The notes under the pieces: generated by a model
What the model was told of the DNA's origin: nothing
Seen by the model: the letters and a program-made list of their open reading frames with translations, nothing else
Databases searched by the model: none
Part shown: positions 1 through 64,000 of the stretch, piece by piece
How the letters are laid out: the number at the start of each line of letters is the position of its first letter
Numbering within the stretch: the first letter of the stretch is position 1
From: Candidatus Hydrogenedentota bacterium
Lineage (GTDB): Bacteria; Hydrogenedentota; Hydrogenedentia; Hydrogenedentales; SLHB01
NCBI GenBank assembly: GCA_045863335.1
Contig: BTVY01000006.1
Coordinates: 96,001 to 160,000 of the forward strand
Reading direction: 5' to 3'
DNA: 64,000 bases
Made by a program: the position numbers and the translations under genes

Positions 1-555
1 CAGCGTAAGGAACGGAACCATCAAAAGCCCGGTGTACAACCACCACCGGCGCGGCGATTTTGACAGCAGCAGGTAAGGAATCCAGAGAAAGAGAAACCCG
101 AAGGCGGCAAGAACGCCCCGGCTAATCAGGGAATCCAGGAGCCATTTCTGGAAGGTTTGGTTCGACATTCCGTAGGCGTGCTGCCGCACATAGCCCAGGT
201 AGAACGAAAGCGGCCAGTTCACTACATACAACACCACGATGAAGAACACCCAATATAGCCCGATCGTGAAAAACCACTTCCGGCCGAGTCGTTGCGCCCG
301 GGCGCGAATCACCGCGGATAGGCCTGTAAACAGAATGATTGCGGGCAACACAAGTTCCCAAACTTTGTTGAACCCCCACCACGCAACTCCGGTTCGGTAG
401 TATCGAACGGCCTCCTCTGTGGGCGGGGGCACGGCGACCGGCCCCTCCGCGACGGTCCCGCTGTTCTGGATGCCGTCTTCTTCCAAGGGCGATTCTGCGG
501 ACAGTGCACTGCCGAATGTGACAATAACGAGCAGGATCGCAAACATTGTTCGCAT
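1..555 (-). CDS. M48 family (Ste24-like) metallopeptidase, N-terminal part; runs off the window start
   Basis: Manual translation from ATG at 555 is open to position 1. Signal peptide, then TM helices with PLSFYLGYVRQHAYGMSNQTFQKWL...KSPRRWWLY, typical of Peptidase_M48_N. Not in the ORF track. Confidence 0.8.
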   Translation of the reverse strand, partial: MRTMFAILLVIVTFGSALSAESPLEEDGIQNSGTVAEGPVAVPPPTEEAVRYYRTGVAWWGFNKVWELVLPAIILFTGLSAVIRARAQRLGRKWFFTIGLYWVFFIVVLYVVNWPLSFYLGYVRQHAYGMSNQTFQKWLLDSLISRGVLAAFGFLFLWIPYLLLSKSPRRWWLYTGLLMVPFLTL

Positions 556-714
556 GGGAATACGACCTTTCCGCAGAAAGCTCCAGAATATCCGGGGTTC
601 CTCCCGTGGCGACGCTACCTTACCGGATTGCCACCCATCGGTAAAGCACTCGTGGGTGCGGTCACGCCTCGGATATGCGATAATAGCACCGAAGGAGGCG
701 TACCGAGACCGTTC

Positions 715-1548
715 ATGGCACAGCGCGAAGAAATACCCCATCTCATCCAGTTGCTGGACGACGATTCGGAGGTCGTGCGCGAGCAAGTATTGCGCGAGTT
801 GCTCGCGTTCGGCCCGGATTTGGACGCAGTGCTGCGGGAACTTGACGACCAGCTCACGCCCGCGCAACGCCATCTGATCACCCGCCTCGTATCCGGACAA
901 TTGGTGGAAAGGTCCCGCCGGGACGCCTGGCGCGTCTGGCCGTCGCTACCCACACGACGCGAACAATTGGAACGAGCCTTCGATCTGCTCGCGCAATTTC
1001 AATTCGGCTGGTCGCCGCCAGTGCATGTTACGGAGTTGCTCGACAATCTGGCCAAGGAATTCAAGGCCAGCGGGCGCACGCGCGACGCCATTTCGCTGAA
1101 CCGGTTTCTCTTCACTTCCAAGCGGCTCCGCGGCGCCACTGACGACTACTACGACCCGCGAAACAGCAATATGGTGTACGTGCTTCAGGAAGGAAAGGGG
1201 CTGCCCATCAGCCTCGTGTGCGCCTTCATGCTGGTGGGCGATCGCGTGGGGCTTCGCATCGAAGGCTGCGCCGTGCCCGGACACTACCTCGCCCGCGCGA
1301 CCGTAGCCGGAAATGATACCTACTTCGACTGCTACAGCGACGGCCGCATCTTGACCGATCGTGAGGTGGACAAGGTCCGGCGTCGACTGGCGCCCAATCT
1401 CACCCATCTGCTTACTGAAATCCCCACGGCGCAGGATATCATCCGCCGCGTGCTCCGAAACCTGATCAATGCCTACGAGATCGAGGACGAACACGACAAA
1501 AGCGCCGTCATGGCGGAACTCCTCGACGAAGTCCGCCCGCGGGATTAG
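715..1548 (+). CDS. SirB1 / transglutaminase-like (Transglut_core2) protein
   Basis: DYYDPRNSNM..VL..GKGLPISL, G.AVPGHYL, YFDCY..G, IIRRVLRNL motifs; start taken at MAQREE. Confidence 0.8.
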   Translation: MAQREEIPHLIQLLDDDSEVVREQVLRELLAFGPDLDAVLRELDDQLTPAQRHLITRLVSGQLVERSRRDAWRVWPSLPTRREQLERAFDLLAQFQFGWSPPVHVTELLDNLAKEFKASGRTRDAISLNRFLFTSKRLRGATDDYYDPRNSNMVYVLQEGKGLPISLVCAFMLVGDRVGLRIEGCAVPGHYLARATVAGNDTYFDCYSDGRILTDREVDKVRRRLAPNLTHLLTEIPTAQDIIRRVLRNLINAYEIEDEHDKSAVMAELLDEVRPRD

Positions 1549-1555
1549 GCAGACG

Positions 1556-2809
1556 CTACACGAGACGGTGCAACACTGCACCCGATGGCAACTTGGGGAA
1601 GAAATAGGTCGCCTTCTGCGGCATCGATTCGCGGGCGTCGGCGCATGCGCACACCTGGCTCGGGTGCATGTTCCGCAAGATAAACGCCATGCCTTTCTTT
1701 CCATTCAGCACCGCGCTCACCGCCGCGTTCACGTCCTTTTCGTAGACGAATTCCGAATCGGTGTGCAGGTCCAGCACCCGTTCTAAAATGCCTCCGTGCA
1801 ACACCGCCACATCCAAGTCGCGCCAGGCGGAGCCGTGCGCGTCGCCCAACAAATCCACCCGGTCAATGTCGCGTAGTCGCAGCAGATACTGGGAACCGCT
1901 CCGCAACACAACACCAATGGCGCAATCCGGCTCGGTCTGGACTTGGCGTGGAAGATGGTCGCTCACCTTCTCGACAGCGAACCAGGGCTCCAGCCCTTTC
2001 AGAAAAGCGGCCTCGTCAAACCCTTCAGGCTCATCCAAAACCCGGTGCGCGGGATAGACAAAAAGCCCGGGGTCGTCGAGTGACACAAAGCCCATAAGCA
2101 CATAGTCGTAGGGACGCAGGCCCTCCGGTTTCTCCTGCAGCCGCATCTGGTCTCGATACGTGTGGGCGGTGCGATACCGGTGATGGCCGTCCGCGATGTA
2201 GAGCTTCTTGTCCGTGAAAAACGCCGTAACGGCCGGGTCGGCGGGAACACGCCACACGCGCTGTTGGACGCCGTCAATCGTCTGCGCAGCCAAATCCTCG
2301 GGCCGCGAGTCTATCTGCGCCAGGAACTGACCTAACGCGTGCTGAGGATCGTCGTACAAGACGAATACGGCGCCCAGATTGGCCTTCGTCGCGCCCGTCA
2401 GGGCCAACCGATCCGTCACCTTCCACTCAAAAGTCCGCTCGTGGCCGAGCACGGTCTCGTCGCCTGGCTCGGGGATCTTCGTGACCGCAAAGAACCCGCG
2501 CCGTACGCATTCCGTCCCATCGAGGCTCGTGAAGCGCTGCTCGAGGAGGTAGAAGGAGTCCTCCTCGTCCTGCTGCATTACGCCCGCGGCGATCCAGGTT
2601 TCCAGGTCGGACGCCGACGCCTCGTATTTAGACATGCCCTCCCGCTCGTCGGGCAGGATCAGACGCGCGTAGTTATGCGGACTGCGCCCGTAAAGCTCCG
2701 TCCGCTCCTCCGGCGTGATGACGTCGAAAGGCGGTGTTACGACGTTCGAGTAGTCGCCCACCTGGTCTCTGTTGTATCGAAAACCGCGGAATCCGCGTAC
2801 ATCTGCCAT
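1556..2809 (-). CDS. DUF1015 domain protein
   Basis: FRGFRY, TPPFDVI, HERT, YIADGHHRY and MPQKATYFFPKLPSG motifs. Confidence 0.88.
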   Translation of the reverse strand: MADVRGFRGFRYNRDQVGDYSNVVTPPFDVITPEERTELYGRSPHNYARLILPDEREGMSKYEASASDLETWIAAGVMQQDEEDSFYLLEQRFTSLDGTECVRRGFFAVTKIPEPGDETVLGHERTFEWKVTDRLALTGATKANLGAVFVLYDDPQHALGQFLAQIDSRPEDLAAQTIDGVQQRVWRVPADPAVTAFFTDKKLYIADGHHRYRTAHTYRDQMRLQEKPEGLRPYDYVLMGFVSLDDPGLFVYPAHRVLDEPEGFDEAAFLKGLEPWFAVEKVSDHLPRQVQTEPDCAIGVVLRSGSQYLLRLRDIDRVDLLGDAHGSAWRDLDVAVLHGGILERVLDLHTDSEFVYEKDVNAAVSAVLNGKKGMAFILRNMHPSQVCACADARESMPQKATYFFPKLPSGAVLHRLV

Positions 2810-3096
2810 GCGTATCAAATGTCTCCGTAGGTTGGATTTCGAGAGAAACGAGTAGGAAGACCGCATTGTAAGTGGCGAGTCCAAATGATTCAAGGTTTGA
2901 CAACAAAATCCGTGCTCAAATCCGCGAAGATCTGTTTCCTTCCATGAGATTCGTGACTTTCCGCGTACTCATATTGCCGTCCCAAGTGCATCTTTTTGGA
3001 TACTTTAGGGCATTTACCCAGTGGGCCTCGCATTTGTGCAGCGCCCAGAGACGCCCGGTTTGTGAAGTGGTTATCAGGTTGCATACAATTCGGCAT

Positions 3097-5406
3097 ATGA
3101 CGGTTTTCAAGGCTTGGGCATCGTGGGCGCTCGGGATCTGTGTCGCCCTCGCGTGGGGGGTAAGCATCGCCCATGCACAAACTTATCCACCGCTGACGGT
3201 CGAGATCGGTCCCTACCATCCCCTGTTTCTTTTCCAGGCGCCGGATAGCGCCTCTGGCGACACGGAGGCCTATGCCCAGCAGATCGCAAGCGCGTGGGCC
3301 ACGTTGCCCAATGACCTGCGGCCGTATTCGGTTATGGCAGTGAACGTTTCCGGTCCGGATGCGGAAACCCGCCACCTTCGGTACACGAATCTCCTCAAGT
3401 CCCTTCAATCCTCCGAGATACCGGTCGCGATCCAGGTCGCCGATGAAAATCCTCGCAATATCTACCCCCTGGCGCAGGCCGAAGAATTGATTGCCCAGTT
3501 TACTGCGATCAAAGGAATTCAGGTTTCCAATCTCGCCTTTGACGATTACTCCACATTCGGCGGCGGTGACGACGTCGGTCTGCCCGCCAATGTCCGCTGG
3601 CTCAGCAGTGCGACCGATCTCGCCGCGCGCTACGGCCGCTTTATCGCCATCCGGCTGGACGGCACCGGCTGGCTGCACGTGTTGGCGAACGCGCAGTGCC
3701 GCCCCCTGCTGAACACCTTCCGCAATTGCAGCGCCTATGTCGTGCCGCTCGCCGGGCACGGCGCGGGCGCGACTATCGCGCAGCAAGGCGCGCTCATGGG
3801 ACTGTGGCTGGAAGGCGCGGTGGCGCAGTGGGGCGTTGCCCCGGACTCGGCTTGGTATGCGAATGCCGGATTGCTTGAGCCGGGCGTTTTCGGCGCCGCC
3901 TCGGACGGTCAGGGGATGCCTCCCTTATTGTATCGGGCCATGGTGCTGAACGGCACGATGGGCGGCGCCTGCGTGTACGCATTTCCCGAGGCCCGCGATC
4001 TTTGGGCCGGCGAACGCGTTCGGTATTGGGCCGAAGCCATCAAACCGATCCTATCACAGGTCATCCAGGGCGGCCTCATCGCCGACAAAGAATTCGTCGC
4101 GAAAAAAGCACGGGTCGCATACCAGATGGGCGTGTCGCGCACCCCTCAAGAATTCCAGCTCAACCTGCGCGACCTGGATGGCGTTCGCGACGAAGGCTTG
4201 ATGATCAAAGGCGCCTACGGCATGGAACGGCCGGGACAAATCGAGGAGCTGATCCCAAACTCGGGCCGCCACTACTGGGTGCCGATTATGTCGCCCTACG
4301 CGCCGCCCGAAGTGATGGGCGCCTTGGACCGCGTCGTCAAACCGGCCAGCATGCCTTCCGCGCAGAGTTGGACGGAACTGCTGGATCAGCATCTCGGCCC
4401 GGATGGTTCAGGTTCCGCCTTCATCGTGCGTGTGGGCCGGGGCGTCTTCGTCATGCATACGCGTGAAAGCCGCTACGAGGAACAGACGTTTCTTATCCCA
4501 TCGTTGCCCGCGCCCGTACGCGGTGTTCTCGCAAAGCGTAATGAATCGACCGTCACGCTCGAATGGCCTTTTCGCGAAGGCGACGTGTCCTACACGGTTT
4601 TCAAACGCATGTATCCGACGGGAGAGTTTGCTGAGGTCGCGAAAAACATCGACGAACGAAGCTGGACCGATCCCATCGCTGACCCCGCGCAGTCCGTTGC
4701 CTATGCGGTAACGGCGTTGACCAATGAGAAAGAGCCCTACGAAGGTACGGTCAACTTCGGCGACTACCTCGCGTTCAGCTTCGTCGAAAGCCGTATCGAC
4801 GAGGAAATTGTGCTGACCGACCTCGTCGCCCAGTCGCAGAGCCGCCCCCTGGAAGGCCCCCTCGAAATTCTGCCCAAGACGCAGGACTGGTGGCCCTCCT
4901 ACGATGGCGTGCCCGACGAACAGCGCGCCACCGCCGAGGCCATCGTGGCCCGCATCGAGCAATGGAACGAGGCCTTCGCGGCGGAAAACCTGGACGGCGT
5001 GATGGACCTCTACGGCACCGAATACCGCGATCCCCAATGGTGGCAGTTCCAATACGTCAAACGGGCTTACCAATGGTTCTTCGAACGTTACGGCGCCTGC
5101 AAAATGACCCGGCAACTTCGCCAATGGGATTTCACTGAGTTCGAGGCTAAAGGCGAGGTGCGCGCGCTCCTCTACTGCCGCTTCTCCGGATCCGCCATCA
5201 GCGATCCCACCGGCCGCTTCGCCGGCCAGACCGCCTGGTTCCCCCGAACCGAAACCGGGGAAATCTGGCTCACCTTCGCCAATCGCGAAGGCGAATGGCG
5301 CATCGAACGCAGCGATCCTGCCCTCCCCAACTTCGCCGACATCCTCAGCTTCTCCGCCGGCCCCTACGACTCGTTCCCCCCCGGCCCCGATATCTTCGGC
5401 CGGTAA
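3097..5406 (+). CDS. Secreted protein: GH98-like module + fibronectin type III domain + NTF2/SnoaL-like C-terminal domain
   Basis: Signal peptide; PLFLFQ..W..LP.DLRPYSV, GLWLEG...WGV..DS.WY, GGACVYAF and SGRHYWVP resemble GH98 M/C domains; VTLEW..Y.V.....YAVTA is FN3-like; QWNEAFAAENLDGVMDLY is NTF2-like. Confidence 0.6.
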   Translation: MTVFKAWASWALGICVALAWGVSIAHAQTYPPLTVEIGPYHPLFLFQAPDSASGDTEAYAQQIASAWATLPNDLRPYSVMAVNVSGPDAETRHLRYTNLLKSLQSSEIPVAIQVADENPRNIYPLAQAEELIAQFTAIKGIQVSNLAFDDYSTFGGGDDVGLPANVRWLSSATDLAARYGRFIAIRLDGTGWLHVLANAQCRPLLNTFRNCSAYVVPLAGHGAGATIAQQGALMGLWLEGAVAQWGVAPDSAWYANAGLLEPGVFGAASDGQGMPPLLYRAMVLNGTMGGACVYAFPEARDLWAGERVRYWAEAIKPILSQVIQGGLIADKEFVAKKARVAYQMGVSRTPQEFQLNLRDLDGVRDEGLMIKGAYGMERPGQIEELIPNSGRHYWVPIMSPYAPPEVMGALDRVVKPASMPSAQSWTELLDQHLGPDGSGSAFIVRVGRGVFVMHTRESRYEEQTFLIPSLPAPVRGVLAKRNESTVTLEWPFREGDVSYTVFKRMYPTGEFAEVAKNIDERSWTDPIADPAQSVAYAVTALTNEKEPYEGTVNFGDYLAFSFVESRIDEEIVLTDLVAQSQSRPLEGPLEILPKTQDWWPSYDGVPDEQRATAEAIVARIEQWNEAFAAENLDGVMDLYGTEYRDPQWWQFQYVKRAYQWFFERYGACKMTRQLRQWDFTEFEAKGEVRALLYCRFSGSAISDPTGRFAGQTAWFPRTETGEIWLTFANREGEWRIERSDPALPNFADILSFSAGPYDSFPPGPDIFGR

Positions 5407-5410
5407 GAGT

Positions 5411-5436
5411 TGCAGGCTGGAAGCCTGCACCACAAT
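5411..5436. repeat. REP-like palindrome (TGCAGGC-TGGAA-GCCTGCA-CCAC), copy 1
   Basis: Hairpin right after a stop codon; near-identical copy at 20935-20960. Confidence 0.65.
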
Positions 5437-5510
5437 GCTTCGCCTGTCCAGATTTTGAGGTAGGCGCGCGGCTCTTGAGCGGATCGGCTCTATACCGCCG
5501 GAAATGGAGG

Positions 5511-5539
5511 GAGCGGCGGGCCTTGGGAACCCGCCGCTC
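5511..5539 (-). terminator. GC-rich hairpin, probable terminator of the candidate ncRNA (possibly bidirectional)
   Basis: Perfect 10-bp stem GAGCGGCGGG/CCCGCCGCTC with a 9-nt loop; the U-tract is weak. Confidence 0.5.
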
Positions 5540-5548
5540 AGTGCGGGG

Positions 5549-5743
5549 AGTGCCTGAAACCGTGTTCCGTGTATCTTGGCGCAAGAGGGTCACGGTCTTG
5601 AGCTACTACTCTGAAACCATTGGGCTGCGGTCGTTGGCCTCAGTCCGCTCAGTACGTCGTGTGGACCCTATATGGTCTGGGCTGCGGAATGACTTCACGG
5701 TGCGATGAAGTCTGACCGGATCCACACATTAGTTCCAGACACT
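5549..5743 (-). ncRNA. Candidate structured non-coding RNA (family not recognised)
   Basis: 12-bp closing stem joins the 5' and 3' ends; three internal stem domains; upstream promoter puts the predicted +1 at the stem start; downstream hairpin; no credible ORF. Confidence 0.6.
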
Positions 5744-5749
5744 GAGGCG

Positions 5750-5778
5750 AGTTTACCACAACATATAGGGGCTGTCAA
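5750..5778 (-). promoter_or_regulatory. sigma70 promoter TTGACA-17bp-TAAACT (extended -10) with an NrdR-box-like site in the spacer
   Basis: Minus strand: -35 at 5778-5773, -10 at 5755-5750; spacer holds CCACAACATATAGGGG (5756-5771, plus strand). Confidence 0.7.
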
Positions 5779-5918
5779 TACCCCTCGTCGGTTTTCTCAA
5801 AGAATTTTTCTCGCGAGAATGAGCCGTAAAATGTGCTCCGAAGCGCTATTGACACTACAAGTTGGATATTTTGACTGACGCTTCGCCCTTGTAGGTCATT
5901 ACCCCGGATTCGCCACCC

Positions 5919-5934
5919 AGCCTATATATAGTGG
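5919..5934. promoter_or_regulatory. NrdR-box-like site AGCCTATATATAGTGG
   Basis: Matches consensus acaCwAtATaTwGtgt; a weaker copy lies at 5852-5867. Confidence 0.55.
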
Positions 5935-6115
5935 TCTGTAGTGCGCTGAACTGGGAGCTTCGTTCCTCGTTGTACGCCCGTTTATCTGCGGAATGCTTAC
6001 CTTTCGGCGATTTTACGGGCAGTGGAAGTTTGGCACGCCACAACCTGTTACCTCTACGGCGCGTGATATTCTGGATTCAATGGAACGCAGGGAAAATTGT
6101 AACGGGAGGTGAGTT

Positions 6116-6445
6116 ATGGCATTGCACCACGCTGCGGAGGGTGAGGTTGTGGACCTCGCCACGTGGGATGAGGATACGGCCTCTGGAGGCACGAAGGCCA
6201 TTGTGAAAACGGACAATCTGGAACTGATTCGATTGACGCTGTCGCCGCAACGGGAAATGGACACCCACCAAGTCGCGGGGCCTTCCGTCATCCATTGCCT
6301 GGATGGCCGCATCGTGGTGGACGCCATGGGCAAATCCGAGGAACTGGGGCCGGGCCAACTCATGCATCTGGCGCCGAACGAGCCACACGCCGTCCGCGCC
6401 CGGGAGGAGTCCCACGCGCTGCTGACGGTAATGTTCATCCGGTAG
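6116..6445 (+). CDS. Cupin domain protein
   Basis: HQVAGP..IHCLDG...PGQLMHL....PHAV; RBS GGAGG upstream. Confidence 0.85.
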   Translation: MALHHAAEGEVVDLATWDEDTASGGTKAIVKTDNLELIRLTLSPQREMDTHQVAGPSVIHCLDGRIVVDAMGKSEELGPGQLMHLAPNEPHAVRAREESHALLTVMFIR

Positions 6446-6533
6446 CCGCGCCTTGCCCGCCAAGCCGATCTCTGGTACCATTTGGCAGGACGTTAGATTT
6501 GCCGCAAGATACTGCGGTTTGGAGTGTTGCAGA

Positions 6534-6755
6534 ATGCCTCTCTTTGTATTTGCGTGTCAGGAATGCCACGCCGAAAACGAAATCCTGGTCCGGGGTGAGA
6601 CCGCCCCGGAATGCCCGTCCTGCGGGTCCAGAAAACTGACGAAACAAGCCAGCGCCTTCGCAGCGTTATCCGGGGGCGCTCGCCAGGCCGAGATGCCCGC
6701 AAGCTGCGGAGCAGGAAACTGCTGCCGCATGCCGGGCGGCTGCGGACTGAATTAG
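6534..6755 (+). CDS. FmdB-family zinc-ribbon protein
   Basis: MPLFVFACQEC...CPSCGSRKLTK..SAF with a Cys-rich tail. Confidence 0.85.
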   Translation: MPLFVFACQECHAENEILVRGETAPECPSCGSRKLTKQASAFAALSGGARQAEMPASCGAGNCCRMPGGCGLN

Positions 6756-6776
6756 GCCCCTTGATACAAGCAAGCA

Positions 6777-6941
6777 CGAAATTCGAATCTCGAAATCCGA
6801 AACAAATCCAGAATTCGAACGTTCTAAAAAACAATCGAAGTGGATTTGACCCATCCCATTCGACGAGATTCGAGTCGGGCCATTCTGAGTTTTGAATTTT
6901 GGTCCTTAGAATTTGTTTCGAATTTCGAGATTCGAATTTCG
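6777..6941. repeat. Gene-less element with 33-bp imperfect terminal inverted repeats built of TTCGAA-like units
   Basis: Arm CGAAATTCGAATCTCGAAATCCGAAACAAATCC (6777-6809) vs 6909-6941, 2 mismatches; related copy at 61479-61664. Confidence 0.8.
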
Positions 6942-6964
6942 GATTCTGTTAACGAGGAGTTTCC

Positions 6965-7324
6965 ATGCCCGACCACCACGACATAAAGGGCGTCAAGACC
7001 CTGGGCATGCATGTCCGCAAAGCCTGGAAGGACGCGAACCGTTCGCGGCCCTTCAGCTTCTATTTGCTGATCGCGATCATCGTCGTGCTCCTGCTCGGGC
7101 TTCAGATTGTCCACGTGAAAGAGAACCCGCGCCAGTTTGCATTCCTCCTGTCGCTCCTCTTCATCTTCTTCTTTGCCGTCATGGTGCGGGCCATTGTCGA
7201 CTTCGGCGATATCACCCGCCGCCACATGGCCGAACGGGAGCAGGTGTTCCGATCAACCCTCGGCGACGACGAATTCGTGTCGGAACTGGGCCGGCGCATC
7301 GCCGAGAACCGCGAAAAACTGTAG
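6965..7324 (+). CDS. Hypothetical two-TM membrane protein
   Basis: RBS GAGGAG, two hydrophobic helices, operon context. Confidence 0.7.
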   Translation: MPDHHDIKGVKTLGMHVRKAWKDANRSRPFSFYLLIAIIVVLLLGLQIVHVKENPRQFAFLLSLLFIFFFAVMVRAIVDFGDITRRHMAEREQVFRSTLGDDEFVSELGRRIAENREKL

Positions 7325-7371
7325 ACCGTCGTTCCGGCGCTCGTATCTTCCGGGTAGAAAACGCTATTGAC

Positions 7372-8388
7372 GTGAAGACCATCCTCGCACTCGTACCCAA
7401 CTGGATTGGCGACGTGGCCATGTGCACGCCGGCACTGCGCGCGCTGCATAAACGGCATCCGGACGCGTCGTTGATCGTCGCGGGACGCCCGGCAGCCTGC
7501 GCGTTGCTCGATGGCATCCCCTGGATTGCCGATACGGTTTCCATCGGCGGACGGGACGGTCTCTTCGGATTGTTCCAGGCCGGTTCGCTCGTTCGCCGTC
7601 GTCGTCCCGATATCGCCATCGCCTTTCCGCACTCGTTCCGTTCGGCCGCGACGGCGTGGCTGTCCGGCGCGAAGACGCGCATCGGCTACGCGCGAGGCGG
7701 ACGCTCCGCCTTCCTCACCGAACGCGTGCCGCCTCATCAAGAGAACGGAAAGATTGCACCGGTTTACATGGCGACGGAGTATCTGGACCTGGTGCTTCCC
7801 CTGGGATGCGAGGACGACGGTACAGGATTGGAGTTGGCGGCGGACCCGCTGTTGGTGGAAACCTTTAAAGATCATCTTGCCGGCGAGGGTCCGCTCGTGG
7901 GATTCGCGCCGGGCGCCGCCTTCGGTCCAAGCAAGCTTTGGCCGGCCGAACGCTACGCCGCCGTGGCCGACGCGCTTCACGAACGTTGCGGCGCGCGTTG
8001 CCTGCTGCTCACCGGCCCCGGCGAGGAAACGACACGCGACGCCGTCCTCGCCCACGCGAGGTACCCGCTGCTCCGTCCTCCGCAACCGCCCACCATCCCG
8101 GCGCTCAAAGCCGCCGTCTCGCTGCTGGACCTCCTGATTGGCAACGACTCCGGCTCGCGCCACGTGGCCGTTGCGTTCAAGGTCCCTACGATCTGCATCA
8201 TGGGCCCGACCGCGCCCGTATACAGCGAAGGCCCCTACGAACGCGGCGAAGTCCTCCGGGTCGACGTCGACTGCGGCCCCTGCCAGAAGCCCGTCTGCAC
8301 CACCGACCACCGCTGCATGACCCGCATCGATGCCGAGCGCGTGACGAATGAGGCGATGGAGTGGCTGGCGAAACAACGCGCCATGTAG
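7372..8388 (+). CDS. waaF: LPS heptosyltransferase II (GT9)
   Basis: PNWIGDVAM, PGAAFGPSKLWP, NDSG..HVA, CGPC motifs; GTG start. Confidence 0.88.
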   Translation: MKTILALVPNWIGDVAMCTPALRALHKRHPDASLIVAGRPAACALLDGIPWIADTVSIGGRDGLFGLFQAGSLVRRRRPDIAIAFPHSFRSAATAWLSGAKTRIGYARGGRSAFLTERVPPHQENGKIAPVYMATEYLDLVLPLGCEDDGTGLELAADPLLVETFKDHLAGEGPLVGFAPGAAFGPSKLWPAERYAAVADALHERCGARCLLLTGPGEETTRDAVLAHARYPLLRPPQPPTIPALKAAVSLLDLLIGNDSGSRHVAVAFKVPTICIMGPTAPVYSEGPYERGEVLRVDVDCGPCQKPVCTTDHRCMTRIDAERVTNEAMEWLAKQRAM

Positions 8389-8399
8389 CGCAGGCCTCC

Positions 8400-9188
8400 T
8401 CAAACGAATGATGGACCGAATGACTCCACGAGCGCGTCCAGGAAAACCTGGTCTAACGCGCGGGTATCGCGAGATCTGGCGCGGTCGGGTTTGGACGCGG
8501 ATAGCCGCTCAATTTCGGTTTGCAGAAAATCGGAAATGACGTCAATGCGAGGGCCGCGATCCAGCTCGTTTCCCAATCGCTTTCGTTTCAGGAGATCGTC
8601 AATTGCGGTGCGGACGGAAGAGTTGTCGACAACCCGATCGACAAGCGCCGCGAACTCCATCGGCACGACGCCGTAGCCGCGTTCGATCCAGGTGCACGCA
8701 AGTACCGGGCGCAGCACGTAGAAGTATTTTTTGACCCAGACTTCCTCGCCCTGCAGGTGCTCGCGAAGATTCCCGCGGGCCATGTGGAGATAATGGTGCA
8801 TGCACGATATTGGGGAGTAGTAATCGTCCAAGAGCTGCCGAATTCGCGAGATCGTCTTTCCGTTCTCGCAGTAGACAATGGGCGACTGGATCCATTCCAG
8901 CAAAGGGGGATTCGATTTCCGGAAAAGCTGCAAGGCCTTGGGTAGATCCCATCCGGATACATCCAGCCCTTCATTAATAGGCCTTTCGATTACGTCTCGT
9001 CCGCGTTGAATCGACAGGTACCACTGCGGTGGACGGACATAGAGGAACCGAACGTCGTAATCACTATCCGCCGACGCGAATCCCCAGGCGCGGCTCCCTG
9101 ACTCGCACGCGTAAATGACACGAACATTCTCGTCGCGTTCGATTTGCTCGAGGGTCAGTTGTATCTGTTCTGCAACGCCGTCCTGCAT
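8400..9188 (-). CDS. Pol-beta-superfamily nucleotidyltransferase (YcgL/RlaP-like)
   Basis: YACESGSRAWGFASADSDYDVRF, GWDL.KAL.L..KSNP.LLEW, KKYFYVLRP. Confidence 0.88.
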   Translation of the reverse strand: MQDGVAEQIQLTLEQIERDENVRVIYACESGSRAWGFASADSDYDVRFLYVRPPQWYLSIQRGRDVIERPINEGLDVSGWDLPKALQLFRKSNPPLLEWIQSPIVYCENGKTISRIRQLLDDYYSPISCMHHYLHMARGNLREHLQGEEVWVKKYFYVLRPVLACTWIERGYGVVPMEFAALVDRVVDNSSVRTAIDDLLKRKRLGNELDRGPRIDVISDFLQTEIERLSASKPDRARSRDTRALDQVFLDALVESFGPSFV

Positions 9189-9346
9189 GTCTATATACTG
9201 CCTGCACTTGGGCACCGAATTCATGTGCAGGTCTTTTAAAGCTTCCGTTACGCCCAGAGAATCGAAAGTTCTTTGACCACCGCGCGTCCCGGTGCTAGGC
9301 TTTGGGCTGGTCTGCGTTGTTGTGCCAACACGGAATTCTTCTTCCC

Positions 9347-11092
9347 ATGACTGCCTTTGGCGATATCCATTTTGTATCCCGCTCCGGCTCGCGGTGGTTT
9401 CGCGATCCGGTCGCGGTGTGTGCCGCGGAACGGCTCGAGGAGGTCGCGCCGTGTCTGGAGGCGGTGGCGGAACACGTGGCGAACGGACGCTACGCCGCGG
9501 GCTTTCTTGCGTATGAGGCCGCGCCGGCCTTTGACAAGGCCCTGCGTTGTCACGCAGCTTCGGCGTTACCGTTAGCCTGGTTTGCTATTTACAGCGAACC
9601 GGTGGATGCCCCTGCCTGCGACGAAGATTCATTCGCAGTCGGTTCGTGGGAGGCATCGTTATCACGGGACGCCTACGTGGAACGCGTGCAGCGCTTGCGC
9701 GCATTGATCGCGGCGGGCGACACGTATCAGGTGAACTTCACATTCCCCCTGCGCGCGACGTTTCAGGGGTCCGCCCATGCCTGGTTTCGCGCGTTGTGCA
9801 ATGCTCAGCCGACCCAACATGCGGCGTTCCTCGATCTCGGGCGCCATCAGATCGTATCGGTATCGCCGGAACTCTTTTTCGAGCGCGAAGGGAATACCCT
9901 GCGCGTGCGGCCCATGAAAGGCACGGCATCGCGCGGGCGGTTTCCGGAAGAAGACGAGGTCCACGCGCGCGCTCTTGCCGCGTCTGACAAAAACCGCTCG
10001 GAGAACGTCATGATCGTCGATCTCTTGCGCAACGATCTTGGTCGCATCAGCGAAACCGGTTCCGTACGCGTGGAGCGGCTTTTCGACGTGGAGCGATATC
10101 CGACCCTCTGGCAGATGACGTCCACCATCGCATGCGAATCACGGGCGTCCGTGCCGGAGATCTTCGCCGCGCTATTTCCCTCAGGTTCCGTGACCGGCGC
10201 GCCTAAAGTTCGCACTATGGAGATCATCCGCGAATTCGAGGACGGTCCCCGCGGCGTGTATTGTGGCGCCATCGGGTACTGGGAGCCGTCGGGCCGCGCT
10301 GCGTTCAACGTGGCCATTCGCACCGCAACGGTGGACACCGAAACCGGCGCGGTGGAGTATCCCGTCGGCAGCGGTATCACATGGGATTCCGCGCCGGACG
10401 GCGAGTACGAGGAGTGCCTCGCGAAAGCGGCCGTGTTGACCGCGAATCGGCCGGAGTTTTCCTTGCTGGAATCCATCCGCTACGAGGGCGGGTATTTTCT
10501 TCTGGATCGGCACCTCGACCGCCTCGCGGCCAGCGCCCGGTATTTTGGTTTTGCCTGCGACATCGCCGCGCTGCGTGCGGCACTGGATGTAGCGGCGCGC
10601 GATTTCATCGATGTGCCGCTCAAGGTCCGTCTGCTCGTCGACCGCGACGGATGTTATCGCATCGAGTCCGCCCCGGCCCCGGTCGCCGAATCCATCCGCG
10701 TCGGTCTCGCGCGAACGCCGGTGAATTCGAACGACATCTTCCTCTTCCACAAGACCACTCATCGCACGACCTACGAAACGGCCCGCGCGTCGCGGCCGGA
10801 TTGCGATGAGGTACTGCTCTGGAACGAACACGGCGAGATCACGGAGAGCACGACGGCAAACGTCGTCGTCGAACTGGACGGGCGCATGATAACGCCGCCG
10901 GTCTCCTGTGGTCTTCTCGCGGGGACTTTCCGCGCGGAGTTGTTGGCCCGCGGCGAGATTGCGGAAGGTGTCATTACAGTCGATGACCTCGCGCGATGTA
11001 GCGCCATTCATCTCGTCAACTCCGTGCGCCGCTGGATTCCGGTCGGCTTCATCGCGCACACTGAGTCCGAAACCGAAACGGTCGCCGGCTAG
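9347..11092 (+). CDS. pabB: Aminodeoxychorismate synthase component I fused to an ADC-lyase-like (class IV aminotransferase) domain
   Basis: GDTYQVN, SPELFF, PMKGT, ENVMIVDLLRNDL, FPSGSVTGAPK; C-terminal HKTT.R, ITESTTAN, GLLAGT.R. Confidence 0.9.
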   Translation: MTAFGDIHFVSRSGSRWFRDPVAVCAAERLEEVAPCLEAVAEHVANGRYAAGFLAYEAAPAFDKALRCHAASALPLAWFAIYSEPVDAPACDEDSFAVGSWEASLSRDAYVERVQRLRALIAAGDTYQVNFTFPLRATFQGSAHAWFRALCNAQPTQHAAFLDLGRHQIVSVSPELFFEREGNTLRVRPMKGTASRGRFPEEDEVHARALAASDKNRSENVMIVDLLRNDLGRISETGSVRVERLFDVERYPTLWQMTSTIACESRASVPEIFAALFPSGSVTGAPKVRTMEIIREFEDGPRGVYCGAIGYWEPSGRAAFNVAIRTATVDTETGAVEYPVGSGITWDSAPDGEYEECLAKAAVLTANRPEFSLLESIRYEGGYFLLDRHLDRLAASARYFGFACDIAALRAALDVAARDFIDVPLKVRLLVDRDGCYRIESAPAPVAESIRVGLARTPVNSNDIFLFHKTTHRTTYETARASRPDCDEVLLWNEHGEITESTTANVVVELDGRMITPPVSCGLLAGTFRAELLARGEIAEGVITVDDLARCSAIHLVNSVRRWIPVGFIAHTESETETVAG

Positions 11093-11120
11093 AGCGCCCA
11101 AATCCGGAAAGGGGATCGCC

Positions 11121-12494
11121 ATGACGTCGTCCGACGAACGAAACTCGCATACGATAACCCGCGGCGAATTCCTGCAGACCAGCGCCGCCGCGGTTGCACT
11201 GAGCGGGGGTTGCGCCGCCCTGCCGCGCACACCCGCCCCGCGTCCGAACTTCGTCATCTTCATCGCCGACGACCACGACCTGTTCTACAACGGCTGTTAC
11301 GGCAACGAAACCATCCGCACGCCCAACATTGATCGCATCGCCCGAGAAGGCCTCCGCTTCGACAGCATGTACACCGCCACGGCCATGTGCGCCCCCAGCC
11401 GCTCCATGCTGTACACGGGACTCTTCCCCCATCGCAACGGCGCGCACCAGAATCACAGCAGCATCCGCGACGGCATCGACACCTTACCGGTCTATCTCGG
11501 CGCCTTGGGGTATCGCGTCGCCCTCGCCGGAAAACGCCACATCAAACCCGAGACCGCGTTCCCCTTCGAGTACATCGAGCAGGATGCCGTCGGCGCGTTT
11601 CTTGACGACGTCGGCGATACGCCGTTCTGTCTCATCATCGCGTCCAAGCAGCCACACACACCCCACGAAACCGGCGGGTACAGTCCCGAGGAAGTCCTAC
11701 TGCACCCCGCGCTGCTCGACACCCCGGCGACGCGGCAGCGCGTCGCGGACTATTGCACGGATATCGATCTCCTCGATGCGGAAGTCGGCGTTGCGCTGGA
11801 TGCGCTCGAATCACGGGGTCGACTCGACACGTCGCTCTTCATCTACACCAGCGATCACGGCGCGCCCTTGCCCTTTGGGAAATGGACCTGTTACGAGTCG
11901 GGCTTGCGCGTGCCCTTCGCGATCCGCTGGCCAGGGCACGTCCCCGCGGGCACGACGACAGACGCCATGATCGAATTTGTCGACGTGCTGCCCACCTTCA
12001 TCGATCTCGCAGGCGGCACCCCGCCGGGCGACCTCGACGGAATGAGTTTCGCCAAGCTTCTGCAAGGCAAGGTCACCGAGCATCGCGATACCATCTACGG
12101 GACGCACACGACGGACGGCATCAACAACGGCGGCTTCTATCCGATTCGTTCGGTGCGCGTGGGGAATCTGAAATACATCCTCAACCTGAACCCGGACGGC
12201 ATCTTCACGAACAATATCACCGAAGGCGGGGAACGCTTCGGCGAATTATGGGACTCGTGGAAAGCCCTCGCAACGACCAACGGCTGGGCCGAAGATCGCT
12301 TCACGCTCTATCAGCACCGCCCCTTGCAGGAACTCTACGACCTTGCGGTCGACCCCCACGAACTCCACAACCTCGCGGAGGACGAAGAATACGCGCCGCA
12401 GATGGTCCCCCTGCGCCGCCGTCTCTTGTCCTGGATGCGCGACCAAGACGACCCGCACTACGCGCGCGCGGAAGCGTACTTCGCGCAACGCTGA
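11121..12494 (+). CDS. Sulfatase (exported)
   Basis: PNFVIFIADD, CAPSR formylglycine motif, GKRH, SDHG, ELYDL..DP.E..NLA; Tat-like leader. Confidence 0.92.
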   Translation: MTSSDERNSHTITRGEFLQTSAAAVALSGGCAALPRTPAPRPNFVIFIADDHDLFYNGCYGNETIRTPNIDRIAREGLRFDSMYTATAMCAPSRSMLYTGLFPHRNGAHQNHSSIRDGIDTLPVYLGALGYRVALAGKRHIKPETAFPFEYIEQDAVGAFLDDVGDTPFCLIIASKQPHTPHETGGYSPEEVLLHPALLDTPATRQRVADYCTDIDLLDAEVGVALDALESRGRLDTSLFIYTSDHGAPLPFGKWTCYESGLRVPFAIRWPGHVPAGTTTDAMIEFVDVLPTFIDLAGGTPPGDLDGMSFAKLLQGKVTEHRDTIYGTHTTDGINNGGFYPIRSVRVGNLKYILNLNPDGIFTNNITEGGERFGELWDSWKALATTNGWAEDRFTLYQHRPLQELYDLAVDPHELHNLAEDEEYAPQMVPLRRRLLSWMRDQDDPHYARAEAYFAQR

Positions 12495-12559
12495 AGCAGA
12501 ACGTTCGCCTTGTATTCACCGGGATACTAAGAATGTGGCGCAATTGTTAGCCGCGCGCC

Positions 12560-12970
12560 TTATGTGCGCTCCGATTCCTGACGGAAATGCCCTCGACCCC
12601 GGTCACGGTAGCAATAGAACGCGAAGAACGCTGCCCAGACGACGGTCAAGACAATATGCGATGCGGAGATTTCACTAATCGTTCTGTGAGTATCAACGTA
12701 AAAAACTGTGTACTGAAAAACCGGAAGTATGATGAGCACAAAACGCGCCCAGCGCTTTCGGGAGAAAATGCCCCAGGTAAGCAGAAGAAGCCCCAGACCC
12801 ATCACCAACTGCGAGAGCGGATGGGTCAGTCGCTCTCCATCGATGGTTGGTGAGATACGAGGAAATCCAATCGCGACGAGTTGCAGCAGACCAACGATGC
12901 ATGCTGCAACTCAACCGGCTATCAGCAAGCCCGGCATCGACTTTTCATTTACAGGGACTGAATCAGCCAT
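12560..12970 (-). pseudogene. Small multi-TM membrane protein interrupted by an in-frame TGA at codon 20 (12913-12911)
   Basis: ATG at 12970 is in frame with ORF 12560-12808; translation MADSVPVNEKSMPGLLIAG*VAACIVGLLQLVAIG reads as one continuous TM helix. Confidence 0.55.
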
Positions 12971-13008
12971 GTTTTGCACCTACAAACCCAAAATCGCGGG
13001 TAGACATT

Positions 13009-13110
13009 CTGCCGCCCCCGTTCGGGGGCTATGAAAAAGGGGTGACCGTCTTTACCCAGGATTTCGCTTCGCTACATCCTGGGCTACAATCTGTCGCCCC
13101 TTACGGGGCT
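13009..13110. repeat. Composite REP/BIME-like element
   Basis: Two CTGYCGCCCC..GGGGCT hairpins flank a CCCAGGAT..ATCCTGGG hairpin. Confidence 0.65.
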
Positions 13111-13196
13111 ATTGTAACACTGGCATGCATTCCGTAGACGTAGCCATTGAGTTCGTCGGTCGTCGCACTTCAGACGCCGTTTTGCCCAATCGTCCT

Positions 13197-14273
13197 TTAA
13201 TCCGGTGTGCCGAGAAACCCGTCGCTCCAGAAGACGGGTTCGTAGCCCCGCTCGTGGACCCATTGAACCGCCGTGCGGACCTTGTCCATCACCGTGGGTT
13301 GGTAGTAGGAAAGCTCCTTCCGGAAGTACTGCTCGTGGATCAGCAGCTCGACCATCTCCGAGGTGTGCGGCGTGCTGGTGCGCGCGTTCAGGAAGGGTAC
13401 GACATCTTCGACCTCCAGCAGATTGACGACCGACGTGCAGCGAATGAAGAATAGCCCCGTGTCGCGGTCGTACCAGGCTCCGCGGCTGTCGCAGTAGGCG
13501 CACTGGGCGAGGTCGTGGTAGTACCCCGTTGTGCACTCGTTGTTCACGATTTCGAACAGCCCCACCAATTGCTCGATGCCCCGGTCGCGCACCGCAACGA
13601 TCGCGTCCGCGGGACATTCCGCCCAGTGCGTGGTGGTCGTTGTGCTCAACACTTCGTTGCCCGCGAAGCGCCGGATATGTCCGCACACGAGATCGTAATC
13701 ATGAGCGATCTGCGCGTACTTCGCATGGCGGTACGGCCGGTCCGGCTTGTCTTGCAACGCATGAAAACTCAGGTGGAGCCAATCCGCGCTGGCCTGCCAC
13801 TCGGCCTTCCAAATCGCGGGCATCTGCGTGAGATCGAACCCGTCCGTCTGGTAGTAGATGTTGAGGTGCGTCTTCGTGCCGTAGGTTTCGTGCAGTTCCC
13901 GCCAAAAGGCAAGATACCAGTGATCGAACAAGGACGGATACTTGCCCGGCTCCGTTCCAAGATCCTTGAGAAACTCGATGTTGTCATCCACCGAGAAGCG
14001 GTAGCGCGGACGGCTCCCGCGGTTCCACCACACGTCGATCGCGCATGTCGCATCTCCGGATTGCGCAACAATCGTGTTGCGCCGCTCCGTCAATTCGATC
14101 GCGCACGTGAATGTCCCGCCCGACACGCGCGCGGGAATCCCGTTCACGGTTACGGACCCTGCGTCGCATACGCCCTGCACCTGAATGGCGAGCGTCGCTC
14201 CTGATTCCGTCCCATCGTTCCGGTTCAACACATCCCCGTCTCGCGGCGAAGTGATTCTGATAGCGGTATCCAC
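13197..14273 (-). CDS. Ig-like domain + polysaccharide-deacetylase-like domain protein
   Basis: ITSP.DG Ig-like start; FSVDD, LSFHA, TTHW, LLIHEQYF motifs; GTG start with RBS. Confidence 0.6.
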   Translation of the reverse strand: MDTAIRITSPRDGDVLNRNDGTESGATLAIQVQGVCDAGSVTVNGIPARVSGGTFTCAIELTERRNTIVAQSGDATCAIDVWWNRGSRPRYRFSVDDNIEFLKDLGTEPGKYPSLFDHWYLAFWRELHETYGTKTHLNIYYQTDGFDLTQMPAIWKAEWQASADWLHLSFHALQDKPDRPYRHAKYAQIAHDYDLVCGHIRRFAGNEVLSTTTTTHWAECPADAIVAVRDRGIEQLVGLFEIVNNECTTGYYHDLAQCAYCDSRGAWYDRDTGLFFIRCTSVVNLLEVEDVVPFLNARTSTPHTSEMVELLIHEQYFRKELSYYQPTVMDKVRTAVQWVHERGYEPVFWSDGFLGTPD

Positions 14274-14328
14274 GTTCGTTTTTCCCCCTGAAATTCCTAC
14301 TCTGCAAACCCGCACGTATTATAAACAA

Positions 14329-14351
14329 GGAGGGCGGGTTTTCTAACCCGC
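14329..14351. repeat. REP-like palindrome GGAGGGCGGGTTTTCTAACCCGC
   Basis: GGAG tetranucleotide followed by a GCGGGTT/AACCCGC stem, intergenic. Confidence 0.45.
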
Positions 14352-14444
14352 GATATTCACTTCGTTGTGAGCGTCCCAGTGCATTCTGCAAGCTCGAGGA
14401 CTTCGCCGGAAGGAGAGTTGGTAGAGAACGGAACAGGTCGGGAA

Positions 14445-15548
14445 TCATTCCCGACCTACGGGGGCGCAATCCACGAGGGCCAGGCCGATCTCGTTGTTGA
14501 GCTCGAAGCCGCGTTCGGTAGGTTGCAATACCGACCCGGTATCTTTGACGAGTTCGCGTGCGGCAAGTTGGGCCAAGGCTGCGCCAAAATCGTCGTAGAC
14601 GTCTCGGCCGAAGCGTTCCGTGTACGCCTGTTTTGGCAAGCCTTCGGCAAGCCGGAGGTACTGAATGACGGTCTCCAAACGGATTTCGCGGGCGCTGAGT
14701 TCCAGCGCTTCGCACTTGCTGCCGGGGTCGGCGAGGTAGGCCTCCAGCTTCACGTGATTGCGCGCGCGGACGCCGTTCAGGAACGAGTACGCGCCGGGAC
14801 CGAATCCGGCATAGGTCTCGTTGTGCCAATAGCGCAGGTTGTGCCGGCACTCGAACCCGGGCCGCGCGAAGTTGGACACCTCGTACCGCGCGAGGGGTTT
14901 TAGTCCTTCCACCGTCTGCGTGTAGAGGTCGAGGTAGGTGTCGTCGTCGATGGCCTCGTCGGCGCGTTTGCCGAAAGGCGTGCCCGCCTCGTAGGTGAGG
15001 CCGTAGGACGACACGTGGGGCGGCGCGATGGCACGGCATTCTGCGAGGGTTGCAGGGTACGCGCTGACTGGGTGAGCGCCGAACATGAGGTCCAGGTTCC
15101 ACGATTCAAAGTGGTCCGCGACCAGCGCACACGCGCGGCGCGCGCCGTCCGCGTCGTGGCGGCGTCCGAGGTAGCGCAGGGCTTCCTCGTCAAAACTCTG
15201 CACGCCCATGCTGATGCGGTTCACGCCCAGATCACGCCACGCGACGATGAGGTCCTGCGTCACATCATCGGGATTGGCTTCGAGCGTAATCTCCGCTTCG
15301 CCGGTGAGGGAGAACTTCCGGCGCATCGTATCGAAGATGCGCTCCAACGACGCAGGCGCTACGAGCGACGGCGTACCGCCGCCAAAGAATACGCTCTCCA
15401 CATCGGTGTCGCCTTCGTAGCGCGCCATCTCGTCGCACAGGGCATTGATAAACGACTCCGGCACATTGCCCTTCGTCGGCCGCTTCACGAAGTCGCAATA
15501 CGGACAAATGGTCCGGCAGTAGGGGATGTGTATGTAGAGTCCGGTCAT
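14445..15548 (-). CDS. hemW: Radical SAM heme chaperone HemW
   Basis: LYIHIPYCRTICPYCDF, FGGGTPS, EANP, YEVSNFA, HNLRYW. Confidence 0.92.
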   Translation of the reverse strand: MTGLYIHIPYCRTICPYCDFVKRPTKGNVPESFINALCDEMARYEGDTDVESVFFGGGTPSLVAPASLERIFDTMRRKFSLTGEAEITLEANPDDVTQDLIVAWRDLGVNRISMGVQSFDEEALRYLGRRHDADGARRACALVADHFESWNLDLMFGAHPVSAYPATLAECRAIAPPHVSSYGLTYEAGTPFGKRADEAIDDDTYLDLYTQTVEGLKPLARYEVSNFARPGFECRHNLRYWHNETYAGFGPGAYSFLNGVRARNHVKLEAYLADPGSKCEALELSAREIRLETVIQYLRLAEGLPKQAYTERFGRDVYDDFGAALAQLAARELVKDTGSVLQPTERGFELNNEIGLALVDCAPVGRE

Positions 15549-15563
15549 GGATATCGCGGTTTC

Positions 15564-15599
15564 TATGGACGATATGGATACTATGGACCATATGGACGA
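15564..15599. repeat. 4 x 9-bp tandem repeat TATGGAYNN
   Basis: tatggacga tatggatac tatggacca tatggacga, just upstream of hemW. Confidence 0.8.
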
Positions 15600-15712
15600 C
15601 GCTCACGCATAGTCCGATCTCGATCGGAGGGCAAGTTTTCTTACCCGCCAAGCCAAGCACTGCGAAAACTCGAACGACGCCTTACCGGGAGTTGACCCCG
15701 TCATCAGTAGTC

Positions 15713-17122
15713 TCAACCTTGCGCTTCGCCTTTTGCGACGGATCGAATTCGATGGGGCGGCCACCATACGGCCGAAACGACGCCCACGAGGGAATCCTTC
15801 GGAACAAAGCCGACGATTCGGCTGTCGGGACCGGTCGAACCATCTTCCGCGAGAACGAGGAATTGGTCTTCGGGCACAGTGGATTTCCTCTTGCCGAGCC
15901 ACTTGGCGCGTTCCTTGGAATCGGAATCCTCTGGCGCGCCCTCGCGCTGCGCCGAGCGGCCGGTGGACGTGCCGTTTACATAAACCACGCCGTCTTCGAC
16001 GGCGATCGTGTCGCCAGGGGAACCGGCAACCACACCAAACGCAAGGTCCGTGGCGGAGGCGCCGCCGGGCGCGTGAACGGAAACAGTGAACGCAACACTT
16101 TCGCCAGGCTCAGGCGCGCGCCCCGGGTACACCGGGATGCCGAGAAGCGGAAGCCGCACACCGAAGGCGGCGCGATTGATGAGCACGCGTTCTCCTTTGG
16201 CCGCGCGTTTGCCCAGCGCACCGCCCCGCAGCCGCCAGGGCAGGAAGAAAAAGGCGCGGCACACTTCATACCCAATGAGTAGGCCGGGAATGCCGAACAG
16301 CAGGGCGAGGCCCGTTGCGGTGTCCGTAAATCCGCTGAGGTCCTTTCGATGGCCGATGGGCCACCACACGCAGAACGCCCGGCCCAGCAAATGGTCGTGC
16401 GGCACCCAGCCGAAATACCGGCCATCCTGGCTGTTCGCGCTGTTGTCGCCCATCATGAGGTAGTGGTCTTCCGGCACGACCGCATACTGATCTTCTTCGC
16501 GAACGCCGTAATTCAGCAGGCCCGCACGTTCCATCTGGGCGAGCTTGCTGTAGTAGGCGCGCGCCATCTGCAGGGCTTCGCCGGGATTCTGCGGGTTCTC
16601 CGCGATGATAGCTCGTTGCACGTCTTCGAAAGGCGGCTCTTCGCCCACGTAATGCACGTCCGGCATGTCCTCCGGAAGTTCGAGGGGTTCGCCATCGGCG
16701 TAGATCTTGCCGTTGAAGATGTGAATGCGCTCGCCCGGCAGACCGACCACGCGTTTGATCAGGATCTTGCGCGGTTCCTCGGGCTCGACCGAACGGAACA
16801 CGACGATGTCCCAACGCTTCGGTTCGTCCAGGCGGAAGATGCGTGTATTCGTAAAGGGGATGCGCGGACCGTAGATCCATTTGTTCACGAACACGCGGTC
16901 CCCGATAAAGAACCCGGGATCGCCATGCAAGGTCGGCTCCATGGATCCACTGGGAATCCGGAACGGCTGAATGCCGATCCACCATACCGTCAGCACGATG
17001 GCGATCAGCTTGACCCAACTGACCAGATTCTCCCAGGTCCAGGGCCCGGTGATGGATTGAATGGATTGGGCTACGACTTGCCAGATGCCGCTTTCAGCGG
17101 GTGCTACTCGAGGTTTCTTCAT
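15713..17122 (-). CDS. lepB: Signal peptidase I with a second, degenerate S26 domain
   Basis: IPSGSMEPTL, IKRVVGLPG, MMGDNSANSQDGRYFG in domain 1; directly follows lepA. Confidence 0.9.
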   Translation of the reverse strand: MKKPRVAPAESGIWQVVAQSIQSITGPWTWENLVSWVKLIAIVLTVWWIGIQPFRIPSGSMEPTLHGDPGFFIGDRVFVNKWIYGPRIPFTNTRIFRLDEPKRWDIVVFRSVEPEEPRKILIKRVVGLPGERIHIFNGKIYADGEPLELPEDMPDVHYVGEEPPFEDVQRAIIAENPQNPGEALQMARAYYSKLAQMERAGLLNYGVREEDQYAVVPEDHYLMMGDNSANSQDGRYFGWVPHDHLLGRAFCVWWPIGHRKDLSGFTDTATGLALLFGIPGLLIGYEVCRAFFFLPWRLRGGALGKRAAKGERVLINRAAFGVRLPLLGIPVYPGRAPEPGESVAFTVSVHAPGGASATDLAFGVVAGSPGDTIAVEDGVVYVNGTSTGRSAQREGAPEDSDSKERAKWLGKRKSTVPEDQFLVLAEDGSTGPDSRIVGFVPKDSLVGVVSAVWWPPHRIRSVAKGEAQG

Positions 17123-17123
17123 C

Positions 17124-18941
<1,818 letters not shown>

Positions 18942-18974
18942 ATCAGGTTCGATGCTCAATCCTGCACGTTGCGT

Positions 18975-19727
18975 TTAGGGAAACAACTGCGCGATGACGC
19001 GCAAGCTGCGAAATTCACTCTCCACCTGTCGGGCCGCGTACCGGCTGATTATGTCGAAAACCTCGGGCGAATCGTCGACCTCGGGACACCGGTCGCGCGC
19101 CGCCGCCAATCGCTTTAGGCGCTCCAAGTTGTCCATGCGAAGCGATCGATCGGCACGCTCGCCGGGCGACACGATTCCCGCATCGTACGAGAATCCGGCA
19201 CTGCGTTTGCCTTCAATGTCGCCGTTCAGTTCAGGTTCAAACCCGGCCACGCGCAGCAACTGCAATATCTGCCACGCCGCATGCACGCGAACCGGACCGG
19301 TCCAAGCGCACATGCCGTCGAGGCCCCGAAGTAGCGTGTCGTACAACGCCCGGGACGGCTCGTTCTCCTGTGCTGTCTTGTACGCGAACTCCAGCGGAAA
19401 CGCCGCGTACGCGCCCTTGGCCAAGTCCGCCTTCAGCGCACTGAACCCATCCAGCAGCGATGCTTCGCCGAGCTTCTGGACGCTGCGGCCGTCTTTCCAG
19501 TAGTAGACAATCTCGAGCCGGTTGAACGTATCCAGCAGGCCCGCCAATTGGCTCTTCGGCCGCCGTACGCCTGCTGCCATGCACGCCAATTTGCCCCGCT
19601 CGGGACTCAGAAAGGTCACGATCCGGCTCGTTTCGCTGAAATCCACGGCCCGAATCACCACGACTTCCGATCGCTCTTGCGACACTGGCGGCTCCCGCGC
19701 GACGGTTTCCGGCCCCGAGGCCGGCAT
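18975..19727 (-). CDS. recO: DNA repair protein RecO
   Basis: VVIRAVDFSETSRIVTFLS...GKL...A.G.RRPKS N-terminal OB fold. Confidence 0.88.
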   Translation of the reverse strand: MPASGPETVAREPPVSQERSEVVVIRAVDFSETSRIVTFLSPERGKLACMAAGVRRPKSQLAGLLDTFNRLEIVYYWKDGRSVQKLGEASLLDGFSALKADLAKGAYAAFPLEFAYKTAQENEPSRALYDTLLRGLDGMCAWTGPVRVHAAWQILQLLRVAGFEPELNGDIEGKRSAGFSYDAGIVSPGERADRSLRMDNLERLKRLAAARDRCPEVDDSPEVFDIISRYAARQVESEFRSLRVIAQLFP

Positions 19728-19846
19728 CGGTTCAATCGTACAAACCGCCCAACGTCAGTGCTTGCACGGGGAAGCAGACTGGAACCAGGCGGGCAAACGC
19801 TCCTAAAGGATACCATTCCGGCGAATGGGACGCAAAAGACAGGTGC

Positions 19847-19931
19847 GAGGCTGGAGACTGGAGGCTGGAGGTACGAGCTGCCGCCAGCACCGGTTGGGCC
19901 CAATCCGCCCGATCAGTCGGATCGGTCGGAT
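19847..19931. repeat. Periodic microrepeat cluster: 7-mer GAGRCTG x3.5 and a degenerate 9-mer GTCGGATCG run
   Basis: gaggctg gagactg gaggctg gagg (19847-19871), then ccgatcagtcggatcggtcggat. Confidence 0.6.
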
Positions 19932-19993
19932 GGGGCTGGTGCGTTTGCCACCGCTGGCATCCGTGTCGGTCTGTGTTGGTCGCTGTCTTGGTC

Positions 19994-20812
19994 CTACCCG
20001 CCCATGGCCTCCATGAGCATGTGTGTGAAGATCCCGGAGCCGGGCAGGTTCTGTCCACCGTCGGAGACAATCAGAGCGCCGGTGATATAGCTCGCCAACG
20101 GCGACGCCAGAAACACGGCCAATTGGCCGATGTCGTCCACGGTGCCGAACCGCTTCAGGGGCACCACTTCCCGAAACTTCTCGCGCATCCCGTCCGGCAG
20201 AAGCCGCTGGAATCCTTCCGTGCCTTCGATGGGTCCGGGCGCGATGCTGTTGCAGCGGATCCCGTAGGGGCCCCATTCCAGGGCAAGGTTCTGCATGAAA
20301 TTGTCGATACCTGCCTTGGCGGCGCCCACGTGACACTGGGCGAAATAGGGCAAGAACGCTTGACCCGCCGAGATGAAGATCACGCTGCCTTTCGTCTTCT
20401 TGAGCTGGTCGACGGCAAACCGGCAGGAATTGAACGTCCCCAGCAGATCGATGTCGATGACGGCCTTGAAGCCGTTCGGGCTCATGGCCTCGACGGGACA
20501 CGGAAAATTCCCCGCCGCGCCGCAGATGAGCACGTCCATGGGGCCAAGTTCTTCTTCGGAGCGCTGGTAGGCGGCCTGAAGCGCGTCCGCATTCCGCACG
20601 TCCGCCGCAACGGCACAGACCGTCGCGCCCAGCGCACGCAGTTCTTCCGCCGCGCCATCGAGCCGTTCCTGAGTGCGGCCGCAGATGCCGAGGTTCGCGC
20701 CGAGGGCGGCGAAATTCTTCCCGATGCCAAGATTAATGCCGCTGCCGCCGCCCGTGATGAAGACAGTCTTGCCCTTGAACAAGTCCTTCGCGAACACGCT
20801 GGAAATCTGCAT
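19994..20812 (-). CDS. SDR oxidoreductase, 2,4-dienoyl-CoA-reductase-like
   Basis: TGGGSGI, AAGNF, NGFKAVIDIDLLGTFN, HVGAAKAG, IAPGPIEGTEG. Confidence 0.88.
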   Translation of the reverse strand: MQISSVFAKDLFKGKTVFITGGGSGINLGIGKNFAALGANLGICGRTQERLDGAAEELRALGATVCAVAADVRNADALQAAYQRSEEELGPMDVLICGAAGNFPCPVEAMSPNGFKAVIDIDLLGTFNSCRFAVDQLKKTKGSVIFISAGQAFLPYFAQCHVGAAKAGIDNFMQNLALEWGPYGIRCNSIAPGPIEGTEGFQRLLPDGMREKFREVVPLKRFGTVDDIGQLAVFLASPLASYITGALIVSDGGQNLPGSGIFTHMLMEAMGG

Positions 20813-20934
20813 AATACCTCCGCACGACCGTTGTGCTTTGCCTGACCGGGTTGGAAGTCCACAGCATGCCCTGCGGACCCCCTGATTTCAAACAACCCGC
20901 GAGGGTTTGAATCGAATTCCAGTCAGGGGCACTT

Positions 20935-20960
20935 CGCAGGCCGGAAGCATGCACCACAAT
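20935..20960. repeat. REP-like palindrome, copy 2
   Basis: CGCAGGCCGGAAGCATGCACCACAAT, similar to 5411-5436. Confidence 0.55.
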
Positions 20961-21076
20961 TCTGGACACCACAATCTCGCAAGTTGCCTGACCATCCGCC
21001 GTGCCGTAGAATCATTGCGGGGGAAATCTTTCAACACACAAGACCCGCGATGGTCTTGACTACAGGAGTGCATGCC

Positions 21077-21493
21077 ATGACGCTATCGCGCAGAACCTTT
21101 GTTTCGACCCTTCTCTGTTCCGGCGCCGGTGTGGTCTACGCCGCCGAAAAAGGGAGTAGCGGAAACGCCGGGAGCGATTCCAATCCCGTCTTCGTCGTCG
21201 CGGAGATCGAAGTCAAGCCGGGCAAACGGGACGAGTTCATCGCCATCTTCAAGAAAAACGTGCCCAACGTCCTCGCCGAAGACGGCTGCATCTTCTACGA
21301 GCCCGTCATCGACACGGTGACGGATCTGGCTGCGCAAGCCCCGCGCCGCGACAATGTCATGACGGTGATGGAGAAATGGGCCAGCCTCGACGCGTTGCGC
21401 GCGCATCTCCAAGCACCGCACATGAAGACCTACGGCGAAGCGGTGAAGGATCTGGTCGCAGGGGTGACGATTCGGGTGATGGAAGCCGCGTAG
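21077..21493 (+). CDS. Antibiotic biosynthesis monooxygenase (YgiN-like) with Tat signal
   Basis: SRRTF leader; VKPGKRDEF, VLAEDGC..Y, EKWASLDAL.AHL.APHM. Confidence 0.85.
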   Translation: MTLSRRTFVSTLLCSGAGVVYAAEKGSSGNAGSDSNPVFVVAEIEVKPGKRDEFIAIFKKNVPNVLAEDGCIFYEPVIDTVTDLAAQAPRRDNVMTVMEKWASLDALRAHLQAPHMKTYGEAVKDLVAGVTIRVMEAA

Positions 21494-22027
21494 GAATTAA
21501 GATTTACGAATTATGAATTAAGAATTGGGACGCCAAAGCAAAGATACGCGGGATAACGTGAGGCACTCGACACAAAACCACATCCTCGCGTTCTGTGCAT
21601 GAGTGTCATTAACCGTCATGCTTGGGCTTGGTGTTTTTTCTTATGGTTCCGATGAGTCGACATAGTTCTTCAGCTTCCGAGTGGATCGACTCAAATTCGG
21701 TTTCGGATAGATAGTCGGTATCCTTCAAGAGCCGGAGCCAGTATGAGGTTTCTCTTGCCTCCCTGTAGGCGATTCCCATCTTCGCTCGAAAATCGGCGCG
21801 AGACTGTGCGCCGACGGCCTCCTCGACATTGGCGCCAATACTCGTACCGCTCCGCAAGACCTGCTTTGACAATACGTGCTCTTTCTTTGTGTCACGCAGG
21901 AACTGGCACATCCGCACGATCCGCACAGCGAATGCGTAGCTCTTGTGCTGGACCATGTTGTCCGTCTTCATACGCGGCCGATCCCATAAGTTGCGAATCT
22001 TAATTCATAATTCCTAATTCGTAATTC
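21494..22027. mobile_element. Four-helix-bundle cassette bounded by 30-bp inverted (GAATTAN)n arms
   Basis: 21494-21523 vs 21998-22027, 3 mismatches; encloses only the 120-aa gene. Mobility is inferred. Confidence 0.55.
21609..21971 (-). CDS. Four-helix bundle protein (23S rRNA intervening-sequence protein family)
   Basis: KSYAFAVRIV, LSKQVLRSGTSIGANVEEA..AQSRADF, EARETSYWLRLL. Confidence 0.93.
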   Translation of the reverse strand: MKTDNMVQHKSYAFAVRIVRMCQFLRDTKKEHVLSKQVLRSGTSIGANVEEAVGAQSRADFRAKMGIAYREARETSYWLRLLKDTDYLSETEFESIHSEAEELCRLIGTIRKNTKPKHDG

Positions 22028-23033
22028 AAAGTTCCCCATTGCCTCCGGCAGCGAAGACGATTACATCGCCGGACTTCAGCTTGGGGAAGTTGGTGCAATC
22101 GAAACGCTCTTTACCGCGGTAGACGCGGAGGACGGAGATGCCCGGCAGATCATGGGGGTGTTTGCCGACGTCGTCCGGCCGGACGCTGCGTTCGTCCATG
22201 CGGAGAGCGCCGCCGACGGAGAGCAGGTCTTTCATGACTTCGGCGAGATGGGGGCGGCGGGTGGCGGCGGCCATCAAGTTACCGCCCGCGGTGGCGGAGG
22301 ACACGATGGTGCGCGCGCCGCTGCGTTGAAGGAGTTTGACGTTTTCCGCTTCGTGGCACATGGCGATGATGTGGCAGTCGGGATTGAGATCCTGCGCGGT
22401 CAAGGCAATAAGCACCGAGGTGTCGTCGCGGCCCGCGCTGATGATGACATGCGCGGCGCGCTCGATGGCCACGGTCTTCAGAACCCCTTCCTTCGTGGCA
22501 TCGCCCCGTATGGCCGCGATGCCCATGGCTGTTGCGGCTTGCAGCGCGGTCTCGCGCGTTTCGATCACGATGATGTGATCCTTGGGCGTACCCTGCAGCA
22601 GCAGTTCGGCGGCCACGGCGGAGTTGGTGCCCCCGAACCCGCAGAGGATCGTATGGCGGTCAAGTTTGTCCACGATCTGTTTCAATCGAAATTCCTCCTG
22701 GAATCGCCGGAACACGAACTGGTAGGCGGTCCCGAACAAGGTAAAGATGACAATTAATCGAACGGGCGTCAGCAGCAGGGCATCGGTCACGCGGGTTGCC
22801 GTTTTCACGGGAGTAATGTCGCCATAGCCGACGGTCGTAATTGAAACGATGATGAAATAGAGGGTATCGAAGAAGCCGGGGGGCTTGTTGGTCCGATGAT
22901 CGAGTAGGCCGCCTTCCGCCCACATCGCGGTCGTGGCAATCAACAGCAGCGCGATGATGAACGCGGCCCGCCACGCAACATTGTGCCACGTCGGAAACGA
23001 GGGCGGATTGTATAGCGTTCCTTCTTTTGGCAT
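22026..23033 (-). CDS. Potassium channel with RCK (TrkA-N) domain
   Basis: TTVGYGD selectivity filter; HTILCGFG, GDAT. Confidence 0.9.
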   Translation of the reverse strand: MPKEGTLYNPPSFPTWHNVAWRAAFIIALLLIATTAMWAEGGLLDHRTNKPPGFFDTLYFIIVSITTVGYGDITPVKTATRVTDALLLTPVRLIVIFTLFGTAYQFVFRRFQEEFRLKQIVDKLDRHTILCGFGGTNSAVAAELLLQGTPKDHIIVIETRETALQAATAMGIAAIRGDATKEGVLKTVAIERAAHVIISAGRDDTSVLIALTAQDLNPDCHIIAMCHEAENVKLLQRSGARTIVSSATAGGNLMAAATRRPHLAEVMKDLLSVGGALRMDERSVRPDDVGKHPHDLPGISVLRVYRGKERFDCTNFPKLKSGDVIVFAAGGNGEL

Positions 23034-23036
23034 GAT

Positions 23037-25295
23037 CTATTCAGCAGTCGGCTCGGGCGTACCGAGCGCAAGCATGTTGGCGAACAACCGCAGCGCGCCG
23101 GGATGCAGTTCGCGAATCTGACGGTACAATCCCAACGCGCAGTACAGATAGTCGCCTTCCCCCACCGGTGCATACAGCAAACTGCCCGGCGGAATGTCTT
23201 CGCCGGGGTCAACGCACGCGACAAGCGGCGTGTAGGTTTCGGCCCACTGGTCTGGAAAGTACAAGCCGCGTTCCTGAATCCAGCCGCTCCAATCCGCTTC
23301 CACGATCGTATTGGGTGTCGTGAACAATGGATGCTCGGGCGCAAGCAGCGTGACCGGCGCGTCTTCCACAGTGACGCGATTGCGCGACACCTGGATGGGA
23401 TATGGCGCGTATTCCGGTTTCCACTCCTGCGTCTTCTGGTACATGACCAACAGGCTGCCGCCCCGATTCGCATAGTCAAGCAACGCCTGATTGTTCGCGA
23501 CGAGGTCGGGCCGCACGAGGTAGGCCCGGATGTCGACGATGATCGAGGTGAACGCGTCCAGGCGATTCGGCGAAAAATCTTCGATTGAAAGGGCCTTATG
23601 TGGGATGCCCAACCGTTCGAGCGTATTCATGAAAGTGACGTCGTAACTTTGAACCACGCCCACGTTGAGCCCGTCGGGAATCTGAACGTCCACGATCCGC
23701 GCAACGCCAAAATGGGGTTCACGCTCGCCTTCCACCATCACGTTGAGAATGTAGTCCCGCGGTTCGAGATTCTCGCCAACTACTGCGTTCAGAGGAATGA
23801 TCTTCTGATCCCCCTCCGCGGCAAAGGAAAACTCGGCCCGTTGTCGATCGACGATGAACCCCGGCGACATGGAGAACACGACCGATCCCGAATGCGGACC
23901 GGGCGTGTTGTTGGTGAGGAGCACGTTAAAGGTGCATTCCTTGTCCACGCCGCGGCGCACGAGGTAGGGCCCGCCGGCGAAAGCGATATCGACAGGTCGC
24001 GCAACTTCCAGCGCGACGGGAACGCGCAGTTCGAGGACATCGGTCCCCGCCGTTGCTTCGGCAATAACATCGAATTGGGGCTCCATGAAGTGGGGGTCGA
24101 ACAGGTGATCGGCCAACGGGACGTTGACGGTCGTGTCTTCAGGCATTGGCACCGTGAGCGTAGTACTCACCGTCTTCTGTCCGTCCATGCGCATCACCGA
24201 TTCGTTGGGCGCCGCACCGTCGAACCCGGGCCTCGGTTCGATGCGAAACCGCACACTTTGCGCTTCGGGCGTGCCAAAGTCGGTGAAACTGACCGCGATT
24301 GAAACCTTCTGTCCCGGAACCGCGCGCGTATCCGCGGGATGTGCTTCCAGTTGAAGCTCATCCTGAAGCACCGATACGCGGTTCCGCCGCTCCCGCTGGC
24401 TGTCCAGGGCATTGCGTTCGGCGAGCCCGGCGAAGAGGACACCGCGCGACACGTCCAACGCTTCGCCCCCAACGCCGGCATGGAGGTTCTCCTTTGTCAG
24501 AACATAATGCGCCTGGACCGTGCCGCTGAGATAACGGTCGATAAAGAACTGCATGCCTTGCGAGTCGTGCTCGTCCAGCGCGGCCGCGGCAATCTCCGCG
24601 TAGGTCTTGCCCCGCGCCGAGTCGAGTTCGTTGAAATCGATGGTCACGGAATCCGGCGTCGGTTCCCAGGAACGCAGATACAGACGCTGCGATTGCCAGG
24701 GCGCGAGACCTTCCTCCGCCAGTTCCGCGAACTGCGCCGGATCGGCGGCGGCATCAAAAGCCTCCTGCAGCGCGATGCCGATGGCTTGATGATGACCGTG
24801 ATCCTTGTTCCGGCCATGGTTCGAAATGATGACGTCGGGACGGGTTTCGCGAATGACCCGCACCAGTCTTCGCACCGTCTCGTCGTGTCCCCAGACGGCG
24901 AAGGTCTCCTCCGGGGACTTGGAAAATCCAAACTCCGGCAGGTTGAGGAAATGGAGTTCGGCGCCGGTGATCGCCGCGGCGCGCATCATCTCGCGCGTGC
25001 GAATGACCCCCAATTCGTTGTACAGTTCAGGTCCGATTTCATTCTGGCCGCCTTCGCCCCGTGTTGCGATGACCGCGACGGTATGATACCCATATTTCTT
25101 CCGGTACATGGCCAACGTGGCGCCGTCTTCATCATCGGGATGAGCGGCGACACACATGAGGCGAAGGTCGGTGCTGAGATCGAGCACGGCCTGGCGCAAA
25201 GGAATCTCGCCCAGTTCGGTTTGCTCGGCGCGCGCAGGACAAACCAAGGCGAACAGCAGAAACAATACGCAAGTGGAAAGGATGTAGTTTTTCAT
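23037..25295 (-). CDS. PIG-L/LmbE family deacetylase, secreted multidomain protein
   Basis: AAHPDDED, TRGEGGQN, HGHHQA; C-terminal GWIQERGLYF domain. Confidence 0.88.
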   Translation of the reverse strand: MKNYILSTCVLFLLFALVCPARAEQTELGEIPLRQAVLDLSTDLRLMCVAAHPDDEDGATLAMYRKKYGYHTVAVIATRGEGGQNEIGPELYNELGVIRTREMMRAAAITGAELHFLNLPEFGFSKSPEETFAVWGHDETVRRLVRVIRETRPDVIISNHGRNKDHGHHQAIGIALQEAFDAAADPAQFAELAEEGLAPWQSQRLYLRSWEPTPDSVTIDFNELDSARGKTYAEIAAAALDEHDSQGMQFFIDRYLSGTVQAHYVLTKENLHAGVGGEALDVSRGVLFAGLAERNALDSQRERRNRVSVLQDELQLEAHPADTRAVPGQKVSIAVSFTDFGTPEAQSVRFRIEPRPGFDGAAPNESVMRMDGQKTVSTTLTVPMPEDTTVNVPLADHLFDPHFMEPQFDVIAEATAGTDVLELRVPVALEVARPVDIAFAGGPYLVRRGVDKECTFNVLLTNNTPGPHSGSVVFSMSPGFIVDRQRAEFSFAAEGDQKIIPLNAVVGENLEPRDYILNVMVEGEREPHFGVARIVDVQIPDGLNVGVVQSYDVTFMNTLERLGIPHKALSIEDFSPNRLDAFTSIIVDIRAYLVRPDLVANNQALLDYANRGGSLLVMYQKTQEWKPEYAPYPIQVSRNRVTVEDAPVTLLAPEHPLFTTPNTIVEADWSGWIQERGLYFPDQWAETYTPLVACVDPGEDIPPGSLLYAPVGEGDYLYCALGLYRQIRELHPGALRLFANMLALGTPEPTAE

Positions 25296-25329
25296 GGCGC
25301 ACAGTATAGCACGCAAGACAGCTAACGCC

Positions 25330-25935
25330 ATGTCGCGCAACAGGTACGGCGCACTCGCGCTGCTGATGTTGATGATATCCGGCTGCGCGCTCTTCAACGA
25401 CAACCTGCGCGTCGTTGAACGCGGCGAGTTGTGGCGGTCCGCGCAGATGTCTCCCGAAAGGCTCGCCAATACCATCCAAAAACACGATATCAAAACGGTA
25501 ATCAGTCTGCGCGGCGTCAATGAAAGCGAATCGTGGTATCGCGACGAAGTGACTATCTGCGAGGAACTGGGTGTAACGCGCTACGATTTGCCCTGGACCA
25601 TGCGCCGCATTCCGGAACCACAGTCGCTGCAACAACTGATCACATGGTTCGAGACTGCCGAGAAGCCCATCCTCGTGCACTGCCAGGCGGGTATCCATCG
25701 TGCCGGCGTGGCCTCGGCTTCGTACAAACTGTATAAAGGCGCGGATGTCGAGACCGCGCGCGATCAGTTTGGACTCTATTTCGGCGACGCGCCCATCGGC
25801 AACGTGCTGGACTTGTACGAGGGCAGCGAGATACCCTTCGCCGCATGGGTGCGCACGGATTATCCCATTGTTTATGCAACCAGGATAGCGGAGACGGAGA
25901 TGAAATCCGGGGCCGGGGAGGACGCGTCGCCATGA
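25330..25935 (+). CDS. Protein-tyrosine/dual-specificity phosphatase, probable lipoprotein
   Basis: LWRSAQ, IKTVISLRG, HCQAGIHRAG (CX5R); ISGC lipobox. Confidence 0.85.
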   Translation: MSRNRYGALALLMLMISGCALFNDNLRVVERGELWRSAQMSPERLANTIQKHDIKTVISLRGVNESESWYRDEVTICEELGVTRYDLPWTMRRIPEPQSLQQLITWFETAEKPILVHCQAGIHRAGVASASYKLYKGADVETARDQFGLYFGDAPIGNVLDLYEGSEIPFAAWVRTDYPIVYATRIAETEMKSGAGEDASP

Positions 25936-26645
25936 GATTTGGTGCGATTGATGCCGTGCTCTTCGACATGGATGAAACGCTCATTTATCACACGCGTTCC
26001 TTCAAGGATATTGCGCGCGAATCGTACGAACGGTATGCGGCCGAGTTGAAGCCCGTGACGTTCGACGAGTATTGGACGACGCTCTGGGACAAGGCGACGG
26101 ACATGTGGTTCATGATGATCGATGGCGTTCTGGAGGGCGAAGACGCGCGCCGGTACACATTCATCAATACACTGCGCGCGCTCGACGCCGACCCCGAACT
26201 CGGCCCGCGCCTGATCGAACGCGCGGACACGTGCATGCTCGAGTCGACACATGTAATGGACGACGCCATTGCGGTCATGAGCCGGATGCGGGAGGCCGGA
26301 TTGCGCCTCGGTATTGTGACGAACGGGTACAGTTGCATTCAGCGGATGAAGATCGATCATCACAAGCTGCACAGTCATGTGGATTTTGCAATCGTTTCCG
26401 AAGAAGTAGGCGCGCACAAACCAGAACCGGCGATTTTCGACGCAGCCATCGCGCAGGCCGCTTGCAGCCCCGAGCGAATTCTGTTCGTTGGCGATACGCT
26501 GGAAAACGATTTCATCGGCGCTCGAAACGCCGGGCTCGAAGCCGTACTTATCGACCACGACGCCACCCGCGCGGACAGTCCCATTGAAGAAGAGCGGTAC
26601 ATCCGGAAGTTAACCGAACTGCTGCCCATGCTGGGGCTGGCTTAA
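25932..26645 (+). CDS. HAD-superfamily hydrolase
   Basis: FDMDETL, IVTNG, KPEPAIF, VGDTLEND. Confidence 0.9.
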   Translation: MRFGAIDAVLFDMDETLIYHTRSFKDIARESYERYAAELKPVTFDEYWTTLWDKATDMWFMMIDGVLEGEDARRYTFINTLRALDADPELGPRLIERADTCMLESTHVMDDAIAVMSRMREAGLRLGIVTNGYSCIQRMKIDHHKLHSHVDFAIVSEEVGAHKPEPAIFDAAIAQAACSPERILFVGDTLENDFIGARNAGLEAVLIDHDATRADSPIEEERYIRKLTELLPMLGLA

Positions 26646-28255
26646 TCCCTTTTCTTCGTTCCCGCAAGCGCAGCCGCGTTTCGCACAAGGTTGACGAATT
26701 CCGCCCGATAGCCGTATTCATCGACCCCGCGGCTGGCATTGGCCAACGCGATGACGTCATCGTACTTCACGTCGTTGATGAACTCCGATTCGCGTAACAA
26801 CATTCCGAATTCCGCAACGGACGCCGCAAACTGGAAGTCAGTCGTCATGCCCTCCAGCGTGTCCATCGAATCCCGAACGGGAAAGGACAGCAGCGTGCTT
26901 TCCTCAGACTTGGGCGCTTTGTAACGCACCTTCACGAGAAACAACTCGCCTTCAAATGCCGCTTCCGTGGGTGTCGTCGTCTGATATCGCAAGTCGTCCA
27001 CATTGGCGCCGGGCACCTCCTGCCCCGCAGGCACCAACTCATACAACGCCGTGACCGTGTGGCCTGCGCCAATTTCGCCGGCGTCCTTGGTATCGTCGTT
27101 GAACTCCTCATCGGCGAGCAGCCGGTTCTCGTATCCGATGAGACGATATCCCGCCACCCGCGCGGGATTGAATTCGACCTGGATTTTCACGTCCTTCGCG
27201 ATCGTGACCAGCGTGCCGGTCATCTGTTCAAGCAGGGCCTTACGCGCTTCGGTGAGCGAGTCGATATAGCCGTAGTTACCGTCGCCTTCGTCCGCAAGCT
27301 GTTCGAGCCGGTCGTCTTTCAGATTGCCCATGCCGAAACCAAGCACCGTAAGGAACACGTCCTTCTTCGCCTGTTCGCGAATGATGCGGACCAGTTCGTC
27401 CGAATCCGTGACGCCGACATTGAAGTCTCCGTCAGTACAGAGAATTACTCGATTGATGGCATTCTTTCGGTATTCATCGCTCACCATGCGGTAGGCCGTC
27501 ACCAGCCCTTCGCTGCCATGCGTCGATCCGCCCGCACCGAGGTTTTCGATCACCTGCAACGCCTTGGCTTTGTTGCCTTCCGTGCAACGAATGGAATCGA
27601 GTGCCACGCCTGCGCTGCCGGCGTAGGTCACGATGCCCAGCCGGTCCTCAGCCTGCAACTGGGGTACGAGCAACCGCAGCCCGCGCTTGACCAACGGCAG
27701 CTTGTTCTCCGGCTGCATCGATCCCGACACGTCGATGAGAAAGACGAGGTTTGCCGCGGGACGTTCGGCGGCCGCGATCTCCTCGCCTTTGATGCCGATG
27801 CGCGCGAGCCGGTGGTTCGCCTCCCACGGACAGGGTCCGACTTCGTTCGTCACGCTAAACGGCGCATCGCCTTCGGGCTGCGGGTAGTCGTAGGGGAAGT
27901 AGTTGATTAACTCCTCTACGCGTACCGCGTCCGCCGGAGGCAGCGTCCCGTCGTTCAGGAAGCGGCGCACATTGGCGTACGAGGCCGTGTCCACGTCGAT
28001 GGAAAAGGTGGACAAGGGCGTGTGCTGGGCCGTCTTGAAGGTATTCTCCTCAATTTCCTTGTACGCCTCCGTGTTGGGCTCCGGCGTGGCGTAAAGGGGC
28101 ATTCCCGCTACGGCGGGGGGTGCCATCGGCGGGGGCGGCGGCGGCGCATTGGGAGGGGCGTTTTCCGCACTGAGGTAGGACGCGCTCTTCGAGGCGCACC
28201 CGCCAAGACCTGCGAGAAGTATCAACATCGTTACGGTGAGACAAAGCGGTTTCAT
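26642..28255 (-). CDS. VWA-domain lipoprotein (YfbK-like)
   Basis: STFSIDVDTASY, DVSGSM MIDAS motif, TDGDFNVG, YRLIGYENR. Confidence 0.92.
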   Translation of the reverse strand: MKPLCLTVTMLILLAGLGGCASKSASYLSAENAPPNAPPPPPPMAPPAVAGMPLYATPEPNTEAYKEIEENTFKTAQHTPLSTFSIDVDTASYANVRRFLNDGTLPPADAVRVEELINYFPYDYPQPEGDAPFSVTNEVGPCPWEANHRLARIGIKGEEIAAAERPAANLVFLIDVSGSMQPENKLPLVKRGLRLLVPQLQAEDRLGIVTYAGSAGVALDSIRCTEGNKAKALQVIENLGAGGSTHGSEGLVTAYRMVSDEYRKNAINRVILCTDGDFNVGVTDSDELVRIIREQAKKDVFLTVLGFGMGNLKDDRLEQLADEGDGNYGYIDSLTEARKALLEQMTGTLVTIAKDVKIQVEFNPARVAGYRLIGYENRLLADEEFNDDTKDAGEIGAGHTVTALYELVPAGQEVPGANVDDLRYQTTTPTEAAFEGELFLVKVRYKAPKSEESTLLSFPVRDSMDTLEGMTTDFQFAASVAEFGMLLRESEFINDVKYDDVIALANASRGVDEYGYRAEFVNLVRNAAALAGTKKRD

Positions 28256-28406
28256 GACACAACCCCTTGCGTTAAACTGCGCTCACTTCATCGGATGCTA
28301 TCAGTAATCCTATCAGATGGCTGAAAGGTTCCAGCCACTCCCGTTTGATTGAGCGCCCGTTCATGGACCATGCTGTGCGACGCAGAGAGGAGAAACCCGG
28401 ATTCGG

Positions 28407-29186
28407 ATGAGTGCGTTGACCGTTTTAATATTGATCCCGAATGCAGGAGACCGGCTGGAACGCTGCCTGAAGAGCGTCCAGTGGGCGGATGACGTCTTCT
28501 GCGTGGTCGACCCGAACACGTGCGACGGTTCGGATGATGTCGCGCGCAAATATACGGCCCACGTGGTGACGCACGAATACGTGAACAAAGCGGATCAATG
28601 CAACTGGGCCATTCCGCAGATCGAGACCGAGTGGACCCTCGTCCTCGATGCCGACGAGTGGCTATCTCCGGAATTGACGGATCGCATCAAAGGCGTTATC
28701 GCCGACACTTCAAGTGCTGACGGCTATCGCATCAAGCGCATGTCGTATTTCTTCGGCAAATTGATCCGGCATTGCGGCTGGGATCGCGATTACAACGTGC
28801 GCCTGTTCCGCACGAAGAAAGGCCGGTACCGCGTGCAGCGCGTTCATGCCACCATCGATATTGACGGATCGATGGGCCAGATTGACGAGGTCATGTACCA
28901 CGACGACAAGCGCGACTTCGAGGAGTATTTCCGCACCTTCCAGCGTTTCACCACGTGGTCGGCCCAGGACCTCTATGACAAGGGCAAACGCGCGGGCCTG
29001 ATAGACCTGACGCTCCGGCCGGTAAGCCGATTTATCAAAATGTTTATCCTGCGCCGGGGCTTCCGGGACGGGTATCACGGCGCCGTTCTCTGCGGGTTGG
29101 CGGCCTTTTCCGTGTTCACCAAGTACGCCAAGCTGTGGAACATCGCGCGGCTCGCGGATGGCGGCAGCGAAAGGCCGCCCGAGTAA
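28407..29186 (+). CDS. GT2 glycosyltransferase (WaaE/KdtX-like)
   Basis: WTLVLDADE, RLFR, RVH, GFRDG..G, KYAKL. Confidence 0.88.
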   Translation: MSALTVLILIPNAGDRLERCLKSVQWADDVFCVVDPNTCDGSDDVARKYTAHVVTHEYVNKADQCNWAIPQIETEWTLVLDADEWLSPELTDRIKGVIADTSSADGYRIKRMSYFFGKLIRHCGWDRDYNVRLFRTKKGRYRVQRVHATIDIDGSMGQIDEVMYHDDKRDFEEYFRTFQRFTTWSAQDLYDKGKRAGLIDLTLRPVSRFIKMFILRRGFRDGYHGAVLCGLAAFSVFTKYAKLWNIARLADGGSERPPE

Positions 29187-29265
29187 GTTCCGCGCAGCTC
29201 CGAAGTCTGCTATTCTACGCCGAGACCCCGGTTCGGGGTTCGGCGCTTCCACGAAAGGACCATCG

Positions 29266-30456
29266 ATGAAGACCTTGTATTTCGACTGTTTCAGCGGCGC
29301 GGCGGGCGACATGATCGTCGGCGCGCTGCTTGATCTCGGTGTGGATTTCGACAAGCTGAAATCGGCGCTCGATTCGCTCGAAGTCTCCGGGTATTCCATC
29401 CGGGCCGAGAAGGTGAAGAAGAAGGGCGTCATGGCGACGCAGTTCATCGTGGAGCTGGATCCCAGTGAGAAGCAGCCCCACCGCCACCTTCGCCACGTGC
29501 TGGAGATCATCGACAAGGGCAACCTGCCCGACCAGGTCAAGCAGGCCAGTGCGGAAACGTTCCACCGCATCGCCGAAGCCGAAGCGTCCGTGCACGGGAC
29601 CACCATCGAAAAGGTCCATTTCCACGAGGTCGGCGCGATCGATTCGATTGTGGACGTGGTGGGCGCGCACTTCTGCCTGCACGAACTCGGCTACACTCAC
29701 ATCGCCGCGTCGCCGCTCCATGTCGGCGCCGGTACGGTTAAATGCGCCCATGGAATCATGCCCGTCCCCGCGCCCGCTACGGCACTGCTGTTGAAGGCCA
29801 TCCCCTCGTACGGCGGCGAAGTTCAGTACGAGCTGGTAACCCCAACGGGCGCCGCGTTGCTTGGTCAGATTGCGGCGTCCTTTGGCGCCATGCCGGTCAT
29901 GCGCGTGGAGAAGTTGGGATACGGCAGCGGTACCCGCGATCTCGAAGATCGAGCCAACGTACTGCGCGTCGTCATGGGCGAACGCATTGCGGAGCGATCC
30001 GGAACGGAATCCATCACGGTGCTGGAAACGAACATCGACGACATGAATCCAGAGTTGCTCCCGGAACTGGTTCATGACTTGCTCGACGCCGGGGCGCGCG
30101 ACGCTTTCCTTACGCCGGTGCTCGCAAAAAAGGGGCGGCCGGCGCATGTGGTCACCGTTCTCTGCGACGACGCGCAGGTGCAAGCTATGACGGCTATCCT
30201 GTTTCGCAGTTCAACGACCCTCGGCGTGCGCATGCGCCGTGAAGAGCGCATTACGCTGAGCCGCGAATGGAAACGCGCGTCCACCGAGTGGGGAGACGTG
30301 CGCGTGAAGATCGGCCATTTCCAGGGACAGCGTACGGTCGCTGCACCCGAGTTCGAGGACTGCCGCACCGTTGCGCGGGAAAAGGGCGTGGCCCCGGCCC
30401 AGGTATATCAGGCGGCATTGGCGAAAGCTTTGGTGGGCGATTTGTCGGATTTGTAA
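29266..30456 (+). CDS. larC: Nickel insertase LarC
   Basis: YFDCFSGAAGDM, HFHEVGAIDSIVD, HG..PVPAPAT, ETNIDD, PEFEDC. Confidence 0.93.
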   Translation: MKTLYFDCFSGAAGDMIVGALLDLGVDFDKLKSALDSLEVSGYSIRAEKVKKKGVMATQFIVELDPSEKQPHRHLRHVLEIIDKGNLPDQVKQASAETFHRIAEAEASVHGTTIEKVHFHEVGAIDSIVDVVGAHFCLHELGYTHIAASPLHVGAGTVKCAHGIMPVPAPATALLLKAIPSYGGEVQYELVTPTGAALLGQIAASFGAMPVMRVEKLGYGSGTRDLEDRANVLRVVMGERIAERSGTESITVLETNIDDMNPELLPELVHDLLDAGARDAFLTPVLAKKGRPAHVVTVLCDDAQVQAMTAILFRSSTTLGVRMRREERITLSREWKRASTEWGDVRVKIGHFQGQRTVAAPEFEDCRTVAREKGVAPAQVYQAALAKALVGDLSDL

Positions 30457-30462
30457 AAGACC

Positions 30463-30494
30463 GGACCGATCGGACCGATCGGTCGGATCGGTCC
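30463..30494. repeat. Palindromic 9-mer repeat GGACCGATCGGACCGATCGGTCGGATCGGTCC
   Basis: Near-perfect 32-bp palindrome after the larC stop; related copies inside dapF and near 19910. Confidence 0.8.
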
Positions 30495-30611
30495 AATCAC
30501 TGGGCGGTCACCTTTGCGTACGCCGTGCGATTGGGAGTAGGCTACGCCAACGGGTGTCAATCCAATCAGCTTTCCGCGAAGCAACTTGCGGTAGAGGGAG
30601 TCTCGTTCATC

Positions 30612-31118
30612 ATGGCCGACCGTATTGCCGTATACCCCGGCAGTTTCGATCCCCCCACTTTCGGACACATCGATCTCATTCAACGCGCCGCAAAAATATT
30701 CGATACGCTCATCGTGGCGGTCGCGCGCAATTCGGAGAAAGCGGGGCTCTTCACGGTCGAAGAACGCATCGAGATGTTGACTGATATCGTGAAGACATAC
30801 TGCAACGTCGAGGTCACCTCGTTCCGGGGCCTGACCGCCGAGTTTGCGCGTCAGCGCAACGCCATCGCGTTGGTGCGGGGGCTTCGCGTCGTCTCGGATT
30901 TCGAATACGAAATTACCATGGCCATCGCCAACCAGAAATTGAATCCCACCATCGACACCGTCTGCCTCATGCCCAGCGAAAGTTACCTCCTCCTCAGTTC
31001 CCGCATCGTCCGGGAGATCGCCCTGTTCGGGGGCAGCCTGAAAGACTTTGTACCGAAGGACGTCGAAGAGCGGCTGCTGAAAAAGCTCAAGCACAAGCCG
31101 GACTCCAGCTCTTCGTGA
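30612..31118 (+). CDS. coaD: Phosphopantetheine adenylyltransferase
   Basis: AVYPGSFDPPTFGH, VRGLR..SDFEYE, SS.IVREIA.FGG. Confidence 0.96.
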   Translation: MADRIAVYPGSFDPPTFGHIDLIQRAAKIFDTLIVAVARNSEKAGLFTVEERIEMLTDIVKTYCNVEVTSFRGLTAEFARQRNAIALVRGLRVVSDFEYEITMAIANQKLNPTIDTVCLMPSESYLLLSSRIVREIALFGGSLKDFVPKDVEERLLKKLKHKPDSSSS

Positions 31119-31218
31119 CGACCTCAACACCTTTCCAATTTAAACCCATATAGCCAAATACGTTACGCAACATGACTCCCAACCCGGCCCCGGATTTCCC
31201 ATTAGCTCAAGTAAATAC

Positions 31219-31247
31219 TTGACAAAATTAGCATTTATTGCTAAATT
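31219..31247 (+). promoter_or_regulatory. sigma70 promoter TTGACA-17-TAAATT overlapped by a TTAGCA-N5-TGCTAA palindrome
   Basis: AT-rich patch upstream of the kinase pair. Confidence 0.55.
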
Positions 31248-31289
31248 GCCCATGATGCCGAAAAAACACAACATCATGCGGATCAAGCC

Positions 31290-33572
31290 ATGGCGAATGC
31301 ACCACATCTGGTAGGCAGCGGCCACGCTTCGCTGCTTGGCACCGCTCTTGGCGGGTACCAGGTCCAGGCCCTCATTGGCCGCGGCGCCATGGGAACCGTC
31401 TACCTCGCCAAGGACACCGCCCTTAACCGTCCCGTCGCCTTGAAGGTTCTATTGGGTAGTCTTGCCCGCAACCCGGCCATGGTCCGGAGCTTCTACCGCG
31501 AAGCCCAGGCCGCCGCGCCCCTGCGCCACCCGGGAATCGTACGGATCTATTCCGCAGGCGTCGAATCCGGAACGCCGTATATCGCCATGGAGTACGTGGC
31601 GGGCGAATCGCTCGACCGGTTTCTCCGCCGCAAGGGCACGGTCTCCTGGCAGGCGGCGCTCCATGTCGGCGCACAGCTAGCCCAAGCTTTGGACTGTGCG
31701 CACGCGGCGGGCGTCATTCACCGCGACGTCAAGCCGGCAAATATCCTGTTAGACCGCCAGGGCCGGGTTCGTCTTGCGGACTTCGGCATCGCCCGCGTGG
31801 CGACCTTGGAGACGCAGGGCGGTCCCGCGAACGGCATTAACGGCATTATCGGTACGCCCGCGTATATGTCGCCAGAGCAGTGCGAAGGCGCCGGCGTAAG
31901 CTCTGCAACGGACTTGTATTCTCTAGGCGTAGTGCTGTTTCAGCTTATGGCGGGGCATGCGCCCTTCCGCGGGGAAACGGCGCAGGCGCTGGTGAAGCAA
32001 ATTCTCTCCGACGACGCACCACGCTTGAACAAACTCAACCCTGAAATCCCGGACGACGTGGCGCGGTTGGTGGCGCATCTGTTGCAGAAGGAACCGGGTG
32101 CAAGACCGAAAAGCGCGGCGCAGGTCGCCAAAACCATCGAACGTATCCGCGCGGAAGAAGGGGGGCGCTCGGTCGTGCCCGAGGCCCTGTCTGCTTTCGT
32201 TCGCGAGCAAGCCGTTGAATCCAACCTGCGGCTCATGACCCCTGTCCCCCAACATGCCAAGACCGGCAACGGCCACGATTCATCGAAGAGCCGTTGGTAC
32301 CGGCGCGCATCCCTGCGGTGGACGGCAGTCGTTTCAGCGGCGGCGGTCCTCGTGACCGGCTTGGCATTGGGTGTGATGGGCCACGGAGGGCACGGCCATG
32401 CACCTGCGCCACCCTTGACGGCGTTACGGTTCAATGATGAACCGGATGGCGGCTTGCGGGCCTCCGCGACCCTGGATGGATTCCAATTCACGCGGCTGCG
32501 TTGGGCGGGAGAATCCCTGCTGGTGGAAGCGGAAGGCCGCCCGGGATCGCTCTTGCATGGCGCGACGGGGCTGTTGTCTTTGGCACCCGGCGCAGAAGAA
32601 GGGTTCAGCGTATACGCGCCCCATGCGCCGCTCGCAGGACCGCCGGCGCAATGGCACCCCGTGTCCATGGCGTACGAAATCCACACTTCAACAAATGGAC
32701 CTCTTTCTCATTCGCTTTTGATGTTTCGCACGACAGACGCGCCGGGCAATGCGCAAACGGAGTTGCTCGTCCAGGCTATCGATGCGGCAGCGCCGTTGAA
32801 CGTTCCCATCTACCGGGGCGCGATTGCCTGCGGCGCGAATTTCATGGACAGGTCTTACAGCTCGCCGTCCGTGGCCCTCCACCCAGACGGCCGGCGTCTT
32901 TGTGTCCCCCTCGAAGACGCCAAAGGCGGAACCTACCTTGCAGAGATCGAGGTTCCGCAGAAATCCGCGTCAGAGCCGGTCGAAACGCGCCTTACGACAT
33001 TGAGCCATGCGATCGTGCCGGGAAGCATTCGATACACGCCCGAAGGTGACCGTATCGTCTACATGCGCGAAAACAAAGACCAGAGCCGGGAGCTGTGGAT
33101 TATTCCGCGTGAACCAGCGTCTCCCGGAATCCTGCTTTCCGTGGGGCATCTGGATACGGATGTTGCGCTGAGCCCGGATGGCGAGTTGGCGGTTGTCGCG
33201 GTCCACGGTCCTGAAGGCGGTGAAGCCGAACTCCGTGTCGTCCATACACTCAGCGGATCGGTTGTCGCCAGGCCCGGTCATGGCCGCGTAGGAGTCGAGG
33301 CATGGCTGCCATCCGGCGAGGGTTTTGTCGTGACCATGGGCGATCCGGCACAGGCCTACCTGATGCGTCGCGCGGGCGACGCATTCGACGCGGAGCCCCT
33401 CACCGCTTTCGATGACGGGATTCTTGGCAGCGCCGCCGTATCACGGGATGGACGCTGGATCGCTGTGATCGCGAATCGCCGTTCTGAGCAGTCCGTTGTG
33501 TTCATCCCTCTGCCCGGAATTCGCACCCGCATGGCGAGCGCTGCTGGCCGGGCTGAAACGGTGATCCCATGA
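31290..33572 (+). CDS. Ser/Thr protein kinase, TM helix, TolB-like beta-propeller
   Basis: GRGAMG, VALK, HRDVKPAN, DFG, GTPAYMSPE; SPDG-type repeats. Confidence 0.9.
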   Translation: MANAPHLVGSGHASLLGTALGGYQVQALIGRGAMGTVYLAKDTALNRPVALKVLLGSLARNPAMVRSFYREAQAAAPLRHPGIVRIYSAGVESGTPYIAMEYVAGESLDRFLRRKGTVSWQAALHVGAQLAQALDCAHAAGVIHRDVKPANILLDRQGRVRLADFGIARVATLETQGGPANGINGIIGTPAYMSPEQCEGAGVSSATDLYSLGVVLFQLMAGHAPFRGETAQALVKQILSDDAPRLNKLNPEIPDDVARLVAHLLQKEPGARPKSAAQVAKTIERIRAEEGGRSVVPEALSAFVREQAVESNLRLMTPVPQHAKTGNGHDSSKSRWYRRASLRWTAVVSAAAVLVTGLALGVMGHGGHGHAPAPPLTALRFNDEPDGGLRASATLDGFQFTRLRWAGESLLVEAEGRPGSLLHGATGLLSLAPGAEEGFSVYAPHAPLAGPPAQWHPVSMAYEIHTSTNGPLSHSLLMFRTTDAPGNAQTELLVQAIDAAAPLNVPIYRGAIACGANFMDRSYSSPSVALHPDGRRLCVPLEDAKGGTYLAEIEVPQKSASEPVETRLTTLSHAIVPGSIRYTPEGDRIVYMRENKDQSRELWIIPREPASPGILLSVGHLDTDVALSPDGELAVVAVHGPEGGEAELRVVHTLSGSVVARPGHGRVGVEAWLPSGEGFVVTMGDPAQAYLMRRAGDAFDAEPLTAFDDGILGSAAVSRDGRWIAVIANRRSEQSVVFIPLPGIRTRMASAAGRAETVIP

Positions 33573-33590
33573 TCGACGAGGAACTGCACC

Positions 33591-35681
33591 ATGTATGACT
33601 GCGGAGGCCCGGCGCCCGCACGGCACGTTCTGGGCAACTACGAGATTTTCGAGGAGGTCGGCCGCGGGGGTATGGGTATCGTCTACCGCGCGCTGGACCT
33701 GTCGCTGGACCGAATCGTCGCGGTCAAGGTATTGCGCGACGACCTGCGTTCCCAGCCGCAGATCGTGTCGCGGTTCAGCCGGGAAGCCAAGGCCGCGGCC
33801 TGCCTGGATCATCCGAATATCGTGCAGATCTACGCGGTCGGCAATTCCGACGGCACGCCGTATATCGCGATGGAGTTTATCGACGCGATTCCTCTGAGCA
33901 CGCTCATGCAACGGGAATCGGCATTGCCCTGCAACCAGGCCCTCGATATCGCGGCGCAGGTGGCTTCCGCGCTGGCTTGCGCGCACGAATCCCACGTGAT
34001 TCACCGGGATATCAAGCCGCCCAACATCCTGATCGCCGACGATGGCAAGGCGTACGTGACGGATTTCGGCATTGCCAAGATCCTGACCATGGACGACAAT
34101 CTGACGGTGGACGGCTCCCGGCTCGGCACACCCCACTACATGTCGCCGGAACGCTGCAAGAACGGTGAGTTGACAGTCTCCAGCGACCTGTATTCGTTGG
34201 GAGTCCTCCTCTTCCAAATGTTGACCGGCCGCCTCCCATACGAAGCTGGGTCGAACATCGAGCTGATTCGGAAGATCGTCTCGGACCCGCCCGCGCGGTT
34301 GCGCCGCTATCGCAATGAACTCGCGGAAGACGTGGAACGCCTCGTGGCGTGGATGATCGAAAAGCAACCGCACCATCGCCCGCCCGATGGCAACGCGGTG
34401 CGCGACGCCATCGGTCGCGTGAGACGCGGTATGCCGCTCGACCTCAAGACCAATACTGTTTCCGCGGCGATAGCAGACTTCCGCAGTGCCGTAGAGAAAC
34501 GCCCGGATACCGCCACGCCCGCGGAAAAGCCGCGGCGGCGATTCGCAAGCGTGACGCCGTTCACAGAGAGCACGCGCGCCTCGGCCGGCTCCTGGACCCT
34601 GCGTGGCGCGGCAATTCTGGCGGTGCTGCTCTGCCTCATTGGCGGTGCGCACTGGTTTGCCGGCACGGATGCCACAACGGTGTCGACGTGGGATCCTCAA
34701 ATGACCGATCCGGATCTCTGGTTCGCCGATCCCAGGGTTGCGCGTTTCAAGGACGAGGCGCCGGGCGTCCTTCGTGCGCCGTTGAGTCTGGCAGCGTTCT
34801 CCATCGATTCTCTGTCCCGAGGCGATCGGGCCACGTTTAAGGTCGAACTTCAGGGGGCCGTTGGCAGCCACCAGGAAGGCCGGCGCATAGTCTGCGAACT
34901 GGACCCCGGCCTGCAAGTCGCGACCCTCTTGGGTACGCCATATCTTGCCCCGTCTGCAGTTCAATGGGGCGGGTCCGAAGACCTTCGTGACGCATTGCGT
35001 GCAGCGGTGAGCGAAAACGCCGTCGCCATTGCGGTTCATCCGGACGGGATGCGCTTCGCGGTTGCGGCGGAGGATACTCAAGGAAATTCAGACCTCACGG
35101 AATGGACGCGGTCGCCCGACGGAAGCATTGCCGCCGCTCGCAAGCTTGCGTCACCAGGAGCGCCGATCGAAGACCTTCAATACGCGCCGGGCGGCGAATG
35201 GATTGCCTTTACGCGGCATCATGGACCCGTCGACCGGTCATTGTGGTTGATTCCCACGACCCCGACCCCAGCAGACCCCGAACCCATTGCGCGCGGCGAT
35301 CTGTCCCTTTCCAATAGGGCGTTCAGTCCCGACGGCCAGACCCTCGCCTACGCCATTGCATCATCTGCTGGTAAGTCCGCCGTCCGTTTGGTCCGGACCG
35401 TCGACAGGCAAATCGCCATGGAGCTTGGTGAGGGGTGGGACGTGTCCTGGTTGCCGTCCGGCGGCGCGCTCGTCGGGGTCGCTTCCGATCGAAAGGGCTT
35501 CAACCAGCTTTGGGTTTTCGGCGTCGAGGCGCCGTATCCGCGCACGCAACTGACGCATCTGGACGGCGGGACGGCCCGCGACTGCGCCCTTTCCGGAGAT
35601 GGCGGCTGGGTAGCGGCGGCGCTCAACTCGACCGCGGAGCCGGCGCTCGTGTTCGCGCGCATCGGCACGACCGCCCGGTAA
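33591..35681 (+). CDS. Ser/Thr protein kinase, TM helix, TolB-like beta-propeller (paralog)
   Basis: GRGGMG, HRDIKPPN, DFG, GTPHYMSPE; FSPDG repeats. Confidence 0.9.
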   Translation: MYDCGGPAPARHVLGNYEIFEEVGRGGMGIVYRALDLSLDRIVAVKVLRDDLRSQPQIVSRFSREAKAAACLDHPNIVQIYAVGNSDGTPYIAMEFIDAIPLSTLMQRESALPCNQALDIAAQVASALACAHESHVIHRDIKPPNILIADDGKAYVTDFGIAKILTMDDNLTVDGSRLGTPHYMSPERCKNGELTVSSDLYSLGVLLFQMLTGRLPYEAGSNIELIRKIVSDPPARLRRYRNELAEDVERLVAWMIEKQPHHRPPDGNAVRDAIGRVRRGMPLDLKTNTVSAAIADFRSAVEKRPDTATPAEKPRRRFASVTPFTESTRASAGSWTLRGAAILAVLLCLIGGAHWFAGTDATTVSTWDPQMTDPDLWFADPRVARFKDEAPGVLRAPLSLAAFSIDSLSRGDRATFKVELQGAVGSHQEGRRIVCELDPGLQVATLLGTPYLAPSAVQWGGSEDLRDALRAAVSENAVAIAVHPDGMRFAVAAEDTQGNSDLTEWTRSPDGSIAAARKLASPGAPIEDLQYAPGGEWIAFTRHHGPVDRSLWLIPTTPTPADPEPIARGDLSLSNRAFSPDGQTLAYAIASSAGKSAVRLVRTVDRQIAMELGEGWDVSWLPSGGALVGVASDRKGFNQLWVFGVEAPYPRTQLTHLDGGTARDCALSGDGGWVAAALNSTAEPALVFARIGTTAR

Positions 35682-35775
35682 CTCCGTTTGAGAACTCGCG
35701 CAAAAGCCCCTATAATGCGTTTCCGTTTTTGTTTCGTCCTCACACAAAATGTGAGCGTCCAGGCAGGGGAAATCC

Positions 35776-36915
35776 ATGCACATATTCGTTCCTCGCGAGA
35801 TCCATCCCGGTGAACTTCGCGTTCCGCTGATCCCGGATAATGTCAAACGTCTCGTCGACAAAGGCGCCGAGATCACGGTCGAAGCCGGCATGGGCGCGCC
35901 GTCGGGTCATACGGATGCCGCGTACGAGGCCGCGGGCGCCAAGGTCAGCGCGGATCGGGACTCCATGCTTAGCGCGGCGGACGTGGTCCTGCGCCTGCGC
36001 AAGCCGCCGCTTGAAGAAATTGCGAAGCTGAAGCGCGGCTGCATTCACGTGAGCTTCCTTGATCCTTTTAATGAACGCGAATTGATCGACGCCCTCGTGG
36101 CGGCGGGCGTCAGTGCCATCAGTATGGAAATGATTCCGCGCACGACGCGGGCCCAGAAGATGGACGCCTTGAGTTCCCAGGCCAGTCTCGCGGGATACGT
36201 CGCCGTCATCCTGGCGGCGGAACGGCTCAACCAGATTTTCCCCATGATGATGACGCCGGCCGGCACCATCAAGCCTTCCCGCGTGTTCATCATCGGCGCG
36301 GGCGTCGCGGGGCTTCAGGCTATCGCCACCGCGAAACGTCTCGGCGCGCGCGTCGACGCGTTCGATACGCGACCCGTCGTCGAAGAACAGGTTGCCTCGT
36401 TGGGCGCCAAGTTCGTGAAAGTCGATCTCGGCGAAACCGGGCAGACGAAGGACGGGTACGCCAAGGAACTCACGCCGGAGCAGCAGGCCAAGCAGCGGGA
36501 AGCCATGGCCAAGGTGTGCGTGCAGGCGGACGTGGTGATCACCACCGCCAAGCTGTTCGGGCGGAAGGCCCCGGTTATCGTGACGAAGGAAATGGTGGCG
36601 CAGATGAAGCCCGGCAGCGTGATCATCGATCTCGCCGCGGACACGGGCGGCAACGTCGAAGGCGTGGAAGTCGACAAAGAAGTCGAGGTGAACGGGGTAC
36701 GCATTGTGGGGTTGTCCAATCTGGAGGGACGCGTCCCCGTCCACGCGAGCCAGATGTATTCGTCCAACCTCGGCAATCTGATCGAGGAGTTCTGGGACAA
36801 AGAAGCGAAGCAGTTCGCGTTGAAGCTGGACGATGAGATTATCAAAGGCTGTCTTGTTACGCACGACGGCGCCATCGTCAGCGAGATGCTGAAAAACGTA
36901 CTAGCCGGCAAGTAG
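35776..36915 (+). CDS. pntA: NAD(P) transhydrogenase subunit alpha, part 1
   Basis: RAQKMDALSSQ, PMMMTPAGT, GAGVAGLQA. Confidence 0.95.
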   Translation: MHIFVPREIHPGELRVPLIPDNVKRLVDKGAEITVEAGMGAPSGHTDAAYEAAGAKVSADRDSMLSAADVVLRLRKPPLEEIAKLKRGCIHVSFLDPFNERELIDALVAAGVSAISMEMIPRTTRAQKMDALSSQASLAGYVAVILAAERLNQIFPMMMTPAGTIKPSRVFIIGAGVAGLQAIATAKRLGARVDAFDTRPVVEEQVASLGAKFVKVDLGETGQTKDGYAKELTPEQQAKQREAMAKVCVQADVVITTAKLFGRKAPVIVTKEMVAQMKPGSVIIDLAADTGGNVEGVEVDKEVEVNGVRIVGLSNLEGRVPVHASQMYSSNLGNLIEEFWDKEAKQFALKLDDEIIKGCLVTHDGAIVSEMLKNVLAGK

Positions 36916-36934
36916 CGGGCCGAGGATTCGACTG

Positions 36935-37224
36935 ATGATGATATTGTTGCTTTTTACCTTCGTGCTGGCCATCTTTCTGGGCTTCGAGCTGATCTCGAAG
37001 GTCCCGGCGACGCTGCACACGCCGCTCATGTCGGGATCAAACGCGATCTCCGGCATCACCGTCGTGGGCGCCCTCATTGCCGCGGGCGAAACCGACAGTG
37101 GATGGCTTAGCCTCACGCTCGGCACGGCGGCCGTAGCCTTCGCGACCATCAACGTGGTTGGCGGCTACCTCGTCACGGATCGCATGCTGGCCATGTTCAA
37201 GAGCAAGGACAAGGGAGGCAAGGC

Positions 37225-37228
<4 letters not shown>
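36935..37228 (+). CDS. pntA: NAD(P) transhydrogenase subunit alpha, part 2
   Basis: LHTPLMSGSNAISG, NVVGGYLVTDRML.MF. Confidence 0.95.
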
Positions 37229-38619
<1,391 letters not shown>

Positions 38620-38680
38620 CTCTGCATGTATTTCGAGCGCGTGTTATACTGATTGTAGAATCGAACGGGAGACATGCGCA

Positions 38681-38914
38681 GTGACTTACAAAGGCCGCAT
38701 TCATAATGGTGTAGTGGTTCTCGAAGAGCCCGTCGAATTGGAGGAGGGAACCCTGGTGCGTGTTGAGGTCCTCGCCAATGCGCCAGGGCGTGCCGAATCA
38801 GTATCGCGCACCTTGGCCGAGCGCCTTGCCCCAGTGATCGGTAAAGCAGAAACGCTCCCTCCGGACGCATCGGCACAGCACGATCATTATCTCTATACAA
38901 CGCCCAAGAAATGA
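38681..38914 (+). CDS. Putative antitoxin (AbrB/AF2212-like)
   Basis: YKG.I.NGVVVLEEPVELEEGT.V.V ... SAQHDHYLY; ATGA overlap with the PIN gene; extended -10 TGtTATACT at 38642-38650. Confidence 0.75.
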   Translation: MTYKGRIHNGVVVLEEPVELEEGTLVRVEVLANAPGRAESVSRTLAERLAPVIGKAETLPPDASAQHDHYLYTTPKK

Positions 38915-39321
38915 ACCTCGTTTTCGCGGACACTTCCTACTACGTCGCACTTATGACGGCTCGCGACCAATGGCACACTGTTGCGGTGAAAGCTTCGGAG
39001 AATTATTCGGGCGACGTTCTTACGACCGAGTTTGTTTTGACCGAGGTGGGTAACTTCCTTCATCGGCCGCCCGACCGAGAGCTATTCCGCGTACTGATTG
39101 AAGCCATTCGTTCCGACAGGCAGACCAAAATAATTGAGGCAGATTCGCGTACGTTTGAAGCAGGGTTACACCTCTATCTGAGCCGCAACGACAAATCATG
39201 GTCACTAACCGATTGCATATCCTTCGTTGTAATGAACGAGTACGGGATAAATGAAGCATTAACCAGCGATACCCACTTCGAGCAAGCCGGATTCAGGCCT
39301 CTGATGAACGCTACCACATAA
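38911..39321 (+). CDS. vapC: PIN-domain (VapC) toxin
   Basis: FADTS, LTE, SLTDCISF, TSD.HF acidic tetrad. Confidence 0.9.
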   Translation: MNLVFADTSYYVALMTARDQWHTVAVKASENYSGDVLTTEFVLTEVGNFLHRPPDRELFRVLIEAIRSDRQTKIIEADSRTFEAGLHLYLSRNDKSWSLTDCISFVVMNEYGINEALTSDTHFEQAGFRPLMNATT

Positions 39322-39482
39322 TTCAAGACGTGGCCGTTCGTTAGGGTTGGCGCGTGCGGGCACGACGTAGTGCGCACTTGGCAAACCGAATCGCCGGACC
39401 CGACGGGGTATTAGCGAGACGGCGTATGGGTGGTACCGCCGATTCCGAAGCTACGCGGGATCGAAACCGGGAGCCCCACAAC

Positions 39483-40826
39483 ATGGCTTGGACGCGCCGA
39501 AATTTTCTGACGTCGGCAGCCACCGCGGCCGCTGCGCCATTCGTTGTACCTGCGTCGGCGTGGGGACAGAATCAACCGGCGCCCAGCGAACGGATTACGG
39601 TGGGCATCGTCGCCGCCGGTTCGCGCGGGTTTGCGCTCATCGGGGATTTCATCAAGGAAACCGACGCGCAGATCGTCGCCGTCTGTGATGTGGACTCGCT
39701 CCACTACCGCGATAAACCCTGGGGCGACGGGACAGCCTTCGGACTCGAACCGGCGAAGGCGTCCATCGAACGCTATTATGCGGCCAAACGTCCTTACGCC
39801 GATTCCCCACAGATCGACACCTACGCAGATTACCGTGACCTGTGCGCGCGTGACGACATCGACGCCATCATCGTGGCGACGCCGGACCATTGGCATGCGC
39901 TGTGTACGCTGGAAGCGTTGCGCCGTGGAAAGGACGTGTATTGCGAGAAACCGCTGACCCACTTCTTTCACGAGGGCCAAATCGTCTACCGCGAGGTGGC
40001 AAGGCGCAATGCGGTGTTTCAGGCCGGTTCGCAACAGCGTTCCGATCCGCGGTTTCGGCTGGCCGTGGAACTGGTGCGGAACGGTCACATCGGCAAGGTG
40101 CAGCGCGTGGAAGTCGGCCTGCCGCCGGGCTACGCGAAACCCATGGGCGACACGACGATTGAAGACCCGCCGGAACATGTTGACTACGATTTCTGGTGCG
40201 GGCCCGGCGAAGTGCTCCCCTACATGCGCGCGCGCCATCACCGTTGGTGGCGCGGGCATACCGCGTACGGTGGCGGCGTGCTCATGGATTTCATCGGCCA
40301 CCACAACGACATTGCGCACTGGGGACTCGGATTGGATGCAAGCGGGCCGACGCGGGTCGAAGCCGCGGAATGGGTCTATCCGGACACGGAGATCTACAAC
40401 ACGCCGCACAAGTACGCGATTCATTGCGAGTATGAAGGCGGGATTTCTTCAATCATTTCCAGCGAGTATCCCGATGGGGCGAAATGGATCGGCGAGGACG
40501 GCTGGGTATTCGTGACGCGAGGAAAGATCGAGGCCTCCGACCCGCGTTGGCTGGAGAACGACTTTGATGCGGGTCCCGTCAAAGCGTATGTGTCGCCCGG
40601 GCATGCCCGAAACTTCCTGGACTGCATCAAATCGCGCGAGCCGTGCATCGCCCCCGCGGAGACCGCGCACCGGTCCGTGACGCCCGGTTATCTCGCCTAT
40701 GTTTCTCACGCTGTCGCCCGTCCGCTCGCGTGGGATCCGGCCGCCGAGCGCATCACGGATGACGATGAAGCGCAGGCGCTACTCGATTCCACACCCTACC
40801 GGAATCCATGGGCACTTGAGCCCTGA
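39483..40826 (+). CDS. Gfo/Idh/MocA oxidoreductase with Tat signal
   Basis: TRRNFL, ATPDHWHA, YCEKP, GSQQRS. Confidence 0.92.
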   Translation: MAWTRRNFLTSAATAAAAPFVVPASAWGQNQPAPSERITVGIVAAGSRGFALIGDFIKETDAQIVAVCDVDSLHYRDKPWGDGTAFGLEPAKASIERYYAAKRPYADSPQIDTYADYRDLCARDDIDAIIVATPDHWHALCTLEALRRGKDVYCEKPLTHFFHEGQIVYREVARRNAVFQAGSQQRSDPRFRLAVELVRNGHIGKVQRVEVGLPPGYAKPMGDTTIEDPPEHVDYDFWCGPGEVLPYMRARHHRWWRGHTAYGGGVLMDFIGHHNDIAHWGLGLDASGPTRVEAAEWVYPDTEIYNTPHKYAIHCEYEGGISSIISSEYPDGAKWIGEDGWVFVTRGKIEASDPRWLENDFDAGPVKAYVSPGHARNFLDCIKSREPCIAPAETAHRSVTPGYLAYVSHAVARPLAWDPAAERITDDDEAQALLDSTPYRNPWALEP

Positions 40827-40849
40827 GTCTGTCTTCACGTCACCTCTCA

Positions 40850-41692
40850 CTAGTCTCCCTGGCGGAGCGGTTTCTCGCTCTCGACATCGAGGCAACCCCA
40901 CTCGAGATACTGCCGGCGCTCGAATCGCATGGCAATCGTCATGGTCACCATCAGCGCCAGTAGCAGAAACGCGCCGAGCCAGGGGCCTTGAGGGATCCCC
41001 TTTAGTGCGGCCAGAAGTATCGTGGCCGTACTGTCCGGTCCCGGCTGAGATTGAATGAAATCCGCAAACGTTGTGGACGCCAGGAGAAACAGCCCGATGG
41101 CCCCAATCCAAAGCAGGTTAGTAAAGCAGGCCTTGACCACGGCGGGCGTATTGCTCCAAGGGGCGAGAAGCTTGCGAATCCCAAATATGTCGGACAGCCA
41201 TAGCGTGACAAAGAGCGATGCCCACATCATGAGCAGAATGGCCGCGATCGTGAGAAGTCCATCACCCCAGTCCGTTCGGATAGGCCGGTTCTCCCCCGCC
41301 AAGAACAGCGCGAAGCGCGCCAGCCCGAACAAAAAGGGCGCGCCGACGATGAGTATGAGCACGATCTCGGTGGCAAAACGCGCGGACCCGCGCCAGCCGT
41401 ATACCCGCGCGAGGCCGTAGTCCTCCACTTGAAGACGAATCGGTAGCCGCACGTGTCCCAGGCGTTCGTACCACGGCACCGCGCGTTGAAGTTCCTCGCG
41501 CAGCGCATCCGGATCGCCCAATCGCGCCACGGCGCGCTGCTCCGCTTCTGCGTCCGATCGCGTACGAAACCGCTCCTCTTCGAAGGCGGTTTTCAGGTGT
41601 CCAAGCAATTCGTCACGCATCCGGTTCTTGCGCAAAACGCCCGCGCGTATCGGACGAACGATGCGCTCTACATGCACTCGGAGTTCCTTCAT
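40850..41692 (-). CDS. PadR-associated membrane protein (HAAS/permease-prefix-like N-terminus)
   Basis: RDELLGHL...AV.RLGDP..L followed by TM helices; coupled to padR. Confidence 0.75.
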   Translation of the reverse strand: MKELRVHVERIVRPIRAGVLRKNRMRDELLGHLKTAFEEERFRTRSDAEAEQRAVARLGDPDALREELQRAVPWYERLGHVRLPIRLQVEDYGLARVYGWRGSARFATEIVLILIVGAPFLFGLARFALFLAGENRPIRTDWGDGLLTIAAILLMMWASLFVTLWLSDIFGIRKLLAPWSNTPAVVKACFTNLLWIGAIGLFLLASTTFADFIQSQPGPDSTATILLAALKGIPQGPWLGAFLLLALMVTMTIAMRFERRQYLEWGCLDVESEKPLRQGD

Positions 41693-42033
41693 GCCGGTTC
41701 CTCCATAATTCGGCCCACCACACCCGCGAAGGCGCGCCAGGTTTCCCGTCTTCGCAATAGTTCGCGGCGGCCCTTTTCGGTCAAAGCATAGATTCGGCGC
41801 CGGGGACCCCTTCGCGGCGAGTCGTCACTCTCCCAGCGCGCTTGAACGAAGCCAGCCTCCTCCATGCGATAGAGGGCGGGGTACAGCGACCCCTCGCGAA
41901 GTTCGAGGGCGCCGTTTCCGAGGTCTTGAAGCCGCTTGAGGATGTCGTAGCCATGCCCTTCCCCCCTTTCCAGGACAGAAAGGACCATGCCCTCCAAATG
42001 ACCGCGCAACAGGTTTCCATGGATATCAGCCAC
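41689..42033 (-). CDS. PadR family transcriptional regulator
   Basis: HGYDI, EGSLYPALYRME..G, RRIYALTEKG. Confidence 0.93.
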   Translation of the reverse strand: MADIHGNLLRGHLEGMVLSVLERGEGHGYDILKRLQDLGNGALELREGSLYPALYRMEEAGFVQARWESDDSPRRGPRRRIYALTEKGRRELLRRRETWRAFAGVVGRIMEEPA

Positions 42034-42100
42034 GAGTACTATTTAGACAAACTATGTATCATTTTGTCAAGTAGAACTTCGCCGATTGGCTACTTGGATC

Positions 42101-42142
42101 TTGACTTTTGACGAAAAATAGCATACCATACCGTATGGTATG
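42101..42142 (+). promoter_or_regulatory. Promoter TTGACT-17-TACCAT with a perfect operator palindrome CATACCATAC-C-GTATGGTATG overlapping the tetR start
   Basis: Inverted repeat at 42122-42142; its last three bases are the ATG. Confidence 0.7.
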
Positions 42143-42682
42143 GAAACGATGACTGTTGATAAACGCGTCCCATGGTTGCAGGCCGGCCTCTTCCTCCTCG
42201 AAGAATCCGGGACCGCGAACATGACGATCGATGAACTGACCCAACGCGTCGGCCTGACCAAAGGATCGTTCTACCACCACTTCAAGGATCGCGGCGGGTA
42301 CGTTACGGCCCTCCTGGAGTATTGGGAAGAGCAGATGACGCACCGCCTCATCGAGCAGGCGGACCTTCAAGCGTCGAGCAAAGAGAAGCAGCGTCATCTC
42401 ACACAATTGACCCTGGCGCTTTACGACTCGCCGCTGGAGTTGAACCTGCGCGCTTGGGCCATGAGTTCGCCACTGGTCAAGAGCTACGTAGAACGGGTTG
42501 ACCAGGCGCGAGTGGAATACCTGAATCAGATTGCACTGGAGATCACCGGGGACGCGGAGCGCGCTCGCCAACTGGCCGAGATCGCATACGCCGTCTTCGT
42601 GGGGGGACAGCAGATCCTGCCGCAAATCCCGCGGGAGCGTCTGTTGGAATTGTACGGCGAATTGGATCGCCTGTATCGCTAA
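42140..42682 (+). CDS. TetR/AcrR family regulator
   Basis: TIDEL...VGLTKGSFYHHF HTH; LRAWA. Confidence 0.92.
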   Translation: METMTVDKRVPWLQAGLFLLEESGTANMTIDELTQRVGLTKGSFYHHFKDRGGYVTALLEYWEEQMTHRLIEQADLQASSKEKQRHLTQLTLALYDSPLELNLRAWAMSSPLVKSYVERVDQARVEYLNQIALEITGDAERARQLAEIAYAVFVGGQQILPQIPRERLLELYGELDRLYR

Positions 42683-42728
42683 ATCACGTTCTTTGGGGGA
42701 GTAGATTCGACCAGCGGACGGTTGGTCG

Positions 42729-42808
42729 AGGGACAGTCACCAGCGCCTTCAGATCCCAGCAGCACATGCCTAGGTGTCAAATCTCACACCACGCTGGTGA
42801 CTGTCCCT
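42729..42808. repeat. 80-bp element with perfect 17-bp terminal inverted repeats
   Basis: AGGGACAGTCACCAGCG / CGCTGGTGACTGTCCCT. Confidence 0.75.
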
Positions 42809-42834
42809 GGACCAGCCGCCTTGGGGGAGGCAGT

Positions 42835-44376
42835 GTGGAAAACCGTATCCTGCTCAGCGGGAACGAAGCGGTAGCCTATGCCGCGCTTCACGCGGGCCTG
42901 ACGCTTGGGACCGGCTATCCCGGCACGCCATCGTCAGAAATCCTGGAATGCTTGAGCGCCATCGGCGGGAAGGCGCAGTGGGCGCCGAATGAGAAAGTCG
43001 CCCTCGAAGTGGGCATCGGTGTCGCGTTTGCGCAAGGACGCGCCCTGGTCACCATGAAACACGTGGGACTCAACGTCGCCGCGGATCCCTTCTTTTCCGT
43101 GGCCTTTACGGGAGTGGATGGGGCCCTCGTCATCATATCCGCCGACGACCCGGGCATGTCATCGAGCCAGAATGAACAAGACAATCGCCGGTATGCGGCA
43201 GCTGCCGGCGTACCCATGCTGGAACCAAGCGACGCGCAGGAAGCCTATGACTTCACCTGGGAGGCATTGCGCCTATCCGCGCAGTCGCAGCTTCCGGTGC
43301 TGCTGCGCGTCACGACGCGCATCTGCCACTCTAAATCTCTCGTGCGGTTCCGCGCCGAGCGTTTTCCGGGACCGGACACCGATTTCCGGCGTGACATCCG
43401 GCGCCGGGTTATGATTCCGGCCCATGCCCGGCCCGCCCACAAGCGGTTGCGGCAACGGTTGCGCGACATTCAGGAGTTAAACGAATCGTCGCCTCTGAAC
43501 CGTGTCATCGACGGCGATTCAGCCCTGGGGGTTATCACTTCCGGAATCGCGTTCATGCATGTTCGGGAAGCGATCCCCACGACGAAAGTACTCAAGTTAG
43601 GCACGACCTACCCACTCCCGCTAAACACCATCCGAGCCTTTGTCGAATCGGTGGAACGCTGCGTCGTGGTAGAGGAAGGCGACCCCTATCTCGTCGAGAA
43701 TCTGAGAACGGCAGGAATTACCGTCGAGGATAAGCCGGAGCAATACCGGTTTGGAGAACTCACGGTAGAACGTGTGCGGCGCATCATTCGCGCGGATGAC
43801 GGTCCGGAGCCCGTCCACGCCGGGGGTAAACCGCCAGAACTCTGCGCGGGATGTCCGCACCGCATGTCCTTCAACGTGCTGGATCGGCTGAATTGCATCG
43901 TTTCCGGCGATATCGGGTGTTACACCTTAGGCGCCTTGTCGCCCTACGAAGCCATGGACACCCAACTTTGCATGGGCGCCAGCATCGGGATCGGATTGGG
44001 ACTGCGCCATGCCCTGCGCGACGAAGAAGCGCGGCGCGTCGTCAGCGTCATCGGCGATAGCACCTTCTTTCACTCCGGACTCACGGGCATCGCAGAGATG
44101 GTCTACAATCCCCCACGGACCGGACACGTGGTACTTATCCTCGATAATGGCACCACGGCCATGACGGGCTTGCAGGAGCACCCGGGAACGGGCCACGCGC
44201 TGAATCACGGGTCCGCAAAGCAGATCCTGCCGGAGGACGTGGTGCGGGCGATGGGGGTGGACCACGTGGAGGTGGTCGAATACGGGCGCGCGTTGGAGCA
44301 GGCGCTCGCGGCCGCCATGGCGAAAGACGAGCTTTCCGTAATCGTGATGCGGCAACCTTGCCGGTTAATGAAATAG
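42835..44376 (+). CDS. iorA: Indolepyruvate:ferredoxin oxidoreductase alpha (no C-terminal ferredoxin domain)
   Basis: GNEA, YPGTPSSE, MKHVGLNVAAD, SSQNEQD, CAGCPH, GDIGCY, GDSTFFHSG. Confidence 0.92.
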   Translation: MENRILLSGNEAVAYAALHAGLTLGTGYPGTPSSEILECLSAIGGKAQWAPNEKVALEVGIGVAFAQGRALVTMKHVGLNVAADPFFSVAFTGVDGALVIISADDPGMSSSQNEQDNRRYAAAAGVPMLEPSDAQEAYDFTWEALRLSAQSQLPVLLRVTTRICHSKSLVRFRAERFPGPDTDFRRDIRRRVMIPAHARPAHKRLRQRLRDIQELNESSPLNRVIDGDSALGVITSGIAFMHVREAIPTTKVLKLGTTYPLPLNTIRAFVESVERCVVVEEGDPYLVENLRTAGITVEDKPEQYRFGELTVERVRRIIRADDGPEPVHAGGKPPELCAGCPHRMSFNVLDRLNCIVSGDIGCYTLGALSPYEAMDTQLCMGASIGIGLGLRHALRDEEARRVVSVIGDSTFFHSGLTGIAEMVYNPPRTGHVVLILDNGTTAMTGLQEHPGTGHALNHGSAKQILPEDVVRAMGVDHVEVVEYGRALEQALAAAMAKDELSVIVMRQPCRLMK

Positions 44377-44385
44377 GGATCGCGT

Positions 44386-44892
44386 ATGAACTCAGTCACC
44401 AACGTGGTCATCGCAGGGTTGGGGGGAATGGGCGTCATCAAGGCGTCCGACATCCTTGCCGCCTGCGCGTTTCGCGCCGGCCACGACGTAAAGAAGAGCG
44501 AGATTCACGGCATGAGCCAGCGCGGCGGTTCGGTCACCAGCGATATCCGGTACGGGCAGCAAGTGTTCAGCCCCATGGTGCCCGAGGGCGAAGCGGATTT
44601 CCTGGTCGCATTGGACGAGAGCCAGGTCGAGCATAACCGCTACGCCTTGCGCCCCAAGGGAATCCTCATCACGCCCCACCCGCTCGCCGTCATCCACGGT
44701 CCCATGAACGAGCTGGACGACCGCGACCTGCCGCTGACGTCCCGCAACTTCAATGTGGCGATTCTCGGCATGCTGAGCGTTCACCTCGATTTCGAGCCGG
44801 ATCATTGGGAGGGGGCGATCGCCGCGCACGTCCCTCGGCATACCCAGGCGCAGAACCTCGAAGTTTTTCGACTGGGACGCCGTTTCGCATGA
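44386..44892 (+). CDS. iorB: Indolepyruvate:ferredoxin oxidoreductase beta
   Basis: GLGGMG, SEIHGMSQRGGSV. Confidence 0.92.
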   Translation: MNSVTNVVIAGLGGMGVIKASDILAACAFRAGHDVKKSEIHGMSQRGGSVTSDIRYGQQVFSPMVPEGEADFLVALDESQVEHNRYALRPKGILITPHPLAVIHGPMNELDDRDLPLTSRNFNVAILGMLSVHLDFEPDHWEGAIAAHVPRHTQAQNLEVFRLGRRFA

Positions 44893-44930
44893 TATGGTAT
44901 TGAGCGGATAGAGACCGGGTTGGGGGGCCC

Positions 44931-46292
44931 ATGACGATGAAGACCTTGACGATGGAAGCGGCGCAGCGATTTCACCCGCTGAGCGGGCCGGATTTTCTTG
45001 CCGCGGAACAACTGCGAGCGCTTCAATTGGACCGGCTGCGCGCGACGGTAGCCCGCGCCTACGAGCACGTCGATCTCTTTCGAAGCAGGATGCAGGAGCG
45101 CGGGCTGAACCCGAACGACCTTACGGAACTCGGCGACATTGCACGACTGCCGCTCTACGTCAAAAACGATCTGCGCGACACCTATCCCTTCGGTCTCTTT
45201 GCCAGTCCCATGGAGGAGATCGTGCGGCTTCACGCGTCGAGTGGTACCACGGGAAAACCCATCGTGGTCGGGTACACGCGCGAGGACGTGGAGGTCTGGT
45301 CGAACGTCATGGTCCGCGCATTCGCGGCATACGGTCTGCATCACGGCGATGTCATTCAAAACTCCTACGGCTACGGGCTCTTCACGGGTGGCCTTGGCGC
45401 CCATTACGGCGCGGAAGCGCTTGGCGCCACCGTGATTCCGACTTCCGGGGGCAATACGGATCGTCAGTTGACCGTGCTGCGCGACTTCAACGTTACCGCC
45501 ATCTGCTGCACGCCGAGCTACTTCCTCCGTCTCATCGAGCGCGCCGGCGAGTTGGGGATCGACATGCACACCCTGCCGTTGAAGGTCGGCGTGTTCGGCG
45601 CCGAGCCTTGGACGGAAGGCATGCGCCAACGCATCGAGGCGGAGTCCGGGATCAAGGCATACGATATCTACGGACTATCCGAAATCATCGGCCCTGGCGT
45701 CGGTGCGGAATGCTATTGCCAAGACGGCTTGCACATCTTTGAAGATTTCTTCTACCCCGAGATACTCGATCCCGAAACACTCGAACCCCTGCCGGACGGC
45801 GAAGAAGGCGAACTCGTGTTGACCACCCTCAGCAAGCGGGCGATGCCGATGATCCGCTATCGGACCCGCGACATCACGGCCATTCATCCCGAACCGTGCC
45901 CCTGCGGCCGCACGATTCGTCGCATCCGGCGCATCAGCCGGCGCAGCGATGACATGCTCATCATCCGGGGCGTAAACGTGTTCCCCTCGCAGATCGAAAC
46001 GGCCTTGCTCGCCGTGGAAGGCACCCTGCCCCATTACCAGATCGTGCTCACCAATGACGGCGCACTGGACCAGATGGAGGTGCAGGTGGAAGTCACGCCG
46101 GAAGTCTTCAGCGATACCATCGGCGCGCTCGAATCGCTTCAGGACCGCCTGGCGAACGCCATCGAGCATACGACCGGGCTGCGGGCGCCGGTGCGGCTCG
46201 TCCAACCCAGCACCATCGCGCGCAGCGAGGGTAAGGCGAAGCGCGTCCTGGATCAGCGTCAACGCCCGCAACAGGAGCAACAATCCTCATGA
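44931..46292 (+). CDS. paaK: Phenylacetate-CoA ligase
   Basis: HASSGTTGKP, YGLFTGGLG, YGLSE, RYRTRD, GVNVFPSQIE. Confidence 0.92.
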   Translation: MTMKTLTMEAAQRFHPLSGPDFLAAEQLRALQLDRLRATVARAYEHVDLFRSRMQERGLNPNDLTELGDIARLPLYVKNDLRDTYPFGLFASPMEEIVRLHASSGTTGKPIVVGYTREDVEVWSNVMVRAFAAYGLHHGDVIQNSYGYGLFTGGLGAHYGAEALGATVIPTSGGNTDRQLTVLRDFNVTAICCTPSYFLRLIERAGELGIDMHTLPLKVGVFGAEPWTEGMRQRIEAESGIKAYDIYGLSEIIGPGVGAECYCQDGLHIFEDFFYPEILDPETLEPLPDGEEGELVLTTLSKRAMPMIRYRTRDITAIHPEPCPCGRTIRRIRRISRRSDDMLIIRGVNVFPSQIETALLAVEGTLPHYQIVLTNDGALDQMEVQVEVTPEVFSDTIGALESLQDRLANAIEHTTGLRAPVRLVQPSTIARSEGKAKRVLDQRQRPQQEQQSS

Positions 46293-46735
46293 AGATCCAT
46301 CAGATTTCCATCTTCATTGAAAACAAACCCGGAAGCCTCAAAGCCCCATGCCGGGCGCTGGCCGACGCGGGTATCAACATTCTGACCTTGTCCGTGGCTG
46401 ACACGCGTGACTACGGTATCGTCCACTTCATCGTGGACGACTGGCGCCGGGCCAAAGACGTGTTGGAGAACGACGGGCTTGTTGTAAATGTCGCCGAAGT
46501 CGTTGCGCTCGAAGTGGACGACCGGCCCGGCGGCCTCGCCGACATGCTGTCCGTCATCGAAGAAGGCGGGTTGAGCATCGAGTACATGTACGCCTTCACA
46601 TTCGGCGCCGGCGGCAAGGCGGTTCTCGTGTTCCGGTTCAAGGACCCCGATCCCGCAATCGCCCACCTCAGCCGTGCCGGCATCTCCCTCTTCGATATAC
46701 CGGCATTGATGGCGCGCTGTGTTGGCGGCGACTGA
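46289..46735 (+). CDS. ACT-domain protein
   Basis: QISIFIENKPG, DRPGGL, IEYMYAF. Confidence 0.92.
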   Translation: MKIHQISIFIENKPGSLKAPCRALADAGINILTLSVADTRDYGIVHFIVDDWRRAKDVLENDGLVVNVAEVVALEVDDRPGGLADMLSVIEEGGLSIEYMYAFTFGAGGKAVLVFRFKDPDPAIAHLSRAGISLFDIPALMARCVGGD

Positions 46736-46865
46736 CCGTTCCTGAATGCTGGGCCACCGAATCCGAGGCGGATACACCCGCTTTTGAATTGCGGGCTGAT
46801 CGTGCATACTCACGGTATCGACGCAGGCACGAGCACATCAACTTCAATCCCGGTAGCCATTCGCA

Positions 46866-47240
46866 ATGCGCAACAAGTTTCTCGGTACCGGATCGCCCGG
46901 CTTTCACCCCCTGCGTAAGCTCCGGGTGTGCCTGACGGGCCTCCGGTACGCCGTTCTCTACGATTTCAGCGTCACCTACAAGGTCGTTCTCTCCGCCGCC
47001 GTTCTCGCCGTGTGCCTGTATTACCACCAACGCGTGGACTTCCTTCTGGTGTTTGCCGCAACCGGACTCATGCTGATGGGCGAGATGTTCAATACCGCCG
47101 TCGAAGCCCTCTGCGATTTCGTCGAAGCCAAAGAGAACGAGAAGATCGGCATCATCAAGGACATTGCCGCGGCCGCCGCCGGGATTGGGATCCTGGTATG
47201 GGCCGTAGTCGTCGTGGCCGAGGTCTATCGGATATTCTAG
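46866..47240 (+). CDS. dgkA: Diacylglycerol kinase (DgkA family)
   Basis: EMFNTAVEALCD, KDIAAAA. Confidence 0.85.
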   Translation: MRNKFLGTGSPGFHPLRKLRVCLTGLRYAVLYDFSVTYKVVLSAAVLAVCLYYHQRVDFLLVFAATGLMLMGEMFNTAVEALCDFVEAKENEKIGIIKDIAAAAAGIGILVWAVVVVAEVYRIF

Positions 47241-47318
47241 CTATCGCCCGGCAACAACACCGGGAATGCGCGCCGATGCCCAAAACAAAGTTTGTGGTGC
47301 ATGTAGGAGGCCGGGACC

Positions 47319-48785
47319 GTGAAGTGGACGCCAATCATCGCAGCGCTTGCGCTCGCACCGCTCTGCGGATGGACGCAGGAAACTGTGGGGACACCCGGCT
47401 CTGACCGCTCCATTATCTACCAACCAGCCGATGGCATACCGGGTACGGCCCCGGAAGAGGCGTGGCCGGTTGCCGCATCGCCCGGGCCTCATGTCCTGAT
47501 CGACGACTACTTGATTGCCAAGAGCGATGGGGTGGAACGTGTGGTCATTCAGCCCCGGCGCGAAGCGTCGATTCCAAATCCCATCGTCAACGCGGCGGAC
47601 GACCATAACTTTCAACCCTATCTGACCGTAGTGTGCAATCCCGATACCGGCCGCTATCGAATCTGGTACGGCGCTTTCCTGGAAGACCGAGCCACCGGAC
47701 GTTCGCAACTCTGCACCATGGAATCCGAGGACGGCATCCACTTCGAACGGCCCCACACGGTGTGCCAGACGCCCGAGATTCAGTTCGGGTCCGAGGTTAT
47801 TGACCGCGGCGCGGACTTCCCCGATCCCGCGTCGCGCTACGTGTACAGTTACTATCTCGAAAGCGGTCTGCGCATCCTTCAATCGAGCGATGGAATTGTG
47901 TGGACGCCTTTGGTCGACGCGGTCGTGCTGGACCATAACCACGACATAAACGGCATCGACTGGGATCCTCTGCGGAACCGCTACATGGCCACCGTCTCGA
48001 CCTATACGGAAGGCGCGAACTGGTCCGGCAAACGGCGCACGACGATGATGAGTGTGAGCGACGATCTGATTCACTGGGAAGATCCGTGGTACATCGTGAC
48101 CGCCAGCGACGAATTGGATGAAGGCGAGACTCAGTTCTATGCCATGGAGGGATATCTCAACCGCGGTCCCCTGCGCATCGGCATGGTCAAAATCTTGCGC
48201 GACGACCTGCGCGCCACCGGTACTGCGGAAGGCAGCTTTGGCCGCGCCCATACTTCCCTGGCCTGGAGCCGCGACGGCCGCACCTGGGTGCGGGACCGTG
48301 AGAAATTCTTCGAGCCCGACGACGACCCCGCCGCGTGGGACCACGCCCACGCCTGGATCGATGAACAACTCATCGTCGGCGACCAGGTTTATCTCTACTA
48401 CGGCGGCTACAAGCAGGGACACAAGATGAACCGCTTCGAGGAGCGGCAGATCGGCTTGGTCCGAATGCCGCTGGATCGCTACGTCGCGCGACGTGCCTCA
48501 GGCGCGACGACGGGAACCCTGCGCACCGTACCGTTCCGCCTCTCGGAAAGGAACCAGACCCTGACCGTCAATGCGAACATACGCGGGGCGGTCCGTGTCG
48601 CGTTGCGCGACGGAACCACGGGGGATATCGTACCGGGATTCGGATTGGACGAGTGCGAACCGCTGACGGGAGACCAACTTCGCCACGTGGTACGCTGGGG
48701 GAATGACGCGCTGCCGACGGATAAACCGCTGAGTGTGGAATTCGAAATGGAGGACGCGGACCTGTTCGCGTTTACATTCGAGTAA
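47319..48785 (+). CDS. Secreted beta-propeller glycosidase-like protein
   Basis: Signal peptide; Asp-box-like repeats SEDGIHF, SSDGIVW, SDDLIHW, SRDGRTW. Confidence 0.65.
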   Translation: MKWTPIIAALALAPLCGWTQETVGTPGSDRSIIYQPADGIPGTAPEEAWPVAASPGPHVLIDDYLIAKSDGVERVVIQPRREASIPNPIVNAADDHNFQPYLTVVCNPDTGRYRIWYGAFLEDRATGRSQLCTMESEDGIHFERPHTVCQTPEIQFGSEVIDRGADFPDPASRYVYSYYLESGLRILQSSDGIVWTPLVDAVVLDHNHDINGIDWDPLRNRYMATVSTYTEGANWSGKRRTTMMSVSDDLIHWEDPWYIVTASDELDEGETQFYAMEGYLNRGPLRIGMVKILRDDLRATGTAEGSFGRAHTSLAWSRDGRTWVRDREKFFEPDDDPAAWDHAHAWIDEQLIVGDQVYLYYGGYKQGHKMNRFEERQIGLVRMPLDRYVARRASGATTGTLRTVPFRLSERNQTLTVNANIRGAVRVALRDGTTGDIVPGFGLDECEPLTGDQLRHVVRWGNDALPTDKPLSVEFEMEDADLFAFTFE

Positions 48786-48835
48786 CGGCATCGTGCTCCA
48801 CGATAAGAGCATGCCATTTTGAAGGGGGACAGAAG

Positions 48836-49837
48836 ATGGGCCGTCTACGATTCTATACAGTCGCGCTCCTGTTCGTCATGGTAACTACACCCGCTGCCGT
48901 CCACGCGCAGGCAACCCACGACGAGATTCGTGCAAAAGAACTTTCGGACCTGCGTTTCGGCATGTTTATCTGCTGGTCGTTCAGCACGTTCTCGGGCGAG
49001 GAATGGACGCGCGGTGTCGAAGACGTCGGCTTCTTCAAGGCTACCGGCTGCGACACGGACCAGTGGTGCGAGACGGCAAAAGCCGCCGAAATGAACTACA
49101 TCCTCTTTCTCACAAAACACCACGATGGTTTCTGCCTGTGGGACACAAAAACCACGGAGTTGAAGGTCACCAACAGCCCTCTCGGGATCGATGTTCTCGC
49201 GAAGCTGCGGCAGTCCTGCGACAAATACGGTCTCAAGCTCGCGCTCTACTTCTCCGAAGGCGACTGGACCTGGCCGGATATGAAGAATCCGGAGTTGAAG
49301 AAGGCACGACTCGAGGAGTTGTGCACGCAATACGGCCCGATTGAATTCTTCTGGATGGACCACGCCCAGGATGACGGCGGACTCGATCACGAAGCCACGG
49401 CGGAATGGGTGCGTAAGTTCCAGCCCAACTGCTTCGTCGGCTTCAATCACGGCCAAGCCGCCGGTCGCCTCGCGTTGCGCGAACGTGGACAGCCGGGTCC
49501 CATCGGCGATGTGAACGCGTCGAAATACAACAAGGACGGTGAATCGAACTACACAGGCTATCTCGTCGCCGAATTCACGTACCCGATACTGCCCGAACAC
49601 GAAGGCGGCGCGCAGTGGTTCTATTCGCTGCCGAAACATGACTCGCTTTGTCTTCCGGCCGACACGATCTTCAATGACTATCTGGGAGCGGCGAAATATG
49701 GCAACCTGTTCTCCCTCGATGTCGGCCCCGACTACTCGGGCCGCCTGCGCGAGATCGATGTGACGACGCTTCAGCGAGTAGGCGAGATGATTCGCGAGTG
49801 GAAGGCAAGTGCGACTCCCGATGCCGAAGGATCCTGA
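48836..49837 (+). CDS. Alpha-L-fucosidase (GH29)
   Basis: RFGMFICW, TKHHDGFCLW, FFWMD. Confidence 0.85.
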   Translation: MGRLRFYTVALLFVMVTTPAAVHAQATHDEIRAKELSDLRFGMFICWSFSTFSGEEWTRGVEDVGFFKATGCDTDQWCETAKAAEMNYILFLTKHHDGFCLWDTKTTELKVTNSPLGIDVLAKLRQSCDKYGLKLALYFSEGDWTWPDMKNPELKKARLEELCTQYGPIEFFWMDHAQDDGGLDHEATAEWVRKFQPNCFVGFNHGQAAGRLALRERGQPGPIGDVNASKYNKDGESNYTGYLVAEFTYPILPEHEGGAQWFYSLPKHDSLCLPADTIFNDYLGAAKYGNLFSLDVGPDYSGRLREIDVTTLQRVGEMIREWKASATPDAEGS

Positions 49838-49856
49838 TCGGTTTCGAGCAGATCAC

Positions 49857-49963
49857 ACCCAACCGGTCGCTCATGACGGCTACTCCAATTGCAGCCCAGA
49901 AGCGCGCCGATTTCTTTGCCGAGTCCGTTTGTGAAAACGCTATGCCTTCCAAGAACGTTCGGC
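49857..49963 (-). other. Degenerate attC-like site downstream of the CPBP gene
   Basis: Minus strand GCCGAAC ... GTTGGGT ends with an imperfect inner inverted repeat. Confidence 0.3.
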
Positions 49964-49975
49964 CGTTCCTCATCG

Positions 49976-50473
49976 CTATCGGGACACGTGCATCGCCAGA
50001 GCTATACCTGGCAGCAGATTCTGGAGCGCGTGAATACAAAACGCCACCCAGATCGCCTTTATCCAGGACTTCTGACGCCACGTAAGGTACGCGCACGAGA
50101 ATACGACAAAGGGCCAGAACACCACCAGACCCCACGTGGGCAACATGAGAGAATGGAGACACGCCCAAAGCAGGGCCGACACGACTGCAATCATTGCGCG
50201 GACGTGGGTGAACCAGGAAATCAACCAGATGCCGAAGGACAATAGCAGCGTTTCCAGAAACGGGCCGACGAGAACGACCAACAGAAAGAACATCCAAGCC
50301 TGGGTTGCGGTCGCGCCACTTGCCTCAAAACCCGGCGGGCTGTTCTGATTTCCCAGTCCGAGAGCGGCAACCATTGCCGAAATGAGGATGGAAGGAATCA
50401 GGCTGATCAATGCCATGCAAACAATGTACTTTCGCATGGGGAACGGACTTGGCGTTATGAAAAGGCTCTGCAT
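49976..50473 (-). CDS. CPBP (Abi/CAAX) family intramembrane metalloprotease
   Basis: GPFLET, SALLWACLH, IHALQN. Confidence 0.8.
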   Translation of the reverse strand: MQSLFITPSPFPMRKYIVCMALISLIPSILISAMVAALGLGNQNSPPGFEASGATATQAWMFFLLVVLVGPFLETLLLSFGIWLISWFTHVRAMIAVVSALLWACLHSLMLPTWGLVVFWPFVVFSCAYLTWRQKSWIKAIWVAFCIHALQNLLPGIALAMHVSR

Positions 50474-50508
50474 GGTCTTATTATCGATTCTTCATTCCAC
50501 CCTTAACG

Positions 50509-53500
50509 CTACCGGATCGGCGGCAACTTGATATCCTGCCGCGACACCTGCCCGTCGATTACAGCCAGATCAACTTCATTCACGATCGGCTCGTAGAGGT
50601 TGTCCGGATCGAAGCGACTGATCTTCAGCACCAGGCGCCCGGCCCAGACGTCCTCAAAGCGAAAGCCTCCGTCGAGACCAGCTGTCGCGCGAACGCACTC
50701 GACGGTGTCGCCGGTCCGCCGCTCGAGCGATAGAAAGGCATAGTCGACAGGTTCGCCATCGGTGATGAGGGTACCTTCAACAGTGGCGGTACCGCGCTTG
50801 AACACGATGTCGACGTGAGCTTCCTTCCCCGGTTCGATGTGGAGCGTCTTCGTTACGGACCGCGAATTGGCGCCGCTGGCCGTCACGTTGATGCTCAGCA
50901 TGCCTTCCGACAAGTCGGCGAGTCGAAATGCACCATCGCGATCGGGCGCGAGAGAAGCTCCGGGAAGATGCGGCGCATCGGAGTAATAGGCGTTAATGAA
51001 GAGCCTGCCGACGTCCAGATTGCCGGACTGAATCGCACCGGTTACCGCTGCGGATTCCGGCAAGACGATACGGCCTTCTCCAGGCACCTCGGTTACGCCG
51101 GCGCCATATCCCGGATGGTAGGCGCAGACGCGTTTTGCGTCCCGGGGCAGGCCCCCAATGGTGAAGTGGCCCCGCGTATCGGAGCGCACAGCCGCCGCGC
51201 GGTCTATGCGATCCAGCGATACGCCAGTCACAAAGTACACTGCGGCGTTTGCGACCGGTTCGCCGGTTTCATTGACCACGATACCCTCGAAGGATGGCAC
51301 GGTTGCAAGCATGAACTCCGCGTTGCTCGACTCGTTCTCCTCCACCTCCACGTGCTGGAGTACCGGCGCGTAACCCGGCGCCCATGCAGCCACGGTATAG
51401 GTGCCAACCTGCATTTGACCGATAGAGAACGCGCCATCGGCGCTTTCAATGGGACTGCCGCTGCCATACAGGGTTTCGTTGAACTCATGGACCTCGCCCA
51501 TGACAAACGCCAAGGTGTACGCCGACAGGGGCTCGCCGGTCTCCGCGCGGATTACCCGCCCCGCCAGGTTTCCGCGACCCTTCAAGATAATCTCCGCGTC
51601 CATGGTTCTCGCGGCGAACCGCCCGCTACCGCGGGAGTAGTCCTCGTGCTCAACGGTAATTCCATAGACCTTGTCTTCGAGACCCGTCACCATGAACATG
51701 CCGTCCCCATCCGTGTACGTACTCTCCATGCCGCCGTCCGCGAAACACATGACCCGCGCGCGCTCGACGGGTTCTCCTGCGCTGTCCACCACTCGCCCCG
51801 CGACGGCCATGCCGCCTTTCTCGCCGTATACGATTTCGAAGCCTTCGATCGTTTCGCCGGGTTCTGGGCGGATTCGCGCGTACTCTTCGGCCGAACTGAA
51901 CCCGTTGACTCCTTTCGGCGTGACGATAATGCCGAATTCCGTGCTGACAAGACCTTCGATGAAGAATCGCCCGTCTCCATCAGCTTCCCCAGACGGACCA
52001 TAGCGAAGCACATCCGATCCCGTGCGCAAGAGATGTAGCTGTGCGCCGGACATGGGAGCGCCGGATGCGTCGAGGACCGTCCCTCGAATCGATGCCGACT
52101 TCGGCCGGTCGAGCATCAATACCACGCCTTCCAGTCCCTCTTCCGGAAGAGGAAACGCGCCTTCGGCCTGACTCTCGGCGTTTTCAGTTTGCGCCTGTAC
52201 TTGAAGCTGATCCGAGATCTCGGGCAGGTAGATCGTAAATGCGCCCTCCCCATCGGACGCGCCGCGGATTGGATTGGGTGTCGTGGGGATCGCCGCCACG
52301 ACCTCCGCACCATTGACCGGCTGGCCATTCGCGTCGACCACCAGTCCCGACACCGGAATTCCGGGCGTAAGCGCGAAATCGACATCGCTCACGGGCTCGT
52401 GGTTCGTCAACTTCACGGAGACGCGCTGACTGCCTCGGGGATCAGGATAACGTTCAATGTCTTCCAGACTAACGGAGTACATTCCATCTTGAATGGGTGG
52501 AATGGAATACCGCCCGTTTTCATCCGTCGGATTGCTGCGTGCGACATGCCCCCCTCCGCCCGCGGGATAGACATTGGCGCGGACGCCTGCGATGCCGTCG
52601 CCCGTCTTAGCGTCGTAAACGCGCCCGCGAATGGAGAAAGGTTCCGTCTGCTGGGCGGGCGCGGCTGCGAGTCGCTGCACGTCTTGATTCGGTGCGGATT
52701 CAGGCACCACCTCAGTGACCGTTTCTTCGCCTTTCGCGGCGACACGTGAAGCATCCGCAGGTCGCGACGGACTCGCAGGTTCCGGAGCCGAGTTTGGTGC
52801 GGTGAAAACATACCAACTCGCCGCCAACGCCAGAATCACTCCCGCGACTCCGATCGCTACCTTTCCTGCGATTGCGGCAGACAACACTCCCGCGCCGGTC
52901 GATGAGATTGAACCGGACATGGCCAGTTTGCTCAGCCTTGCGACGAGGTGCGCGGGCGCTGCTTCGGCGGTCGTGCTCAATACGGCGGCGAACCCTGCAA
53001 CAGTGGCCGCAACGCCTTTACGCTGCAACGTTTGCCGGACCCGTTCGACGCCTTGTTCCACTCGATACCGGATCGCCGATTCCGACACGCCCAGTTCCGC
53101 GGCCATCTCGGTGTGCGTGCGGTTTTCGAGAAGTCGGCCCACCACGGCCACCCGGTAGTTCTCCGGCAGGGACGCGATCGCCTCGTCTACGTGGGCGATA
53201 ATCTCGCCGACGGAGACGTCTTGCGATTCATGTGCGTCGTGTGCCGCCGCGTAGTCGCTTTCCCGCTGCCGCCGCCGCTTCTCGCCTTTCAGCCGGTCGA
53301 TGCTTCTGCGAACGGCGATGGTGTGCAGCCACGCCCCTAAAGAGGACCGCACCGCGTCCCGGCTTTGCATGAGCGCAATGAAGCACTCCTGGGCCACGTC
53401 TTCCGCCAGCGCGGGGTCGCGGACGATTCGTTTGCAGCTCGAGATGACCATGCCGGAATGGCGGTGCACCAATTCCGCAAATGCTTCGGCATCCCTGCGC

Positions 53501-53538
53501 CGCTGCCACTGTTCAAGCAATGCCGCATCTGTCGTCAT
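50509..53538 (-). CDS. ECF sigma factor fused to a TM helix and carboxypeptidase-regulatory-like repeats
   Basis: AFAELV.RH, AEDVAQE.F, GAWL, SLPENYR region 4; repeated GRV.D..G.P...A.V modules. Confidence 0.88.
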   Translation of the reverse strand: MTTDAALLEQWQRRRDAEAFAELVHRHSGMVISSCKRIVRDPALAEDVAQECFIALMQSRDAVRSSLGAWLHTIAVRRSIDRLKGEKRRRQRESDYAAAHDAHESQDVSVGEIIAHVDEAIASLPENYRVAVVGRLLENRTHTEMAAELGVSESAIRYRVEQGVERVRQTLQRKGVAATVAGFAAVLSTTAEAAPAHLVARLSKLAMSGSISSTGAGVLSAAIAGKVAIGVAGVILALAASWYVFTAPNSAPEPASPSRPADASRVAAKGEETVTEVVPESAPNQDVQRLAAAPAQQTEPFSIRGRVYDAKTGDGIAGVRANVYPAGGGGHVARSNPTDENGRYSIPPIQDGMYSVSLEDIERYPDPRGSQRVSVKLTNHEPVSDVDFALTPGIPVSGLVVDANGQPVNGAEVVAAIPTTPNPIRGASDGEGAFTIYLPEISDQLQVQAQTENAESQAEGAFPLPEEGLEGVVLMLDRPKSASIRGTVLDASGAPMSGAQLHLLRTGSDVLRYGPSGEADGDGRFFIEGLVSTEFGIIVTPKGVNGFSSAEEYARIRPEPGETIEGFEIVYGEKGGMAVAGRVVDSAGEPVERARVMCFADGGMESTYTDGDGMFMVTGLEDKVYGITVEHEDYSRGSGRFAARTMDAEIILKGRGNLAGRVIRAETGEPLSAYTLAFVMGEVHEFNETLYGSGSPIESADGAFSIGQMQVGTYTVAAWAPGYAPVLQHVEVEENESSNAEFMLATVPSFEGIVVNETGEPVANAAVYFVTGVSLDRIDRAAAVRSDTRGHFTIGGLPRDAKRVCAYHPGYGAGVTEVPGEGRIVLPESAAVTGAIQSGNLDVGRLFINAYYSDAPHLPGASLAPDRDGAFRLADLSEGMLSINVTASGANSRSVTKTLHIEPGKEAHVDIVFKRGTATVEGTLITDGEPVDYAFLSLERRTGDTVECVRATAGLDGGFRFEDVWAGRLVLKISRFDPDNLYEPIVNEVDLAVIDGQVSRQDIKLPPIR

Positions 53539-53772
53539 AAGGGGTCTCCCGAGTTGATTATCAAGTTCACCCCTATGTCGACACAAGACAGCGAAATCGC
53601 AATGGGAGCGGGCGCGAGTCCGGGGGCCTGCCGGGAATACGACCCCGGCGGCGCAGGCCCACCGCGTTGCCAATTCTCGCCATGAAACTCTGGTTTTGGC
53701 TATACTACACGGCAATGATCGGTCAGGTATTCTGACGGTATTTCCCCGCGATTCGTACAAGAGAGCGCTTTC

Positions 53773-55071
53773 ATGCAACGACGTATCACGCCGATTCTGG
53801 CGACTGCCTTCGCGACTATCGTCTTGCTGTGCGCGGGTTGCCAACATGTACCCGAAGAGGCCAAGCCATCGCTATCCCTCACCGACGAACCACTGGATGA
53901 AACACTGCTCGCGGAACTTGACGAACGGTTAGGGGGCTTGGTGCAGGATCGGGCTATGGTCGGCATGTCAGCGGCGATCGTGCGTCGCGGCAAACCGGTT
54001 TGGTCGAAGGGGTACGGGTTTGCCGACCTGGAGGAAGGCGTCGCGGCAACGCCGGACACGCCGTATCGCTTGGGTGGATGTTCCGAGGCCCTGGCGGCGG
54101 TCCTGCTCATGAAACTCGTGGAGGAGGGCGTGGTCGGCCTTGATGATCGGCTTGTGGACTACCGGCTGCACTCTTGGTATCCGGGCGCTGTCGCGCAGGA
54201 ATCCCGCTATTCCGGCGACGTGTTGATACGGCATGTCCTCTCCAATTCCGCCCAGGGAACGCCGGGGCATGGGTACCGGTACGCTCCATCCATCTTCGTG
54301 GACCTGACGTGGGTGGTCGAGGAGGGGTCGGGCCTCCCATATCCGAGCGCGCTCGTAGAGTACATCACCGGCCCGGCAAACATGGGGCGCACAGTGCCGG
54401 GCCAGCTTGCTCCGGGATACGACACGGTGTTGGCCGAACTTGCGAAACCGTACGACGCGGGCACTGACAGTCCGCTCGTCGCCGCATATCGCGTCTTGGG
54501 GTTGAAACGGCTACTCGAAGGCTTACGCGACAAACCCATCGAACCGGTGGAACTCGATCCGGCGCTGGAAGAATCGCGGCGGGAGGTCTTGGGTGCCGCA
54601 TATACGCCGTTGTATGGCGTGAATGCGAGCCGGGGCGTAATCTCGTCGGTTGTAGACCTGGTGAAATTCGACCGCGCGTTGGATGAAGGCGAGTTACTGT
54701 CGGACGCCGGGCGCAACATGATGTGGACTTCGGCAAAAACGCCGTCCGGGGAATCCTTGCCGCAAGGGCTCGGGTGGTTCGTGCAAGATTATCATGGGAA
54801 GAAGGTGGTCTGGCAGTTTGGGGATTCGGCTCCGTCAGTGTCGGCGCTGTACATCAAAGTTCTCGACAATGCGACGACGTTTATTGCGCTGGCAAACACG
54901 GACCGGCTTTGTGCCGGCTACGATATGGCGGCGGGGGATGTGACGGCGAGCCCATTCGGGAAACTGTTCCTTGACGCCGTCATTGGTGGAACCGATCCGG
55001 CTCCGCAGATTGCAGATGAACAACCCCGGGCCGGCGCGCGGGGCCGCTCGCGTTCTCGATTGGCGCGGTAA
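53773..55071 (+). CDS. Beta-lactamase-family serine-hydrolase-like lipoprotein with an altered catalytic motif
   Basis: KGYGFADLE, TPDTPYRL, IRHVLS, SSVVDL.KF, GLGW; the SxxK position reads GCSE. Confidence 0.8.
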   Translation: MQRRITPILATAFATIVLLCAGCQHVPEEAKPSLSLTDEPLDETLLAELDERLGGLVQDRAMVGMSAAIVRRGKPVWSKGYGFADLEEGVAATPDTPYRLGGCSEALAAVLLMKLVEEGVVGLDDRLVDYRLHSWYPGAVAQESRYSGDVLIRHVLSNSAQGTPGHGYRYAPSIFVDLTWVVEEGSGLPYPSALVEYITGPANMGRTVPGQLAPGYDTVLAELAKPYDAGTDSPLVAAYRVLGLKRLLEGLRDKPIEPVELDPALEESRREVLGAAYTPLYGVNASRGVISSVVDLVKFDRALDEGELLSDAGRNMMWTSAKTPSGESLPQGLGWFVQDYHGKKVVWQFGDSAPSVSALYIKVLDNATTFIALANTDRLCAGYDMAAGDVTASPFGKLFLDAVIGGTDPAPQIADEQPRAGARGRSRSRLAR

Positions 55072-55210
55072 CGGGGCAGCTTCCCACAGCGCTTCGCGCT
55101 ACCCCATACTTCGGTCCCCTTCCAACCCCGAGCGACGATGCGCCACTGCAATGCCGGGGTCCAAATGAATAGAGAGTACTCAGCCTATGCTCCATTCCTC
55201 ACCGCGTCGC

Positions 55211-55431
55211 GCGGCACAGACAATGAGCAACTTGCATCCGGGTGGGCAGCAACGCGGGTAATGGGAATGTAGGGCACACCCCAGACCCTTCTGTCATCGA
55301 ACCAGTCGTGTCTCCACGTAAGCCATTGTCTATCAGCACTATCGGAAGCACTCCGCCTGGCCCGAACAACGTAGAGGATCCGGGGTACACCCCCTGGATT
55401 CGCCAGATCATGTTCCGAAAGAGGGTGCCGC
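55211..55431 (+). ncRNA. Candidate structured RNA between convergent genes
   Basis: Nested stems GCGGCAC/GTGCCGC, AGACAATG/CATTGTCT, TCGGAA/TTCCGA, CTGGC/GCCAG, GGATCCGGGG/CCCTGGATTC. Confidence 0.45.
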
Positions 55432-55467
55432 CAAACCGCGTTCTACTGCGGGAATTGCGCGATACCG

Positions 55468-57756
55468 TTACGCGAAAACGTCGTGAAGCGGCGAGAATGC
55501 GAGACGACGGACACGGGTGCGGTAGAAGACCTTTTCAACGAACTGGGCCATGGCGTCGGGTCCGACGTCGGTGTCGCCGAGGACGATGCGGGTCTCCGCG
55601 CCGGAGTCCAGCAGGGCGTGGAAGATGCCTTCGAGACGCGCTCGATCCATAGGAGTGAGGGCGGGGTCGTCCGCTGGGCTTGTGCCAGGTGTGTATCCGA
55701 TATCGTGGGTGAGGGCGTCCGCTTTAACCACGGCGCGGGTCTTCGCGGGGAATTGGTGGAGATCGAGGGTAGCGAACCGGCGAGCCACTTCTGGCATCGC
55801 GCTTGCCGCGATTTGGACGTTTAGGTGTTCCGCGGCGGCGAGGGACGCCGTGAAGGATCGCACATGATTCAGGATACGCAGGCCCGTTTCGATGGCGTTC
55901 TGGCTGGTGTGCAATCTGCGAGACAGGAGGCTGTGGACGCACTCGTTCAGCCCGACGACGCCGATGCGGTAGGCGGCGGATTCCAGATTGAGGTAGGGCT
56001 GGCTGTCGTGGGCGAAGGTCAACATGCTGAGGGCGCCCACGTCGCGGAACGCCAGGAGGCGTTCCAGAAAGCGGCGCGTCTCATCGTGGGCTTGGACCGC
56101 CAAAACAACCGTTTTCTCTATCTCCGCAACCAGTTCACTTTCGCTTGCAGCCCGGTATGCCGCCCTCGGTAGATTGATGCTGATTTCCTGCGCCGTAACG
56201 TGACGACAAGCCCAGCCTGCCGTTTCTTCGGGTTCGGTACTTCTTCGGTCAAAGACAAAGCGCAGCCGTGTCCGAAGCAAGGGGTCCGCCAGAGCGTACG
56301 CGAGAAACTCGTCGTGACCGGGCGACGCAAAGAAATCGTCGGACACGTGGATCAGCGGCGCCCAATCGCGGTCGCGGCATTGCTGGGAGCGGGTTTCCTT
56401 GAATACTTCCAGAAGTTCCCAGGCAAAACGCCGCGCGTCCGGCAGGTAGTCACTGTAGGGGCGCCCCGCCGGCAACCCGCCGGGACCAACCGCCTCCACG
56501 CCGGCCAGCGCCGGAGGGACTGTCCAAACCAGCGAGATTTCAGTAGGCGGGTCAGCGTGGCAAAGACTCTTGGCGCCACTCTGAGATAAACCGAACACGA
56601 GCATGTGCGCAAGTTGCCGGAGTTGGCGCGCATCGGCTGTCGCGAGAAATGGCGCGAGAAGCAGATTGAACGCGTCCCACGTCGTGTTGCGCGTGAAATG
56701 GTGGTGAAGAGTCGTATTGAACTGGGAAACCTGGGCAATGAGCGTTTCCGCACTCAAGGGAAGCGGCACATAGCGGTCGGTCGCGGCAAAGGGCAATCCG
56801 AAACGCTTGATGTACTCCAGGGAATGGTGTGCGCTGTGGAGCCGGTCCACTCGGCCAAGGTCGTGGATGTGAAGGTCGCCGCGGAGATGGGCGTCAGCCG
56901 TTTCCTGTGAATAGACCTGAGACAGGGCAAATTCCTTCTTAACCCGTTCAGCCAAGGCAATATCCGTGCGGGTGGGGTCGAAAAACCCTTCCACCTCGCC
57001 CTGGTTGGGTGCGCAGATGATGCGTTCCGCGTCGAAAAGTGGGACACCCAGCCGCATGTGTTTGCGGCGATACTCTTCGAGGCCATGTTCGACGAGTTTG
57101 GCGTCGACCAGTTCGCGAACCAGCGATGCGGTCAAGGTTTGGACCGAGGCCCGGGCGATTTGTTCTTCCACTTCCAGAGCGATAACCCGGGCGAGGCCCT
57201 CGGCCATACCGGTTTCCCGCGTGAGAGCCGAAACGATCCGTTCGCGATCCCAGCCGTCAAAGCGTTCATCGCTGGTGCGCACAAAGAGCGGGCGGACCCC
57301 GCTGCTTTCCGCGTCGTCGGCCGCCTGACGCGCCTCGTCGAGTTCGTGAAGGATGGCCCTCACGTCGCCACCGCGGAGTTTGCGGATGCGCGCGCGCTTG
57401 TCGCGGTAGCGCACGTAAGCCAGCGCCGTCTTGGTGTGGCCCAATTCGATGAGCACTTTCTCGACCGCGTCGTGAACTTGATCGACGTTTGGGGTCCTGC
57501 CATCGACGCGTTTGCTCAGGTAGATGGTCACGCCTGTGGCGAGGCTTTCCGCGCGGTCCCGATCTTCGCCGCCGATGGTGCGGGCGGCATTAAAGATGGC
57601 GTCGGCGATCTTGGTTTTCTCAAAGGGAACCGTGCGGCCATCGCGTTTGACGATGGCGTCGATGAGGGATGGCGCTTCGACGTACGGCGTTTCAAACGAA
57701 AGCTGCGCGTCAAAGACACCTTCGCGCACCCGTTGCAATCCGGGCGTGGTCAGCAT
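55468..57756 (-). CDS. nrdD: Anaerobic (class III) ribonucleotide-reductase paralog with two ATP cones, lacking catalytic and glycyl-radical motifs
   Basis: IVKRDG and VRTS ATP cones, AHLRGDLHIHDLG, INLPR, RFATLD; no C-terminal CxxC or RxxGY. Confidence 0.8.
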   Translation of the reverse strand: MLTTPGLQRVREGVFDAQLSFETPYVEAPSLIDAIVKRDGRTVPFEKTKIADAIFNAARTIGGEDRDRAESLATGVTIYLSKRVDGRTPNVDQVHDAVEKVLIELGHTKTALAYVRYRDKRARIRKLRGGDVRAILHELDEARQAADDAESSGVRPLFVRTSDERFDGWDRERIVSALTRETGMAEGLARVIALEVEEQIARASVQTLTASLVRELVDAKLVEHGLEEYRRKHMRLGVPLFDAERIICAPNQGEVEGFFDPTRTDIALAERVKKEFALSQVYSQETADAHLRGDLHIHDLGRVDRLHSAHHSLEYIKRFGLPFAATDRYVPLPLSAETLIAQVSQFNTTLHHHFTRNTTWDAFNLLLAPFLATADARQLRQLAHMLVFGLSQSGAKSLCHADPPTEISLVWTVPPALAGVEAVGPGGLPAGRPYSDYLPDARRFAWELLEVFKETRSQQCRDRDWAPLIHVSDDFFASPGHDEFLAYALADPLLRTRLRFVFDRRSTEPEETAGWACRHVTAQEISINLPRAAYRAASESELVAEIEKTVVLAVQAHDETRRFLERLLAFRDVGALSMLTFAHDSQPYLNLESAAYRIGVVGLNECVHSLLSRRLHTSQNAIETGLRILNHVRSFTASLAAAEHLNVQIAASAMPEVARRFATLDLHQFPAKTRAVVKADALTHDIGYTPGTSPADDPALTPMDRARLEGIFHALLDSGAETRIVLGDTDVGPDAMAQFVEKVFYRTRVRRLAFSPLHDVFA

Positions 57757-58050
57757 CTCCTGAGAATGGTCGTCCAACGTTGCTCCGCCACTTCTGAAAC
57801 CGGCGCCCCTCCGCAAAGGCGCCGGGCAAAAAATAGAACCTACGGCTTAATGAGAATGTGATTGCGAAAGCACTCTACCCCAGCAAGTGCAACTTGCAGT
57901 CTAGCGCATGATCGGCAAAGACACAAGGGGGAATTTTCAAGGAATGGAAACTGCCCGCAACCGATGATGATTCATTCGAGGTGGAGCGGCGCGGGACCCC
58001 GTGTGATATGCTTGGGCTGTTTATCACGATTTGGAAGGGCAAGGGAAGAT

Positions 58051-59055
58051 ATGAACAAGATGCATGTGGCGGTGTTGATGGGGGGCGTGAGTTCCGAGCA
58101 CGAGGTGTCGTTGAAGAGCGGCGCCATGGTGGCGGGGAACCTCGATCGATCGCGTTTCGACACGACGCCGGTAATCATCACGCGGGACGGGCAGTGGAAG
58201 TTTCCCAGCGAGCGGGCTTTATCCGTGGGCGCGGGATTGGCTCGGTTGGAAGAGCTTGGCGTCGACTGCGTGTTTATCGCGCTTCACGGCCCCTTTGGGG
58301 AGGACGGACGGGTCCAGGGACTACTCGACGTGTTCGGTATTCCATACACCGCGTCGGGGTGCGCAGCCAGCGCGTTGGCGATGGACAAGATTCATTCCAA
58401 GGCGGTGGTGCGCCAGGCAGGCGTGCGTGTGGCAGATCAAATCATCCTGCAACGTTCCGAATGGGACCATGCGTTCGAGCACGTTATGACGCGGGTGAGT
58501 TCCGAAATTGGTTTTCCTTGCCTGATCAAGAGCCCATGCCAGGGGTCCAGCCTGGGTATGGCGATTCCCAAAGATGCGGGCGCCTTTCGGACATCCTTGC
58601 TCGAGGTATTTGCCTACGGCGACCTGGTCATGGTTGAGAAGTTCGTCAAAGGTGTCGAAGTGACTTGTGCGGTGCTGGACGTGGAACCAGGGAAACCGCC
58701 GCGGGCCTTGCCGGTGACGGAAATCTGCCCGGTTTCGTCGGAGTTTTTTGACTACAAGGCCAAGTACACGCCGGGCGAATGCAACGAGATTACGCCCGCG
58801 CGAATCTCGAAGGAAGCGACCCGGAAAGTACAGGCAATGGCGGAGCGTGTGCATACCGTCGTGGGTTGTAAGGGCTTGAGCCGCAGTGATATGATACTGG
58901 ACGGCGACGATCCGGTGTGGATCGAGGTCAATACCATTCCCGGGATGACCGAAACGTCGCTCTATCCCCAGGCCGCTGCGGCGGCGGGCATCTCGTTCCC
59001 CGAGTTGCTTACGTTGTTTGTGGAAGAAGCCATGGCGCGCGGCCGCGCTAGCTGA
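58051..59055 (+). CDS. ddl: D-alanine--D-alanine ligase
   Basis: GGVSSEHEVSLKSG, LHGPFGEDG, GSS, FFDYKAKY, EVNTIPGMTETS. Confidence 0.96.
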   Translation: MNKMHVAVLMGGVSSEHEVSLKSGAMVAGNLDRSRFDTTPVIITRDGQWKFPSERALSVGAGLARLEELGVDCVFIALHGPFGEDGRVQGLLDVFGIPYTASGCAASALAMDKIHSKAVVRQAGVRVADQIILQRSEWDHAFEHVMTRVSSEIGFPCLIKSPCQGSSLGMAIPKDAGAFRTSLLEVFAYGDLVMVEKFVKGVEVTCAVLDVEPGKPPRALPVTEICPVSSEFFDYKAKYTPGECNEITPARISKEATRKVQAMAERVHTVVGCKGLSRSDMILDGDDPVWIEVNTIPGMTETSLYPQAAAAAGISFPELLTLFVEEAMARGRAS

Positions 59056-59068
59056 TTAGAAGGCACCC

Positions 59069-59917
59069 ATGTCAATCGAATTCACCAAAATGCACGGTCT
59101 CGGCAATGACTACCTGTTTATCGACGGGGCGCGGTTTGCTATTACCGACCCGGCGGAACTGTCGCGGCAGATGAGCCATCGCCATCTCGGCGCGGGGTCC
59201 GACGGGATCATCCTGGTGAATCCCGGCCAAAACGGCGCGGATTTCGCCATGCGGATATTCAACGCCGACGGCAGCGAGGCGGAGACTTGCGGGAACGGGA
59301 TTCGCTGTTTTGCAAAGTACGTCTTCGAGCGGGGTATGACGGACAAGACGGATTTCGTGATCGATACGCTTGCGGGACCTAACCGGGTGAAGTTGACGTT
59401 GTCGGACGAATCGGACCGATCGGTCGGATCAGTCCGATCAAACATGGGGCAACCTCGATTCGAGAGGGCGGAAATCCCCATGGAAGGCCCGGCGGGCCGG
59501 GTTATCGAGGAAGATCTTGATGTGGACGGCGTCACGATGAAAGTGACCTGCGCGAACATCGGAAATCCGCACGCGGTGTTTTTTGTGGACGATGCGACTG
59601 CGGTTCCGTTGGCCGAGATTGGTCCGAAGGTGGAACGCCATCCCAAGTTTCCGCAGCGGACCAATGTGGAATTCGTGACCGTTCAGGATCGGCAGAACAT
59701 GGTGATGCGGATCTGGGAACGGGGCAGCGGCATCACGATGGCCAGCGGAAGCGGTTCCTGCGGATCGGCGTTGGCCGCGATGATCACGGACCGGGTCGAC
59801 CGGCGCGTGAACGTCCACCTCGTATTTGGGACATTGACGATTGAATGGGCCGACGACGGGAATGTGTATCAGGAAGGCCCGGCGACGGAAGTGTATACCG
59901 GTACCTGGGAGGGCTAA
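59069..59917 (+). CDS. dapF: Diaminopimelate epimerase
   Basis: FTKMHGLGND, NADGSEAETCGNG, GNPH, NVEF, WERG.G; the second catalytic Cys position reads MASGSG. Confidence 0.93.
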   Translation: MSIEFTKMHGLGNDYLFIDGARFAITDPAELSRQMSHRHLGAGSDGIILVNPGQNGADFAMRIFNADGSEAETCGNGIRCFAKYVFERGMTDKTDFVIDTLAGPNRVKLTLSDESDRSVGSVRSNMGQPRFERAEIPMEGPAGRVIEEDLDVDGVTMKVTCANIGNPHAVFFVDDATAVPLAEIGPKVERHPKFPQRTNVEFVTVQDRQNMVMRIWERGSGITMASGSGSCGSALAAMITDRVDRRVNVHLVFGTLTIEWADDGNVYQEGPATEVYTGTWEG

Positions 59918-59956
59918 GCCGCCCAGTCCGATCCCCCGAACGCGAAAGGAGGCGTC

Positions 59957-60157
59957 ATGAGCGCGCAGCAAGGCTTGCGCCGTTCCAGCAATGCAATGAT
60001 CGCAGGGGTGTGCGGCGGAATCGCGGAAAGCCTGAATATCGATCCGACGATCGTCCGGCTGGTGTATGTGCTGGTTTCCTTTTTCAGCGCGGCTTTTCCG
60101 GGGATTATCGTGTACATCGTTCTGTGGGTGGTCATGCCGCCGCCTGAGGGCAGGTAG
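59957..60157 (+). CDS. pspC: PspC domain protein
   Basis: LRRS...MIAGVCGGIAE...IDPTIVRL, YIVLW.VMP. Confidence 0.9.
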   Translation: MSAQQGLRRSSNAMIAGVCGGIAESLNIDPTIVRLVYVLVSFFSAAFPGIIVYIVLWVVMPPPEGR

Positions 60158-60174
60158 AGGGGGCAATTGGGGTT

Positions 60175-60810
60175 ATGGCAGGTTCGCCTTTGAAAATCGC
60201 CGTTCTGCTGTCGGGCAGCGGAACGACGTTGTTGAACCTGATCGAGCGGATCGCAGCCGGCGAATTGAATGCGCAGATTCAATGCGTGGTCAGTTCGCGG
60301 GCCGATGCGTACGGGCTGGTGCGGGCGGAGGATCATCGCATTCCCTCGGCGCTGGTGCCGCGCAAGCAGTTTCCCGACACGGCCACGTTCAGCGCGGCAG
60401 TGTGGCACGAGGTTCGGAAGTTCGACGTGGACCTCGTCGTGATGGCCGGGTTCATGAGTTTGCTGGACGTGCCCGAGGATTTCACGAACCGGATCGTCAA
60501 CGTCCATCCCGCGTTGATCCCCGCGTTTTGCGGAAAAGGGATGTACGGGCATCACGTGCACGAGGCGGTCATCGCCTATGGCGCGAAGCTGACAGGCGTG
60601 ACCGTGCACTTCGCGAACGCGAACTACGACGAGGGTCCGATTATCTTGCAGGCGGCTGTGCCGGTGTTGGAAGACGACACGCCGGACTCGCTGGCCGAGC
60701 GCGTGCAGGCGAAGGAGCGCGAAGTATACCCGCAGGCGATACAGTTGATCGCGGAAGGCCGGGTGTCGGTGGACGGCCGGCGGGTAAGAATTCGGGAACA
60801 GCAGGGGTAG
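60175..60810 (+). CDS. purN: Phosphoribosylglycinamide formyltransferase
   Basis: LSGSGT, LVVMAGF, NVHPAL, GVTVHF...YDEGPII.Q. Confidence 0.95.
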   Translation: MAGSPLKIAVLLSGSGTTLLNLIERIAAGELNAQIQCVVSSRADAYGLVRAEDHRIPSALVPRKQFPDTATFSAAVWHEVRKFDVDLVVMAGFMSLLDVPEDFTNRIVNVHPALIPAFCGKGMYGHHVHEAVIAYGAKLTGVTVHFANANYDEGPIILQAAVPVLEDDTPDSLAERVQAKEREVYPQAIQLIAEGRVSVDGRRVRIREQQG

Positions 60811-60815
60811 GGGTC

Positions 60816-61478
60816 TTGATTACAGCGGTTTGTTTTGATTTGGATGGAACGTTGATCGATTCGACGGAAGCGATTGTCGAATCGTTCTATCACACCTTCG
60901 ACGCGTTCAAGGAACCGCGGCCGACGCGGGACGCGATCGTGAACAGCATCGGGTACGTCCTGGAAGAACAGTTTTCGCTGCTGAGTACGCAGGATCCCGT
61001 GGAGTGCACGAAGGTGTACCGGGCGTATTACGAGAAGATCTGCTGCCCCAAGACGACGCTCATGCCGGGCACGCGGGAGTGCCTTCAGGCGCTGCACGAT
61101 GCCGGGCTGGAAATCGCGTTTGCCACATCAAAGCGGCGAAAGTATTCCGAGATGATCCTGGAGCACCTGGGCGTGCTGGACTTTTTCTCGGTGCGTCTAG
61201 GACCGGACGACGTGTCTAAACCGAAACCGGATCCCGAAGTCGTCTTGAAGGCCTGCGAGATGCTGCATGTTACGCCGCAGCAGTTGCTGTTCGTGGGGGA
61301 CATGCACTTCGACGTACTGGCGGCACGTGAAGCGGGGGTGCGGTGTCTCTGCGTGACGACGGGGTACGCGACGCGAGAAGAGCTGGAAGCCCTGGAACCG
61401 GAGCGGGTCTTCGATGGGCTGGACCTGTTGACGGCCTATGTGGTGGATGACGTGCTTGGGGCAATGCCGGCCAAGTAG
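60816..61478 (+). CDS. HAD-family hydrolase (phosphoglycolate-phosphatase/PpaX-like)
   Basis: FDLDGTLIDS, ATSK, KPKPDPE, VGD...D; TTG start. Confidence 0.88.
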   Translation: MITAVCFDLDGTLIDSTEAIVESFYHTFDAFKEPRPTRDAIVNSIGYVLEEQFSLLSTQDPVECTKVYRAYYEKICCPKTTLMPGTRECLQALHDAGLEIAFATSKRRKYSEMILEHLGVLDFFSVRLGPDDVSKPKPDPEVVLKACEMLHVTPQQLLFVGDMHFDVLAAREAGVRCLCVTTGYATREELEALEPERVFDGLDLLTAYVVDDVLGAMPAK

Positions 61479-61664
61479 AAATTCGAAATTCGAAACAAAT
61501 CCGAATGACCAAAATCCGAAAAGCCAAAAGAAGTTCGCTTTTACAGGGACGTGCTTTGGTCTGCGAAACCGTCGTATCGAGTAATAGCCGACCGGTTACG
61601 AAACGAATTTCGGCCCGGCCGTTTCGAATTTCGGTGCTTAGAATTTGTTTCGGATTTCGAATTT
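61479..61664. repeat. Gene-less inverted-repeat element, same family as 6777-6941
   Basis: AAATTCGAAATTCGAAACAAATCC (61479-61502) vs 61641-61664, 2 mismatches. Confidence 0.8.
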
Positions 61665-61788
61665 GTTTTCAACCACGCCCATTCTTGATCGCGGGAGTTA
61701 CTCCCTAGTCACTGCCTCATTTGGTTCTTTCCCCGATCCGGGTGGTATAGTAGGCGCTTCCATTCTATTGGGTTTTGGAGGAATTACC

Positions 61789-63153
61789 ATGTCCGCGCGC
61801 GATGCCGCCCTCAAATATGCCCAGTCCAACCAGGACAAGTTTCTGGAAGAATACAAGTCGCTCCTGCGACTGCCCAGCATTTCGACTTTGCCGGAGCACA
61901 AGAACGATGTGCTGCATACGGCGGAGTGGCTGGCGGAGCAACTGACGAATATCGGTCTGCCGAAGGTGTCCATCATGCCTACCGAGGGGCATCCCGTCGT
62001 GTACGCGGAATCCGCGCCGGTGCCGGGGAAACCGGTGGTGCTGGTATATGGCCATTACGACGTGCAACCGGTGGACCCACTGGACGAGTGGATCGCGCCG
62101 CCTTTCGAACCCGACATTCGCGGCGACTATATCCACGCCCGGGGCGCATCGGACATGAAGGGTCAGATCTTCGCGCAGATCAAGGCGCTGGAGGCGCTGG
62201 CGAAACAGGGCGACTTGCCGTGCACCTTCAAGTACCTGCTCGAAGGCGAGGAAGAGATCGGGTCGCCGCACCTGGGGCCGTTCATCGACGAACACATGGA
62301 CATGCTAGCGTGCGACTTCGTGTTGAATTGCGATTCCGGCATTCATCAGGCCGATATGCCCGGGATCGTGTACTCGCTGCGCGGGTTGGCGTATTTCGAG
62401 GTGGAGGTGCGCGGGCCGTCGAAGGACCTCCACTCCGGACTTTTTGGCGGGTCCATTCTCAACCCGGCGCAGGCGTTGTGTGAACTAATCGCGGGCATGC
62501 ACGATGCGCAAGGCCGGGTGACGTTGCCCGGATTCTATGACAAGGTGCGGCCCCTCGAAGCCGACGAGCGCGATTCGCTTGCGAAGCTGCCGTATTCCGA
62601 CGAAGAGTGGATGGGCATGACCGGATCGCCCGCGCTGTGGGGCGAGGAGGGCTACACCACGCTGGAGCGCATCGGCGCGCGGCCCACGCTCGAGGTGAAC
62701 GGCTTCCTCAGCGGCTTCACGGGCGAAGGTTCCAAAACCGTGCTACCCGCGAAGGCCATGGCGAAGATCTCCATGCGGCTGGTGGCGGACCAGGAACCGG
62801 CGGAGATCCGCGATCAGTTGTGCGCGTATCTCGAAGCGAAGGCGCCGAACGGCATCGAGTGGGAAGTGCGCGAACTCGTGCATGGCAAGGGCGCGATCAT
62901 GGATCGCAAGTCTGCGTACATTCAGGCGGCCATGGGCGCCTTACGCACCGTGTTCAACAAGGAACCCGTGTTCAAACGGGAAGGCGGCAGCGTGCCCATC
63001 GTGGGGATGTTCCAGGAAAAACTGGGTGTCGACTCGGTCATGCTGGGTTTCGCGCTTCCGGACGACGGGATTCACGGGCCAAACGAGCGCCAGTACCTGC
63101 CGAATTTTTTCCGGGGCATTGACACGTACATTCATTTCATGACGTCGTTGTAG
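61789..63153 (+). CDS. M20 family dipeptidase (Dug1-like)
   Basis: YGHYDVQP, ARGASDMKG, EGEEEIGS, DLHSG, GGSVP, HGPNE. Confidence 0.92.
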   Translation: MSARDAALKYAQSNQDKFLEEYKSLLRLPSISTLPEHKNDVLHTAEWLAEQLTNIGLPKVSIMPTEGHPVVYAESAPVPGKPVVLVYGHYDVQPVDPLDEWIAPPFEPDIRGDYIHARGASDMKGQIFAQIKALEALAKQGDLPCTFKYLLEGEEEIGSPHLGPFIDEHMDMLACDFVLNCDSGIHQADMPGIVYSLRGLAYFEVEVRGPSKDLHSGLFGGSILNPAQALCELIAGMHDAQGRVTLPGFYDKVRPLEADERDSLAKLPYSDEEWMGMTGSPALWGEEGYTTLERIGARPTLEVNGFLSGFTGEGSKTVLPAKAMAKISMRLVADQEPAEIRDQLCAYLEAKAPNGIEWEVRELVHGKGAIMDRKSAYIQAAMGALRTVFNKEPVFKREGGSVPIVGMFQEKLGVDSVMLGFALPDDGIHGPNERQYLPNFFRGIDTYIHFMTSL

Positions 63154-63169
63154 AACGAAGGAGCGGAAC

Positions 63170-64000
63170 GTGGCGGAGGAGAAACCGGTACAGGCCCAGC
63201 GCACAGCCTGGGCGGACCTGTACAAATTGGAAGATTGGTGGGCCGTCTGGCTCGGGTTTGCATTGCTGGCGATTGCCGCGATGGGAGTACTGCCGACCAT
63301 ACCCAAACTACCGGGCTGGCAGTGGGGCGGTTTCCTCGAGGCGCACACGGGCGGGTTGGCGCTGGGTCTGGTGGTGCTTGCCATCGGATTGGCGGCGCTG
63401 TTCTCCGTGGCCGTAGCTGTGATGAAGGGCCGGGAATGGGGGCGATTCTACCCCGCATTCCTGGTTGTGTTTGTCCTCGCGGCTGTTTCCTACATTCTCG
63501 AAAAGGAGAAGTCCGTCAGTGCCTATGATATTCCGTATGCGTTCTGGGCTCTGGCGCTGGGTATGTTGATCAGCAACACAGTCGGGACTCCCGGTTGGCT
63601 GAAGTCCGGTGTGCAGACAGAGTTTTACATCAAGACCGGGCTCGTCCTGCTGGGCGCGGAGATTCTCGTCGACAAGATCCTCGCGTTCAGCGGGTATGGC
63701 CTCGCGATCGCGTGGGGCGTGACGCCCATCGTCATCATCTTCATGTGGTTGTTTGGCACCCGGTTCCTGAAGATGTTGAACAAGCCGCTCGTGATTACGA
63801 TTGCGACGGCGACTTCCGTGTGCGGCGTCTCGGCGGCCATTGCCGCAGCGGCGGCCTCGCGCGCGAAGAAAGAAGACCTCACCGTCGCGGTCGGTATGTC
63901 GCTCATCTTTACGGTGCTGATGATGATTGCCATGCCGGCGTTGATTACGGCCATTGGCATGAGCCCCACCTTGGGCGGCGCCTGGATGGGCGGGACGATC
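63170..64000 (+). CDS. YeiH / putative sulfate exporter family membrane protein; runs off the window end
   Basis: GTG start with RBS; EDWWAVWLG, EFYIKTGLVLLG, SVCGVSAAIA, GAWMGGTI; open to 64000. Confidence 0.88.
   Translation, partial: MAEEKPVQAQRTAWADLYKLEDWWAVWLGFALLAIAAMGVLPTIPKLPGWQWGGFLEAHTGGLALGLVVLAIGLAALFSVAVAVMKGREWGRFYPAFLVVFVLAAVSYILEKEKSVSAYDIPYAFWALALGMLISNTVGTPGWLKSGVQTEFYIKTGLVLLGAEILVDKILAFSGYGLAIAWGVTPIVIIFMWLFGTRFLKMLNKPLVITIATATSVCGVSAAIAAAAASRAKKEDLTVAVGMSLIFTVLMMIAMPALITAIGMSPTLGGAWMGGTI

What the first reader, a model, noticed from the sequence alone, without database searches (positions are those of the whole stretch)
5511..5778. Candidate novel ~195-nt ncRNA transcribed from an NrdR-box-controlled promoter
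Seen: a minus-strand TTGACA-17-(TGn)TAAACT promoter puts +1 near 5743. There AGUGUCUGGAAC starts a 12-bp stem with GUUUCAGGCACU (5560-5549). Inside are GUGUGGAUCC/GGGUCCACAC (5727-5718 / 5668-5659) enclosing GGUC/GACC and GACUUCA/UGAAGUC; a CUGA/UCAG domain with GCGG/CCGC; and CCGUG/CACGG with UCUUG/CAAGA. G-U pairs work only on the minus strand. The decamer CCGCAGCCCA occurs twice (5678-5687, 5621-5630). A 10-bp hairpin follows and the next gene is convergent, so this cannot be a 5' leader. The promoter spacer is filled by a strong NrdR-box match. Established: NrdR represses ribonucleotide reductase operons in response to ATP/dATP. Inference: a stand-alone structured RNA responding to dNTP status. 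I do not recognise it as 6S, SRP, tmRNA, RNase P or a riboswitch.
Basis: partly seen in the sequence, partly recalled or inferred. Interest (0 to 1): 0.82.

Follow-up and report, generated by a model that had tools for sequence, protein, structure and literature searches.

The report
New conserved small RNA of Hydrogenedentota
This is a real, previously uncatalogued, roughly 240-base structured RNA gene found in most genomes of the uncultured phylum Hydrogenedentota, and its promoter always carries one binding box of the kind used by NrdR, the repressor of DNA-precursor genes.

Summary
On the minus strand, a sigma-70 promoter (5778-5750) is followed by a ~242-nt RNA (about 5743-5502). It has a 13-bp closing stem, three internal hairpin domains, a C-rich linker and a 12-bp GC-rich 3' hairpin.

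It folds better than shuffles (z -4.5). It is single-copy and has no Rfam 15 match. 6S, SRP, RNase P and tmRNA lie elsewhere in the genome.

A covariance model finds it in 113 of 135 genomes of the phylum. On 46 distinct sequences, 56 of 69 pairs show compensatory changes.

Neighbouring genes differ between clades, so it is a stand-alone RNA, not a leader.

The promoter spacer holds a 16-bp box that meets all six conserved NrdR-box positions. The box sits at the same place in 57 of 59 distinct loci. The genome's own ribonucleotide reductase promoter has a canonical tandem pair, and nrdR is present.

The RNA promoter, however, has only one box, and studied NrdR proteins need two. NrdR control is therefore plausible but unproven.

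Function is unknown. My best guess is a trans-acting regulatory sRNA with C-rich, anti-Shine-Dalgarno-like exposed motifs. No conserved target was found.

The parts
5773..5778 (-). -35 hexamer TTGACA
   Evidence: Promoter scan. TTGACA, or a one-mismatch variant, was required by the scan within 10 nt upstream of the box, and is seen 0-2 nt upstream of it in all 57 listed loci.
5756..5771 (-). Single 16-bp NrdR-type box CCCCTATATGTTGTGG filling the promoter spacer
   Evidence: It meets C4, A6, A8, T9, T11 and G13 of the consensus in PMC13584703. It sits at the same position in 57 of 59 distinct loci. No second box lies at a canonical distance.
5750..5755 (-). -10 hexamer TAAACT, preceded by TG (extended -10)
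   Evidence: TAnnnT follows the box directly in all 57 loci listed.
5502..5743 (-). Predicted transcript, about 242 nt. The +1 is inferred from promoter geometry and the 3' end from the U run; neither end has been mapped.
   Evidence: Fold; covariance model R1. Contigs from RNA libraries cover 5544-5769 (X3), 5542-5734 (X4) and 5529-5795 (X2).
5731..5743 (-). P1 closing stem, 5' arm (conserved GGUGUYUG)
   Evidence: Helix 1 has 13 pairs, 11 of them with compensatory changes, and 94.5% of cells paired.
5549..5561 (-). P1 closing stem, 3' arm (conserved YCAGACAC)
5659..5727 (-). Domain 1: a long hairpin with inner stems. CCGCAGCCCA (5687-5678) lies in an internal loop. The domain is variable and is absent in the short (160-197 nt) forms of distant families.
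   Evidence: Helices 2-4 show 9 of 9, 1 of 4 and 8 of 8 pairs with compensatory changes. Absence in short forms.
5599..5651 (-). Domain 2: a hairpin whose terminal loop shows CCGCAGCCCA (5630-5621). CAGCCCA is conserved across most of the phylum sample.
   Evidence: Helices 5 and 6 show 4 of 4 and 9 of 9 pairs with compensatory changes. Alignment.
5567..5595 (-). Domain 3: a hairpin holding CCGUGACCCUCUUGCGCCAAG (5595-5575), nearly invariant within the family. In distant homologues UUGCGCC lies in the loop.
   Evidence: This helix has little covariation because it hardly varies (helices 7-8).
5542..5552 (-). Single-stranded C-rich linker CACUCCCCGCA
   Evidence: Unpaired in the MFE fold. Invariant or nearly so.
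5511..5539 (-). 3' hairpin with a 12-bp GC-rich stem and a conserved loop containing CCCAAG
   Evidence: Helix 9 has 12 pairs, 10 with compensatory changes.
5502..5510 (-). 3' tail CCUCCAUUU: a C-rich anti-Shine-Dalgarno-like stretch followed by a short U run
   Evidence: The terminator scan did not list this site; by my reading the U run starts 6 nt after the stem.

Best explanation
This is the gene of a stand-alone structured small RNA of about 242 nt (160-260 nt across the phylum). It occurs once per genome and is conserved through the candidate phylum Hydrogenedentota.

Shown:
- The sequence and a four-way-junction fold (a closing stem P1 enclosing three hairpin domains), followed by a C-rich linker and a GC-rich 3' hairpin, are conserved with abundant compensatory changes.
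- The flanking genes vary between clades.
- The promoter is a near-consensus sigma-70 promoter whose spacer is filled by one 16-bp NrdR-type palindrome.

Inferred, in decreasing order of confidence:
1. It is transcribed as an abundant discrete RNA.
2. A repressor binding the palindrome, most likely NrdR, occludes RNA polymerase. The RNA would then be made together with ribonucleotide reductase and other DNA-synthesis and cell-division genes that carry such boxes, when the dATP signal is low.
3. The RNA acts in trans through its exposed, highly conserved C-rich elements: CAGCCCA loops, the UUGCGCC loop, the CUCCCCGCA linker, the CCCAAG loop and the CCUCC tail. These would pair with G-rich ribosome-binding regions of mRNAs.
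For: Reality of the RNA
- Fold z -4.5 on the minus strand against -2.0 on the plus strand.
- One copy in the genome.
- Found in 30 of 41 relatives by blastn and in 113 of 135 phylum genomes by model R1; 75 of 86 among high-quality genomes.
- On 38 distinct sequences, 92.6% of cells are paired against 34-44% when partners are slid, 42 of 69 pairs have compensatory changes, and 0 of 500 shuffles reach this.
- On 46 distinct sequences that include distant families, the figures are 90.9%, 56 of 69 and 0 of 500.

Not a known RNA
- No Rfam hit at gathering score in the window.
- Nothing credible at E up to 10.
- Nothing on the RNA in 20 distant homologue loci.
- SRP, 6S, RNase P and tmRNA are at other contigs.

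Stand-alone
- In 22 of 59 distinct loci the upstream neighbour is a divergent zinc-ribbon gene, with a small membrane protein gene found in 21 of the 59. A GT9 gene follows in the window and two tested loci.
- In other families the neighbour is an alanine dehydrogenase/PNT-family gene.
- Downstream genes differ, and the one here is convergent.

Expression
- RNA-library contigs from separate studies cover the RNA and little else. X3 has a 228-nt contig at depth 60, X4 a 196-nt contig at depth 16, and X2 a 314-nt contig plus one separate piece at 5200-5354.

Operator
- The box meets all six conserved NrdR positions.
- It sits at a fixed place in 57 of 59 loci.
- nrdR is present in G000 and in 5 of 5 other genomes tested.
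- The RNR promoter has a tandem pair with a 15-bp linker, and its box 2 is kept in 7 of 9 relatives' RNR loci.
- Tandem box pairs also precede thyX, gyrB, mraZ and ftsK.

C-rich pairing idea
- The P3, linker and tail segments pair slightly better with 5265 predicted translation start regions than each of 5 shuffles of the same segment.
Against: - Only one box is present. No partner with at least 5 of 6 key positions occurs at any given offset in more than 2 of 57 loci. Published work says NrdR of E. coli and S. coelicolor cannot bind a single box (PMC13584703 section 6; PMC12051234 discussion).
- The six-position criterion alone is weak: 934 16-mers in the genome meet it.
- Transcript ends are not mapped. 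The X3 contig reaches 26 nt upstream of the predicted +1. X1 covers the flanks too, so DNA carry-over cannot be excluded. Contigs cannot give the strand.
- The 3' hairpin is not followed directly by a U run, and the terminator scan does not list it.
- No conserved target was found. The best start-region match (a MoxR-type ATPase, 12 nt) holds only within the genus. Pairing to the RNR Shine-Dalgarno region is seen in 4 of 8 genomes only.
- The complement of the invariant 12-mer is not enriched: 106 hits, of which about 30 by my estimate are the RNA gene itself, against 74 control hits in 41 genomes.
- The loops carrying CAGCCCA show no better pairing to start regions than shuffles.
Confidence: 0.6

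Rival explanations
1. The RNA is real but works by binding a protein, as a sponge or as the scaffold of a ribonucleoprotein, rather than by base pairing. The repeated exposed C-rich motifs (GCAGCCCA twice, UUCCCAAGG, GCGCCAAG) would be binding sites for one RNA-binding protein.
For: Related CCCA/CCAAG-type motifs sit in three or four hairpin or internal loops. The hairpin holding CUCUUGCGCC and the 3' hairpin with its loop are conserved far beyond what a terminator needs. No conserved mRNA target was found.
Against: No candidate protein is linked by gene order across the phylum; neighbours change between clades. The frequent neighbours in two families are a small zinc-ribbon protein and a small membrane protein, and no RNA-binding family was matched. 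Nothing here tests binding.
Confidence: 0.25
2. The palindrome in the promoter is not an NrdR operator in practice. Either another factor binds it or a single box is not bound at all. The RNA would then be a constitutive or otherwise regulated RNA with no link to dNTP supply.
For: There is a single box with no canonical partner. Studied NrdR proteins need two boxes (PMC13584703 section 6; PMC12051234 discussion). One genome (G023) keeps the RNA and nrdR but has lost the box.
Against: The box has the same extended CCAC...GTGG form as box 2 of the genome's own RNR tandem site. It is kept at a fixed position in 57 of 59 loci while the rest of the upstream region drifts. Sigma-70 contacts do not explain conservation of the whole spacer.
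Confidence: 0.35
3. It is a cis-acting leader or riboswitch for a downstream gene.
For: In three loci of family f3 or close to it (L137, L138, L053) an alanine dehydrogenase/PNT-family gene lies downstream in the same orientation.
Against: In the window the downstream gene is convergent. Downstream genes differ between clades. The same AlaDh/PNT gene is upstream and divergent in 11 other loci. The RNA ends in a conserved strong hairpin in all 46 aligned sequences.
Confidence: 0.03
4. It is not an RNA gene. Instead it is a conserved protein-coding or DNA-level element.
For: Mechanical ORFs overlap it: 5345-5593 on the minus strand (82 aa) and 5295-5708 on the plus strand (137 aa).
Against: Those ORFs have no Pfam match. 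Substitutions keep base pairs rather than codons. Insertions and deletions of many lengths occur inside the domains.
Confidence: 0.02

Closest known systems
Phylum-restricted orphan structured sRNAs catalogued in Rfam, for example Acido-1, Acido-Lenti-1 and Bacteroidales-1 (class recalled; Acido-1 and Acido-Lenti-1 appeared only as sub-threshold hits)
   Same: A stand-alone gene with its own promoter and 3' hairpin, a multi-stem conserved fold, restriction to one phylum, and unknown function.
   Different: No sequence or structure match to any of the 4227 Rfam 15 families. The promoter carries a conserved repressor box, which I do not recall being described for those families.
NrdR operators at ribonucleotide reductase promoters
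   Same: A 16-bp partly palindromic box with C4, A6, A8, T9, T11 and G13, overlapping the RNA polymerase binding site. The host has nrdR.
   Different: Known sites are two boxes 15-16 bp (or 24-27 bp) apart and drive RNR operons. Here there is one box and it drives a non-coding RNA.
C-rich base-pairing sRNAs of Firmicutes such as RsaE/RoxS (recalled, not tested)
   Same: Several unpaired C-rich motifs that could pair with G-rich Shine-Dalgarno regions. Stand-alone gene with a 3' hairpin.
   Different: No homology. This RNA is more than twice as long, has a four-way junction, and has a different presumed regulator. No target has been shown.
6S RNA
   Same: Similar size, single copy, abundant-looking small RNA with paired 5' and 3' ends.
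   Different: The genome's 6S RNA is at C46:60020-60205. This RNA has a branched junction, not a central bubble.
CsrB/RsmZ-type protein-titrating RNAs (recalled)
   Same: A short motif repeated in several hairpin loops.
   Different: The motif is C-rich (CAGCCCA, CCCAAG), not GGA. There are only three or four copies. No partner protein is known.

Membership tests
Any Rfam 15 family | Score at or above the family's gathering threshold | tested here: not met
   0 matches in the whole window. The best overlapping sub-threshold hits cover only the 3' hairpin region (CC1840 5511-5566, 21 bits against 50; Xoo2 5507-5555, 17 bits against 45). Nothing on the RNA in 20 distant homologue loci.
NrdR binding site | 16-bp box with conserved C4, A6, A8, T9, T11 and G13 | tested here: met
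   CCCCTATATGTTGTGG at 5771-5756 has all six (consensus from PMC13584703 section 7). A box with at least 5 of 6 key positions was found in 57 of 59 loci.
NrdR binding site | Two boxes separated by a 15-16 bp (or 24-27 bp) linker | tested here: not met
   At those linkers on either side, at most 2 of 57 loci have a partner with 5 or more of 6 key positions. None is present in the window.
NrdR binding site | Overlaps the RNA polymerase binding site of the regulated promoter | tested here: met
   The box fills the spacer between -35 and -10.
NrdR binding site | NrdR encoded in the genome, and the same box type at its RNR genes | tested here: met
   TIGR00244 match of 200.9 bits at C10. Tandem ACGCAAAATTTGGTAT-15-CCACAGTATATTGTGG lies upstream of the RNR large subunit.
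NrdR binding site | Nucleotide-dependent binding of NrdR protein | not testable with these tools
   Needs EMSA or microscale thermophoresis with the protein.
Intrinsic (rho-independent) terminator | GC-rich stem-loop directly followed by a U run | tested here: inconclusive
   The stem is 12 bp and GC-rich. The U run (3 U here, up to about 7 in relatives) starts after a 5-6 nt C-rich spacer. The terminator scan did not list it.
6S, SRP, RNase P, tmRNA | Being the genome's copy of that universal RNA | tested here: not met
   All four are found above threshold at other contigs: C46, C39, C28 and C42.
Riboswitch or cis-regulatory leader | Conserved position upstream of a functionally related gene in the same orientation | tested here: not met
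   The downstream gene is convergent here and varies elsewhere.
Base-pairing sRNA | Conserved complementarity between an exposed seed and orthologous mRNA sites | tested here: inconclusive
   Only genus-level matches were found. There is no excess of the 12-mer complement. The search was crude: no accessibility model, own gene calls, and only one genome scanned in full.

The most novel reading that the evidence does not exclude
This is the first non-coding RNA member of an NrdR regulon. It is controlled through a single NrdR box, a binding mode not seen for the NrdR proteins studied so far. When the dATP signal falls, the RNA would be made together with ribonucleotide reductase, ThyX, GyrB, FtsK and the MraZ-led division cluster. 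It would then tune translation of replication or division genes, coupling DNA-precursor supply to the cell cycle throughout a whole uncultured phylum.
Probability: 0.25. Interest if true: 0.8.

Novelty: new variant of a known kind. Interest (0 to 1): 0.64.

Why it matters
Hydrogenedentota are common in sludge, sediment and groundwater but are known here only from metagenome-assembled genomes, and my literature searches found no description of their regulatory RNAs. This locus gives the phylum a well-supported, nearly universal structured RNA family that could be added to RNA family catalogues and used to annotate its genomes.

The fixed NrdR-type box in its promoter raises two testable questions. 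Does the NrdR regulon reach beyond protein genes to an RNA regulator? Can some NrdR proteins act at one box? The second bears on current work on how NrdR reads DNA.

The apparent spread of tandem boxes to thyX, gyrB, ftsK and mraZ in the same genome suggests a wider DNA-synthesis and cell-division regulon than in model bacteria.

Tried and rejected
Tried and led nowhere

- Full-length RNA-RNA duplex folding of the sRNA against RNR leaders gave meaningless end-to-end duplexes. I replaced it by a search for contiguous complementarity. That showed sRNA CCUCUUGCGC pairing with the RNR Shine-Dalgarno region GUGCAGGAGG in 4 of 8 genomes, all of one genus. This is too weak to claim.
- I made a crude gene call (5266 genes) and scored six exposed sRNA segments against 5265 start regions. 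The best hit was a MoxR-type AAA ATPase. Its match is conserved only within the genus in 25 orthologous loci. By my estimate, about one 12-mer match is expected by chance. Rejected as a target.
- The 12-mer complement of the invariant hairpin motif gave 106 hits in 41 genomes, about 30 of them (my estimate) the RNA gene itself, against 74 for the reversed control. There is no enrichment. Seven of the extra loci had no model match.
- I asked whether loss of the box in G023 goes with loss of nrdR. It does not; nrdR is present in 5 of 5 genomes tested.
- I looked for a second NrdR box at any offset from 5 to 39 bp on either side and found none that is consistent. A peak at +8 bp is the conserved 5' end of the RNA itself, and its middle is GC-rich.
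- Literature: five paper queries, two of them with loosely matching terms, found no paper describing an NrdR-controlled small RNA or any Hydrogenedentota non-coding RNA. Subscription journals are not covered, and supplements were closed and not consulted.
- RNA-library contigs cannot give strand or ends. The parts of the window without cover in X2-X4 are not evidence of silence.

Considered and rejected

- 6S, SRP, RNase P, tmRNA.
- Cis leader.
- Small-protein gene: the only AUG-led frame is not conserved in the alignment.
- Y RNA was considered from memory only. No Rfam Y-RNA family matched, and the Ro protein gene was not searched for.
Full report
WHAT IS THERE

These are the promoter TTGACA(5778-5773)-17 nt-TAAACT(5755-5750) with a TG before the -10, a closing stem between 5743-5731 and 5561-5549, the inner helices, the two copies of CCGCAGCCCA (5687-5678 and 5630-5621), and a hairpin at 5539-5511. 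The hairpin is 12 bp rather than 10.

The promoter scan finds exactly this one promoter-like site in 5000-6500. The plus strand gives z -2.01 and an unstable fold.

The long ORF downstream (2872-5406, +, weak glycoside-hydrolase match) is convergent. The short ORFs overlapping the RNA have no Pfam match.

IS IT A KNOWN RNA?

No. The whole window has no Rfam 15 match at gathering thresholds. A permissive scan of 5200-6100 gives only sub-threshold hits to the 3' hairpin. Twenty distant homologue loci also give nothing on the RNA.

The genome's SRP RNA (C39), 6S RNA (C46), RNase P RNA (C28) and tmRNA (C42) are all found above threshold elsewhere.

WHOSE GENOME, AND HOW WIDESPREAD IS THE RNA?

An exact-pattern scan of one genome per GTDB species with the most conserved 19-mer returned 58 stretches. 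Of these, 34 hold the full RNA. Twenty-six of the 34 are labelled Candidatus Hydrogenedentota, Hydrogenedentes or Hydrogenedentales. The other eight carry other labels (see Noticed in passing). The 24 stretches from other phyla have no model match, which fits chance 19-mers.

The RNA is single-copy in the window's genome. By blastn it is present in 30 of 41 relatives, including 22 of 24 genomes of the same family.

I built a covariance model from 20 sequences with the single-sequence fold as structure. It finds the RNA in 113 of 135 genomes of the phylum sample, 75 of 86 among those at least 90% complete, and in 55 of 66 genera. The 22 genomes without a match include incomplete ones, so absence is not shown. 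In distant families the RNA is 160-197 nt because the first, variable domain is missing.

IS THE STRUCTURE REAL?

On the model-guided alignment of 54 matches (38 distinct), 92.6% of cells form standard pairs, against 34-44% when partners are slid by 1-3 columns. Forty-two of 69 pairs show changes on both sides, and no shuffle of 500 reaches any of the five measures.

On 46 distinct sequences chosen to include the distant families, the figures are 90.9%, 56 of 69 pairs, and 0 of 500. The closing stem has 11 of 13 pairs with compensatory changes, domain 2 has 9 of 9 in its main helix, and the 3' hairpin has 10 of 12.

These alignments are fitted to the model, which favours the structure. However, RNAalifold on a plain MAFFT alignment independently recovered P1, domain 2, the outer helix of domain 3 and the 3' hairpin, with 12 covarying pairs.

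Frequent G-U pairs fix the strand.

The core conserved across the phylum is:
- GGUGUYUG and YCAGACAC (P1)
- a hairpin loop with CAGCCCA
- a hairpin with CUCUUGCGCC
- the linker YCCCCGCA
- a 3' hairpin GCGGYGGG-(loop with CCCAAG)-CCCRCCGC
- a CCYUCC tail before a U run.

STAND-ALONE OR LEADER?

Neighbours differ by clade. In 22 of 59 distinct loci (families f1 and f3) the RNA is divergent from a small FmdB-type zinc-ribbon gene; a small membrane protein gene is found in 21 of the 59, and a GT9 glycosyltransferase follows in the window and two tested loci. In the window a cupin gene has been inserted between them.

In 11 loci of other families the divergent neighbour is an alanine dehydrogenase/PNT-family gene. 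In three loci that gene lies downstream instead. Downstream genes are otherwise unrelated.

Together with its own promoter and 3' hairpin, this makes it an independent transcription unit.

EXPRESSION

Twenty public runs hold part of the stretch, ten of them recorded as RNA. I laid contigs of four RNA libraries from four studies on 5200-6100.

- X3 has one 228-nt contig at 5544-5769, depth 60.
- X4 has one 196-nt contig at 5542-5734, depth 16.
- X2 has a 314-nt contig at 5529-5795 that then runs into unlike sequence.
- X1 covers the whole stretch at low depth and may contain DNA.

This fits an abundant discrete RNA, but contigs give neither strand nor ends. The X3 contig runs 26 nt upstream of the predicted start. 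Two studies stopping 3-5 nt before the 3' hairpin is only a weak hint. It could reflect poor cover of a structured 3' end.

THE PROMOTER BOX

Published work defines the NrdR box as a 16-bp partly palindromic sequence. Positions C4, A6, A8, T9, T11 and G13 are highly conserved, and the box normally occurs as a pair with a 15-16 bp linker, overlapping the RNA polymerase site (PMC13584703: abstract and sections 3, 5-10 read as passages or whole sections).

The spacer sequence CCCCTATATGTTGTGG (5771-5756) meets all six positions. In 57 of 59 distinct loci the same arrangement holds: TTGACA, 0-2 nt, 16-bp box, TAnnnT. One locus (G023) has lost the box and one is cut by a contig end. Upstream sequence otherwise drifts freely.

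The six-position rule alone is weak, because 934 16-mers in the genome meet it. The longer palindrome CACWAYATDTWGTG with at most one mismatch occurs only 19 times.

nrdR is present (also in 5 of 5 other genomes). The genome's RNR large-subunit gene, which has two ATP-cones, is preceded by a canonical pair, ACGCAAAATTTGGTAT-15 bp-CCACAGTATATTGTGG, overlapping its promoter. Box 2 is kept in 7 of 9 relatives' RNR loci. So the box type is this organism's NrdR box.

The difficulty is that the RNA promoter has only one. No partner with at least 5 of 6 key positions appears at any given offset from 5 to 39 bp, on either side, in more than 2 of 57 loci. The same authors state that E. coli and S. coelicolor NrdR do not bind isolated boxes (PMC13584703 section 6; PMC12051234 discussion).

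The strict conservation of a whole-spacer palindrome argues that something binds it, and NrdR is the obvious candidate. Binding at one box would be a departure from what is known.

WHAT MIGHT THE RNA DO?

Nothing tested here settles this. The strongly conserved bases are mostly unpaired and C-rich: the CAGCCCA loops, the UUGCGCC loop, the CUCCCCGCA linker, the CCCAAG loop and the CCUCC tail. The last resembles the anti-Shine-Dalgarno end of 16S rRNA (recalled).

Against 5265 predicted start regions, the P3, linker and tail segments pair slightly better than all five shuffles of each. The two CAGCCCA segments do not.

The RNR start region ranks 48th of 5265 for the linker. The invariant CCUCUUGCGC can pair with the RNR Shine-Dalgarno region, but only in 4 of 8 genomes. 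The top hit, a MoxR-type ATPase, is conserved only within the genus. The 12-mer complement of the invariant motif is not enriched in 41 genomes.

I therefore commit, with low confidence, to a trans-acting base-pairing sRNA aimed at G-rich ribosome-binding regions. I keep protein binding as a serious rival.

REGULON CONTEXT

Tandem box pairs by the six-position rule also lie upstream of several other genes:
- thyX (C26), gyrB (C22) and mraZ (C33)
- ftsK (C33)
- a fliQ-fliR-flhB cluster (C9)
- some genes with no obvious link.

Many pairs in that list are surely chance. Still, RNR, ThyX, GyrB, FtsK and MraZ together suggest a DNA-synthesis and division regulon into which this RNA would fit.

NOVELTY AND VERDICT

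The RNA family is new to Rfam 15. Five literature searches found no description of it. These cover open-access papers and bioRxiv only, and supplements were not available.

As a kind of thing, a phylum-restricted stand-alone structured sRNA is familiar. The fixed NrdR-type single box in its promoter is the unusual part.

Noticed in passing
G000 contigs C26:57365, C22:56780, C33:35401, C33:25965, C9:56233, C39:62055 (loci L159, L161, L160, L087, L083, L088): Tandem NrdR-type box pairs (at least 11 of 12 key positions, linker 15-16 or 25 bp) lie upstream of thyX, gyrB, mraZ, ftsK and a fliQ-fliR-flhB cluster as well as the RNR gene. This hints at an NrdR regulon that reaches DNA topology, cell division and flagellar export. 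The criterion is loose (53 pairs genome-wide), so some are chance.
   Followed up: partly
window 5919-5934: A second isolated 16-mer meeting all six NrdR key positions (CCACTATATATAGGCT on the minus strand) lies 163 bp upstream of the RNA's box, between the RNA promoter and the cupin gene. No partner box lies beside it by eye. Its conservation in relatives was not checked.
   Followed up: no
window 5780-7400: The apparent 1.5-kb gap upstream of the RNA is not empty. On the plus strand it holds a cupin gene (6116-6445), a 73-aa FmdB-type zinc-ribbon gene (6534-6755) and a 119-aa two-helix membrane protein gene (6965-7324). The 491-aa 'GT9' ORF from 6913 is probably too long at its N-terminus, because the conserved 119-aa gene overlaps it in another frame.
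   Followed up: partly
window 6777-6828 and 6890-6941: A 52-nt AT-rich inverted repeat (79% complementary, 61 nt apart), built of TTCGAA-like units, sits between the zinc-ribbon gene and the membrane protein gene. Its meaning is unknown.
   Followed up: no
L040, L047, L052, L076, L077, L078, L031, L050: Eight contigs that carry the RNA are labelled uncultured Nitrospiraceae, FCB group or uncultured bacterium in their records. For at least six (L031, L040, L050, L076, L077, L078), coordinates and scores match contigs of genomes that the genome search places in the window's own family or order (L047 by score only; L052 not matched). The record labels and the GTDB placement therefore disagree.
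   Followed up: partly
L143 (G000:C39:62101-62400) and L151:4434-4643: The RNR gene of G000 has a ~280-nt leader, similar in the four same-genus relatives aligned, with no Rfam match. The leader begins with ACCGCAG, which recalls the sRNA's CCGCAG motif. In G027 the orthologous gene instead has a cobalamin riboswitch (123.8 bits).
   Followed up: partly
G000:C23:92869 (L162): Another promoter of the same design as the RNA's (TTGCTC, 2 nt, CACCATATATTGTGG, TACATT) has about 570 nt before the next same-strand ORF, which has no Pfam match. It could drive another non-coding transcript. The covariance model finds no paralogue of the RNA there.
   Followed up: no
L123:968-1012: A sub-threshold match to Acido-Lenti-1 RNA (28.8 bits against a gathering score of 37, E 0.015) lies about 500 nt from the sRNA in G039.
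   Followed up: no
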